A DNA stretch of 63,479 nucleotides, counting the filler, from Chrysochromulina tobinii (Eukaryota): the NCBI GenBank assembly GCA_001275005.1. It is 8 parts of 8 records of this genome, joined end to end, with 100 filler letters (N's around TTAATTAATTAA, not from the genome) between each part and the next. Parts side by side here need not be neighbours in the genome. Positions count along the whole stretch, not along the records: positions 50,621 to 57,153 come from JWZX01000770.1; 7 more parts are not named here. The stretch is one strand, 5' to 3'. Position numbers and translations under genes: made by a program. Shown here piece by piece: positions 1-63,479 of the stretch. The notes under the pieces were generated by a model. That model was not told the origin of the DNA and did not search any database. It saw nothing but the letters and a program-made list of their open reading frames with translations. Each line of letters starts with the position of its first letter. Position 1 is the first letter of the stretch.

Positions 1-83
1 AGCTACCTCTGTTCTGCTACTCTAGCGATTGTATTGGGATTCACCTGTGGGGCACTGTCTGCCTGCACGCGCTCATCGCTATC

Positions 84-1010
84 GTGTTAAACTTTGACTT
101 CCTCGCCAAATATGCATCGCAACTGGGGGCCAAAAAGGTTAAGGAAAAGGCAATCGACGACCTCAAAATTCATGAGAACTATGAGGATAGGTGGGTGGAA
201 CACGCTCCATTTTTCTACTTCCTTCCCGCAAAATACGTTTGCAATTGCGCCGAAAAGTCGTTACCTCGCATGCAGACATTGCGAGACGCTGGCGTACTGG
301 AAAAGATGAAGATCCCTCTCGTCGAAGCGTTTCGCGGTGTAGGCATCATCAAGAAGATCCTCTTCGTGAGCCATCGGTGGGAAGAGCCTGGTCAGCCCGA
401 TGTCGACGGCGAGCAACTCAATGCCATCAAAGCGTATCTTGGTACGCATAAGGACATCGAGTGGGTTTGGTTCGACTATTCATCGATGCCTCAGAAGGTC
501 AGACTCATCCACTCAGATAGGGACTGGCGGACTCCGAAGGAGTTAGCCGAGTTCGATCTGATGCTCGCCGCCATCACCGACATGTACCTGACCGCGCGCA
601 TCCTCATTCTCCTCGACGGGTCGTACGTGTCGCGGTTCTGGACGCTGACGGAGGCATGGTGCTCGATGCAGAAGGCCACACGCGATGGGCTCAAGCCCGC
701 AACGGAGGATGAGCAGCGTCGCTACACGATTAAATGCATCCACAACGCTACCGAGAAGCATGATGGCGAGGGGCTCGTCGAAAAGGTGTCCGAGAAGAAG
801 CCCGAGGAAATGCATGGTATCCTCAAGAAGCCGGACGTGAACGTCACCAACGCAAAGGACAAGGAGGCCATGTTGCCCAAGATCCTGGAGTACGATTCGC
901 ACGTCAAAGATATGTATGCAAAGATGGAAAAACACGCCGACCACGATCAAGGAGCTGGAGCTGACGGAAGTACAAGCCGACAAGACGCAGGTACAGTCAG
1001 TGCCTTTTGA
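84..1010 (+). CDS. HET-like (heterokaryon incompatibility/TIR-related) domain protein; 5' end uncertain
   Basis: Motifs ILFVSHRW...WVWFDYSSMPQ...YVSRFWTLTEAW follow the HET-domain pattern (SxxW / WxDxxxxxQ / YxxRxWTxxE). The ORF starts at a GTG, so it may have upstream exons. Confidence 0.6.
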   Translation: MLNFDFLAKYASQLGAKKVKEKAIDDLKIHENYEDRWVEHAPFFYFLPAKYVCNCAEKSLPRMQTLRDAGVLEKMKIPLVEAFRGVGIIKKILFVSHRWEEPGQPDVDGEQLNAIKAYLGTHKDIEWVWFDYSSMPQKVRLIHSDRDWRTPKELAEFDLMLAAITDMYLTARILILLDGSYVSRFWTLTEAWCSMQKATRDGLKPATEDEQRRYTIKCIHNATEKHDGEGLVEKVSEKKPEEMHGILKKPDVNVTNAKDKEAMLPKILEYDSHVKDMYAKMEKHADHDQGAGADGSTSRQDAGTVSAF

Positions 1011-1898
1011 CCATAATGCCAGGGCTCCGGCAACATGTATGAGCTCATAACAATTTGAGCTCATAATTTCGGTCTCAATGGTGGGCCCCATGCCCACCGC
1101 CCTTGGTCAGCGCTACGCCATCGGCATAAACGAAGACCAGCGAGCCGCGACTGGCGCAGCGCCCAGCACTGGCGCGCGCCGCGCTCCGAACATGCCATGG
1201 CATTTGCACAGTGTACCATGAAGCGCCGCAAGCAACGGGGAGGAGACGCTCGCCTATGTGAAGGAGTGCGATGCGGAGTCCGGAGATGGTGCTCCGCTCT
1301 ACACGCAACACGGTAGAGTTGAACGCTTTAGCTCTGGGTACTGGGAATACAGAGAAGTGCCAGCGAGCTGCGCGCAAGTGCCGCGGGAAGCAAGGGAGGC
1401 GCCGCGACGGCCACCGGCTCCGGTCGAGCTTCCTCTGCCGTACCTCTGCCGATGGCCTCCCTTGAGTCCGCCGCCGTCGTGGGCCGACAGTTCGTGGCCG
1501 GTGTTTCGCCTGCGGTGTGTGTGTGTGTGTGTCGGACCGGTGCCGGTCTACAATGTACTTGGTTTCGTCCGTTTGGCTCCGTGTGTGGGTGTGAACGTGA
1601 ACATGACACACGCGACAACCGGTGCTACGACGCTGTTACGACACTGTTACGTCGTACACACACCTTATTCATGTACGACGCATGACCGATGACCATGACG
1701 CCCTCCGCACCCACATACGCGATGTTCATGTTGGAAGTACGCGACGACCTGGCTTTTCTCACCGAGGGGAGCGGAGCCGTGTGGTGAGCGCGGGTGGACC
1801 GCGACGAAACTGACTGTCTGACTGGTCATGAGAAAAAAGGGTTCATAACACCAGTACACACGAGTCATGAGCAAAACTCCCGCTCCCTGGTGTGCAGG

Positions 1899-4800
1899 AT
1901 GAGGCCGTCGCTGTCAACGACCTCGCTCTCCTCGGCGGAGCTCAAGGCGGCCCATCAGCGCAGGGCATCGCTGTCAGCGTCGTCGCTCACGACGGCGGAG
2001 CTCAAGGCGGCCCATCGCTTGCGCCAATACTACCGGATGGCGGCTGAAGGCGGCCAGGAGCAGGCGGAGGCGGCGCTCGGCGAGGCGCGAGTGCAGCAGC
2101 AGCTGCGAGCCGCTGTCGCCACCTGGTTTCGGCGCCGAGCTCATCCGCTGAGGCGGGCAATCACCAGAGTCTCCGCAAGTACGCGCTGTCGCATTGTCGA
2201 CCGGCTCGCGCGGCGCTACATCGACTCCTTACATCGCTGGGAGACCTGGACACGTGACGCTCACCAGCTCTTGCTGGCTCAGAGCCTGGCATTGCGCGTG
2301 GCGCAAGGCGACTTCGTGGCCAGCTTGCACGCTGCGCAGCTCGAGAAGCAGGTGGCCGAGGCATGCCGTCACCAAGCGGTGCAAGCGCACGGCCGTGCCA
2401 TCATTCGTCAGTGGCGGCTGGGCGCTTTGGTCCGCCGCGAGCGCTCGACCACCTGGTATAGGCTCGAGTACGTGGCCCGCATACATGGCAACCACGAACC
2501 GCTCGAGGATTTGGCGACCAAAGGGCTCGCGCTCCGCCGCTTGCAACGGCGCGTTGCCAGTCTTCACGCGGCACGACAAAGGACCTCCTGGGTGGTTCAC
2601 ACCCGCGCCCCGACGAACGCATTGCTCGCCAGAGCGCTCGCATCTTGGCGGCTGGTCTGCTCGGCCTCGGCGTCGATTGCTCGTCGTGTGTGCGGGGTGC
2701 GCGCCGAGCGCCGCTGCGTGCTGCGGAAGTTTGCTCTGCATCGCTGGCATGTGCATGCCAGCGCTGACAAGGCGCAGCGGCAGGCAGTCAGCTCCGCGAT
2801 GGCGGAGATCTGGTGGTCGCAGATGGCGCCGCCCGTGGGGGCCGTCGTCGAGGCGCGCCGCTTCGTCACTGCCTGTCGATTCCGCAAGCGCTCTGCCCTG
2901 TACGTGTGGCGGGGCTTTCTCGTGCGCGCTTGGCCACGTCATCTGTTTCGTCAATGGGCTGCCCACGCTCGACAGTGGCGACCGGCGCGGCTGGCGGCCG
3001 CCGCCCGTGCCGAAATCGCCGCTGTCCACTGCCGGCGCGCCGTCCTATCTGCATGGGTCGGCGCCACGGCGGGCGCACACCGCCAGCGACACTACCGCGG
3101 CCTTTGCTCGCAGCTCCACCATTTGTACGCCCTCGGCCGGGCTTGGACCGCGTGGAAATTCGCCGCCGCGCGCCGGGGCGCGGCGCACGTGGCCAACAGC
3201 CGCGCGGCGACGATGCGCTTCAACGGCGTCAGGGGACAGGCGCTTTCCCTGTGGCGACGCAGCGCGCACGTGGCCGCGAGCGATCAGCACCCGAGCTGGA
3301 CTTATGCAGTGGCGCTGCGCTCGACGCACGCGCTGGAGCCGCCGCTGCCCGCGCGCTTCTACACAGACTTACCAAGCGTGACGCGCCGACTGCGCGCCGA
3401 CGGCTCAGTGGCACTTGCGGCATGGGCCGCCGCCGCCACGCGAATACAGCTGGAGTGTGCGCGCCCGTGGCTGCGTCTGTGGCGGCGTGGGTGCGAGCAG
3501 AGGACAGCGGCGCGGCGCGAGCGGGCGTTCGAAGCCTTGTGCCGCCATGTTATGTGCCGGCGTGCGCTGCGCTCGTGGGCATGCTGTACGGCAGTGCAGG
3601 CGGCCGCTGCTAACCACATGATGACAGGCAAGTACGCCGAGCGCGTCCTTCGCAAGAAGCGTGTGCTCCGACGGCTTGGAGCAGAGCGATGGATAGGACA
3701 CCACCTGGCGTATGTGAGCAGCCAGATTGCGAGTGCCGTCAGAGCCGCGGACGCGAAGCGCACATTCAGGGCATGGAAGGCAGCGCGCTGGGAGCGCTGG
3801 CGCCACGTGCGCCGATGGGCACGCGCACTCGATCGGCACATGCGCACGGCGCTCTTGGGCGCTTGGGACGCATGGGCCTTCGATCACACGGTCTGCGCGT
3901 TCATGCGGCGCGTGCGTCAGCGTTGGGTCCATCGAGAGGCGTCGCGTGCGCTGCGTACCTGGGCGTTCCAGCGGGAGCTGTTCAACGAGATGTTCGGCAG
4001 GCTCCGGGGCGCGCTTGGTTCGAGGCGGCGGGCTAAGTTCGTAGGCGCGTGGCGCGCGTGGCGACAGCTGACGCAAGAGTGTGTCGAGGTCCTCGGCAGG
4101 TTCAGATGTGCGCTAGGCTCGTGGCGACGGGTTAAGCTCGCAGGCGCGTGGCGCGCGTGGCGACAGATGGCCCAGACGACCACGCGCACTGCCCAACTGA
4201 CACGCGTGGCCGTCTGCTTCTTGCTAAAGCGCGGAACGGCGCGTGCTCTGCGTACCTGGGCGTTCCAGCGGGAGCTATTCAACCAGGCTCTCGGTATGCT
4301 CCGGCGCGCGAGTGGTGCATGGCGGCTGGGTGACCTCGGACGCGCTTGGCACGCGTGGCGGTTGTTCTCAGTCGAGTGGCTCGAGGCTCGAGGTACGCTC
4401 CAGACCGCACTTGGCACATGGCAGATTCGCGCGCTCGCGGGCGCGTGGCATGCCTGGGCCTTTGAGTGCACGGTCCGCGCATTCACGCAGCGCGTGCAGC
4501 ATCGTGAGATTCATCGCAAGGCGGCGCGTGCACTGCGCGCCTGGGCATTCCGGCGCACCGTCGGTCTGGCCTTCGGCACGCACCGACGCTTGCTGATCTC
4601 GTGGCAGCTGGGCAAGCTCGCGAGCGCGTGGCGCGGCTGGCGGCGGCTCACCGAGGAGTATCTCGAGGCCATCAACAGGCTCCGGCGCGTGCTGATCTCA
4701 TGGCGGCTGGGCGCGTTCACAGGCGCGTGGCGCGCCTGGCGACAGCTGACCGAGGAGCGCCTCGAGACCATCCGCATGCTCCAGAGAGTCGTTGGCTCAT

Positions 4801-7800
4801 GGCGGTCGGGTGCGCTCGCAAGCGCGTGGCGCGGCTGGCGAGAGCTCACGGCTAAGTGCCGTGAGACTGCTGGCGTGATGCGCGGCGCGCTGAGCCGACT
4901 GCTGCACCAGAACGCGTCGCGCGCGCTCGGGCTCTGGCGAGCCGAGGCGGACGCGCGGCTGTGGGCCGAGGCGCTCGTGGCGAAACTCCACCCGAACGGC
5001 CGTCAGCTCCAGCGCGCCCTGAATACATGGAGGGCTGTGTGCGAAGGTAAGGCGCGGGTGGTGATGGCGTGCGCGGGAGCGCTGCGCGACACGGGGCGGC
5101 GGACGGTGGCGGACGCGCTGGGTTTGTGGAGAGATTGGGCGGCCGAGAAGCGCAAACACGCGGAGGTCGTCGCCCGCGCGCACGCACGGTTCGAGTCGTT
5201 GACGACTGCCGCTCAAGGTCTCCTAATCTCGTGGGGCGTGCGGCACGGTCTCCCTGGCGCCTGGGCTACGTGGCAGGGTCTCCCGGCCCTCTGGGCCGCG
5301 TGGCGCCACCATGCGACCCTCGGACGGTCGATTGCGACGCTGATCGGGACGATGAAGGCGGCCCATGCCGCGCGCTCCCTGCGGCTCGTCGCTTCCCAAT
5401 GGCGGTACTCTGCCTCGGAACGGAGACGCTCGCATGCAGCGCAGCATGCAGCCTCTCAACGCTGGCTCCTGTGGGCTCTGGGGAGTGCCGTGGAGGCACT
5501 CGCCGATGAGCGGAGGCGCTCGCAGTACTGGCGCCGTCTGAGCGAGCATGCGGCCCGCTCGGAGCTACGGAAGGCGCTGCGCTGCTTTACACAGCTCGAT
5601 CCCGCATGGCGCTTCGAGCGAGCAGCGGCTTGGAGCGTCCAGGCAGGCGCTCGAGAGCACGCGCGGCACAGCCTGATGCGGCTCTGCCTGCGTACATGGG
5701 CGGGCGTCACAGCGCTCGTCCATGCAGAGCATCTGGCGACGGTGCGCAGCCTCGCCTCCTTGATGGACCCGAAGCTGCGCCGTTCGTGGCAGAGCTGGGT
5801 CGCGCATGTCGACGAGATGCATGCGCTCCGGCGCGCACAGGAGCTCGTGTCCTCGAGGTACTCGAATAGCTCCGTCGTACGCGCCTTCTTCAGCTGGTAT
5901 GCGCTCGCTCAGCAGTGGCTTGTCCTCGACGTCGTCAGCTACAACTGCGGCGGCCTCAAGGCACACCAGAAGGTCCGCGTCGCGCTCGACACGTGGGCCG
6001 CGTACGCCGCGACCCTCTATACGGTCGGCTTGTGCGTGCGCCGCTGGACGCATCGAAAGCTCGGCGACGGCCTGGTGACGTGGCACGCGCTCGTGGCGAT
6101 GCGTACAGCTGCGTGGACTCTGATGGCGCGCGCGCTCGCGCTCTGGGAGCGGCCGACGCTCAAGACGGCGCTTGACTCGTGGCACGAGGTTGCACATACT
6201 CAGGTCAACACGCATCTGGCCGTCTGGACATTTACACAGCGCCGGTCGGCCGTGGTCGTCGCCGACGCGTGGCACATGTGGCGGCGCGCCGCCTGGCCCT
6301 CCCTCTATGGCCTGTCGCTCTCTCCGGAAGCCATTGTGATGAGATCGGTGGTGCATCGTTGGAAGGAGTACGATCTGGCCACGCGACTGGCTGAGGCGAA
6401 TGAGATGATCGGCCTCGTCGGTGCTGACCGAGTGGCGCTCGCAGATGCGGAGGAGGAGGACGAGGACGAGGCGAACGAGTTGGTGGATGAGGAGCTGGCA
6501 TTTGCATGGTCTGAGACGGAGCTGGCGGAGTCTGAGGTGGCACGCGAGAGGCTTGCCGCAGAGGTTGCCGAGGTGGCCAAGTCCCTAGCCTATGAAATGA
6601 ATACCTTCGGCCTGCTCTCCCCCGTTGCGGAAGAGGGCGACGAGGCCCTGGACGCGGGGCCTGATCGACCCCAAAAGTCGCCTGCAAGCGCGCATGCGGC
6701 CGACGACCGGGCTAGCACAGGCGTCGATGACGACAGCAATTGGGCTAGCACAGGCGACGAACTACTTCTCGCCGCGCGCGCGTGGCCATCGCCCGAGCCG
6801 TTTGGACGGCCGAGTCCCATGAAGCCTTTGAGACCGTCCCCATCGTACTGTGCACAATCATCCGCGAGTCCTTCAACGCATCGGACCAGCCTCGCCCCCG
6901 CCTCGTCCTCTCACCACGCACCTACCACTGCGCCCACCTTATCGCCACCGGCCTCATCGCCTGCGGCCATATTGCATGCGGCCTCATTGCCTGCGGCCTC
7001 ATCGCCTGCGGCCTCATCGCCTGCGGCCTCATCGCCGCAGGGCTCTCCGGAGGTCCTCTCATCCCTCGTGCGCTCGTCGCTACGCGCCAGCAGCCCAAGT
7101 GACGCGCACGTGTGGTACAGCGGCGAGGCACGCTTCGCGATGGTGAGCGCGTGGGTCAAATGGCTCGACGCGCGCGAGAGCGTGCGCTGGCTCGAAGAGC
7201 AGAGGCTCGCTCGCCGCCGCCGACTCGTCGAAGAGGCCGTGCGCCGGCGCGCGGCCCGATCGGCGCTCGCAATTTGGGCAGACGACGCAACCATCGCTGC
7301 GAGGCGACGCGATCAGGCAGCTGCCGCCGAGGCGAGCGCCGTGGAGTCGGCGGTGGAGCTGTTCAATTGGCGAGTGCTCGCGAGCTGTGAGTGGAGCGAA
7401 GGGCAGCGGACTTCCGATGTGCGGCTGAAGCTCACGATGGTGCTGCGGCTCTTGTGCGGCGGGCCCATGAGCGCGAGGCTCGCATTCGACATGTGGCTTC
7501 GCCACCACCACACGCTCGAGCACAACCCAATCACCTCCATCCGCGAGCTCACCTCGCCAACGCCCGCTAACAAGGAGCGGCGTGTTCTTCGCGCGTCGCA
7601 GCTGCAGTTGCACGCGGTGCAAGCCAGCCTCGCGCCGCACGCGGGGCAGCCGTTTGCATGCAGCGCGATCTGGGAGCCCTCGTTGAGCCTCAAGGCGGCG
7701 GCGCTCGCGTCAGAGCTTGCGTCGCCGCTGCGTTGCGCTACCGTGGTGCTCGCATCTCCGCAGCGCTCGGCGCGCCCGCTCGGTTTCGGTCACAGTCACG

Positions 7801-7940
7801 CGACGAGGGGTGGGGCATCTGTGGGGACCTCTGGTGGCGGGGCTGCCCTGAGCGAGTCTCTCAGAGGGATCGCTCGGCGCGTCGCACGAGAGAACGCCTT
7901 CTACACGGACGAGCAACAGTCGTGCATGGACTACGACTAG
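1899..7940 (+). CDS. Sfi1-like Trp-repeat (centrin-binding type) helical protein, ~2010 aa
   Basis: Long ORF with dozens of Arg/Ala-rich repeats ending in W (e.g. RALRTWAFQRELF, LAGAWRAWRQ). First ATG at 1899. Acidic and Ser/Pro-rich segment near the C-terminus. Confidence 0.65.
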   Translation: MRPSLSTTSLSSAELKAAHQRRASLSASSLTTAELKAAHRLRQYYRMAAEGGQEQAEAALGEARVQQQLRAAVATWFRRRAHPLRRAITRVSASTRCRIVDRLARRYIDSLHRWETWTRDAHQLLLAQSLALRVAQGDFVASLHAAQLEKQVAEACRHQAVQAHGRAIIRQWRLGALVRRERSTTWYRLEYVARIHGNHEPLEDLATKGLALRRLQRRVASLHAARQRTSWVVHTRAPTNALLARALASWRLVCSASASIARRVCGVRAERRCVLRKFALHRWHVHASADKAQRQAVSSAMAEIWWSQMAPPVGAVVEARRFVTACRFRKRSALYVWRGFLVRAWPRHLFRQWAAHARQWRPARLAAAARAEIAAVHCRRAVLSAWVGATAGAHRQRHYRGLCSQLHHLYALGRAWTAWKFAAARRGAAHVANSRAATMRFNGVRGQALSLWRRSAHVAASDQHPSWTYAVALRSTHALEPPLPARFYTDLPSVTRRLRADGSVALAAWAAAATRIQLECARPWLRLWRRGCEQRTAARRERAFEALCRHVMCRRALRSWACCTAVQAAAANHMMTGKYAERVLRKKRVLRRLGAERWIGHHLAYVSSQIASAVRAADAKRTFRAWKAARWERWRHVRRWARALDRHMRTALLGAWDAWAFDHTVCAFMRRVRQRWVHREASRALRTWAFQRELFNEMFGRLRGALGSRRRAKFVGAWRAWRQLTQECVEVLGRFRCALGSWRRVKLAGAWRAWRQMAQTTTRTAQLTRVAVCFLLKRGTARALRTWAFQRELFNQALGMLRRASGAWRLGDLGRAWHAWRLFSVEWLEARGTLQTALGTWQIRALAGAWHAWAFECTVRAFTQRVQHREIHRKAARALRAWAFRRTVGLAFGTHRRLLISWQLGKLASAWRGWRRLTEEYLEAINRLRRVLISWRLGAFTGAWRAWRQLTEERLETIRMLQRVVGSWRSGALASAWRGWRELTAKCRETAGVMRGALSRLLHQNASRALGLWRAEADARLWAEALVAKLHPNGRQLQRALNTWRAVCEGKARVVMACAGALRDTGRRTVADALGLWRDWAAEKRKHAEVVARAHARFESLTTAAQGLLISWGVRHGLPGAWATWQGLPALWAAWRHHATLGRSIATLIGTMKAAHAARSLRLVASQWRYSASERRRSHAAQHAASQRWLLWALGSAVEALADERRRSQYWRRLSEHAARSELRKALRCFTQLDPAWRFERAAAWSVQAGAREHARHSLMRLCLRTWAGVTALVHAEHLATVRSLASLMDPKLRRSWQSWVAHVDEMHALRRAQELVSSRYSNSSVVRAFFSWYALAQQWLVLDVVSYNCGGLKAHQKVRVALDTWAAYAATLYTVGLCVRRWTHRKLGDGLVTWHALVAMRTAAWTLMARALALWERPTLKTALDSWHEVAHTQVNTHLAVWTFTQRRSAVVVADAWHMWRRAAWPSLYGLSLSPEAIVMRSVVHRWKEYDLATRLAEANEMIGLVGADRVALADAEEEDEDEANELVDEELAFAWSETELAESEVARERLAAEVAEVAKSLAYEMNTFGLLSPVAEEGDEALDAGPDRPQKSPASAHAADDRASTGVDDDSNWASTGDELLLAARAWPSPEPFGRPSPMKPLRPSPSYCAQSSASPSTHRTSLAPASSSHHAPTTAPTLSPPASSPAAILHAASLPAASSPAASSPAASSPQGSPEVLSSLVRSSLRASSPSDAHVWYSGEARFAMVSAWVKWLDARESVRWLEEQRLARRRRLVEEAVRRRAARSALAIWADDATIAARRRDQAAAAEASAVESAVELFNWRVLASCEWSEGQRTSDVRLKLTMVLRLLCGGPMSARLAFDMWLRHHHTLEHNPITSIRELTSPTPANKERRVLRASQLQLHAVQASLAPHAGQPFACSAIWEPSLSLKAAALASELASPLRCATVVLASPQRSARPLGFGHSHATRGGASVGTSGGGAALSESLRGIARRVARENAFYTDEQQSCMDYD
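6950..7035 (+). repeat. 15-bp coding tandem repeat (GCCTCATCGCCTGCG, AASSP), about 5 copies
   Basis: Directly visible in the sequence and the translation. Confidence 0.85.
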
Positions 7941-8085
7941 TCAGGCGACTGCACATTATGTGTGAATTCGACAGTTCTGATCTATTTTAAAACGTGATCC
8001 GCTCCTCACCCAATCCAAATCTGGACACTTCGATCCTTCGCGCACTTTCGAAAGGTGTCTCGCGGCGGTCCTCCTGCTTCGACGG

Positions 8086-9546
8086 ATGCGGTGGATCATC
8101 GGCACCCTGCTCGCCGCCGCGCAGCGCCCACGTCATCGCGCACCCGCACTGATCGATGCCGTGCAGCAGCCATCGCACCTTCTTACCATCGAAGAGTACA
8201 AGGCACTTGCCGGAATTTGGAGGGCTGAACTCGAGCTCGACGATGGAGATAGCGCCACAACACTCCACCTCGCGGTCCCCCTCTCCTCGGCTGAGTTCGG
8301 CGGCAAAGTTCAATGTACGACCGTGCCATCGGGTCCGCACGACGCGTGGTTCGTGGAGCATAGCATCCGCGTTGGAGACTCCGAGGACTCCCTCTGCCTT
8401 TCGTTGCAGCTCGGCGCGTTGCTGCTCGAGGGACGCGGCGAGCGCCATGGTTTGCGCTGCTGCTCTTTCGTCGGCACGGTGCTCGAAGGCTACACCCACG
8501 ATCCGTGCATGGTCGGCCGCTTCTCCATGCAGCTCTCTCTTCCGATCGCGAGCGATCTCGCCGCACTCGAGCAGCAACACGAGCTTCGCCTCAACTCCCG
8601 TACGCCGCCGCCACTAACCTACCCACGCTCAGGGTTCATCGGACAATGGCGGCTAGACCTCGCTGTCGACGAGGACGAGCCGCCGGCGAGCATACCCGTC
8701 GAACTCCTCGCGGACGGTTCGTGGCAGAGCGTGGGCATGGAGCAAAGGATGGGCGGTACGTGGGGCATGCTCACCATGCACCAGCACGCCCACGCTGATA
8801 GCACGGAGGAGTACAGTGGCTGGTCAACCATGCAGCCCGCCGGCTCGAGCATGTGGCTCAAGGTGCATCGTGCGCGATGCACCGAGACGTTACATGGCCT
8901 TGCGGGGCTGCCGGTGCGCTCCGACTTCCATCTGACGGGTGCGCCCGTGTTCGAGACGGCCGAACGAGAGATTGCGGCCCGCGCCTCCGCCCTGGCCGCG
9001 GGCGAGGTGGGCAGAGCCGGGGCGGCCGTCATGCCCGATGTGGTCTGCGGCCGCCTGTGGGAGGGCTCCATCGAGCGTGCGTACTTCGGCCACTTCCGAC
9101 TGGTGCGCGAAGGAAGTGCCCAAAAGGGCGCGCCGTACCGAGCGGACGTCTCATCATCCATCCGAGCGGAGGAGACGAGCCTCGCGCTCGAAGAGGCCCG
9201 CCAGGCTCTGGAGCTGGCGCTGGGATCGTCCGCCAGGATGCGGGAGGAGGAGGCGAGGAGGGCGCTCGAGGAGGCCGGACGCGCGCTCGACGTCGCGAAG
9301 CGCGCGCTGCAGGAGGCCATGGGATCCACCATTCGGGCCGCGACTGTCCCGATTTGGGTTGACGAAGAGGCCGCGAAGCGAGCCTGGCTCGCCAAGCTCG
9401 ACAGGGCGCCGCGCTGGGGCCTTTGGGGCACAAAGAGGTACGAGGAGGTCGCAAAGCGAGCGTGGCTCGCCAAGCTCGACGCGGCGCAAAGCTGGGGCAA
9501 GGGTGCTTACGAGGTCGAGCGCCGTGGCGGGCGCGGTGAGTATTGA
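8086..9546 (+). CDS. Hypothetical protein with N-terminal signal-like peptide and two C-terminal AKRAWLAKLD motifs
   Basis: 486-aa ATG ORF; hydrophobic start MRWIIGTLLAAA; EEAAKRAWLAKLD and EEVAKRAWLAKLD near the C-terminus. Confidence 0.65.
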   Translation: MRWIIGTLLAAAQRPRHRAPALIDAVQQPSHLLTIEEYKALAGIWRAELELDDGDSATTLHLAVPLSSAEFGGKVQCTTVPSGPHDAWFVEHSIRVGDSEDSLCLSLQLGALLLEGRGERHGLRCCSFVGTVLEGYTHDPCMVGRFSMQLSLPIASDLAALEQQHELRLNSRTPPPLTYPRSGFIGQWRLDLAVDEDEPPASIPVELLADGSWQSVGMEQRMGGTWGMLTMHQHAHADSTEEYSGWSTMQPAGSSMWLKVHRARCTETLHGLAGLPVRSDFHLTGAPVFETAEREIAARASALAAGEVGRAGAAVMPDVVCGRLWEGSIERAYFGHFRLVREGSAQKGAPYRADVSSSIRAEETSLALEEARQALELALGSSARMREEEARRALEEAGRALDVAKRALQEAMGSTIRAATVPIWVDEEAAKRAWLAKLDRAPRWGLWGTKRYEEVAKRAWLAKLDAAQSWGKGAYEVERRGGRGEY

Positions 9547-10085
9547 AGGCTTTTTGTGTGCACCATAAATGGTCCGCGTCTCGTGCGCTCTGTCGTGTTG
9601 TTGTCGTGTCCCGCCCTCCCTTCCCTGGGGGTTTCTGAGGCAATGGCAGGGGTGGACGCGGTGGACGTCACGACTCACGTGTTCGTTAACACTCGACTAT
9701 AATAATCTTATTATACACATCCCAAGTTCCCAACCGCCATGCGCCAACCTCGAGCCTCCATGGCCATGCGAACTTGATGTGTTGACCGGACCGAGGGCAA
9801 CGGAGCCGTCCTTTGAGACGGAGTGTGGTGAGCGGCGGGGGGGGGCGACATAACTGACTGTCTGACGAACTGTGAAGCTGAGCTTAAACCCCGTTTGACC
9901 TTGTACGTAAGCAAGCAAGCTAATTAGTCGAAACAACACAAGTACCTAAACAAGCGCAAACGAATACCCCTCGCTTGCTTGGTACTAGTAAGTAGTGCAG
10001 TTCTGCAGTATGATAGGACGAAAGAGAGCGGTGATGAGTTGCTTTCATAGGTTGAGGAGCTGTGATGAGGAAGTAATAGCGCGGC

Positions 10086-10694
10086 ATGGCGTGGTCGAGC
10101 CTCTCACACCACTGCATCGGCCCGGCGCCCGCCCCAGGGCTTGCGATGGTCAACATCCTGCTCGTGATTCGCTCTGCTCTCGCCCTCCTCGGCGCATCTC
10201 TCTCCCTATTCAATATCAACGGATGGCTCACCGTCATGCTGGGCCCAGACTGCTGGAACTATTCTGCGAAAGAGCTGGGCGTGAAGGCCGTGCAAGAGAC
10301 TACAGACAACGTCGGGTATAAAATCGGCGTGGATGCCGCGACGCTCACGGCACCACTAGCTCAATCGCTGCGCTATGCTGTCTCAGGAGTAGGTGTTCAC
10401 TTGGCATTCATCGGTTTGGTGGTGCTCTATCTTGCGATCGTCACACCGCATGCGAGCCGGCTTCATGTGCAAGTGCCTTTTGCTCTGCTGCTTCTCGACC
10501 TGCTCACGCTGGTGAATGCTACTGGACTGATTGATCCCAATACTGCGGGCCATCCTCGTTGTGCCACGGTATCCACCAGCGAGTGCGCCGGAGCCCTGTC
10601 CACGTTTCTGCCCGTCGTCATCCTCGATGCGGCTGCGACTCTGCTTGCCAGCACGGGCGTCTACCCGTCAGCCAAGAAGCCTAAAGCAGGATGA
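10086..10694 (+). CDS. Hypothetical multi-pass membrane protein (start may be ATG 10146)
   Basis: About four hydrophobic segments and a basic C-terminus SAKKPKAG. Confidence 0.6.
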   Translation: MAWSSLSHHCIGPAPAPGLAMVNILLVIRSALALLGASLSLFNINGWLTVMLGPDCWNYSAKELGVKAVQETTDNVGYKIGVDAATLTAPLAQSLRYAVSGVGVHLAFIGLVVLYLAIVTPHASRLHVQVPFALLLLDLLTLVNATGLIDPNTAGHPRCATVSTSECAGALSTFLPVVILDAAATLLASTGVYPSAKKPKAG

Positions 10695-11979
10695 AAGCGC
10701 TGCCCTGTTCACCTCAAACGGCGTGCAGAAATGTTGCAGCCACTCGTCCAAGGACACGATCCGCGGCGCGCCGAAGGCCGGAAGCCCCGATCTCGTCCGG
10801 TCGGTCCGAAATTCAGATCGCCACCCTTAGCACGCTCAAGGTCCCTTACCCGTCGCCACGTGAGTCGTTGCCGCACAGCGGCGTGTTCACTAGTACTTCC
10901 TGACTCTGATTCCGGTGAATGGCAGTTGGGGCGGGGGGGGTACCGGGTAGTGTGTCTGTGTGAGTGAGTGAGTGCGCGGAGGCCGGAGCTTCGGCGGTGT
11001 GAGCGCGGCACGCGCGGCCGCGCGCGCGGAGTCTCGACCGGGCGTCGAGTGAGCTTTAAAATCCGCCGCCACGGCGGCGGCTGTGCCTGCGCTGACACCG
11101 GGAGGGCTTTTCGCCTTGATCCAGGCACACCAGCGACCAGCGCGGCGGAACCCGTCCCGGACGAGGAGCATATCAGCATCGACGATGACTCTTCATCATT
11201 CGTCCACAAAACTAAGGTCAAGGAGCTCTCGAGCGGGCGAGAAGCTCGGGCGCGTGGAGGAGTTTTTTGGTGTGAACTGACGTGGCCCCTTACCCCCCTG
11301 AGCTTTCCGTCCCCCGCGCCCCGCCCCGTTGTATGTCTATGAGCACCCCCGCCACACACAGCGCGCGCGGGTCATGCGTCATGCCCCACATGCATAGGTC
11401 ACACAGAGGTCACAAGGTGGGTCAGGGGCGAGTTGACAGGTGTCCGACGGAGACTGTAACTTTAACCGATGTCTGGCGTGGAGCGATTGAGCGAGGCAGC
11501 GAGCGACTGGACACCCCTACTCGCTCGGATTCCCTACGCCCTGGCAGGGTCGCGCGAGTGGCTTCCTTGCTTCCGCTCACGACTTCCCTGACTCTCTCGT
11601 GGACGCCCAATACGACGCTGTTACAACTAGTCCAAAAGGAAAATGCGGCGCCGGGCTTGCCGTACAGGATTCACGCCCCTCCCCGCAACTTCCCCGCCGC
11701 CACCGACGACACGCGGCACGGCGAGGGCCGCGCGTCTCCCCGAAGCTTCCTCACGCACAACTTCGCCAACATGCCAACATCTCCACAGTTCTCCACCCAC
11801 TTGTCTCCAGACCGCCATCCAAGCCGCCGAGGGACGCCCAAACCATCCTCACAACGCCGCGAGCGAGCTCGCGCATGCTCCGCGCCTCGAGTGGGGTCAT
11901 GTAACATGTGTTTATTCTGAGCGGGCAGTAACAGTGCTGAAGCAGCAGTTGTCACGTCTGTCGTGTTAATTCACACCTG

Positions 11980-12500
11980 CTCAAAAATCACAGTAAGCCC
12001 AAAAATCACAGTGGGCTCGCGGAGCACCGGTTGCTCTAACTCTTACCGCTTTAGCTCCCGAGTTTCCAAGAGATTTGGTTGCAGTTCCCCTCTGTGTCTC
12101 GTTTCACTGTTAACAAGTAAGCCCAAAAATCACAGTCCTGTTTCGCTGTTAACAAGAAAGCCCAAAAATCACAGCCGGCACGAGCCACGGCGAGGATGAG
12201 GTTTATCTTTTTGACTCGGAGCCGTCGCGCGATCCTTGGCACACTGCCCGCCAGCGCGCGATCCTTGACCCCCCGCCCGCCCCCTGAGCCTGAGTCGACA
12301 TGCTACTTGCCACGGAGGGGTATCTGTAACCAGTCTTCGATACGCGGGGAGCGCCGGCCTGTGCCCCACTCCTCGAGGGTGGGCTCGCAGATCACCGGTT
12401 GCTCTAACCTTAACCCGCTTAACGCTCCCCAGCGCGTATCTGAGATTTGGTTGCTGGTCTTCACTGTGTCCTGTTTCACTGTTAACAAAAGAGCCCAAAA
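11980..12500. repeat. Non-coding repeat cluster: diverged ~120-bp direct repeat (12011-12128 and 12379-12500) plus CAAAAATCACAG and CTGTTAACAA sub-repeats
   Basis: GTGGGCTCGC...CACCGGTTGCTCTAAC...GAGATTTGGTTGC...TTTCACTGTTAACAA...GCCCAAAA occurs twice; CAAAAATCACAG occurs four times. Confidence 0.75.
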
Positions 12501-12580
12501 GGCCAGACTTCTGACCCGAAACGCTGAAAGAGACAGCGCGGTCATAAAAGAAAGTGGGGTCGCTGCTTGTCAACCGGCCC

Positions 12581-14324
12581 ATGTCGAGCAGCCTGTCGCG
12601 CGGAGAGCCATGCGCCTACCGCGCTTGCCACGCGGACGGATCGCGCGACTGGAAACGCACCAAACCGGGGCACGTATGGACTCTAGCCCAGCCACGTTTT
12701 GCCTCCCGCCACGTGCGGCCATGCACGCTTCTCATCCTAAAGCGTCCCTCCCTGTGCTTGCTTGCATGCGCTGCTGCACATCAGGTATTCTGCCCTCCGG
12801 ACTGCAGCTGGGAGGTCCACCGCTGCGCGCCCAACTGTATTCAGGAATGCCCGCAGCGGCTGTGCCCGAAGACGCATAAGCGCTGCATTGAGCCCAACGA
12901 GGCCTTCGTCAATCGGACTCTGCACGTGATTTGGAGGTACTCGCCTTCGCCGCCAGCCGAGCAGGCGTCGACGCCGCGGCTCCTGCTTGTGACAGTCACA
13001 TTCCCTCACCGGTTGCAGCTGCTGAAGCTGAGCCACTGCGCGCGCGTGCTGTCGTCGGTGCCCAACACGCTCTGGCTGGTCGCCGAGGACAGTGCACAGA
13101 CTTCACCCAAAGTTGCGGAGCTGCTCCGCCGCACAGGCAAGCCGCATCGGCACATTGCACACGGCCCGACCCGCAAAGGCGGCAACGCGCAGCGTGAAGC
13201 GCTGCTGCAAATGATTAAGCGCGAGCGGCTGAGAGGCGTCGTGTACAACATGGACGACGACAACGGTTATCACCCGTCGTTGTGGAATGAGCTGCGCCGG
13301 CTGCGGCCGATGCGAGTCGGTGTGTTTGCCGTTCGTCGCGGCGCTTACCCGCCCGCGAAGTGCGACGGAACTTTTGACGTGCTGAAACCCGGCTCGGGCT
13401 GGAAGTATCGGGAGCATATGATCGAGCGGCCGACGTACGACGCAACGAGCGGTCGCTTTACCGGCTTCGAGGCCGGCTGGTGTGACCCCGATGCGTGGAA
13501 CTGGAATAAGCAGGGCCGTCGTGACTTTTGCGTTGACATGGGCGGATTTGCGTTCGATGCGCGGCTGCTGCACGCGCTCGACGAGGGGCCGATCTGGAAC
13601 TACACTGGGCATGGCGGTGAGTCGGAGCTCGTGGGGCGGCTGCTCTGTTCGGACGCGCCGGAGGACCTGCAGCCCCTCGCCAACTGCGGCCAAGACGTCC
13701 TGGTCTTTCATAACGAGTACGCGATCTCCACTCCATCTCCTCTGTATCGCTTCTGTATTACTTCTGTATCGCCTCCATCGTCTCCATCGCCGCCCTCCCG
13801 TGCGAATAGCTCGAGCTCGCCTTTCCGGCTGGGAAATCGCCCCTCGATTGCCTCGACTCCCTCGCCATCTTATCGCCATCTCCATCGTCACCTCCCATCG
13901 CGGCCTCCCCTTGCCTCCCGCCTTGCCTGCCCTGCAGGTACCGCATCGTCCCCGTCGCCGTGCGCCGGCCGCGCGTCACGTGCGGCTTCGATGGTTGGGG
14001 CGTGGCGCACGATGAGGTGCGGCTATACGCACGCGATGAGGTGCTGCCTCTTCAGACCTCTCTTCACACCACCTCTTCACACCTCTAGTTCACGCCGCCC
14101 CTTCGCAGGTTCGGCACAGGCAGGCGCGGCCGCCATGGCCGTCTGTCTATAAGGACGTGTGGCTACACAGGTTGATGCGGGGAGTCGAGCAGACTGCCTA
14201 CCAGACCGGGCGCGGGCGCGCAGAAGGGAGCGGGCGAGGAGGGCGTGCACGCGGCGGGATGATTGGCCGGGATATGGCCGGGAGCTCCCGGCGCCGCGGC
14301 GCAGGTGAGGCCCGCGAGGGGTAG
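12581..14324 (+). CDS. Glycosyltransferase family 43 (GlcAT-like), spliced: exons 12581-13716, 13938-14016, 14109-14324
   Basis: GT43 motifs: LLLVTVTF, LWLVAED, VVYNMDDDNGY, VDMGGFAF, ESEL, LQPLANC..VLVFH. Removing GT-AG introns 13717-13937 and 14017-14108 (pyrimidine-rich) gives FHNEYRIVP... and a TAG at 14322-14324. Confidence 0.85.
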
Positions 14325-14401
14325 CGTGGGCTGATCGGTACCTTGGTGCGGTGTAGTAGTGTAGGCTAGCATCCTCTTGCATCCTCCTCGCTTCCCTGCT
14401 C

Positions 14402-14455
14402 CTTTGAATATAAGAAACAGAAGCCTTCTGTTTCTTGTATTCAAGGTACCTTGAA
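14402..14455. repeat. AT-rich palindrome (22-bp arms) overlapping a perfect 16-bp palindrome
   Basis: CTTTGAATATAAGAAACAGAAG-C-CTTCTGTTTCTTGTATTCAAGG, then TTCAAGGTACCTTGAA at 14440-14455. Confidence 0.85.
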
Positions 14456-15468
14456 GGTAGCATGCCTTGAAACCATGCTGATTCGCTAGATACACATGCA
14501 TGTGTGCCCACGCAGCCGATATTAAGCGAAATATACGAAGTCCGGCCGGCGTTACCTTGATTTGCGGATACGCGCGTCACCACCCCCCTCTTCCGCCCAG
14601 ATCCCCCTAAATTCCGTAAATCCGTAAAAAGTTTACAATTTCGTCTGTTTTACAGCCCTGAGCGGCCCCTGATCTGCCCTGATGAAAGGGACACCATGAG
14701 GCACTCTTAGATGTACATAGGACTCCACCCCTTCCGCCCACATGTCGTGTACTGCGTCGCGTGATCCAGTCCATGCTCCACTCGCTCTCACACTCTGCAG
14801 CATGCCCGAACTGTCTCGGCGTATCCGCACGGCCGTGCGTGCAGCACGCTGGGCGTGCACGCCAAGCTGGCGGTAGGTTCCAGCCGTGATGTGAGCCGGA
14901 GATCTGGCCTGTGACAGACAGCGCGGTCACGTCGGCGGCACGAGCGGTCACCATGAGGAGGCCTTAGGATAGGAAATGGTGCGAGATGCACGCGTGGCAA
15001 CGCGGCGAGGCAGCGGTACCTAATGGAAAAGCACGCGCGCCTCGTCCTCGGCGCGCCGCGCAGACCTAGGCTGATCTTCCTTCTCCGTAGACATCAGCCA
15101 CTGGAGTGATTGAGGTGTTACGGTGGCCGCACGGTGGCCACGGTGACTGCGCGAGCGCGCGCGCTGGCTATGGCGTGCGTCGGTGGGTCCGGCCGGCCGG
15201 GCGCGCGTCGGCGGGCGATTTACTGCGTTGCAGCGCGCGCGAGGGCGAGCGGAAGAGAGAAGCTTCGCCGCGACAACGAATTTTTGGCTGCGGCACGCGA
15301 ACGGAAGAGACGCGAGAGGAGTCGGCTCCACACCTCAGAGTGCTGCAGGTGTGAACGAGCTGACTGAGGGGATACTATTATGTAGCGCCATATCGGTGCC
15401 TACCCGTCTCCTGAGAGACAGTTGCATGCAAGCCGACACATTAACCAATTAGGGAACACCTAGAATTG

Positions 15469-15568
15469 NNNNNNNNNNNNNNNNNNNNNNNNNNNNNNNN
15501 NNNNNNNNNNNNTTAATTAATTAANNNNNNNNNNNNNNNNNNNNNNNNNNNNNNNNNNNNNNNNNNNN
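15469..15568. other. Artificial contig linker (44N-TTAATTAATTAA-44N)
   Basis: Identical 100-nt spacer with stops in all six frames, present seven times in the window. Confidence 0.98.
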
Positions 15569-15923
15569 CAGTAGTCATGTAAGCGCGCCCCCCGGGGACG
15601 CGCCTGCATGAGCGCCGCTGTACTGTGTGGTCCTGTTTCTAATTCACACACACACGGACACGCAAAAAAATGGGTCCGCCGGCCAAAACCTATCGGGTCG
15701 CGCGCGCGCTATTTTCACGCGGGCGGTTAATCTCAGAGGCTTCCCTCCCGGTGTTCCAACGGGGGTGGGGAAGAACCATGGTGGGTACCCCGTGAGTGTA
15801 CCGGCTCTGTGTGTCCCGGCTCCCCCCGGTGGCCCGGCGTCTGGAACTCGTGCGTGGGTTCCTGTACAGGACGCGCTTGGCGCGGCGCCTGACGCTCCAT
15901 ATCCAACACGAGGCGGTTCGCAT

Positions 15924-18900
15924 ATGCACGAAGCGCGAGTCCCGAAGCGCATGCCTGGGTCGCCGGGGAGTCCGGGGCGACTCCAACGACCGTTCTCGCA
16001 TTCGAGCAGCTTCTTCGGCCACGTGCCTTCTCGTAGCGGCGTCTCGTCATCTCGATCCGAGTCGATCCTGCGTCCAGACGTCGCTAGGTGGCTTATAGAG
16101 ACGGAGGCGATGAGAACAGCTGCAAGCTTGCGGCAAGCTTGCCTGGCGAACGCCGCTCGTGGAAAGCACGGTACTGCAGTGGAGGCGATGAGAAAGTTCC
16201 TTGCCAAACATGGACCTAGTTACCCAAGGCTCGCAGAGGATCGGCTGAGTCACACCATCCGACTGTGCAACGAGCTGGCGCTCATTTGCATACAAAGGGA
16301 TGCAGCCGAGCTTCACGCCGCTCACGCGTATCTCGACTGGGCCTGCCGTACCTCTGCAGCGCACTCAGCCCCTATCGCGCTACGCGCAGTCACGCTCAAC
16401 ACTGCCGGCATCTATTTTATGCGCTCGGGTGCTCCAGAAGTGGCGCTGAGGTGCCTCGCCAGCGCAATCACTGCAGGTGGATCGAATGCGACCGATGACA
16501 TCACGATTCACGCAAGCTTGAACATGACGACTGCGCTCGCTGAGATGGGTCGGCACGGTGAGGCGCTCGACACGGCCGAGGAGGTTGTGCGCCTGCTCGC
16601 AGGCCCACGATCACCGACGCGAGTTCCGCCAGACCCCTCGCTCCTCTCCGCAGCGCATCACAACCTCGCCGTGCAACAGCAGCGCATGGGGCTGAGTGAA
16701 ACAGCAATGCAGTCGTACCGCGCCGCCGCGGAGGCGGCGCGCCAAAGCTCGGCGGGAAGCCTACGGCCGACGGTGCAAGACGTGGATCATGCAGCGCGCT
16801 TCATCGAGAAATCCTACTTATGGGCAAAGCGGCTGCCTGACCATCCGAGCAGCAGGCCGGGCACTCCGAGCTCTCGTGGTACGCAAGATCCTTTGGCTAG
16901 CCATCCTGGCCCAAGCAAGCGATTCCCGACAACAGTAGCCGCGTCTACGACGCTTCGCAGCCGAATGAGCCCGCCATCCTCTGCCAAGATGCGTCGCTCC
17001 AGCTTGAACTTGATGCCGATGGAAGCAATGCAGCCGACTTCGGCTGCCGACAGAGAGTTATTGAGGGTCGCCCTCTCCATGGTGGGAGGCGCGCCCTCCA
17101 CGGCGGTTCTGGAACAGGAGGCTCCTGCCTCGCTCCCCGCCCCACTACCGGCGATCGTCGGATCGGGAACGCTTCTTGTTCTGCCGATGGTCAAGAGTCG
17201 CACGATGCCACAGCTGTCGAGAACGCCAGGCGCGTTTCGTTCCGTCGCCGAGCCGTCTCAGCAAGCCTCGCCTGCGTCGAGTGCCAGTGGTCGCACGATG
17301 CCACAGCTGTCGAGAACGCCGGACGCGTCATATTCCGTCGCCGAGCTGTCTCAGCAAGCCTCGCCTGCGTCGAGTGCCAGGGGTCGCACGATGCCACAGC
17401 TGTCGAGAACGCCAGACGCGTCATTTTCCGTCGCCGAGCTCTCTCAGCAAACCTCGCCTGCGTCGAGTGCCGGTGCTCAAGGCGGCAGCTTCCACACCAC
17501 GCGCGCACAACAGACCGTTCGCTCGATGAGCGCGAGGCGAGAGGAGGAGCGCCAGGCGAAATTGGGAGCCATCAAGACGAGGAAGGAGGCGTCCAGTAAT
17601 GAAGTGGCCGAGGTCGCTCAGGCCGAAGCCTTACGCGTAGAGGCGGAGCGGGTGACTGCCGAGCGAGCCGAGGCGGAGCTGCTCGTGCAGGCGATGGCAC
17701 AAGCGGCGCACGCGTCGGACGAGGTGGCGCGGATGCAGCAGGAGCAGCGCGTGCTAGAGGAGCGAGTGGCTTCCCCGCAGCGCCGCGAAGCGAGCCAAGG
17801 AGATGTACACGGGATGCGGGACGAGCTGTATTCGCAGCTGCGCGAGGCGCTCGCTTTGGAGAGCCAGCGGGGAGCACAGGAATTTGCTGAATTGATGGAG
17901 CCCGAGTTGGTGGTCACGGCTGTGCGACTGGCCAGACAGAATTTGGAGGCGGAGCGCACGGAGGTGGACGAAGTGGCCACGGAAGCCGTTAAGGCGGGGC
18001 GCACGGGGGCGGACCAACTGGCCACGGACGCGGCAGAGGCTGAGCAGGTGCACACAATCAAAGACGCTGAGCAATCAGTGGCGGCGGCGACGACGGAAGT
18101 GGAGGAAGCTGCAGCGCCCAAGGCGGTGTTTGAGCCGGCTGGCACGGAGATTGATGTGACCCCTTGCCTCGGGACAGTTTCGTCATTGGCGACGTCGGTA
18201 ACGCTCGTGGCGGAGGTGATATCTGCGGGCTTATTGGCCGTTACCGGTGTGGCGCTACCGGCAGTGGCACCGCCGGTGCCGGCGGTTAAGGAGTTGGAGG
18301 TTGAGCATGCGGAGAAGCAAGTCGGCACGGAGGAGGTGCAGCCTGACCGACCACAAGAGCTCCAGTCATCCCAGCCGGAGCAAGTCGGAACGGAGGAGGT
18401 GCAGCCTCACCAACTACAAGAGCTCGAGTCTTCCCAGGCGGAGCAAGTCGGAACGGAGGAGGTGCAGCCTCACCAACTACACGAGCCCGAGTCTTCCCAG
18501 GCGGAGCAAGTCGGCACGGAGGAGGTGCAGCCTCACCAACTGCACGAGCCCGAGTCATCCCAGGCGGAGCAAGTCAGCACAGAAGAGGTGCAGCCTCACC
18601 AACTGCACGAGCCCGAGTCATCCCAGGCGGAGCAAGTCGGCACGGAGGAGGTGCAGCCTGACCAACTGCAAGAGCTCGAGTCTTCCCAGGCGCAGCAAGT
18701 CGGAACGGAGGAGGTGCAGCCTCACCAACTGCAAGAGCTCGAGTCTTCCCAGGCGCAGCAAGTCGGAACGGAAGAGGTGCAGCCTCACCAACTGCACGAG
18801 CCCGAGTCTTCCCAGGCGGAGCAAGTTAGCACGGAAGAAGAGGTGCAGCCAGACCAACTACAAGAGCCCGAGTCTTCCCAGGCGGAGCAGGTCGGCACAG

Positions 18901-21257
18901 AGGAGGTGCAGCCAGACCAACTGCACGAGCCCGAGTCATCCCAGGCGGAGCAAGTTAGCACGGAAGAAGAGGTGCAGCCAGACCAACTACAAGAGCCCGA
19001 GTCTTCCCAGGCGGAGCAGGTCGGCACGGAGGAGGTGCAGCCTCACCAACTGCAAGAGCTCGAGTCATCCCAGGCGAAGCAAGTCGGCACGGAGGAGGTG
19101 CAGCCTGACCAACTGCAAGAGCTCGAGTCTTCCCAGGCGCAGCAAGTCGGAACGGAGGAGGTGCAGCCTGACCAACTACACGAGCCCGAGTCATCCCAGG
19201 CGGAGCAAGTCGGCACGGAGGAGGTGCAGCCAGACCAACTACACGAGCTCGAGTCTTCCCAGGCGCAGCAAGTCGGAACGGAGGAGGTGCAGCCAGACCA
19301 ACTACACGAGCCCGAGTCATCCCAGGCGGAGCAAGTTAGCACGGAAGAAGAGGTGCAGCCAGACCAACTACACGAGCCCGAGTCATCCCAGGCACAGGAA
19401 GTCAGCACGGAGGAGGTGCAGCCTGACCATCTACAAGAGCTCGAGTCATCCCAGGCGAAGCAAGTCAGCACGGAGGAGGTGCAGCCACACCAACTACACG
19501 AGCCCGAGTCTTCCCAGGCACAGCAAGTCGTCACAGAGGAAGTGCAGCCTCACCAACTGCAAGAGCTCGAGTCATCCCAGGCGAAGCAAGTCGGCACCGA
19601 GGAGGTGCAGCCACACCAACTGCAAGAGCTCGAGTCTTCCCAGCCGGAGCAAGTCGGCACGGAGGAGGTGCAGCCTGACCAACTGCAAGAGCTCCAGTCA
19701 TCCCAGGCGAAGCAAGTCGGCACGGAGGAGGTGCAGCCAGACCAACTACAAGAGCCCGAGTCATCCCAGGCGGAGCAAGTCTGCACGCAGGAGATTCAGC
19801 CAGACCAACTACAAGAGGAGTTAGTGTTATCTCAGCGGCCCGACACTCAGCCGCCAGTGCCCTCTTCAGCTGTCAAGCTGGAGCCTGCAGTTCAGCAAGA
19901 GCTAGAGGTTGCGGCCGACGACGAGGTGGCCAATGTGGCATCGGCGGCAGATAAGACGCATGCGACCTCAGAGGAGTCGGAGATGCATCAGGAACGTTGG
20001 ACCGGACAAGATAACTTCGACATGCGCGAGGCTGAGCGGCTGGAGGCGAAGCGGTTGCAAGCCAAACTTGCAGAGTCGGAGCGACTGGCAGCAGAGAAGG
20101 CGGAGGCGGAGCGTTTCGAGGAGGAGTGCCGTGAGGCAGTGCGGCTCGATGCCGCACATGCTGATCTAGCACGTGCCGAGGAGGATCGGCAGGCGGAAGA
20201 GAAGGCGGCAGCCGACGAAGCGGAGGAAGAGCGGGGCGAGGCGGTGCCGCTGGCCAAGAAACCAGAGGGTGAGCAGTCATGTGCTGTAGAGGCGGCAGAG
20301 GTCGAACAGATGGCTGCCCCTCCGGTCGCGCCAGAGGCAAGCGCGGCTCCGGTGCCAGAGGCCAAGACGGCTGCCACTGCTGGCGCTCCGCCCGCCTCGA
20401 ACCCGAGCCGTCGTGCAGAGGAAGCCGAGCCGGCAGAGCCCGCTCCGGAAACGGTCGAGATCGCGCAGAGTAATGAGACAGACGAGGAGGATGAAGTACC
20501 CTGGACACCCGCGGCTGTGGCCTCCGCCGAGCTCACTTTGTCAACCGCCGAGAAGCTCGTCGCGGCGGTTCTGCTGGCATCGGACGAGGACGTACGCCTT
20601 TCCGCTCTCGACGAGTTGCGACAGTTTACCAACGACGCGTACGGTGCCGATGCTGCCGCAATTGGGGCTGCCGTGCGCGCCGGCGGCGCAATGGCGGTCC
20701 TCGTGTCGTGCGTCGACTCGAGCTCGAGTGACGTGCAGCAGACGGTGTTGTCGTTGCTTGGGAACCTTTTGACAGACGTATTCGACAGGCACGCCCGGAA
20801 GTCTCTCGCTCTCTTTGTGGAGGCAGGCGGGCTGGCAGCCTTGCAAGCTGGGCTGCGCGCAGACTATCCCGTCAATCTCTTCGCCACTGCCACGCTTCAG
20901 AATATCACGTCGCTCGACGCCTTTGAGACGTGCGCGCGGCTGCGGGAGCAGAAGTGTGCCGATGAGCTGATTGCGATGATGCACGCGACAGACGATGCGG
21001 TGATGAAGAGCTACGTGACGGCGGTGCTCGCCAACCTTCGCGCTCAGGACCCCGAGCCGAAGAGTAATCCGGCCATCGAGGAGGCGATTCGGATGCGGCG
21101 CCTCGCGTCGATCGTGGAGATGATGCAGACGGGCAAGGCGGTATCCACGGTACATCGGCTTGCCAGCCGATGGCTTGTGCGCCATCGTGCGAGGAAGGCG
21201 ATGGAGGCCGAGTGCGGAGCAGGAGTTGTAGCAAGTACGGAAGCGGCAGCAGCGTAG
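15924..21257 (+). CDS. Large protein: N-terminal TPR-like region, Glu/Gln-rich tandem repeats, coiled coil, C-terminal ARM-like repeats
   Basis: TPR-like helices (AVTLNTAGIYF, ASLNMTTALAEMGRHGEAL, AAHHNLAVQQ) and ARM-like C-terminus (AVRAGGAMAVLVSCV...VQQTVLSLLGNL, LFVEAGGLAAL). First ATG at 15924. Confidence 0.75.
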   Translation: MHEARVPKRMPGSPGSPGRLQRPFSHSSSFFGHVPSRSGVSSSRSESILRPDVARWLIETEAMRTAASLRQACLANAARGKHGTAVEAMRKFLAKHGPSYPRLAEDRLSHTIRLCNELALICIQRDAAELHAAHAYLDWACRTSAAHSAPIALRAVTLNTAGIYFMRSGAPEVALRCLASAITAGGSNATDDITIHASLNMTTALAEMGRHGEALDTAEEVVRLLAGPRSPTRVPPDPSLLSAAHHNLAVQQQRMGLSETAMQSYRAAAEAARQSSAGSLRPTVQDVDHAARFIEKSYLWAKRLPDHPSSRPGTPSSRGTQDPLASHPGPSKRFPTTVAASTTLRSRMSPPSSAKMRRSSLNLMPMEAMQPTSAADRELLRVALSMVGGAPSTAVLEQEAPASLPAPLPAIVGSGTLLVLPMVKSRTMPQLSRTPGAFRSVAEPSQQASPASSASGRTMPQLSRTPDASYSVAELSQQASPASSARGRTMPQLSRTPDASFSVAELSQQTSPASSAGAQGGSFHTTRAQQTVRSMSARREEERQAKLGAIKTRKEASSNEVAEVAQAEALRVEAERVTAERAEAELLVQAMAQAAHASDEVARMQQEQRVLEERVASPQRREASQGDVHGMRDELYSQLREALALESQRGAQEFAELMEPELVVTAVRLARQNLEAERTEVDEVATEAVKAGRTGADQLATDAAEAEQVHTIKDAEQSVAAATTEVEEAAAPKAVFEPAGTEIDVTPCLGTVSSLATSVTLVAEVISAGLLAVTGVALPAVAPPVPAVKELEVEHAEKQVGTEEVQPDRPQELQSSQPEQVGTEEVQPHQLQELESSQAEQVGTEEVQPHQLHEPESSQAEQVGTEEVQPHQLHEPESSQAEQVSTEEVQPHQLHEPESSQAEQVGTEEVQPDQLQELESSQAQQVGTEEVQPHQLQELESSQAQQVGTEEVQPHQLHEPESSQAEQVSTEEEVQPDQLQEPESSQAEQVGTEEVQPDQLHEPESSQAEQVSTEEEVQPDQLQEPESSQAEQVGTEEVQPHQLQELESSQAKQVGTEEVQPDQLQELESSQAQQVGTEEVQPDQLHEPESSQAEQVGTEEVQPDQLHELESSQAQQVGTEEVQPDQLHEPESSQAEQVSTEEEVQPDQLHEPESSQAQEVSTEEVQPDHLQELESSQAKQVSTEEVQPHQLHEPESSQAQQVVTEEVQPHQLQELESSQAKQVGTEEVQPHQLQELESSQPEQVGTEEVQPDQLQELQSSQAKQVGTEEVQPDQLQEPESSQAEQVCTQEIQPDQLQEELVLSQRPDTQPPVPSSAVKLEPAVQQELEVAADDEVANVASAADKTHATSEESEMHQERWTGQDNFDMREAERLEAKRLQAKLAESERLAAEKAEAERFEEECREAVRLDAAHADLARAEEDRQAEEKAAADEAEEERGEAVPLAKKPEGEQSCAVEAAEVEQMAAPPVAPEASAAPVPEAKTAATAGAPPASNPSRRAEEAEPAEPAPETVEIAQSNETDEEDEVPWTPAAVASAELTLSTAEKLVAAVLLASDEDVRLSALDELRQFTNDAYGADAAAIGAAVRAGGAMAVLVSCVDSSSSDVQQTVLSLLGNLLTDVFDRHARKSLALFVEAGGLAALQAGLRADYPVNLFATATLQNITSLDAFETCARLREQKCADELIAMMHATDDAVMKSYVTAVLANLRAQDPEPKSNPAIEEAIRMRRLASIVEMMQTGKAVSTVHRLASRWLVRHRARKAMEAECGAGVVASTEAAAA
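17198..17475 (+). repeat. 93-bp coding tandem repeat, 3 copies (RTMPQLSRTP...SQQASPASSA)
   Basis: Three near-identical 31-aa units. Confidence 0.9.
18318..19817 (+). repeat. 63-bp coding minisatellite, about 24 copies (QVGTEEVQPxQLxExESSQAE; three 66-bp variants)
   Basis: Counted from the translation: 23 full units plus one partial; frame preserved throughout. Confidence 0.97.
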
Positions 21258-21967
21258 CGGCAAGGGGAGAGAGTAGGCCTCGACAAGCATGAAGCAAGTG
21301 AATTGCAACTCGGAATGCATGTATGAATTATGTACTAGCTGGGGCGCGGCGTGCGGCGGGTTCGGCGTCCGGATCCGATATGCGATCAACCGATCATGCC
21401 CGCGCCGAGGCATAGCTAACATGATGACGGCATGTGAACCCTGCCGATGGACTTTTCAGGTGAGCTTGACGCTCTGTAGACTGTACTCTGAAGGAGTGAT
21501 CGAGACTTTTGACTTATACCGACCTTACCGCGCGGACCGTCGTCACACGTCAGCAATCACGACCGGTTGGGCTTGGGGCCGCCGCCTACCGCGGTACCGG
21601 CCGCGGCGTCGGTGTGGCGACGGATGTATTTGAATTTTTCTGCGCCAACTCGTCCCCAACCCCGAACCCCGAACCCGCAAGGCGACGGCGATTTCGCCAC
21701 TGTGCGCAGCTGTCTCGGCGTGCGCGATTAGTGCGCGAGCCTGCAGCCTCTCTCGCACCTCTCGGCGGCGTCCTCCGTGCAAGCGGCGTACGAGCTCATC
21801 GGCGTGCTCAATTTCCAAAGCCATGGGCCGGATGGAAATGTCTCGATTGAATGATGATGATTGCTTTACGTACTCGATTACATATTCATACACTTTCGAG
21901 CCTTCACGGTACACCTACTCCCGTGCGTCGTTCCTGTTCCCACTATTCCTACCGGCTCCCTCCAAAA

Positions 21968-22542
21968 TGAAGACCGCCTCCTACATGCCGGCGCCCGTTT
22001 CGAAACGAGTATCGCCGTCACCAGTCGGGAGCGGCATCTCTTTCCGCAAGCTTCCGCCCGCCTCACACGAGTCGATCATGGCGAGCTGCGACCACTGGCT
22101 CAGCAAGGCTCAAGGTAATTACGAGGCGCCATCGGCGCGCTGGCTCTTCATGCTGGCACACGAGGTCAAGGCGCTGCTCGAGCCGCTGCGCAAGGAGCAT
22201 GCAGCCACGTGCGCCCGCCTTCGTCACCTCGAGAGCGTGCTGCTGCAGTGGACCGAGGTCTTCGACCCCGCGAGCGGGAGCGGCCTTGCCTCTCCCGCCG
22301 CCCTCGCCTCGCAGCTCAAATCGCAACAGTCGACGAACGCGCAGCTGCGCGAGGCGCTTCAAAAGGCTCACGAGGTGACGGCCGCAGGAGAACGAAGGTG
22401 CCTCGAGCTGCTGCGTCAGCACCACGAGGCGCACGCGCAGGAGCGAGAGAGGGAGCGCGATCGGCATGCCGCTGAGCTCGAGCGCCTGCATCAGCTGCAT
22501 GCAGCGCAGCTGCGCGTCTTGAGCGCGCGCGCCGAGGCCTGA
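21968..22542 (+). CDS. Hypothetical coiled-coil protein
   Basis: ATG MKTASY follows a pyrimidine-rich leader; heptad-like Glu/Arg/Leu C-terminal half. Confidence 0.55.
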
Positions 22543-22872
22543 GCGCACGCGCTCGTGCATAGTGAAGCCTAGGCGAACGATTGTGTGCGAGGGCTGTGCC
22601 CAAGCGCCATGTGGCTGCAGATAGAATATGGCACACGCGCGTAGCCGAGCGGACAGCCGGAATCCGGGAATCCGGACGTGAGGCACGAGCCGCCGCATTC
22701 GTCGGCTCCGGCGTGTACGTTGTCGAGGGTGCGTATACGCATCCACCGCGCGTGCAGCGCGCGGTCTAAACGACATAGAACGCATTTTTCCTCGCGCGGT
22801 CTAAACGACATCCATATATTACGCTTGTGCGAACCTTGCCGGTTGCGATCCTTGCGATCTTGGAAGCTCTGT

Positions 22873-23796
22873 CTAGCTAGCAGCGGGTCTCCTCTTGAAC
22901 AAGTCAGAGTCTCTCTCATCTTGGCTGAGGTACCTGTCTCGTGCGTCCATGTCTGCGGCCGACGCGGGGGCGGTCGCGGCCTGCGATCGCTCGTGTGCGC
23001 ATAGCTGCGCCTCGGTGAGACCGTCAGACGCCTCGGCGCCAGATGCGGCGACCCTCTCAAGGGGCTGTACGAGGCGGGAAGACTTGGCGCCGAAGCCGTT
23101 CCCGCCCATGCCCAACCCAAGGCCGCCCTGCTTGCCGCCGCCGCCACCGCCGCCGCGGAATGTAGTGCCCCTGGCGGCATCTCTTTGCCTGCCCGCGATA
23201 GCGCCGCTTCGGTGGCTCTCGGCTGCGTTGCCGGGCGCCTCCACCTCCTCCGAGATGCTCTCCACGATGCTCCGCAGAGCGCGCTGCCCCTCAAAATGTG
23301 CCGCAGTCCGCATCTTGGCAAATGGGCCCGCAGGCGCGGCCGGTAGCTGGGTTCCTTTGAGGGTGCCTTGATGGAGCGAGGAGCTGAGCTGCGAGCGCGG
23401 GTCCGCGTAGCCGCTGTAGCACTCCGCGTGGTACCGCATCGAAACGCGAGCACCGCGGCGCTCGGTTATGGGCTCGCCGATCATAGTGAACGGCATGCGG
23501 CACTCGCGGCACTTGTGGCCGAGGTCATTACGCTGCGCCTCCCGGTGCTGGAAGTCCCAATACTGCGTCATGTCGCCCGCGCCGATGGTCTCCGGATGGC
23601 ACGCCTCGCTCATCCCGGACACTGACGACGGGTGGAGGGACGGAGCGTGCGAAAATTTGGTCGCCACGGAGAGAATGTCGGAGAGGTCATCGGCCGCGCC
23701 GTCCTCCACCGTTTCAGCTCGCCGCGAGGCACCGGTCGCATTGGCGCGCCCCGTGCGCTGCAGGTGCCGGTCGTTGCGAGCTGCAAATGACGCCAT
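22873..23796 (-). CDS. Hypothetical protein with CxxC...HxxC zinc-finger-like domain
   Basis: HKCRECRMPF...MRYHAECYSGYADPRSQ within a 307-aa ATG ORF. Confidence 0.7.
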   Translation of the reverse strand: MASFAARNDRHLQRTGRANATGASRRAETVEDGAADDLSDILSVATKFSHAPSLHPSSVSGMSEACHPETIGAGDMTQYWDFQHREAQRNDLGHKCRECRMPFTMIGEPITERRGARVSMRYHAECYSGYADPRSQLSSSLHQGTLKGTQLPAAPAGPFAKMRTAAHFEGQRALRSIVESISEEVEAPGNAAESHRSGAIAGRQRDAARGTTFRGGGGGGGKQGGLGLGMGGNGFGAKSSRLVQPLERVAASGAEASDGLTEAQLCAHERSQAATAPASAADMDARDRYLSQDERDSDLFKRRPAAS

Positions 23797-24188
23797 GAAA
23801 ACACTCTAAGCGAATGGACGGACGCGCCGCGACGGCCACCGCCTTCTCGATCAGCGCTGCGATCTCCGGAAAGGACACGGTGCGCTCGCGCCTCGCTGGG
23901 AGGCCGAGACCATCGTTTTCACGAACCTGACAAGCCGGGTGTGAACGTTGTGTGTTGTACGTCTTCGCATGGGAAAAGGGAGAGGAACAACTGGTAAACT
24001 TGGTCCCTACTGGTAAACCCTGGGAGCCCCATCCCCCCAAACGGCGGAGAGATCCCATACCCAGGGCTCTCCCTATCCCCCCAATCTGATTCCATGATGG
24101 ATACCGTACATGTGTTCGACACCTTCACGTTTAGTTCACAGCTGCGTAACTTTGGGCGTCACAAAGGTCACGTGATTTCCTCTTGTGA

Positions 24189-26999
24189 ATGCCCTGCCCG
24201 CTGTCAGCCGCCGAGCCGCAAGCCCTCTCCCGCAAAGGTTTCGAGCTCGTGCAGGCCGGCGACGCCGAGGCGGGGCTCGCATGTCATCTCGCCGCGACGG
24301 CGCTCCCGTCGGCCAACGCCTACGACTGGTTTCACCGGGCGCGTGCGGAGCAGCACGTTGGCAAGGATGCTGACGCGACCACATCGTATGAGCGCTCGGT
24401 GATGTCACCGCGGCCGCCCGTCCTCGAGCCTCAGGCCGCGACGGAGGCTTACTTCCAGCTCGGCAAGCTCTGGCGTGACCAGCACGACCTCGGCAAGGCG
24501 TCGCGCTTCTACACGGCGTCAATCCGGCTTTCGCCCTCGTCAGCGGGCGCGTACATCATGAGCGGCGTGACGCTGCGTGAGCTCGGCCGCGTGGAGGAGT
24601 CCATCGTGCAGTACGGCATCGGCCTTCGCCTGTCCCCGGCCATCCCAGCGGCGCAGTACAACCGCGCACAGGCCCTCAAGGAGCTAGGAAGGATGCCCGA
24701 GGCCATCAACGGGTTCGCAACGGTGCTGGCGCTCGATCCGGCATTTGCGCTCGCGTACGAGGCCATGGGCGACGCACACCTCTATGCCGATCGGCCCGAC
24801 GACGCCACTGCCGCGTTTGCTCACTTTGCAGCCCTCCGCCCGACGGCGGCGGCGGCCCACTATTCCCTCGGCAAGGCGCACTTTGGGGCGCGCCGGCTCT
24901 CCGAGTGCGTGGCGGCGCACTGGCGCGCGCTCGCGTTGCCCGAGGAGGCGGCCGTGCCGCACGCGTACGTGCACAACGACCTGGGGAACGCTCTGTCCGA
25001 GCTCTCTGGCCGCTCCGACGAGGTGTTGCATCACTACTCCGAGGCCGCGCGCCTGATGCCCTCGTTCGCCGAGGCTCTCTCCAACGTAGGGACAGGCCTC
25101 AAGGAGCGTGGCCGGCACACCGAGGCAGCCGAGCAGTTCCGAAGGGCGATCGGAGCGAAGCCCACCCTGTGCGAAGCGTACAAGAACCTTGGCTCATCGT
25201 ATGGTGAGATCGATGGACGGTTGCCGGAGGCGGTAGGCGCCTTCGAAGGGGCGCTGCGCATCAACCCGCAGTTCTGGCCGTCGCTCTATGCACTCTTGGA
25301 CACGAAGCAATTTCTGTGCGATTGGCGAGGCCGGCCGGCGCTGCTGGGGCGGCTCGTGACACACCTCGATGCCCTCCACTCGCGCCGCCACCTCGGTGCT
25401 GGGCCTGACGAGCGAATGCACGGGGGGCTCCCTCCCTTCCAGACGCTGCCCCTACCGCTCCCTCCCGCCACCCGCATGGCCATCACCCGCAACCGTGCCC
25501 GACGTGACATTGCACACGCAGCGGCGACGCCACTGCCCCATCCGATGCGCTGGAGCGCGGTGCCGGATGCGCAGAGCGCTGGGAGGAGGATGGTCGATAG
25601 CACCTGGCTGCTGACTGGCGGCGGTGGCACGGGCACGGTGGCGGCGACGTCCTCGACCTCCTCCTCGCCCTCCTCCTCGCCCTCCTCCTCGCCCTCCTCC
25701 TCGCCCTCCTCCTCGCCCTCCTCCTCGCCCTCCTCCTCGTCATCCTTGCTGCCGCCCCCGCCCGCAGCGCTGCGTCTGGGTCTGCTCACAGCCGATTTTG
25801 GAGACCATCCGGTTGGCCATGCCCTGCTGCCGTGGGTGGCTGCTCTGCGCGCGCGATCAGGCCTCGAGGTGATCTGCGTCGCGTCCGACTCGAATGAGAA
25901 GAAGCACCCTGGTTCGGCGCTGCGCCGAGCGATCGCGGCGGCTTGCACGGCCTTTTACGACGTCACCGAGCTTCCTGATGTCGAGGCGGCGCTGCTGATC
26001 AACGAGCTTCGCATTCACGTCCTCCTCAACCTCGTCGGACATACCGCGGGCGCTCGCCACGTGCTGACTCAATGGCAGCCTGCACCCGTGCAAGGACTGC
26101 ACTATGGTTACCCCGCCACGACGGCGCTACCGGCGATGGGCTACATGCAGGTCGATCGTGTCGCCACGCCGCCCGAGCTGCAATCTGACTTCACCGAGCG
26201 CCTCGCGTACTTCCCGCACTGCCACTTCATCGCAGTCCATGCCGAGCGCTATCCTCACGTGCAGCGCGTGACGGCGCACGCACACCCCTGGACGGGCGAC
26301 AGGCGAGTGATCGCAGCTGACGGAGCGGCCGCTCGCCGCTCGGACTTGGGACTCGGCCCAGTGGGCAGCCGCCACGACGCCTTCGCCCTCTGCAACTTTA
26401 ACCAACTGTACAAACTGGATCCGGAGACGTTTGAGGCGTGGGCGAACGCGCTACGTCGGCTGCCGCGTGCCTTCCTATGGCTCAGTCGGGTGAGTGTGCG
26501 CAAGGACACGTCGATGTTCGCCGAGGCCAACCTGCAGCTGGAGGCAGCAGCGCTCGGCATCGACACACCTCGCCTTGCCTTCTCGTTCCGATTCGGCGAG
26601 AAGGACTACGTGCCCTTCCGCGCACTCGCGGACCTGATGGTCGACAACCGTAACTATAATGCGCACACGACGGGTGCGGATACGCTCTGGGCGGGAGTGC
26701 CGGCGGTCATGATTGAGGGTGGCCACCTGGCGGGGCGCGCCGGTGCGACCTTCTCGAGTGCCCTCGGTACGGCCTCCATGCTGGCTGAGAGCATTCGTGC
26801 GTACGAGGATGGCACCTATCTACTCGGCACGGGCCCTGCACGCCTGCATGCGCTGCGCCGCAGGCTGCTCCAAAAGCGCGGGAGTGCTCCCTTTTTTGAC
26901 TTGGCGCGGCTCGCCCGTGGGCAGCATCGCCTCGCTACCCTCATGTGGGGCGTCTACGCCGCGGGGCTTCGGCCGATGCACGTGATCGCATCCAGATGA
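24189..26999 (+). CDS. OGT: O-GlcNAc transferase-like protein (TPR repeats + GT41)
   Basis: TPR array, then LGLLTADFGDHPVGH, LNLVGHTAGAR, PAPVQGLHYGYPATT, CNFNQLYKLDP and YNAHTTGADTLWAGVP, the canonical OGT/SEC-type motifs. Confidence 0.92.
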   Translation: MPCPLSAAEPQALSRKGFELVQAGDAEAGLACHLAATALPSANAYDWFHRARAEQHVGKDADATTSYERSVMSPRPPVLEPQAATEAYFQLGKLWRDQHDLGKASRFYTASIRLSPSSAGAYIMSGVTLRELGRVEESIVQYGIGLRLSPAIPAAQYNRAQALKELGRMPEAINGFATVLALDPAFALAYEAMGDAHLYADRPDDATAAFAHFAALRPTAAAAHYSLGKAHFGARRLSECVAAHWRALALPEEAAVPHAYVHNDLGNALSELSGRSDEVLHHYSEAARLMPSFAEALSNVGTGLKERGRHTEAAEQFRRAIGAKPTLCEAYKNLGSSYGEIDGRLPEAVGAFEGALRINPQFWPSLYALLDTKQFLCDWRGRPALLGRLVTHLDALHSRRHLGAGPDERMHGGLPPFQTLPLPLPPATRMAITRNRARRDIAHAAATPLPHPMRWSAVPDAQSAGRRMVDSTWLLTGGGGTGTVAATSSTSSSPSSSPSSSPSSSPSSSPSSSPSSSSSLLPPPPAALRLGLLTADFGDHPVGHALLPWVAALRARSGLEVICVASDSNEKKHPGSALRRAIAAACTAFYDVTELPDVEAALLINELRIHVLLNLVGHTAGARHVLTQWQPAPVQGLHYGYPATTALPAMGYMQVDRVATPPELQSDFTERLAYFPHCHFIAVHAERYPHVQRVTAHAHPWTGDRRVIAADGAAARRSDLGLGPVGSRHDAFALCNFNQLYKLDPETFEAWANALRRLPRAFLWLSRVSVRKDTSMFAEANLQLEAAALGIDTPRLAFSFRFGEKDYVPFRALADLMVDNRNYNAHTTGADTLWAGVPAVMIEGGHLAGRAGATFSSALGTASMLAESIRAYEDGTYLLGTGPARLHALRRRLLQKRGSAPFFDLARLARGQHRLATLMWGVYAAGLRPMHVIASR
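25657..25740 (+). repeat. 12-bp coding repeat (CCCTCCTCCTCG, SSSP) between the TPR and catalytic regions of the OGT-like gene
   Basis: Directly visible. Confidence 0.9.
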
Positions 27000-27935
27000 C
27001 CGCAAAAGGGGTGCTGGGGCGTGCACTTGGTGCAGCAGCTTCCACCTCTGAGACGGATGGGTCGGCGCTTCATGTGAATTCACACATCCTCTAATGCGCC
27101 TCCCTCTGCTCGACATGAGGCGGTCGCATGAGTCGCCGGCTGCCTTTGCCGAGGAGCTTCGTATCGTGTGTTATCGCTTTGGCTTCTTTCACAGCAGTGC
27201 TATTCACAGCAGGGCCATCGCTTTGGCTTCTTTCAGCTGCGTCACAGGATTCCTGACCACGTGGCGGAGCGTGCGATGAATGAGGCGCGGCTCTTCGTTG
27301 CGAGGCCAGTGGACGAGAAGCAGCGCATCGGGTATACGGCAGCAGTTAGGCAGTAGTTCGGCGTTTCGTGGCTAAATGGCCAATGGTGTGGAGACTACCG
27401 CTGGGAAGCCTGATCCGAGAGAGCAGTTCGAGATCGCCGCAGAGGGCTTGAGTCGTGCCGAGATAGAGAGTCGTGCATACCACGCCGCACATTAGACAAA
27501 ACCTGTACGCGTATGGACCGTGCACTACACAGTACAGTAGCACATTATTATTTGGAGTTTGGTTGAGAGGCCACACTGGCACACAGATCGTCACAGCAGA
27601 TGCAACTGCGGCCTCCAACGTCTCCAAAAGATACGAGAACGTCAAGGGGGAAGTGAGAAGATCAAACCCTTCGGCTTCGCGCGGTTCGGCTTCTCGGCCC
27701 TGTCGCCGCTTCGTCTTGGGCTATTGAGTAATGTAGAACACCGATGGTACAGCAAGCTTATTGTATCGGGATATGCTTCAAGTAAGGTGTTGCGGGGACA
27801 GAACGACATGCTTTTCGGTTTCCGCGGTAACCGCCGACGTTGGGGCCCGTTGCATGCGCGCGGTGAACTGTGCGATCGTCTGTCGCTCACATCCGATTCC
27901 ACTTTTAGCGAGGTGAACACACAGCACTCTGCAGC

Positions 27936-29168
27936 ATGCCGCGCATGCACGGCAGTCTCCATCCCGTCTGCCGCTGTCCGCAGCCCTCGACTGCCTCGCA
28001 AAGGGGCCCCCTCGAAGACATGCAGAACACGCCGTTCGACACAACTTCGGCCTTCGCGTCATATTCACGCACCGACGCCCTATCCACGAGGCACTTCAAA
28101 GAGATCGTGAAGGACTGGGCGCTGCGTGCGCGCTGTGCGAGAGCGCTTGGAGCTTTCCCGGCTGACGGTGCGTCCTTCTCATACAATCACCTGGGTGTGT
28201 GCATGAGCGCGGCGACCTTCAATCGGGACGCCAGCACATCACTTGTGGCCGCACGGGCGCTGCTCAGTTCAGGGTTGCCGAGTGACTGCGCTGCAGCAGA
28301 CGCGGTCATCAAGCAGCTTGCTCGTGCTCCATCTCGCGCCGACGTGCCACTGTGGAGGCAAAGGCCGGACGGCCGCCTGCGAAACTTGACCGCCGCCGGA
28401 CGAACGTTCCACGATCAGCTCGCCGCACAAGGCTACGCACTCATCCCACCATCGTGGGGCCTCGGTGCACTTCTCGAGAACGACCAATTGGCAAGCCGGC
28501 TGAGATCGAGCCTGGACAAACGCCAAACTCAGGCCGCGGATGGATCGCCCTGCAACAAATGCGGCGCGTTCGGCAACAGGCCCACCGCCTACCGCAAGCG
28601 ATGGCTTCCGTGGGAGCATGATGGGCACATACTCCCCCGAGATCGAGCCGGGTGGTACAGCGACTCTGCCTGGCGCAACGTGACTGCTGCGATAGCTTCG
28701 CGTCTCCGACCTGCTGTGCATGCGTACATTGGAAGGGGCGCCGTGAGCGGCATGTGCCGTGTGCTCATCTTGCCGGCGCGCAATCTCAGCGCCATCGAGT
28801 ACCCGTCCGGCCTCTGGCATCACGATCGGTGCGGACGCCGAGTCAAGTGCTTCGTCTTCCTTGAGGACGTCCGGCGGGAATCGCACCCGATGCTCCTCGT
28901 GCCTGCGTCGCACCGGACCGTGTACTATTCATACTCCCTCTTCGGCGCCTCTCGCTTCAGCGATGAGCACGTGGCCGCTCACCAGAAGGCCCCTCGCGCG
29001 ATGCTCGGCGCATCCGGGGAGGGGTACTGCTTCGATACCAATGGCATCCATCGCGGCACTCTGGACGGGACGCGCGCTCGCTACAGCATCGTGGTCGAGT
29101 TCCATGATGAGCTTCTTGAGCAGGAATTTCGCGAGGCGCGTGTGCCTCGCCCGCCGTTTGGCGAGTAA
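27936..29168 (+). CDS. 2-oxoglutarate/Fe(II) dioxygenase, PhyH-like
   Basis: WHHD (HxD), VKCFVFLEDV, VPASH and GEGYCFDTNGIHRG (distal His). Confidence 0.8.
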   Translation: MPRMHGSLHPVCRCPQPSTASQRGPLEDMQNTPFDTTSAFASYSRTDALSTRHFKEIVKDWALRARCARALGAFPADGASFSYNHLGVCMSAATFNRDASTSLVAARALLSSGLPSDCAAADAVIKQLARAPSRADVPLWRQRPDGRLRNLTAAGRTFHDQLAAQGYALIPPSWGLGALLENDQLASRLRSSLDKRQTQAADGSPCNKCGAFGNRPTAYRKRWLPWEHDGHILPRDRAGWYSDSAWRNVTAAIASRLRPAVHAYIGRGAVSGMCRVLILPARNLSAIEYPSGLWHHDRCGRRVKCFVFLEDVRRESHPMLLVPASHRTVYYSYSLFGASRFSDEHVAAHQKAPRAMLGASGEGYCFDTNGIHRGTLDGTRARYSIVVEFHDELLEQEFREARVPRPPFGE

Positions 29169-29552
29169 GGGAGTAACCCACGCGACCAAGTACGATTGTA
29201 CGAAGTTGAGGTGCTCCGCGGGCGGGAAGCGAACGGCACATGGCGCATGTTCGCATGCAGTCACCCAAGTCCATCCATGAAGTGACGAATGTATTGTGAT
29301 CACGCATGTATGTCATCTGTCAGCAATTCATCACTAGCCAATTTCAAAGTAGAAAGTTCATTGCGCTAGTTTGAGAAAGGGTCAGTTGAATCGACACACA
29401 AGGTAGAACCGACCAGCCACTATACCATGCAAAACACTTCCCTTTCCCGGCTTTTCACATCGCTCGATAAATACCACAAAGCCCATCCTCGGATGACAGT
29501 GGTTTAGTGGCCGTTCAAATTGAAAGTGGCTTGTGTGGTAGGGGCTTGTGGT

Positions 29553-29642
29553 GAGTGAGTGAGTGAGTTATTGAGACACAGACACACCGTGGAACAATAC
29601 TCACTCACTCACTCACTCACTCACTCACTCACTCACTCACTC
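29553..29642. mobile_element. 90-bp MITE-like insertion with (GAGT)n terminal inverted repeats and a 10-bp TSD
   Basis: (GAGT)4-TATTG...CAAT-(ACTC)11 flanked by GGCTTGTGGT at 29543-29552 and 29643-29652. Confidence 0.7.
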
Positions 29643-29734
29643 GGCTTGTGGTATTTTCGAGCCTTTGGTCTGTGGGAAAACGAGAAGTTTGCGCGGGGCA
29701 CTCGGACGTCCGCGCCGCGAGCGAGCACGGTCTC

Positions 29735-31017
29735 ATGTCGGGCTCAGACGCGCAGCTTTTGGTCGGGCACTGCGAGCTTGGGGAGACGAGGGTTTCGTGG
29801 GAGGAGGAGAATGCGTACTACGTCTGCGGTGGGCCGATGGGCTGTATCCTCAAGGAGTACCACCCAGGCCCGTGTGTGTTTGAGGTGAGCTCGAGCCGTC
29901 GTCGGCGGCCCGTCTTGGTGCCTGCGGCTGTGTCTGCCGTTGCTTCTCAATTGGCTCCGGCGGAGTCCAAGGCATCGCACAAGCGGGGCAAGGTCGAGGC
30001 CGCCGGCGCGAGCCGCTCGGCCAAGAAGCGACCACCTCCTGCCACCAGGAAGGCACTGGCGGCAGCAGCTCCAGCGGATCCGATGGACGATGACGACGTT
30101 GAGGACGAGAAGGACGACGAGGAGGGCGAGGCCGCTGCTGGGATGGCAGTGAAGCTGCATGCGCAGCCTCCGTGCGTAGTAAGCGAAGAGTCGCCGACGC
30201 AATGCTCGTCCACCAACGAACCTTCTCCCGACGACGATGAAGTCGCTGGCACGGCCGACGAGCCCTGCAACGAGGCGGCGGAGGATGAAAAGGTCGAGGC
30301 GAAGGAGGAGAAGGTCGAGGCGGAAGACGAGGAGGACGACGAGGAGGACCTTGCCGCGGTGGTCAACTGGGCGGCGATGATGACTACCGAGGCGGCGGAG
30401 GTGGCGGCCGCGACTGCGGCTGCGGACGGGCGTCCAGCCGCGACGTACTCCGCGGCGTGCTGGCTGCTCCGGCTGCGCGAGGCGTGCATGCACCAGCCCA
30501 CGCTATACCACGAGGTCGTGCAAGCACTGCACCTGCGCCGCTCCCGCCAGCTCAGCACCGAGGGCGCGACAGCACGCGTGACCAAGCTCCTCGCGACGAG
30601 TCCGGCTCTCTCTCCGTTGCAGCGCGAGTTGAGTGACACGTGGCTCACGCTCGAGTGGGACGCTCCGATCGTACGTGCGGCGCTGCGACTTCATGGGTCT
30701 GAGCCTCTGACCCTCGACGCGATCGCGGCGTGGCTTCGACATGAGCCGCCTTCGGCAGCGCCCTCGCGCGAGGCCCTCGATGCCATTCTCGCCGGCGCGA
30801 CTGCCGAAGAGTCCGCAGCTCTCAGCGCGTGGCCCGCGTGGGCCCGCGAGCTGCTGGCCGATCAGGGCAGGGCGCACGGAGGCGAGGAAGGCAAGGAGGA
30901 AAGCAGGGAGGAAGGCAGGGATGAAGGCGGGGAGGAAGGCAGGGACGAGACGGAGGAGGCGGCGGCGGGCGCGGCGGCGGGCGCGGCGGCGGGCGCGGCG
31001 GCGGGCGCGGCGGCGGG
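29735..31017 (+). CDS. Hypothetical nuclear protein with Cys/His motif, acidic tracts and a PAH (Sin3)-like helix pair; truncated at contig end
   Basis: CGGPMGCILKEYHPGPC; WLLRLREACMHQPTLYHEVVQALHLRRSRQLSTEGATARVTKLL resembles the PAH consensus. Confidence 0.6.
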
Positions 31018-31117
31018 NNNNNNNNNNNNNNNNNNNNNNNNNNNNNNNNNNNNNNNNNNNNTTAATTAATTAANNNNNNNNNNNNNNNNNNNNNNNNNNN
31101 NNNNNNNNNNNNNNNNN
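31018..31117. other. Artificial contig linker
   Basis: 44N-TTAATTAATTAA-44N. Confidence 0.98.
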
Positions 31118-31240
31118 AGGGTGGCGAGGGTGGCGGTGGCGGCGACGGCGAGGGTGGCGGTGGCGAGGGTGGCGGTGGCGGGGACGGCGGCGGCGGGGAC
31201 GGCGACGGCGGCGGCGGCGACGGCGGCGAGGGTGGTGCTT
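31118..31240 (-). repeat. Pro/Ser-rich (PPSPPP) low-complexity coding fragment running into the contig end
   Basis: GGC/GGT-rich tract that translates to PPSPPSPPPP on the minus strand. Confidence 0.6.
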
Positions 31241-31778
31241 GAGCCTTTGGATGTGGGCAGAGGCATACGAACACGACGAGCGTGTTCAAGCGCGCACGTC
31301 CGCTGCCCATGCTATCACGCGCCTTTTCTGCTCCACGTGCCAGGCCACCAGGATTCCTGGAGCTTGCAATTGGAGGGTTTGCGGGACACGATCGTGCTTC
31401 AAGACGACGCTTCGTTCTGGTAGTTACAATCGGTTTTCCAAATTCCGTGGGTAAAAATAGCACATATTTGGAAGTCATGGGCCGTATGGTTGTTTCGTTT
31501 GGAGCGCTCAAGCTCTGTGAATAGTGACCTGTGGATAGGTACACAAGATTAGCATCTTACTATGCTATAGGGACATACTCGGTAATTGGGTCCGACCGAT
31601 CCTCGGTTGCATCTCGTGCCTGCCTTGGGCACTTCACCGGAACTCGCCGAGATAATCTCCGAGATTGTGTATCTCGGCGATCATCTCGGCCGTTCTGGCT
31701 ACTGTCCCGGCCACGGTCTGTGCCCGGACGTCAGCGCGGGCTTTACAATACCGCTAGGATGTCTGCAGGTGGCTGCTG

Positions 31779-32342
31779 TATGGGGTGCCAGGCGAACCAA
31801 TGAGCAACATTCATGCAAACAACATTCAACAATAAAAAAACTGAATTGTTGAATGGTGAATGCTGCATTCAACATTCAACATTCAACATTCAACATTCAA
31901 CATTCAACAACAACATTCAACATTCAACATTCAACATTCAACATTCAACATTCAACATTCAACATTCAACATTCAACATTCAGGGTTTTTTACGGTTAGA
32001 AATACTTGTATGTAGTAAAAAGGGGGGTATTAGAAATTAAAAAACCGGGGGGTCAGAAATAAAAAACTGATTTTTTATTGGGGGTTCTAACCCCCCTTTT
32101 TTATTTCTAACCCCCCGGTTTTTTATTTCTATAAACCCCCCTTTTTTATTTCTAACCCCCGTTAAAAAACTGAATGTTGAATGTTGAATGTTGATTGAAT
32201 GTTGAATGTTGAATGTTGAATGTTGAATGTTGAATGTTGAATGTTGAATGTTGAATGTTGTTCACCATTCAACAATTCAGTTTTTTCATTGTTGAATGTT
32301 GTTTGCGTGAATGTTGCTCATTGGTTCGCCTGGCACCCCATA
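31779..32342. mobile_element. 564-bp foldback/MITE element with long TIRs containing (CATTCAA)n arrays
   Basis: First 82 nt of the two arms are inverted copies with 2 mismatches (TATGGGGTGCCAGGCGAACC.../...GGTTCGCCTGGCACCCCATA). Flanked by CTGCTG at 31773-31778 and 32343-32348. AT-rich against a GC-rich background. Confidence 0.92.
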
Positions 32343-32939
32343 CTGCTGGGGTGGTCGGTGGGTGTTTTATTGCGCGAGCTTGAGCGTGTGCGAGAGCGGG
32401 GTGCGTGAGGATCGCGGGGGTGCCGATGCCGACGCCCATGGTTCGCGATTCCCCAAGGGGGCAAAGGTAGGGCAAAGGCGGGAGCGCCGCCTTTTGCGTT
32501 CACACCCGGTAGTGCGCTACTTTTGCCCCCGGCGCTGGCTCTGACCCCTTTTGGGGTTTTGGCGGCTCCCCGCCGTGTGCGCCCGTAGCGGCGCTCCTGT
32601 CGTTAGTGTCCATACACTCTTGGAGCTAAGGCTCAGCACACATTTTCCTGTGCCGGCCGAGGGCCGCTCTGCTGCACTCAAAGTCAAAGATACAAACATC
32701 GCGAATCTGCGGTGTACAATACAACATCGATGGACTCGCGGTGCTGTCCTCGCCGGTCGGTACAGCCAGGTCTACACATCAGGAAATTAAGGTCACGCCC
32801 TGAGGTCACTATGAGGTCACGAGGTCAGTCAATGCAGTCAGTCCCGTCTCCATACGAATCTTGAACAGTTGAACTTGAACTTGAACTTGACTTGACTTGG
32901 CAAGACTTGCTCCTTCCACGCAGGAGGCCTCCACCCGCC

Positions 32940-42852: not shown

Positions 42853-44700
42853 ATGCGGCGAGGACGCGGCCTACACGCACTCGCCGCTGCAGCCGGCCGC
42901 TATTGCGTTCGGCCGCTATTGCGTTCGACGCGCGTCGTCTTGCGCCAGCCGCAGCATGGCGAGCACAGCGGTCCGTCGATCTCGGAGATGAAGGCCATCT
43001 TCCGGCTTTACGATACCAACAACTCGGGCTCCCTTGACCTTGGGGAGCTCACCTCGCTGCTCGACGACCTCGACATGCTCAAGACGCAGAGGCGCAAGAG
43101 CGCATTTTGCAAGCAGATGTTGCACGAGCACGACGCCGACGCCGACGGCGCGCTGAGCTTTGACGAGTTCCAGAGGCTGTGGCCCAAGGTGTGTCGAATG
43201 CAAGCTGTGCGGCTCCTCAACCTCGACCTTCCCTCGGAGGCGACGAAGCAGGGCCGACGGCTGCGCGAGTTGATGGCCGCACCTGCAACGGCTGTGTCCA
43301 TCTCTAGCCTGTGGCAGACGGCGCACGAGCCGACGCCGGCGCAGTCGTTGCTCAATGCGCAGTTCCTCCACCGCGAGCTCATCGTGCGTCGTGCCGGGCT
43401 GCTTCGCATGCTCACCTCGCTACCCTCGGGCCTGGCCACCCACCCGCGCGTGCTGGAGATCGGGGAGCTGTACCGACGTCTCCTCGCGCAGCTCCTGAAC
43501 ACCTCGACCCCGCGCGACGCGGAGACGGAGTGGGTCTTCGAGCATCGACTGCGCACGACCTTCCTGACGCACACGCAAGTGCCTGCGGCCATCGGCGCCG
43601 CACTTCATGATCTGTCGAATGGCGCGCGGTCGCCGCCGACGACCGAAGAACAGCGCGAGATCGACAGTCGGCTCGACGCCTTCTTCTCGTCTCGCCTCGG
43701 GTTGCGCTTCCTCGCCCATCATTACCTCTCGTCCAAGGTGGCGCGGGAAGGGTGGTCAGGCATCCTCCACTCGAAGTGCTCACCTGTGACCGTGTGCCGC
43801 ACCGCTGCTGCGGATGTGCGCCGCTGGGCCAAGGCGCGCTTCGGGGTCTCGCCCGAGGTGAGCGTCGTCGGCGATGAGAAGCTCACCTTTACATTCGTGC
43901 CGGCGCACATCTTGTTCGTCGTGACAGAGCTTCTCGAGAACGCAGCGGAGGCCTCGATCCGAAAGCATGCGCCGCAGCTGGCCGCCGCCGCCGACGCTGC
44001 GAACGCCGACGCTGCGAACGCCGACGCTGCCTGCTCTGACGCTGTCCATGCCGCCCAACACCACGTCAACGCCGCTGGTGTCGCTGCCCCTGCTGGCGCC
44101 ATCGCCGCCGATGCCGCCGCCGCCGCTGATGCCGCCGCCGCCGCCGCTGACGCCACCCATAGCCTCGAGACGGCCCTCGAGCCTTGCGGACGCGCTGCGA
44201 CAGCCTCGGGCGCGGCACGGCCGGCGCTGTCGCCTTCAGAGCTGCCCGCCGTGCCACTCCCACCGATCCGCATCGTCGTGGCGGCGAGTGACCATTCAAT
44301 CACCATCAAGGTTGAAGACGTAGGCGGTGGCTTCGGCCGCTCCAAGCTCGGGGCGGTCTGGTCGTACGCGGGCTCGCGCCGGCTGCGGGCGGGCCACGGC
44401 GGCCTCGGGCTGCCTCTCTCGCGCCTGTACGCGCGATACTTTGGAGGCACACTGCACGTGGCGCCGATCGAAGGCTATGGCACGGACGCGTACGTGACGC
44501 TCAACCGTCTCGAAGGGGCGAACCAGGAGACGCTCTATTTCATCAAAGATGAGCACTCGGAGGAGCAAGAGCTAGAGCAGCGCGCCAGCCGGTCCGAGCC
44601 CTCACTGCTCGAGGAGCCCGGCATGCTGCACGACGGCCTCTTCGATGCGCAAGCGCGGCGCGGGAGCAGCAGCAAAAGCACCGGGGCCAGCGATACCTAG
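42853..44700 (+). CDS. Pyruvate dehydrogenase/branched-chain ketoacid dehydrogenase kinase with an N-terminal EF-hand pair
   Basis: Arg-rich transit-like N-terminus; EF loops DTNNSGSLDLGE and DADADGALSFDE; PDK motifs AQFLHREL, FFSSRLGLRFL, ELLENA, IKVEDVGGG, GLPLSRLYARYFGG, EGYGTDAYV. Confidence 0.9.
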   Translation: MRRGRGLHALAAAAGRYCVRPLLRSTRVVLRQPQHGEHSGPSISEMKAIFRLYDTNNSGSLDLGELTSLLDDLDMLKTQRRKSAFCKQMLHEHDADADGALSFDEFQRLWPKVCRMQAVRLLNLDLPSEATKQGRRLRELMAAPATAVSISSLWQTAHEPTPAQSLLNAQFLHRELIVRRAGLLRMLTSLPSGLATHPRVLEIGELYRRLLAQLLNTSTPRDAETEWVFEHRLRTTFLTHTQVPAAIGAALHDLSNGARSPPTTEEQREIDSRLDAFFSSRLGLRFLAHHYLSSKVAREGWSGILHSKCSPVTVCRTAAADVRRWAKARFGVSPEVSVVGDEKLTFTFVPAHILFVVTELLENAAEASIRKHAPQLAAAADAANADAANADAACSDAVHAAQHHVNAAGVAAPAGAIAADAAAAADAAAAAADATHSLETALEPCGRAATASGAARPALSPSELPAVPLPPIRIVVAASDHSITIKVEDVGGGFGRSKLGAVWSYAGSRRLRAGHGGLGLPLSRLYARYFGGTLHVAPIEGYGTDAYVTLNRLEGANQETLYFIKDEHSEEQELEQRASRSEPSLLEEPGMLHDGLFDAQARRGSSSKSTGASDT

Positions 44701-44829
44701 CGAGGAGACATTAGTAGGTTCTCACGAGACTCTACACAGCCAATATTTATAACTCTTCACACTGGACCGTCCAGAGAAGTCTTTCCGTCTTCCTGTTCCT
44801 CGACGCGCGGTCGGCCGCGCACCATCTCG

Positions 44830-45519
44830 ATGGCCGTCGGGCAGCCGATCAACCGCGATCGAGTGGCCGCAAAGCGCCCACAGTCGTCTGCTTCTGGGAA
44901 CGGCCTGACGAGCAGCCAGAAGACGGGATTGGTGCTCGTCGCTGCCCTGTGCGGCCCGGCTCTGCTGAAGAAGTGGTATGAGAAGCCGGCGAGCGAGAAG
45001 GTGGATCTGAGTGGCTTCAACATCGTGACGGCGTACGACACGCCCGCCATCGAGCGAATGGATAGCACTGTGCGCATCGAGTTCTGCTCCTCCTGAGGCA
45101 CAAACGGCCAGTTCCGAAAGACTGCGGGCGCCTTGCAGCAAGCCTTCCCTGGCCTCAAGGTCGAGGGTGGGCCGTACACGCCCTCAGCGTCGGTGCAGTA
45201 TGCCATCCGCGCGGTGCGCATCGCGCAGCTCGGCGTGGCCGCGCTGTACTTCTTCGGCGACCAGGCCTTCGGCATGATGCGCCGGCCATCGCCTCCCTGG
45301 CTCGGACAGATGCACGAGAACAAGTTTGTGGTCGCAGGCGGCGTGTATGGGCTCGACGTGTTCGCCCAGACGATGAAGGCGATCAACGGCTTCGAGATCA
45401 CGTACAACGGTCAGGTACTCCACTCGAAGCTCGCGTCCGGCAAATTCCCAGAGTCGGACGAGCTCGTCACCAAGCTTCGGAGGATCATTTCTCAGGAGAA
45501 CCCTGCCAACCACGACTAG
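44830..45519 (+). CDS. SELENOT: Selenoprotein T-like (Rdx family), 229 aa, with Sec at TGA 45094-45096
   Basis: ORFs 44830-45096 and 45133-45519 share a frame. Readthrough gives IEFCSSUG (CxxU), then FPGLKVEGGPY, hydrophobic hairpin and FEITYNGQVLHSKLASGKFP typical of SelT. SECIS-like stem-loop downstream. Confidence 0.92.
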
Positions 45520-45602
45520 AGCGATTGTGGTCGGTAGGTGGTCGCCGTCCCTGCTGCTGATGCCGACCCTGCCTGCGCCGACTCGCCCGGCTCGCCGCCC
45601 GC

Positions 45603-45690
45603 GGCAGCCCGCGTTACATGACTCCCCTCCCCGAGAGCCTCGGTGCATCACCGGGCTGGGGCGTGGACGAGAGAACGGACGCGGGCTGCC
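45603..45690 (+). promoter_or_regulatory. SECIS element (type II-like) in the SelT 3' UTR
   Basis: 13-bp helix I (45603-45615/45678-45690), ATGA at 45618 opposite CGAG at 45668, ~10-bp helix II and an apical mini-stem. Confidence 0.8.
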
Positions 45691-45891
45691 CGAGAGTGCC
45701 GCGAGTGCGCGACGAGCGCGGCACTCGGGCTGGCTCCTTTCAGCTGGCCCGTGTGCTGCGACGATCTTGTCTTGATATGCTTGCCATCAAAATGCGAAAA
45801 TCGAAAATCCGGTCTACTCTTCTCTCAGAGATTTCGGTTTGTTCAAAAACGAGACCGGTCGTCACCGCGTCACACACACCACGAGGTCAGC

Positions 45892-47886
45892 TCATTCATC
45901 CATGACGTTTGATAAGCGAGTGGATCCGTGACAGAGAGGCATGGGCGGGGCGCAGGCGGTGCTGGGCGCGGGCAGGTTCACATGAAGGTTCACAACCTGC
46001 CACGGAGCCCCGACGATTGAGGGGGTCAAGAGCATATCGAGATCGATCTCGCCGTCCATCGAGTTAGACGTCGATGGCGGCACAGCGCTGCGTGTGGCAG
46101 CTGCCCTGGCTCCCACAGAACCTGACGATCTTGCATGAGCTCCAGATTGCCCAGCTCTGTAGCTCCACAACGGCTCTATATAGCCCTTTGGCTTGCCGAA
46201 CAGCTGCAGGCTGAAATCGTCATCCATCGCTTCGTACGGGGCGGGTGGCACGGCGGCCAGCGCTTCGGCTCCCGCCTTCTTCGATGCTGTCACGACCTTG
46301 GCCGCCGCTGCTGCTGGAGGTGCTGCCACCTCGGCATCCCACTCTTCCACTTTGGGCGCTGAGACACCCTTGGAGGCTGCAGTAGCCCTCGCCCCGGACT
46401 TGCGCGCGCTGATTTGGCACCTTCCATGCGATTCGTCGTCGTCGTCGTCGTCGTCATCCATTGCAGTAGAGAGGCTCGTGATCGTCGAGTGCCGTCGCGC
46501 TGCACGCCGCGAAGCGCTCAGATAGCTGATCTCGTCGATCTCGTCGTCTTCGTCGTCTTCTCCCTCATTGTTCTCAATGGACGAGAGGGGTGCATGCTGC
46601 CCCAAATGAGGGTGGCATACTACACGCGCCGACTTGGCCGTCGCTGCGCCGGTGCGCAGCCAGGCGGCCAAGTGAGCGGCCAAGCGTCGACCACCATACG
46701 GCCCTAACGGCCCCATCTTGGCCGAATTCGCCGCGCGCTCCACGAACGCCTCAGCGCCCCCGAGCCGGTGAGTGCAGCACGGGAGCAGCAGGAACAGCAC
46801 CAGGCTGATGCTGATGATACCGCCGCTCACAACGAGCGTCACTACGGTGGCGCTCCTCCACGCGGACGGCGGCGGCGGGGCGGCGAAGAACATGTACTGG
46901 GGGGCCATGGGTGGGAGTGGCGGGAACGCGGGGGGCGTCGGCTCTGAGGGTGGCGGGTGCGGCGTGGGGGGCGGCGGCCGACCCGGTGGTGTAGGCGGAG
47001 GCGGGTCGTATGGCAGGTGGCAGCCGATGCGGCGGATGTCCTTGTGCGGGCTGCCATGGGTCCAGAAGCGCAGCGTGCCTGAACGGCATTGATGCGCCGC
47101 CGCGGCCTGCTGAACGCGCTGCACACTGATGCTGCTGTCCTCGCCGTCCTCCGTGCTACCCTGCGCGTGAACCGCGCTCTGGTGTGCAGAACTCTCGAGG
47201 GTGCCAAGGCCGATGGCCGCTATCACTTGCCCCACCGCTCCGACGCTCACGTCTCCGAAGCGGCACGTGGTGAGCTCTGCGTCGAGGCCATCGCTCATCT
47301 TGAGCAGCAGTGTGCGCACCTGCAGGCGGAGCGACTGAAAATCCTCGCGCGTATCCTTCTCGACGCTGCCGCCCGTGAGGTGCGTCACCTCGACGGGTCG
47401 CGTCACGCCGTTCTCGAGACCGGTCTGGTGGTACACGAGCTTGACAAAGGAGGCGGGGCGCCACGGCTCCACGCGCACGATCACCTCGTACTCCTGGTCG
47501 CCCAGCTCGTCGTGCCGCTCCCTGCCGATCTCGTATTCGATGCGAAAGATTCCGCATTCGGACAGTGGCGGCAGTGGTGGCGGAGTTGCTGCCGGCGCTA
47601 TTGATGCACCTGGTGTGCCAGCTGCAGCTGTGCCCGCGGCACCAGCGCCCGCGGCCTTTGCATTCATGACGGCTAGGTCAGTGCAACATTGAAAGCCATT
47701 GCAACCCATGTTGCCGTCGCATGGAGGCATGGTCAGCCCCTGCTTGCAGCAGGCGCCATCACCGCAGAATCCGCTGAGGCATCCACCACTGCTCATGGGG
47801 CGATTGCCATAGCACGAGGCATGGCACATCTCATTAGCGTGCTGCACCGCTGCAAGCGGCAGAAGGATGGCGTACAGGAGAATCAT
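45892..47886 (-). CDS. Type I membrane protein: signal peptide, Cys-rich domain, Pro-rich stalk, one TM, low-complexity tail
   Basis: MILLYAILLPLAA signal; Cys-rich N-terminus; PPPP linker; TM VVTLVVSGGIISISLVLFLLL. Confidence 0.7.
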   Translation of the reverse strand: MILLYAILLPLAAVQHANEMCHASCYGNRPMSSGGCLSGFCGDGACCKQGLTMPPCDGNMGCNGFQCCTDLAVMNAKAAGAGAAGTAAAGTPGASIAPAATPPPLPPLSECGIFRIEYEIGRERHDELGDQEYEVIVRVEPWRPASFVKLVYHQTGLENGVTRPVEVTHLTGGSVEKDTREDFQSLRLQVRTLLLKMSDGLDAELTTCRFGDVSVGAVGQVIAAIGLGTLESSAHQSAVHAQGSTEDGEDSSISVQRVQQAAAAHQCRSGTLRFWTHGSPHKDIRRIGCHLPYDPPPPTPPGRPPPPTPHPPPSEPTPPAFPPLPPMAPQYMFFAAPPPPSAWRSATVVTLVVSGGIISISLVLFLLLPCCTHRLGGAEAFVERAANSAKMGPLGPYGGRRLAAHLAAWLRTGAATAKSARVVCHPHLGQHAPLSSIENNEGEDDEDDEIDEISYLSASRRAARRHSTITSLSTAMDDDDDDDDESHGRCQISARKSGARATAASKGVSAPKVEEWDAEVAAPPAAAAAKVVTASKKAGAEALAAVPPAPYEAMDDDFSLQLFGKPKGYIEPLWSYRAGQSGAHARSSGSVGARAAATRSAVPPSTSNSMDGEIDLDMLLTPSIVGAPWQVVNLHVNLPAPSTACAPPMPLCHGSTRLSNVMDE

Positions 47887-48216
47887 ACTGGCCCTAGGTT
47901 GGCGCGCACGCCTTACGCACGCCTTCCGAACGTCTGGTGCGGCAATTCCTGCCCTTTCTGGTCTTCCTGTCTTGCTCAGTGCCAGGTCTATGAGCAAACG
48001 TTTTTTTGCAATTTGCATGCCGCATGGCAGCGGAGCATTTTCTCAACACCCCGCACTCGTGCTTATCTTGGAAGGGTTTTGTGTTTTCTTAGGATGAAAA
48101 AGCCACACATGGAATGATGACATGATTGCACAGTTATGCCGAAAAAGGGAATCCTTCGAACGCGCACTCTTTCGTCGGCCATCGAAGAACATAGGTGTTC
48201 TAAGAACGTCGTGAAA

Positions 48217-48700
48217 ATGGTCGCATTCCTCATCAATACTCTGACAGCGGCGCTTACATCTTCAATGCTCACGGGCCACGGCCTCATGGCGACACCTCGG
48301 ACGCGCAGTGCCCCTCCCATGGCAATCTCAAGCCCATTCACATTCGATGGAAGATCGTCGACCGAGACCGCCTCGCCTTACGACATGGGCGGCTACGGCC
48401 GCTGTGCGTCCATCGGAATCTCTAACCCACGCCCATGGCTCTCACCCCTCACCAAACATGTGTGCTTTGCCTGTTTCCCTTCTCCCTCTTGCAGATGAGC
48501 ATGGTGGCATGCGCGGCATGAACGAAATGGGCGGCATGGGCGGCTACAATCGCATGTCGTACGGCAACGGAGGCGGCATGTACGGAGGCATGGGCGGCAT
48601 GGGCGGCCATATGGGCGGCCATATGGGCATGTCTGAGCATCAACTCGCCATGGGTGCGAGGCGCGAGGGGCGCGCCCGCATGGGCGGCTATGACGAATGA
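48217..48700 (+). CDS. Small Gly/Met-rich protein with signal/transit-like leader; one intron 48404-48494
   Basis: GTGCGT donor, CTAAC branch point, pyrimidine tract and GCAG acceptor. Splicing joins ...MGGYGR-Y-EHGGMRG... in frame. Confidence 0.75.
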
Positions 48701-49397
48701 ATGGAAAAATCACTCGCCTTTGCCAACGGATTACGTGGCGAGGCGGCAAGGGCCAAATACCCAAGCACGAAGCAATGTCTACCCCCGAACTGGGAACTCA
48801 TGAACGGCCACCTCCCCTCCTGAAGTTGGGGTACCTGTGTGCGTGAGAGAGTTGTGTGTGCGCCTCTCATGCGGGGGAGCGGGATGGGTCTCCACCGTGT
48901 CCGTACCTCTGTCGCTCTGTCGGGCCGCGGCGCGTGTCGGGGGCGCCGGGCTGGCGGGCTTGGCCCATACGCCATACGATACACAGCACACTAAATATCG
49001 CAAAATAAACACCTCGGCAGGTCGGCCTCCGCCTAGTCTCATACAATTTCACAGAGGCTCGAAGTCGTCGCGTCGCGCCTGTACGGCTTTGGACGACCCG
49101 TTGCCCGAATGCTCAATGCACACATTGGCTCGGCGACATACGATCTTACGATCCCGCTGCCAGAGAGTCTTGTTGTAACGCCGCGAGAAGGCTCACATGC
49201 GTGTGTCGAGCCTCTCGAGCACCGTGCTCTGCTCGGGCGCTCCGCTGCACGCTGCGCCCAACACTCCCTGCCCCCCCCGCCTCATGCGCGCCCTCTCTCT
49301 CTCTGTCTCTCTCTCTCGCATGCTCTGCGCATCCGCAAGCGCCCGGGACAGCGTTTCTCTGGGAGCGCAATTCCGCACGCATCGCCCGGGACGGCGC

Positions 49398-50520
49398 TTA
49401 TTTATCGGCGTGCTCGCCGTCAGCGGGTACGTAACTCAAAAAGTCATCGCAAACAAACTTGGCCGTGGCCGAATTCGCCATGGTTATGGTGTCAAAGTTG
49501 GATGAGGAGGTTCCACCTGAAAGTGAGGGCTCCGTCGATGCCACACTTTGGGTCGCCGAGAGGGCTTGCATGCACGTTTCGAGCCTCTCGAGCACGGTGC
49601 TCATGCTCGGGCGCTCCTCTGGGCGCTGCGCCCAAGACTCACGTATGAGGGCTACGATCGCATTGTAATTCGGGGGCAGCTCGATCGTTGGCCGATCCCC
49701 CCGACAGGCGCTGCGGCAGGCTCCTAGCCCTGTCATCCCCTCAAAAGAGCGGCGTTGATGCGCAAGCTCCCAGAGCAAGAGCGCAAAGGCGTAGACATCC
49801 GCACGGTCCTCGAAGTTGACGAGCGCGCGGCCCAGGCTGTGGCTGCCGCTGTAGCCACCACTCCCATCGCCACGAGCGCGGCTCTCGCGCGCCTGACGTT
49901 GCGACACCTCCGCCACCCTCTCGGGCGCAAGATAACGCAGTGTGCCCCCCACTGTGGCCTTGTACTCCTTGTTTCGATCCCGCGTGTAGTTCAGGCTGAG
50001 GCTCGCCAAACCAAAGTCGGAGAGCTTGCAAACCGTGTGGCTCACGTCGAGCAGTGCATTATCCGTCTTTACGTCGGAGTGCAGGATGCCGTGCGAGTGG
50101 AGGAAGCACAGCCCACTCGCCAGCTGCACGCCGAAGCGAATCTTCTCGTCGCACGGGAGCATGCTGGCCAGCTGTGGGTGTGGCGGCTGATGGTGTGGCG
50201 GCGGCTCCATCAGCTGGCGAGCGAGCGACGGTTGCGGCGCGACCGGCGCTGTGGCGGTGTTGAGGCCTACGGGACGGATGAGTTGACGGAAGAAGCGCCC
50301 CCCGCTCAAGAGGGAAGAGACGCCGGCCTGGACGGCTTCCCCGGGGGACGACCTTGGGTTGAAGAGGTACGCGGCGAGAGAGCCGCCGGCCATGTACTCG
50401 AGGACGAGCGCGGGACGCTGGTCGACCTGCATGTGGCCGAAGAGGTGGCAGATGCACGGGTGGCGCAGGCGACGCAGGATGGCCACCTCCTGGAGCATGG
50501 CCACCTCCTGACGCGCGGTT
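49398..50520 (-). CDS. Tyrosine-kinase-like (TKL) protein kinase, 5' part missing at contig end
   Basis: EVAILRRLRHP, LVLEYMAGGSL, HSDVKTDN, DFG, GTLRYLAPE, DVYAF, W..RPEERP. Confidence 0.9.
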
Positions 50521-50620
50521 NNNNNNNNNNNNNNNNNNNNNNNNNNNNNNNNNNNNNNNNNNNNTTAATTAATTAANNNNNNNNNNNNNNNNNNNNNNNN
50601 NNNNNNNNNNNNNNNNNNNN
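50521..50620. other. Artificial contig linker
   Basis: 44N-TTAATTAATTAA-44N. Confidence 0.98.
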
Positions 50621-51023
50621 AGGGCGGCGGCAAGGGTGGCGGCGGCGAGGGAGGCGGTGAGGGCGGCGGTGGCGAGGGCGGAGGTGGCGAGGGCGGCGGA
50701 GGCGAGGGCGGCGGCAGTGAGGGCGGTGGTGACGGTGGTGGCCAAGGCGGTGGTGATGGAGGAGGTGGTGAGGGTGGCGGCGGTGAGGTAGGCGGTGATG
50801 AGGGAGGCGGCGAGGGAGGCGGCGAAGGCGGCGGCGATGGAGGTGGTGGCAAGGGCGGTGGCGGTGAGGGCGGCGCCGAAGGCGGCAGTGGCGCAGGTGA
50901 TGGCGATGGCGGCGGCGGTGAGGGTGGAGGTGGCCTGGGCGGCGGCGAGGGCGGCAGCGGAATGCTTCCCGACAATAGCCGGCAGGAGAGGAGGAGGAAG
51001 AGGGTGCGAAAAGGGAGGGTCAT
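50621..51023 (-). CDS. Secreted Pro/Ser-rich (PPSP) protein, truncated at contig end
   Basis: Signal-like MTLPFRTLFLLLSC followed by more than 100 aa of PPSPPP. Confidence 0.65.
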
Positions 51024-51285
51024 CGCTCAAGCCATCGACAAGCTTTCGACACGACAGACAACGCCACGCTGGACAAAGAAAATCGTCTTCATTTTTGACC
51101 TCCGCGATTCCTAAACACATCTCTCTTCACGCTGACCAATTTTCGTGAGGAAGCCAAGCGAGACTCGATACCAGTGCGAGGGTCGAAACGGCGTCCCTTC
51201 GATTCATATTCACGTGAATGAAACCGCTGCTCCAACGTCCGTCTGACGCTTCCACCCCCTCGCCACCCTGTGCAGCCACCCCTTC

Positions 51286-51867
51286 ATGTTCCGATGGCAC
51301 AGCACAGTGATCGAGCCGTCGCGCGGCGGCGGAACCTCGCTCGGCACCAGCTCGGGCGCATTCAGCCCGCCCAAGGCTGAGGCGGCGCCGACGATGGATG
51401 AAAAGGTGATCAGAGAGGCGTTCGCCAGAATCAACATGGTGGGCGAGGTTGCCGAGCGCAAGCCTGACGGCACCCTCGCCAAACCATCTGCCTTCCTCAA
51501 GACCGTCGAGGAGAAGGCGGGCGTGCGCTTCGGGCCGCAGGGTGGTGGAACGCTCCTCGCCATCGTCGACAGGCGAAGGCCGACCATGGACGAGGTCCGG
51601 ATGTGTGTGCTCATGCCGGGCAGTGCCATCGTCGGCCTGCCGCAGCCCATGGCACGCTCAGGACGTGGCCTCGGCCACCTCATGCAGAGCAGCACGGACG
51701 GCCGCGGTGGCCGAGGAGGACAGCCACCGCCTATGGGTGGTCGAGGCGGCGGCCGAGGAGCCCTGGGGCTGGGTGGCCGCGGCGTGCGGCACTCCTCGTC
51801 CGGCTTGAATGCGCCGCCCGCGGCGATGGAGTTCCGCGAGAAATTCGTCGCAGGGCCGCGTCGGTAG
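51286..51867 (+). CDS. Hypothetical protein with RGG-rich C-terminus
   Basis: 193-aa ATG ORF with GRGGRGG repeats. Confidence 0.6.
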   Translation: MFRWHSTVIEPSRGGGTSLGTSSGAFSPPKAEAAPTMDEKVIREAFARINMVGEVAERKPDGTLAKPSAFLKTVEEKAGVRFGPQGGGTLLAIVDRRRPTMDEVRMCVLMPGSAIVGLPQPMARSGRGLGHLMQSSTDGRGGRGGQPPPMGGRGGGRGALGLGGRGVRHSSSGLNAPPAAMEFREKFVAGPRR

Positions 51868-52341
51868 GACTAGCTGTCTGCGTCTCTCACGTTCGTCCGT
51901 TGGGCGCCGCGGGCACACCTCAACCAAAGTGCGCACCCAATCGCAGAAACCCAATCGCAGAATCTTATAGGGTTACAGCGGCGCGCGGGCTGCGGGATCG
52001 GATGTGGGTTAACTTCGTCACCGTATTAGAGATTGGAGAGCCCGTAGATGACATGCTGTTGTACTAAGACGTACTGGTTCCACTGTTAGTATGCTCCACT
52101 GAGCTGTGCACTGGCGCCACGCCGCGCGCCCACATAAACGCGCATACACTAGGTCCCTCAAACAGCGGAGGGGGTCAAAATCGAGATTTTTGAAACTCAA
52201 CCTCAGGACCTGGCTCCACCTAGGTATCGTCCGCACACCTGTACAGAGCTCATATCCGCATGCTATGACCGACAGCGCGCTACCCTATACGTGGATTTTG
52301 ATGTTTCATGTAACGGATCATGCGCATGCAGCATGCAGATC

Positions 52342-55300
52342 CTACAGCTTCCTGCGCATGACGAAGGAGAGCCCATTGCTCACCTCGCCGCACCGCCCGA
52401 AGCCACACTTCTTCTCGTAGAAGTCGAGGGCCTCCTCATTGTCCTTGTGCACGTTCAGCTCCATGGTGCGGTTGGCGCCTCGCGCTGTCCGCCAGGCCAT
52501 ATCCATGAGCGCCGTGCCGATGCCACGGCGGCGCCAGTCCTTGTGCACGTGGAGCTCATACAGGAAGACCTTCACCCCACGCTGCTCTGTGCCACTGACT
52601 GCGAAGCCGATGAGGTCGCCGCTTGGCGCGATGGCGAGGTGGGTCATCAGGTCCCACCTTGAAAAGTAGTCCTCAAACTTGGCGCCGTTGCGCTGGTGTC
52701 CCTTAATAAAGTCAGCCTCGATGGCCGCCATCTGCTCCTGCAGCTCAGCAGGCACAGTCGCGCAGAGCTCAGATCGGAAGCTCGGCAGCTCGGCCGGCGC
52801 CGGTGTTGGCGCCGGCGCCGGTGTCGGCGCCGGCTCCAGCTCCTCCGTTTCCATCGGCTGCTCATCCTCTACAGCCGTCGCCTCAGCCGTCGTCGCCTCT
52901 GCTGACACCTCGGCCGCCGCCTCCTCGGCCTTATCCAGCTCTACCTCCGCTGCCTCGTCCTCCGCCTTGTCAGCGCGCTCCTCGTACTCCTGGATGAGCT
53001 GGTCGTCGACAATGAATGAGTAGGGCTCCCAGCTGTTATAGCTGGAGTCCCAGCCCTCCCACGCCACCAAGTACAAGGCCGAGCCGAGTGTGACGTTTGC
53101 GTCCTCCACTTTGGCGTAGCGCGACACGTCCGCCGGGGTGGCGGCGCGCTTGTCGAGGATGGCCTCCACCGGCCAGTCCTCCTGCTCGTCATCCCACTCC
53201 GACTCGGCGGCCGCCTTCCGCTTCCTGCCGCCGCCCTTGCTGCCCTTTTTTGCCGCAGCCGCCTCAGAGGGCGCCGCGCGTGCCTTCGCAGTCCGCGGCG
53301 CGCGCGAGTCGCATCCCAAGTCGCCCTTTTTCAGGTCGTTGGGGTTCTTGTCGATCTTCTTCTCCTTGAACTCAAGCTCCATCAAGCCTTGCAACTTCAT
53401 CACCAGCCAGGCCCGCCCGCCCTTAGGTGGCGGCGAGCAGATCAGTGGCTTGCCGCTGCTCTCCGTGCGCCCGTCAACCACTCGCCGAATCTTGAGCTGC
53501 TCGATGAGCTGCGGGTTCTGGAGGAGCTTCAGACCAGAGAAGGTGGTGCAGCGGAGCAAGGGGTCATGCAGCCGTGCACGCTCAGCCTCGCGCGCCGCGG
53601 CACGTGCACGCAGCTTCGCCAGCTTTGCCTCACGCTCGGCGGACTTCGCCTTGAACAGCCGCGCGAGCTGCTCGCGCTGCGAGCCCTCCTCCTTCCGCAG
53701 CCTTGCCGCCTCCTTTCGGCTCACCTCGCCGTAGAGCTTGAGCCTCTTGCCGTCGAGAAGCTCGCCCCACGCCCACGTCTTGTTGTACTTGAAGAGAGTC
53801 CAGCCGCGGCGGTACACGAGGTTGGAGCCTTTCTCACGAGTCGAGAGGAACTTCTCGAGCGCAAAGACTGACTCGACGACGGTGTTCGTGCGGTTGACGC
53901 CGCTCAGCTTTGCACGCAGCTCCGGCGTGACATTGGCGCCCGTCAGCGCGCCACCCACCTGTAGATAGTGTGTATGCTCCTCGAACTTTTCTGCCAGCTT
54001 CGTCAGCCCGGCTTTGAGCAGCTCCTCCATGCGCGTGCAGTTCTCGGCCTCGTTGTAGATGCGGGCCATGTCGGTCCGCACGCGGCCATCCTTGGTCTTT
54101 GTGTGGACTGCTGACTGCGGGTACAGGTGCGGGTACGACGGCAGCAGCTTTAGCTGGTTGGTGGCAACGAGCCGCGGCTTGTCCATCGCGTACTTCAGCT
54201 GCTTGAGCGCCTCCTGGTAGATGGGCGCCATGTCGAGGATATGCGGGTCTGAACCGTCAGCTGGTCGGTGCTTGAGTGCGCGCAGGATCGGCCAGCCGAA
54301 GAAGTCTCCTATGATGGCTTCGGCACGCACGCACGCACGCGTCTCCGGCGACTCGGCGCCGGCGATGATCTGCTGCCGGATGCGCCCGCCACCCGGGTTG
54401 GCGAGCTCCTCGTTCTCCTTGAGGTAGCGGTAGAAAGAGCCCGGGCCGTCCTGCATTATGCGGTCGACAATGGGCGCGTTGAGCATTGTTACATAAGAGC
54501 GCGAGCCCTTGATGGAGAGCAGGTCCTCCATGTGCCCAAGCGCCAGGATTGACTCGCGGTCATCTGGGTTGAGCTGGGCTAGGTACTCGTTGTAGCCTCG
54601 GGCCTCCTGGCCGACTGCGTATCCCTTGTCTGAATGAGTGGCCGCATACTTCGAGGTGCAGTAGATCAGCGCACCAGAGGGCGACGAGTTCCACCCGACC
54701 GCCATGTGCAGCGCCCGCACCTTGTGCGCCTCGAGTTCTGCTGCAGCATCGCTCTTGCCCATCCAGCCACGCACAACGGCATCCATGGCCTTGGTTGCTG
54801 CGGCCATCGGGTTGACGGCGGCGCCGTGCTCGCCGCACGTCGGGTTGACGTGCTCGGACTCGGTCATGAGGCGCGCAGCAAGGAGCTCGGCGTTAGCGCG
54901 GTCGTTCATCGCGGCGCTCGGCTTGAGCTCCGCGATCTTCTCGGTCTCCTTCATCTCGGCCTTCAGGCACAGCGCTGCCACGTCGCGGCAGATGCTGCGG
55001 AAGTCTGCGGCGCGCGTCGCTGCCGTCTTATCCATCGCCCAGCGGATGTCGAACAATAGGTTCTGGATGCGCGACGGCTCGCCGGCGCGCGTCGGTGGCC
55101 GATGGCCGAGCACAAACGCCGAGAGCTCTCGCCCCTCAGACGACGCGGCGTCAGAGTGCACCGCAAAGTTGCCCTCGGTGCCGCCGCCGGCGATGATGGC
55201 CTCGCCAACTTGCAGCTGCGACAGTGGCCCCATCTCGGAGCGAATGTTTTCGCACGTCGTCACCCTGGGATACCAGAGCAGGTACTTCTTCTCGTACTTG

Positions 55301-57153
55301 CGCGCGCCATCCACAACCTTGACAAGCACCTGGCGCCAGCGGCCTGGCAGCTGGATGCCGAAGTAGCTCGCCATGATGGTGTAGATCTCTGGCACGTGGC
55401 TGTGGCACACGTTCGCGATGGCGATCAGCTTCATGACCATGAAGCGCAGAGGCATCGCAAAGGCGCCACCCTCCATGGGCGGTGGTGGGTACACGACGCA
55501 CTTCAGTGCCACCGCCTCCGCTTCCATGTCCTCGAGCGTCTCCTTGAGCACGATCATCTCGGCCTTGAGCCTTGGGAGCTGCATCGCCTCCTGCGCGAGC
55601 TCGAGCGTCTCCTTCGACCAGTTGGTGGTGATGGTTGACCTCAGCTCCGCGTTCATGCGCTTGAGCTCCTCAACGCGCCGCTTCTCGAGGTTGAGGAGTT
55701 TCGTCGCACCCATGTTGTTGTCCCGCCGTCCGCTCAGCTCCATGATTTTGGCGGACTGCTCAGCGATCTGCTGCTCGAGCTCCGCCGTGCGGCCGCGCGC
55801 ACAGCGCTCGCGCACGCGCTCAAGCTCCAGGGTGGCCTTGACGATGGACTCATTGAGGGAGACCAGGTCGGCCTGGTGGCGCTGCTCAAGGTCGTCCACG
55901 AGCCGACCGGTGCTCGCCTTGCAAACACTGAGCTCATTGGTCACCGTAGCCAACTGCGCACTGAGCTCCTCGATCTCAAGTCCTCTCTGCTTCCACGCCG
56001 CCTTGAACTCGTCGCGCTCGGCTCTGAGCTTTGAGCTCCTCTCCTTGAGCTCGTCCATCTGCTCCTCCATCTGCTCCTCCATCTGCTCCTTGAAGCTGGG
56101 TGGGACGCGCGCAGCAGCCGTGAGTGCAGCGGCTCGCGTCTGGCGCATGGGCTCCATGTTGAGGGCTGCACGAAGCTCGTCTTCGTGATGATGCAGTAGA
56201 CGTGCTGCCTCAAGGCAGATGTAGGGCGCCCGCTTGACATTCCTCTTAGGACGTTTGATCTCAAGCGTACCAAGCATGCCAAACCATTTGGTCATGGTGC
56301 CGAGTCGAGGCGGCTCCTTGAGGTTGCCCCAGCGCTGCAGGGCTGTCCCGTACACCATGTAGTTGAGCGCCGTGGTACCGATGCGTTCCATGATGATTTT
56401 ATGAATTTCCCCATCGGGTCGCTGCCACTCGTCCTTATCCGGCGGCTTAATCCAGCCTGCTGCACCGTACGAGCTGTCAACCTTGAGAACCATGCTTGTC
56501 CAGCTCGCATGATCAATCTTGTTATCGGGCGACAGCAGCGCGAGGGCGATGAATGCAGCCTCCATCGGTGTCGGTCTCTCACTCGGCTTGGTGCTCGTCG
56601 GAAAGCCCGACTCCTCCGACTCGAGCTCGAGCTTGATGCAAGCAACCTTGGCAGCGTCGCCGTACGCCTTGTCATCCGTTGGTGAACTTGGGAGCTCAGT
56701 TTGCTCATCACCTGCGAAGTAACTCCATTCAGAGCAAGGTCTGAGATGGGGCTCGGGCATGCGCGCTCGCGGCGGGCGTAGGTACGCACTTTTGTCGATA
56801 TTTTCAGCTTGGAGTGCCTCTGGACGGCCATCTGCACATGCGACAATGGCAGGGCTTTCTCTCAGTATCTCTAGCATTTCGTGGCTCCGGACGTGGAGGG
56901 GCCGATTCACCCATGAGAGAGGGCCTCGGGAGCGCAGGGGCGGACTGGGGCACCGCCCTGGGGCGGCGCTGGGCAGGCCGCAAGATCTCACCTGCATTGA
57001 CGCCATGCCTCGCCTTCTTGACGTTTCGGACGTCGCCAAGTCTCTCCTGCCGTAACGGCGCGTGCGCAGGCGTAACGGGCAAGTGATGAGCTTCCTAACG
57101 GTGTCTGTATCACGATTGTAGGTGGAGTATGAGCGGGGGAGGCTGCTTACCAC
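52342..57153 (-). mobile_element. Putative DNA-transposon ORF: coiled coil + DDE/CxxH transposase-like core + chromodomain + GNAT acetyltransferase (true start uncertain; ATGs at 57006 and 56877)
   Basis: Intronless 1603-codon frame. Candidate catalytic D (HSDAAS, 55150-55152), D (MNDRA, 54901-54903), CGEH (54826-54837), E (TNTVVESVF, 53872-53874); chromodomain ~52980-53180; GNAT ~52342-52780. Confidence 0.7.
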
Positions 57154-57253
57154 NNNNNNNNNNNNNNNNNNNNNNNNNNNNNNNNNNNNNNNNNNNNTTA
57201 ATTAATTAANNNNNNNNNNNNNNNNNNNNNNNNNNNNNNNNNNNNNNNNNNNN
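57154..57253. other. Artificial contig linker
   Basis: 44N-TTAATTAATTAA-44N. Confidence 0.98.
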
Positions 57254-57601
57254 CGTCATCATCGTCGGGCGGCTCGACGGCCATCTCGTCACCTACTCGG
57301 CCAATCGCGGCCAGGGCCGCTGCCGCCGCTGCAGCCGCTTCCAGCTCCACAGCCAAGGCAACGGCCGCGTCAAGCTCGAGCTCGTCCGTCGACTGGGCCT
57401 CCTTGTGGGCGCGCACCAGGTTACGCACGCTCTCGGTACGTACGGCAGCCTCAAACATCGAGGAAAAGTCTGACACTGGGGGCCAGCCGATGCGCAGCCC
57501 ACCACCACCACCCGCGTTGCCGATGTACTTGGCCTCGAGCTTGCCCGCCTTGAAGGCTTCCTTCATCGTCTCCGTTAGCGTGTCAGCTTCCAGCACAAAC
57601 T

Positions 57602-59742
57602 GTGTACATCCGCCGAGGGGCCGCCACCGCCGCCGCCGCCGCCGCCGCGACAGAGGCGGCGCCGGAGGTGGCGCAGAGCGACAGCAGCGAGAGCAGCGAG
57701 AAATCGTATGCGACTGGTTCGGACACGTCCGAGCACAAGCGCAAACCTGGCCGTCCTGCTGGCCCAATTGTGGTCGAACACGGTGCTGAGGATGCGAAGC
57801 AGATCTTCACTGTTTCAATCCCGCTCGGCAGTCTCACAGTCGAGCAAGAGCAGGACTTGTGCAAGGCTGCCGAACGTGTCAAGGCGGTACAATTCATCGA
57901 GTACAAAGCCAGGCGTGAAGCCAAGTTTATGGGGCAGATCGAGTCGAAGCACGTCACGGGCCACAACCATTACATCGTTTGCTCCATCGACGGCGTCACG
58001 GGCCAGCAGAAGATCGACCTGTGCGCACCAGGTGCAGTCTGGTCCATCCTGAAGTCTGAACTTGTGCCATGCAAGGCTCTTCGGCTGACCAAGACCAACA
58101 CCGAGCCGCCCACGAAGCTGTTCATCAGCTCCGAACCTGCCGGTCAAATCATTGGACGGACGATCGGCGCTAAGCACCCCATTTACTTCTCGATCGTAGA
58201 TGGTGGCAAGGTCTCACCGCTGACTGAGCTCATTGGCGTTGCCTCGCACATTGTGTACCTCACAGCCGAGCTCGAGGTCACTACTGACGAGGGGATGGCT
58301 GCTGAGACGCCCACCACCACGACGCAGTACTTGCATCCCGGTGACCAAATCGCGGTGGAGCACTTGACGGGCGAGGAGGGCACTGATCGGCTGCAGCCAT
58401 CTCTCTACATCTTCAATGCGCTCGCGGTTCCGATCACGATCCTTCCAGACCTTACCATCCACCGCGATTTCACGGCCGCAGTGTTCCTCGTGTATCGCGA
58501 GGGCGCAAAGGGTCGGGGCAACCAGCGAGAGCTGCGCATCCTCAAGTCGTCTGGTGAACCAGTGCCGCAGCGCGAGCCAAAGGCTGCACAGCTGCAGGCG
58601 CTGAGGTTGCCACCGCCAGGGCAGGAGCCGTCATCAATGACTCCAGTGGACCAGCTCATGTTCATCTCGCTCAAAAGCCGTGCAGCGATCGTAGCCACAG
58701 TCGGAGAGGCTCTTGTTGACCTCAACCAGCGTGCCTTCCTCGCATCAGAGATTGGAACGGGCGACCTGCGGGCCATTGAGATTGATATCTACTCTGCATC
58801 TCGATCAGACGATCTCATGCAGTCGCTGTACTGCAAGCCGGACGCCTCCGGATACGAGAGCTGGCCGATTGGCCCACTCACAGTCGCGATGGTGTACTCC
58901 GCATGGTCAACTCTTAAGGGCGCCTTCGAGTAGCCTTCGAGGATACCTACACGACGGTGCTCTCGCCTGAGGCGGCCCTTGAGCTTGATGGTCAGTACTA
59001 CGCAAGCGCACGCAAGATTACGAGTGTGATCACGAGTGAGCTCTCAGCAGAGGGAGTCTCCATCGCTCAGCATCAAATTGACGGAGTCGTGCGCAAGGGT
59101 GCAGCTGTCTTCGCGCCGCAGTACAAGAAGAAGTCCGACAAGCGGCCAGCCACCGCTGGAACAGGTGGCACCCCTGACGTGAAGAGGGGGAAAGCACCTG
59201 AGGCTGACCGCATGACACGTCGCTCCTCCTCAGCTACTCCACCTGTGACTGTCGCCGCAGCCACAAAGGCGTCCGCTGCGGCCGCTGCCGCTGCGAATGC
59301 GACTGCTGCGGCTGCCGCCGCTGCTGCTGTCGAGAAGAATGCCAAGGCCGCTGCGAAGAAGGCCGCTGCAGCAGACGAGGCTCAAGAGCAGTCTAACGTG
59401 AAGATCATGACGATGCTTGCTGGGCTCACCGCTGCTTCGCAGGTTCCTAGCACGCCCTCACCCGTTCAGCAGCTCTCATTCTCGCCAATCAAGCAGGCGA
59501 TTAATTCGACGTCGGCCAACCTGGTTAGCAAGATCGAGGCCATCGAGCAGCAGCTGGCAGGTGATTTAATCGATAAACTTCGTCGCCTGACGAAGGAGAA
59601 TAGGCAACTCAGTGATGAGCTCGCCGCCCTGCGTGTCACTTCTGGCACTGCCGAGGCCATGCTGGTTGAGAAGTCTGCTCAGTGCACTCGGCTGCAGGCG
59701 AGCCTTGACAATGTCATGACTCGCTTCCTTGCAAAATTCTGA
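57602..59742 (+). pseudogene. Single hypothetical gene (C-terminal coiled coil) split by an 11-bp insertion at 58931-58941
   Basis: GCCTTCGAG-TA-GCCTTCGAG. Deleting 11 nt removes the TAG and fuses ORF 57602-58933 to 58957-59742 in frame (...GAFE-DTYTTVLSPE...). Confidence 0.65.
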
Positions 59743-59743
59743 C

Positions 59744-60310
59744 CGCTCGGCTCTCGCTCGGCTCTCACTCGCTCGCTCGGGCTCTCGCTCTCACTCGCTC
59801 GCTCGGGCTCTCGCTCGCACTCGGCTCTCGCTCGGGCTCTCGCTCGGGCTCTCGCTCGCACTTGGCTCTCGCTCTCTCGCACATGTCGCATGCTCTGCAG
59901 TTGGCTCTGTTGGCTCGGCTCTCGCTTGGCTCTTGCTCCGCTCCGCTCTCGCTCTCGCTCGCACTCGGCTCTCGCTCTCTCGCACATGTCGCATGCTCTG
60001 CAGTTGGCTCTCTCGGCTCTCGCTTGGCTCTTGCTCGGCTCTCGCTGACTCGCTCTCACTCGCTCGCACTCGGCTCTCGCTTGCTCGCACTCGGCTCTCG
60101 CTCTCTCGCACATGTCACATGCTCCGCAGTTGGCTCTCTCGCGCACGGCCCTTTCAAGCTCCCTGCTCTCGCTAGAGCTGTTCTTGCTCGGCTCTCGCTC
60201 TGTTCGGCTCGGCTCATACTCCGCTCTCGCTCTCGCTCTCATAAGCTCTCTCTCTTAAGGCTCTGGTTCCCATGTTGCATCGCATGGCAGTTGGCTCTCG
60301 CTCGGCCCTG
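59744..60310 (+). repeat. Pyrimidine-rich CTCGCT/CTCGGCT low-complexity tract with three copies of a ~40-bp core
   Basis: CTCGCTCTCTCGCACATGTCRCATGCTCYGCAGTTGGCTCT at ~59868, ~59970 and ~60097. Confidence 0.85.
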
Positions 60311-60543
60311 AGAAGTTACTCTGTACTAGTCGTACGCTCTCGGTGACGACATCGGCCGTGTTGGCGTTGGGCGAGTTCCATGCGGCTCTCTCTCGGCGCC
60401 GCTCGCTCATGTCTGGGCGGCTGCATGTTCTGAGCATGTTCTGAGTAACATGTTCAGTCTCGGTTCACTCGGTAAGTTAATACAATGTTCCAGAAGGAAT
60501 TTTTACACATGCTACGGTACTTAGATGCTACAGTACTTTTAGC

Positions 60544-60643
60544 NNNNNNNNNNNNNNNNNNNNNNNNNNNNNNNNNNNNNNNNNNNNTTAATTAATTAAN
60601 NNNNNNNNNNNNNNNNNNNNNNNNNNNNNNNNNNNNNNNNNNN
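60544..60643. other. Artificial contig linker
   Basis: 44N-TTAATTAATTAA-44N. Confidence 0.98.
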
Positions 60644-60658
60644 CCCGCCCCGGGGGCC

Positions 60659-62179
60659 TTGGGACTCATTGATTTATGTAGGGCTGATTTCCAAAATTAC
60701 CCTAATGAGTGCGAGCGGACTACCTTAACACTTTTTGACTTTCACGGGGCATCTCTCAACTTCATGACCATCGCAAGCAAGGACAAGAAGCCCACCTTGC
60801 AGCTCGTCTACATGCAAGCGAACGCTTTGCATCAAGGTGAGAACTTTTCTTCCACCCCTCCTTGTTCTATCTCATTGTGTGCATGTGCTTGCATTGCAGG
60901 TGAGCAGTTTGACGTCACGTGCTTCTCTGGGGTGAGCCAATATCACTGCTTACGAGCCCACGGCGAAGTAACCGTGGGTCACGTCTCATCGTGCCATCTG
61001 AGAGCTACGGACTTCGAGTCCATGTGCCAGGCCGAACCAGGAGATCCCCAGGAAAGGGCAACTTTTGTGAAGAACACGAGGAAGCAGTTCTTGCCCTGCC
61101 TCGTATACAGCGCAGCCACTCATCTCTCATGGCAGATGGAGGAGAATCACGAGAGCATATCTACTTACTCTCGCTGCTTTCTACAGGCTACGCGTAAAGA
61201 CCTACGTAGCCTGGCAGAATTGGAGGTCGACCCCGTCGCACAGATTGTGACCGTCATTATCGATGTGATCACCGACAAGGGTGCCACGCATTTCGTGAAA
61301 GCAGGATCAGGATCAGTGGATGAGAGCAAGGATGATGAGGACGAGGATGATGAGGACAAGGACGACAACGTAGGTGATGAGGACAAGGACAAAGACGTAA
61401 GTGCACTCTTGCACAGCTTGCACAACTCGCACAGCTTGCACAGCACGCACAGCTTGCACAGCTTGCACAGCACGCGCACAGCACGCACAGCACGCACTAG
61501 CCGCCTGACGCACAGCACGCACTAGCCGTCTGACAGGTTCCAGCTAACCTTTGCCGTGCATATGCCGTGTACACAGGAGGTAGAGCAGGCTAGTATGGAC
61601 GACGACCAGAGCACTCTTCAACAATACAGCGTATCCGACGCACTGAAGTGCATGCGCGATGACAATGTATCAGGCCACGTTGTGAGCAACGAAGACTGTG
61701 CATCGCTTGCTGCCGCACTGGCACAGCGACGGGTCAAGGACTCTGTCCCCCACAAGACCTTAGCTAAGGCCATTGCCCCGCTCGCTGACAGGTGCTTCAG
61801 GATGGGTAAGGAGCTTCATTTGATGTTGATAGGCTGCAACACCATCAAGGCAGTCCCTCACCTGAAGAGGGCGATCCCGGCGAATGCGCAGGGAGTGGTC
61901 ACAGTGCTGTGCACCTCGGAGGTGTGGCCATCCGACTGCTCCACCATGCTGTGGTGCCTTTATGGTGCTCTGGCCAGAACCAAGGATTTGAACAGCTTCA
62001 GAGCACAAACACGTGCTCTCTTAGGAACGTACACCGATCACTATCAGCGCCAGTCTATACAGGATGTGAGTCGACAGGAGCTCAAAATCACAGATAGCTT
62101 AGCTAATGCAGTGCATTGTGATCGCCTTAGCGACGTTCAGAGTCAGTTAGGTGGCGATGCAATCATGCAGATGCTGTAG
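60659..62179 (+). CDS. Spliced hypothetical protein (introns 60837-60899 and 61397-61576) with possible CHAT/caspase-like C-terminal domain
   Basis: GTGAG/TTGCAG and GTAAGT/CTAAC/ACAG splice signals. Intron 2 removal joins ORFs 60659 and 61556 in phase 0. SGH...LMLIGCNT...VLC pattern. Confidence 0.6.
61408..61525 (+). repeat. Intronic 9-bp minisatellite (GCACAGCTT/GCACAGCAC)
   Basis: Directly visible within predicted intron 2. Confidence 0.85.
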
Positions 62180-62317
62180 AGTCTGTTGGGTGAGGAGCAG
62201 AGCACTCCGCACGCGCTGCATTGTGGGTTTGTGCATACCCGAGTGCGAGTTGCTTTTAAGCTCTTATTATTATTACATATTAGCTACCTGCGCTATCCGT
62301 GATAGCTAGCGCTTGGA

Positions 62318-62417
62318 NNNNNNNNNNNNNNNNNNNNNNNNNNNNNNNNNNNNNNNNNNNNTTAATTAATTAANNNNNNNNNNNNNNNNNNNNNNNNNNN
62401 NNNNNNNNNNNNNNNNN
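62318..62417. other. Artificial contig linker
   Basis: 44N-TTAATTAATTAA-44N. Confidence 0.98.
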
Positions 62418-63479
62418 GACAAACGAGCGTTGGCCAAGCTCAACATTGGTAAGCCCGGACGAGATGCTAAGCTGGTCACCAAGCCCAGCTCATCTTCCAA
62501 GACCCAGAATGACCCGACGAGATCGCCCCCCTCAAAGCCATCCGATGACTCACCCGTGACCATGACCAAGCGCACCAATACAATGTGCTCGACCATCTCG
62601 ACGTCAACGAACACCACCTCGATCAAAATGTGCAGCCAGATCGAACCGATCGCCAACAAGGCCACGCCATCGTCTGAAAAGGCCGCGTCCTTCAAGCCAG
62701 CATCTTCCACCGTCGGAACTACGGACCTATGGGTGAACAAGAACTTCAAGCCTCGTGAGCAAGCCAAGTACGACACGCAGGGTATCGCCCTCATCGCCAC
62801 GACCGACGCGCAACCGCCGTCGCCGCCACTCAAGCGCGCGCCGTCGTCTGAGAAGGCCGCGTCAAACAAGCCCGCGTCCTTCACCGCCAAGACGGAGCCA
62901 ACCCTGCGCACGCACCCAACGACAGCGAACGACGACACGACCATCGTCATCAAGGACGGACGCGCAACGACCATCGCCAAAGCAACCTCCGCACTACCAA
63001 CCAATGTCGCCTCCATCGCGAAGGTCAAGCCGAATGCTGCCACGAGCCGCCGCATCACATTCGCTGGACCAACTACGCGCTCGAAGGACACGACGTCGAA
63101 CAAGTGGACCGCCAAGCCGACGACCTCGACCAACGTCACCACCACCAAGAACGTAAGCGTAATCCAGCACGAGCGCACGACGAGCGACGACGCTACCGCC
63201 CAGAGGACGACCACTGACAGGAAGACGTCCCTAGGCGCACTCGACCAACCACTAAGTTCTGATGACCGTAATCCGCCGAGCACTTCCCCACAGGAGAAGT
63301 GCGAGCGCTCCGACGGTTACACGCCCCCGGTCACCCCTCCCGCGCGCATGCACAAATACGATGAAACCATCGTCATCGGCAAAGTCGCACTCGTCAAAGG
63401 CGACGGCTCGTGCCTCCTCAGCGCGACCAAACTGGGCGACAAAGACGTACTGCGCATCATGTCCATCGACTGGATTCAG
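62418..63479 (+). CDS. Partial ORF (open at both ends): Thr/Ser/Lys-rich region followed by the start of an OTU-like cysteine protease domain
   Basis: Frame starting at 62418 has no stop to the window end (not in the ORF track). It ends VALVKGDGSCLLSA...VLRIMSIDWIQ, the OTU GDGxC motif. Confidence 0.65.

What the first reader, a model, noticed from the sequence alone, without database searches (positions are those of the whole stretch)
52342..57153. Transposase-like protein fused to a chromodomain and a GNAT acetyltransferase: a DNA transposon with its own chromatin reader-writer
Seen: one intronless 1603-codon frame with a coiled coil (~55500-56150) and a core bearing D (HSDAAS), D (MNDRANA), CxxH (TCGEH) and E (TNTVVESVF). 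It continues with a basic NLS-like GGGRKRK, a chromodomain (WPVEAILDKR...YLVAWEGWDSSYNSWEP, with the three cage positions aromatic), a PAPTPAPA linker and a complete GNAT (FLYELHV...RRRGIGTALM...LNVHKDNEEALDFY). Known: D-D-CxxH-E ordering marks the hAT/P/MuDR/Kolobok group of RNase H-fold transposases; caged chromodomains bind methyl-lysine; the GNAT pattern recalls NAA40/NatD-like histone acetylases. Inference: the element may read methylated chromatin and acetylate locally, to pick insertion sites or counter silencing. I know of no described cut-and-paste transposase with this chromo+GNAT tail.
Basis: partly seen in the sequence, partly recalled or inferred. Interest (0 to 1): 0.88.

Follow-up and report, generated by a model that had tools for sequence, protein, structure and literature searches.

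The report
Transposon with chromodomain and acetyltransferase tail
This is a real jumping gene, probably from a single-celled alga, whose predicted cut-and-paste enzyme carries a chromodomain and an acetyltransferase domain at its tail, so it likely recognises histone marks and would acetylate proteins nearby, an accessory enzyme I did not find described for such elements.

Summary
The frame and all motifs are present. Pfam confirms the chromodomain and the GNAT. A confident model of the core (pLDDT 88) has an RNase H fold whose best match is the hAT transposase Hermes (Z 14.1, next 9.1). D668, D751, CxxH and E1094 are nearly invariant in relatives. Metagenome relatives define a 6-kb element with 14-bp TAGG inverted ends and a 7-bp target duplication (2 of 3 paired ends), and the right end meets other flanks in read assemblies. 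Independent contigs join core, chromodomain and GNAT, so the tail is not a misassembly. The chromodomain is family-wide; the GNAT marks one sub-clade, and the same GNAT subfamily also ends an unrelated protein family with RAG1/Transib-type motifs. Not supported: a specific NAA40 kinship and an 'intronless' 5' end. What the GNAT acetylates and where the chromodomain binds are untested. Verdict: divergent hAT-like lineage, new variant of a known kind; the acetyltransferase cargo is the new part.

The parts
52143..52149 (.). 7-bp target-site duplication, right copy (GTGTATG on the element's strand)
   Evidence: The same 7 bases precede the left end in the 98%-identical locus L001; L002 has its own 7-bp duplication CAAGTTG on both sides
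52150..52163 (+). Right terminal inverted repeat, TAGGTCCCTCAAAC
   Evidence: Similarity to L002 and L008 stops at 52150; 13 of 14 bases match the left end in L001; five contigs leave with other flanks at 52149/52150
52164..52270 (.). Right subterminal region, shared with the L002 family and at raised depth (probably shared with shorter derivatives)
   Evidence: Alignment; summed contig depth up to 164, 255 and 406 against 10, 70 and 75 further inside in runs X4, X14, X3; depth is not a copy number
52342..57153 (-). Transposase frame, 1603 codons, open to the contig end; true start unresolved
   Evidence: L001 carries the missing 976 nt up to the left end
52345..52791 (-). GNAT acetyltransferase domain (aa 1455-1603) with intact acetyl-CoA motif
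   Evidence: Pfam PF00583 E 5.3e-15; G1544 39 of 39, E1533 37 of 41, N1572 33 of 34, Y1579 33 of 34 in relatives; dN/dS about 0.24 against L002
52792..52968 (-). Acidic and Pro/Ala-rich flexible linker (aa 1396-1454)
   Evidence: Sequence; length and sequence vary among relatives
52969..53181 (-). Chromodomain (aa 1325-1395) with cage positions W1327, W1365, W1368 and a variable insert
   Evidence: Pfam PF00385 E 1.8e-9; best solved matches CBX7/CBX4/Polycomb; aromatic in 30 of 32, 31 of 31, 29 of 31 relatives; dN/dS about 0.09 against L002
53212..53253 (-). Basic stretch, possible nuclear localisation signal (aa 1301-1314)
   Evidence: Sequence; a basic run precedes the chromodomain in most relatives; function inferred
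53284..53763 (-). Conserved helical extension after the catalytic domain (aa 1131-1290)
   Evidence: 84% identical to L002; helices in the modelled part
53764..55479 (-). Transposase core (aa 559-1130): RNase H fold with helical insertion; D668 (55150-55152), D751 (54901-54903), C773/H776 (54826-54837), E1094 (53872-53874)
   Evidence: Model pLDDT 88, pTM 0.84; Hermes best in both PDB searches; D668 66 of 66, D751 74 of 76, C773 77 of 79, H776 80 of 80, E1094 44 of 45
55489..56121 (-). Predicted coiled coil (aa 345-555)
   Evidence: Heptad-like charged sequence; weak SMC-type matches only; 45% identical to L002; not modelled
56122..57153 (-). Poorly conserved N-terminal part (aa 1-344); first ATG at 57006; possible intron donor at 56991
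   Evidence: no BED-type zinc finger pattern and no Pfam match
52033..52138 (.). High-depth repeat just outside the right end (insertion context, not part of the element)
   Evidence: Depth 304 and 1406 against 16 and 61 in the neighbouring bin; inverted copy 310 nt left of the left end in L001

Best explanation
This is a 6-kb DNA transposon with inverted ends and a 7-bp target duplication, whose predicted hAT-like transposase is fused to a chromodomain that likely binds methylated histone tails and to a GNAT that would acetylate nearby chromatin protein to ease the element's expression, excision or insertion. Shown: element boundaries, target duplication, several insertion sites, the fusion, conserved catalytic and cage residues, purifying selection on both tail domains. 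Predicted: RNase H fold and Hermes-like architecture, hence cut-and-paste transposition with 7-nt staggered target cuts. Inferred: the chromodomain tethers the enzyme to methyl-lysine (silent, repeat-rich) chromatin, as in chromoviruses; the GNAT, held on a flexible linker, acetylates a histone amine or another chromatin protein there. The confidence given is for the whole chain; the transposon with a genuine fused tail alone is about 0.95.
For: Fold. Catalytic conservation. Ends and duplication; other flanks at the same base. Fusion in independent data: P0002, P0003, P0012, P0162, contigs X4 record 27 and X14 record 5. Chromodomain in 17 of 20 relatives with at least 110 aa after the core. 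Selection: dN/dS 0.09 core, 0.09 chromodomain, 0.24 GNAT against L002. The same GNAT subfamily (29-50% identity) ends 8 of 20 members of an unrelated family with RAG1/Transib-type motifs, which suggests a benefit to transposons in general. Precedent for transposon-borne chromatin enzymes: TET/JBP, SET, Vandal (PMC12730594, Introduction); chromodomain targeting in LTR elements (PMC12477314, passages).
Against: No binding or enzyme data. The GNAT's best solved matches are archaeal Ard1, antibiotic and RimI/YpeA-type acetyltransferases and several NATs; no GCN5, HAT1 or MYST enzyme is among the 60 shown of 154, and Naa40 ranks 29th. Most of the family does without the GNAT: a chromodomain-only clade and a clade with another small tail exist. 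L005 has paired ends but no target duplication. The full-length copy is at about flank depth, so low copy. dS against L002 is near saturation (0.7-1.7), so the ratios are rough; against L001 the GNAT shows 1 synonymous and 3 non-synonymous changes in 100 codons, which is uninformative. Insertion contexts are too few and uncontrolled to show targeting.
Confidence: 0.42

Rival explanations
1. The element is as described, but the GNAT acts on a non-histone amine: the transposase itself, a host silencing or repair protein, or a small molecule such as a polyamine.
For: Closest solved and curated GNATs are RimI, Ard1, YpeA, NAA10/20/50 and small-molecule acetyltransferases, all at generic scores below curated cut-offs.
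Against: It sits behind a chromodomain and a basic stretch in a nuclear enzyme; generic GNAT scores do not predict substrate.
Confidence: 0.27
2. The GNAT is captured cargo that travels passively between algal transposons and does little for transposition; only the chromodomain matters.
For: The GNAT is confined to one sub-clade (support 93/89); tails are exchanged; GNAT trees do not separate the two carrier families cleanly (2 changes each, weakly resolved); PMC12730594 calls TET/JBP transfer between transposons passive.
Against: Kept in frame with intact acetyl-CoA motifs across copies that are 72-80% identical in the core and in a second family; dN/dS about 0.24.
Confidence: 0.14
3. The GNAT modifies DNA rather than protein, in the manner of phage Mu Mom (recalled), marking or protecting the element.
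For: Mom is a GNAT-fold enzyme on a transposable phage (recalled, no call); earlier AI notes report Mom-like partners of bacterial IS elements (unchecked).
Against: No Mom or DUF4338 family among Pfam matches up to E 1; the domain is a compact RimI/NAT-like GNAT.
Confidence: 0.07
4. The window's copy is a domesticated host gene, a chromatin regulator built from a transposase.
For: Depth near that of the flank; window and L001 share the insertion site yet differ by 63 synonymous and 10 non-synonymous changes in the core.
Against: Those changes cluster in 55353-53553 while the first 1200 nt are identical, and roughly 90%-identical pieces exist in the same runs, which fits exchange between copies or a mosaic assembly; close relatives sit in unrelated flanks with a perfect 14-bp inverted repeat and target duplication.
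Confidence: 0.06

Closest known systems
hAT superfamily, Hermes transposase (PDB 8edg, 4d1q, 2bw3)
   Same: RNase H core with D, D, CxxH, large helical insertion and E; best match in Foldseek (E 1.2e-5) and VIA (Z 14.1, 355 aligned, rmsd 4.9); short inverted ends beginning TAGG; single transposase.
   Different: 10-13% identity; no Pfam hAT family matched in 64 members; no BED finger pattern; 7-bp instead of the usual 8-bp duplication; long coiled coil before the core; chromodomain and GNAT after it.
hATm (PMC6004678, passages) and hAT7 (PMC12730594, passages); hATw recalled only
   Same: hATm ends begin TAG; hAT7 makes 7-bp duplications and some families carry a chromatin-related enzyme (TET/JBP).
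   Different: hATm has TAGGGTG ends, 8-9-bp duplications and a PF05699 domain; hAT7 is fungal and groups with Ac/Tam3. No sequences were at hand for a direct comparison; a Repbase group with 7-bp duplications that I recall as hATw could not be checked.
Chromoviruses (Gypsy LTR retrotransposons with integrase-fused chromodomain)
   Same: Chromodomain at the C-terminus of a DDE enzyme; reported to target heterochromatin (PMC12477314, PMC6839031, passages).
   Different: Retrotransposons; no acetyltransferase; here a DNA transposon with inverted ends.
Transposons carrying chromatin enzymes: TET/JBP in fungal elements, SET in HarbingerS and MuDR, Vandal anti-silencing proteins (PMC12730594, Introduction)
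   Same: An epigenetic enzyme carried by several unrelated transposon lineages of one host group, proposed to counter silencing.
   Different: Here the enzyme is an acetyltransferase, in frame with the transposase and behind a reader domain.
NAA40/NatD
   Same: GNAT fold; 4ua3 is matched at E 7.3e-8.
   Different: 28 other GNAT structures score better; human NAA40 is not among the 60 shown; substrate pocket not compared.

Membership tests
DDD/E cut-and-paste DNA transposon | RNase H fold with three conserved acidic residues | tested here: met
   D668 on strand 1, D751 after strand 4, E1094 on the following helix in a pLDDT 88 model; integrase cores align over model 103-574; conservation. Atomic distances could not be measured, as coordinates are not provided.
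DDD/E cut-and-paste DNA transposon | Terminal inverted repeats | tested here: met
   14 of 14 in L002, 13 of 14 for window plus L001, 13 of 14 in L005
DDD/E cut-and-paste DNA transposon | Target-site duplication and several insertion sites | tested here: met
   7-bp duplication in 2 of 3 paired-end cases; none in L005; five contigs with other flanks in 3 of 4 runs
DDD/E cut-and-paste DNA transposon | Present-day transposition activity | not testable with these tools
   Needs an excision or insertion assay
hAT/P/MuDR/Kolobok/Dada group | [quoted passage not shown] | tested here: met
   C773 77 of 79, H776 80 of 80
hAT superfamily | Hermes-like fold including the helical insertion | tested here: met
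   Hermes Z 14.1 over 355 residues; next rows 9.1; IS256-type 8.3, P element 6.9, RAG1 6.2; only viral match under E 0.001 is a Pandoravirus hAT protein. TM-scores are low (about 0.3).
hAT superfamily | 8-bp target duplication (5, 6, 7 and 9 bp known in sub-groups) | tested here: inconclusive
   7 bp here; canonical 8 not met, but 7-bp hAT families are described (PMC12730594; PMC4455052)
hAT superfamily | C-terminal dimerisation domain PF05699 | tested here: inconclusive
   No match for the query up to E 1 and not among the 25 of 47 families listed for 64 members; the structural alignment does cover this region of Hermes (to residue 609)
hAT superfamily | N-terminal BED zinc finger | tested here: inconclusive
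   No pattern in aa 1-560, but the true 5' exons are unresolved
hAT superfamily | Phylogenetic placement among hAT transposases; hairpin chemistry | not testable with these tools
hATm | TAGGGTG ends, 8-9-bp duplication | tested here: not met
   Ends are TAGGTC, duplication 7 bp
Kolobok | TTAA duplication, 5'-RR...YY-3' ends | tested here: not met
Dada | Insertion in small RNA genes (abstract listing); no inverted ends (recalled) | tested here: not met
   Inverted ends present; no Rfam match at gathering score in 6 loci scanned
P superfamily | P-like fold; 7-8-bp duplication | tested here: inconclusive
   7 bp fits Galileo-type elements (listing), but the P transposase scores Z 6.9, rmsd 8.6; one of 64 members has PF21789 at E 0.08
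Canonical methyl-lysine chromodomain | Three aromatic cage residues | tested here: met
   W1327, W1365, W1368; (cage positions assigned from recalled HP1/Polycomb layout)
Canonical methyl-lysine chromodomain | Binding to methylated histone peptide | not testable with these tools
   Needs a peptide array
GNAT acetyltransferase | Acetyl-CoA binding motif and Pfam match above cut-off | tested here: met
   56.2 bits against cut-off 20.7; motif conservation
NAA40/NatD | Closest sequence relative and H4/H2A N-terminal pocket | tested here: inconclusive
   4ua3 rank 29 of 154; absent from single-sequence lists; GNAT not modelled

The most novel reading that the evidence does not exclude
Haptophyte DNA transposons of at least two unrelated superfamilies (this hAT-like lineage and a RAG1/Transib-like one) share their own subfamily of acetyltransferase fused to the transposase; in this element it is coupled to a methyl-lysine reader, giving a self-contained read-silent-mark, write-open-mark module that lets the transposon open heterochromatin for itself.
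Probability: 0.33. Interest if true: 0.86.

Novelty: new variant of a known kind. Interest (0 to 1): 0.7.

Why it matters
Transposons are known to carry DNA demethylases, histone methyltransferases and chromodomains, but my searches found no eukaryotic DNA transposase fused to an acetyltransferase. If the GNAT acts on chromatin, this is a one-protein reader-writer counter to host silencing and shows acetylation as a further weapon in that conflict. It is directly testable, since both domains are small and the element's ends are now defined. The family also offers natural swaps (chromodomain only, chromodomain plus another small tail, chromodomain plus GNAT) on one core, and a divergent hAT-like enzyme with a built-in targeting domain could be useful for site-biased gene insertion.

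Tried and rejected
Single-sequence folding of the core gave a useless model (pLDDT 39.5); both folding jobs are spent, so the GNAT, the second tail and the second family were not modelled. Sequence profiles of the core found nothing in PDB, Pfam or NCBIfam. No relative in viral contigs; 21 exact matches of the 15-bp end in viral contigs showed no extended similarity or transposase and were taken as chance. No Rfam match in 6 loci. The second small tail of P0006/P0007/P0161 did not align with the chromodomain profile (probability 0.3%). The RAG1/Transib-like family had no profile match to RAG1 or Transib structures or Pfam families, so that label rests on motifs only. RNA-run contigs cover 17 and 22 of 30 bins but cannot show transcription or splicing; uncovered parts prove nothing. 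No genome is held for the window, so copy number and synteny could not be counted; the protein atlas gave no answer. No complex was predicted, as no binding claim is made. Literature searches (listings) found no transposase with chromodomain plus acetyltransferase; the library lacks Repbase Reports and several key papers (Yuan and Wessler 2011, Arensburger 2011, Iyer 2014, Gao 2008, Hickman 2014, Kojima 2020 were not held), and no supplements were read, so the family may already have a Repbase name.
Full report
Observation. The window is eight short contigs joined by N spacers; the finding lies on the 6533-nt contig 50621-57153. Pfam finds the chromodomain (E 1.8e-9) and the GNAT (E 5.3e-15) and nothing on the core. 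The first ATG is codon 50. The first 300 codons have lower third-position GC, a donor-like site follows the first ATG and the relative L002 shows an intron-like stretch upstream of the conserved part, so the true start is open.

The core is a transposase of hAT type. A search of 1.84 billion representatives gave 479 relatives at E up to 0.001, of which the best 150 were listed; two word-indexed searches added more, including three proteins of the haptophyte Prymnesium polylepis, the only named organism. That, with the GC-rich context, is my basis for calling the host a probable haptophyte; the DNA runs that hold the stretch are freshwater or mixed-culture metagenomes. In relatives covering each position, D668 is kept in 66 of 66, D751 in 74 of 76, C773 in 77 of 79, H776 in 80 of 80, R885 in 77 of 79, Y887 in 78 of 78 and E1094 in 44 of 45 (near-duplicates included). 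A model of aa 559-1198 from 64 sequences reached pLDDT 88 and pTM 0.84 and shows the RNase H order of strands and helices with a large helical insertion between the second Asp and the Glu. All 8 Foldseek matches under E 0.001 are Hermes; the wide structural search ranks Hermes first (Z 14.1, 355 residues, rmsd 4.9), then integrases at 9.1, an IS256-type enzyme at 8.3, P element at 6.9 and RAG1 at 6.2; the one strong viral match is a Pandoravirus hAT protein. TM-scores are low and identity is 10-13%, so this is a distant lineage. [quoted passage not shown]

It is a real mobile element. Nine metagenome loci were recovered; L002, L003 and L004 are one locus. Similarity between the window and L002 or L008 stops at window 52150, and between L001 and L002 starts at L001 5934. 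L002 is complete, 6300 bp, with a perfect 14-bp inverted repeat and the 7-mer CAAGTTG on both sides. L001, 98% identical to the window, supplies the missing left end, preceded by GTGTATG, the same 7-mer that follows the window's right end; the element would be about 5980 bp. L005 has paired ends (13 of 14) but no duplication, so the count is 2 of 3. L008 and L009 give one right and one left end that share 22 bases. In read assemblies five contigs in 3 of 4 runs leave the window's sequence at 52149 or 52150 with other flanks, and the subterminal region is at raised depth. The coding interior is at about flank depth (46 against 61-67 in X14; 13-15 against 16-17 in X4), so full-length copies are few. 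These ends exclude Kolobok and hATm (PMC6004678, passages); 7-bp hAT families are known (PMC12730594 and PMC4455052, passages).

The tail is genuine and modular. One contig of run X4 spans 52436-53664, from GNAT to the end of the core, and one of X14 spans 52872-54940. Of 39 stored proteins that reach the end of the core, 20 go on for at least 110 residues and 17 of these carry the chromodomain by profile; the three misses show chromodomain-like residues by eye, whole in P0025 and cut short in P0057 and P0140. Core, chromodomain and GNAT occur together in the query, P0002, P0003, P0012 and P0162. A tree of 28 core fragments (4 of 32 left out as too short; midpoint root) puts chromodomain-only proteins (100/100), GNAT carriers (93/89) and carriers of another 70-residue tail (80/72) on separate branches. 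The simplest reading is an old chromodomain and a later GNAT gain, but the root is not tested. Against L002, dN/dS is 0.09 for the core, 0.09 for the chromodomain, 0.24 for the GNAT and 0.43 for the linker, with dS near saturation. Window and L001 differ by 63 synonymous and 10 non-synonymous changes in the core yet not at all in the first 1200 nt, which suggests exchange between copies or a mosaic assembly rather than domestication.

The GNAT. It belongs to its own subfamily with family-specific conserved residues and intact acetyl-CoA motifs. Its profile matches 154 solved sequences; the best are archaeal Ard1, antibiotic acetyltransferases and NAA20, fission-yeast Naa40 (4ua3, identified in PMC7078549, passages) is 29th, and no GCN5, HAT1 or MYST enzyme is among the 60 shown. 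The NAA40 idea is therefore neither excluded nor favoured, and the substrate is open. The same subfamily, at 29-50% identity, ends a second protein family with no similarity to the hAT-like core: 17 proteins, GNAT in 8 of 20 stored members. Its full-length member P0261 has an Asp-Gly motif, a second conserved Asp, CxxC, HxxxxH and an invariant Glu in that order, the C(2)C and H(3-4)H layout that PMC12730594 (Introduction) gives for Transib, RAG1 and CMC enzymes; no profile search confirmed this label and its ends were not seen. A GNAT tree is too weak to say who gave the domain to whom.

Mechanism. Shown: boundaries, duplication, several sites, fusion, conservation. Predicted: Hermes-like cut-and-paste chemistry. 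Inferred: the caged chromodomain (best solved matches CBX7, CBX4, Polycomb) tethers the enzyme to methyl-lysine chromatin, as reported for chromovirus integrases (PMC12477314 and PMC6839031, passages), and the GNAT on its flexible linker acetylates chromatin protein nearby. Insertion contexts are at least compatible: the window's copy sits beside a high-depth repeat with an inverted copy on the other side, L002 beside an array of short palindromes, L008 within 2 kb of a Copia-like pol gene; three uncontrolled cases are no test. I give the whole chain 0.42, a non-histone substrate 0.27, passive cargo 0.14, DNA modification 0.07 and domestication 0.06.

Novelty. Transposon-borne TET/JBP, SET and Vandal proteins are known, and chromodomains are known on LTR integrases. 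Searches (listings only) showed no DNA transposase with a chromodomain-acetyltransferase tail; Repbase and several key papers were not available, and no supplements were read. The acetyltransferase cargo, and its apparent sharing between two transposase families, is the new part. Verdict: new variant of a known kind, interest 0.70.

Noticed in passing
P0118, P0215-P0230, full-length P0261: A second, unrelated protein family with RAG1/Transib-type motif order ends in the same GNAT subfamily, without a chromodomain; some members lack the GNAT. No Pfam or PDB match for its core.
   Followed up: partly
P0006, P0007, P0009, P0161; L005 about 5500-5722: A sister clade carries a different 70-residue tail after the chromodomain, with no Pfam match and no profile likeness to the chromodomain.
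   Followed up: partly
P0117, P0127, P0137: The same chromodomain type with its insert occurs near the C-terminus of proteins that lack the hAT-like core, followed by another small conserved segment; perhaps a third element type.
   Followed up: no
L001 5934-6992 and L002 2757-3800: The two families are 92% identical over the first 1060 nt and similar at the right end, but only about 74% in the core and unrelated in the N-terminal coding part; both occur in the same runs, which suggests shared ends and recombination.
   Followed up: partly
L001 5467-5903 and window 52033-52138: Nested fold-back structure (51-bp and 118-bp inverted arms) around part of a high-depth repeat flanks the insertion; possibly a MITE-like element of its own.
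   Followed up: partly
L002 2380-2660: Array of short palindromes with a TTAA core just outside the left end; may be a non-autonomous repeat.
   Followed up: no
L008 5179-8360: Copia-like pol frames (Pol_BBD, rve, SH3_retrovirus) about 2 kb from the element's right end.
   Followed up: partly
window 57554-58933 and 58918-59742 (+): On the next contig, two adjoining frames of 459 and 274 codons with no Pfam match of note, followed by a degenerate tandem repeat at about 59740-60300; could be another mobile element.
   Followed up: partly
window 11863-11945: An 83-nt stretch 88% identical to L001 168-249, probably a dispersed repeat of the same host.
   Followed up: no
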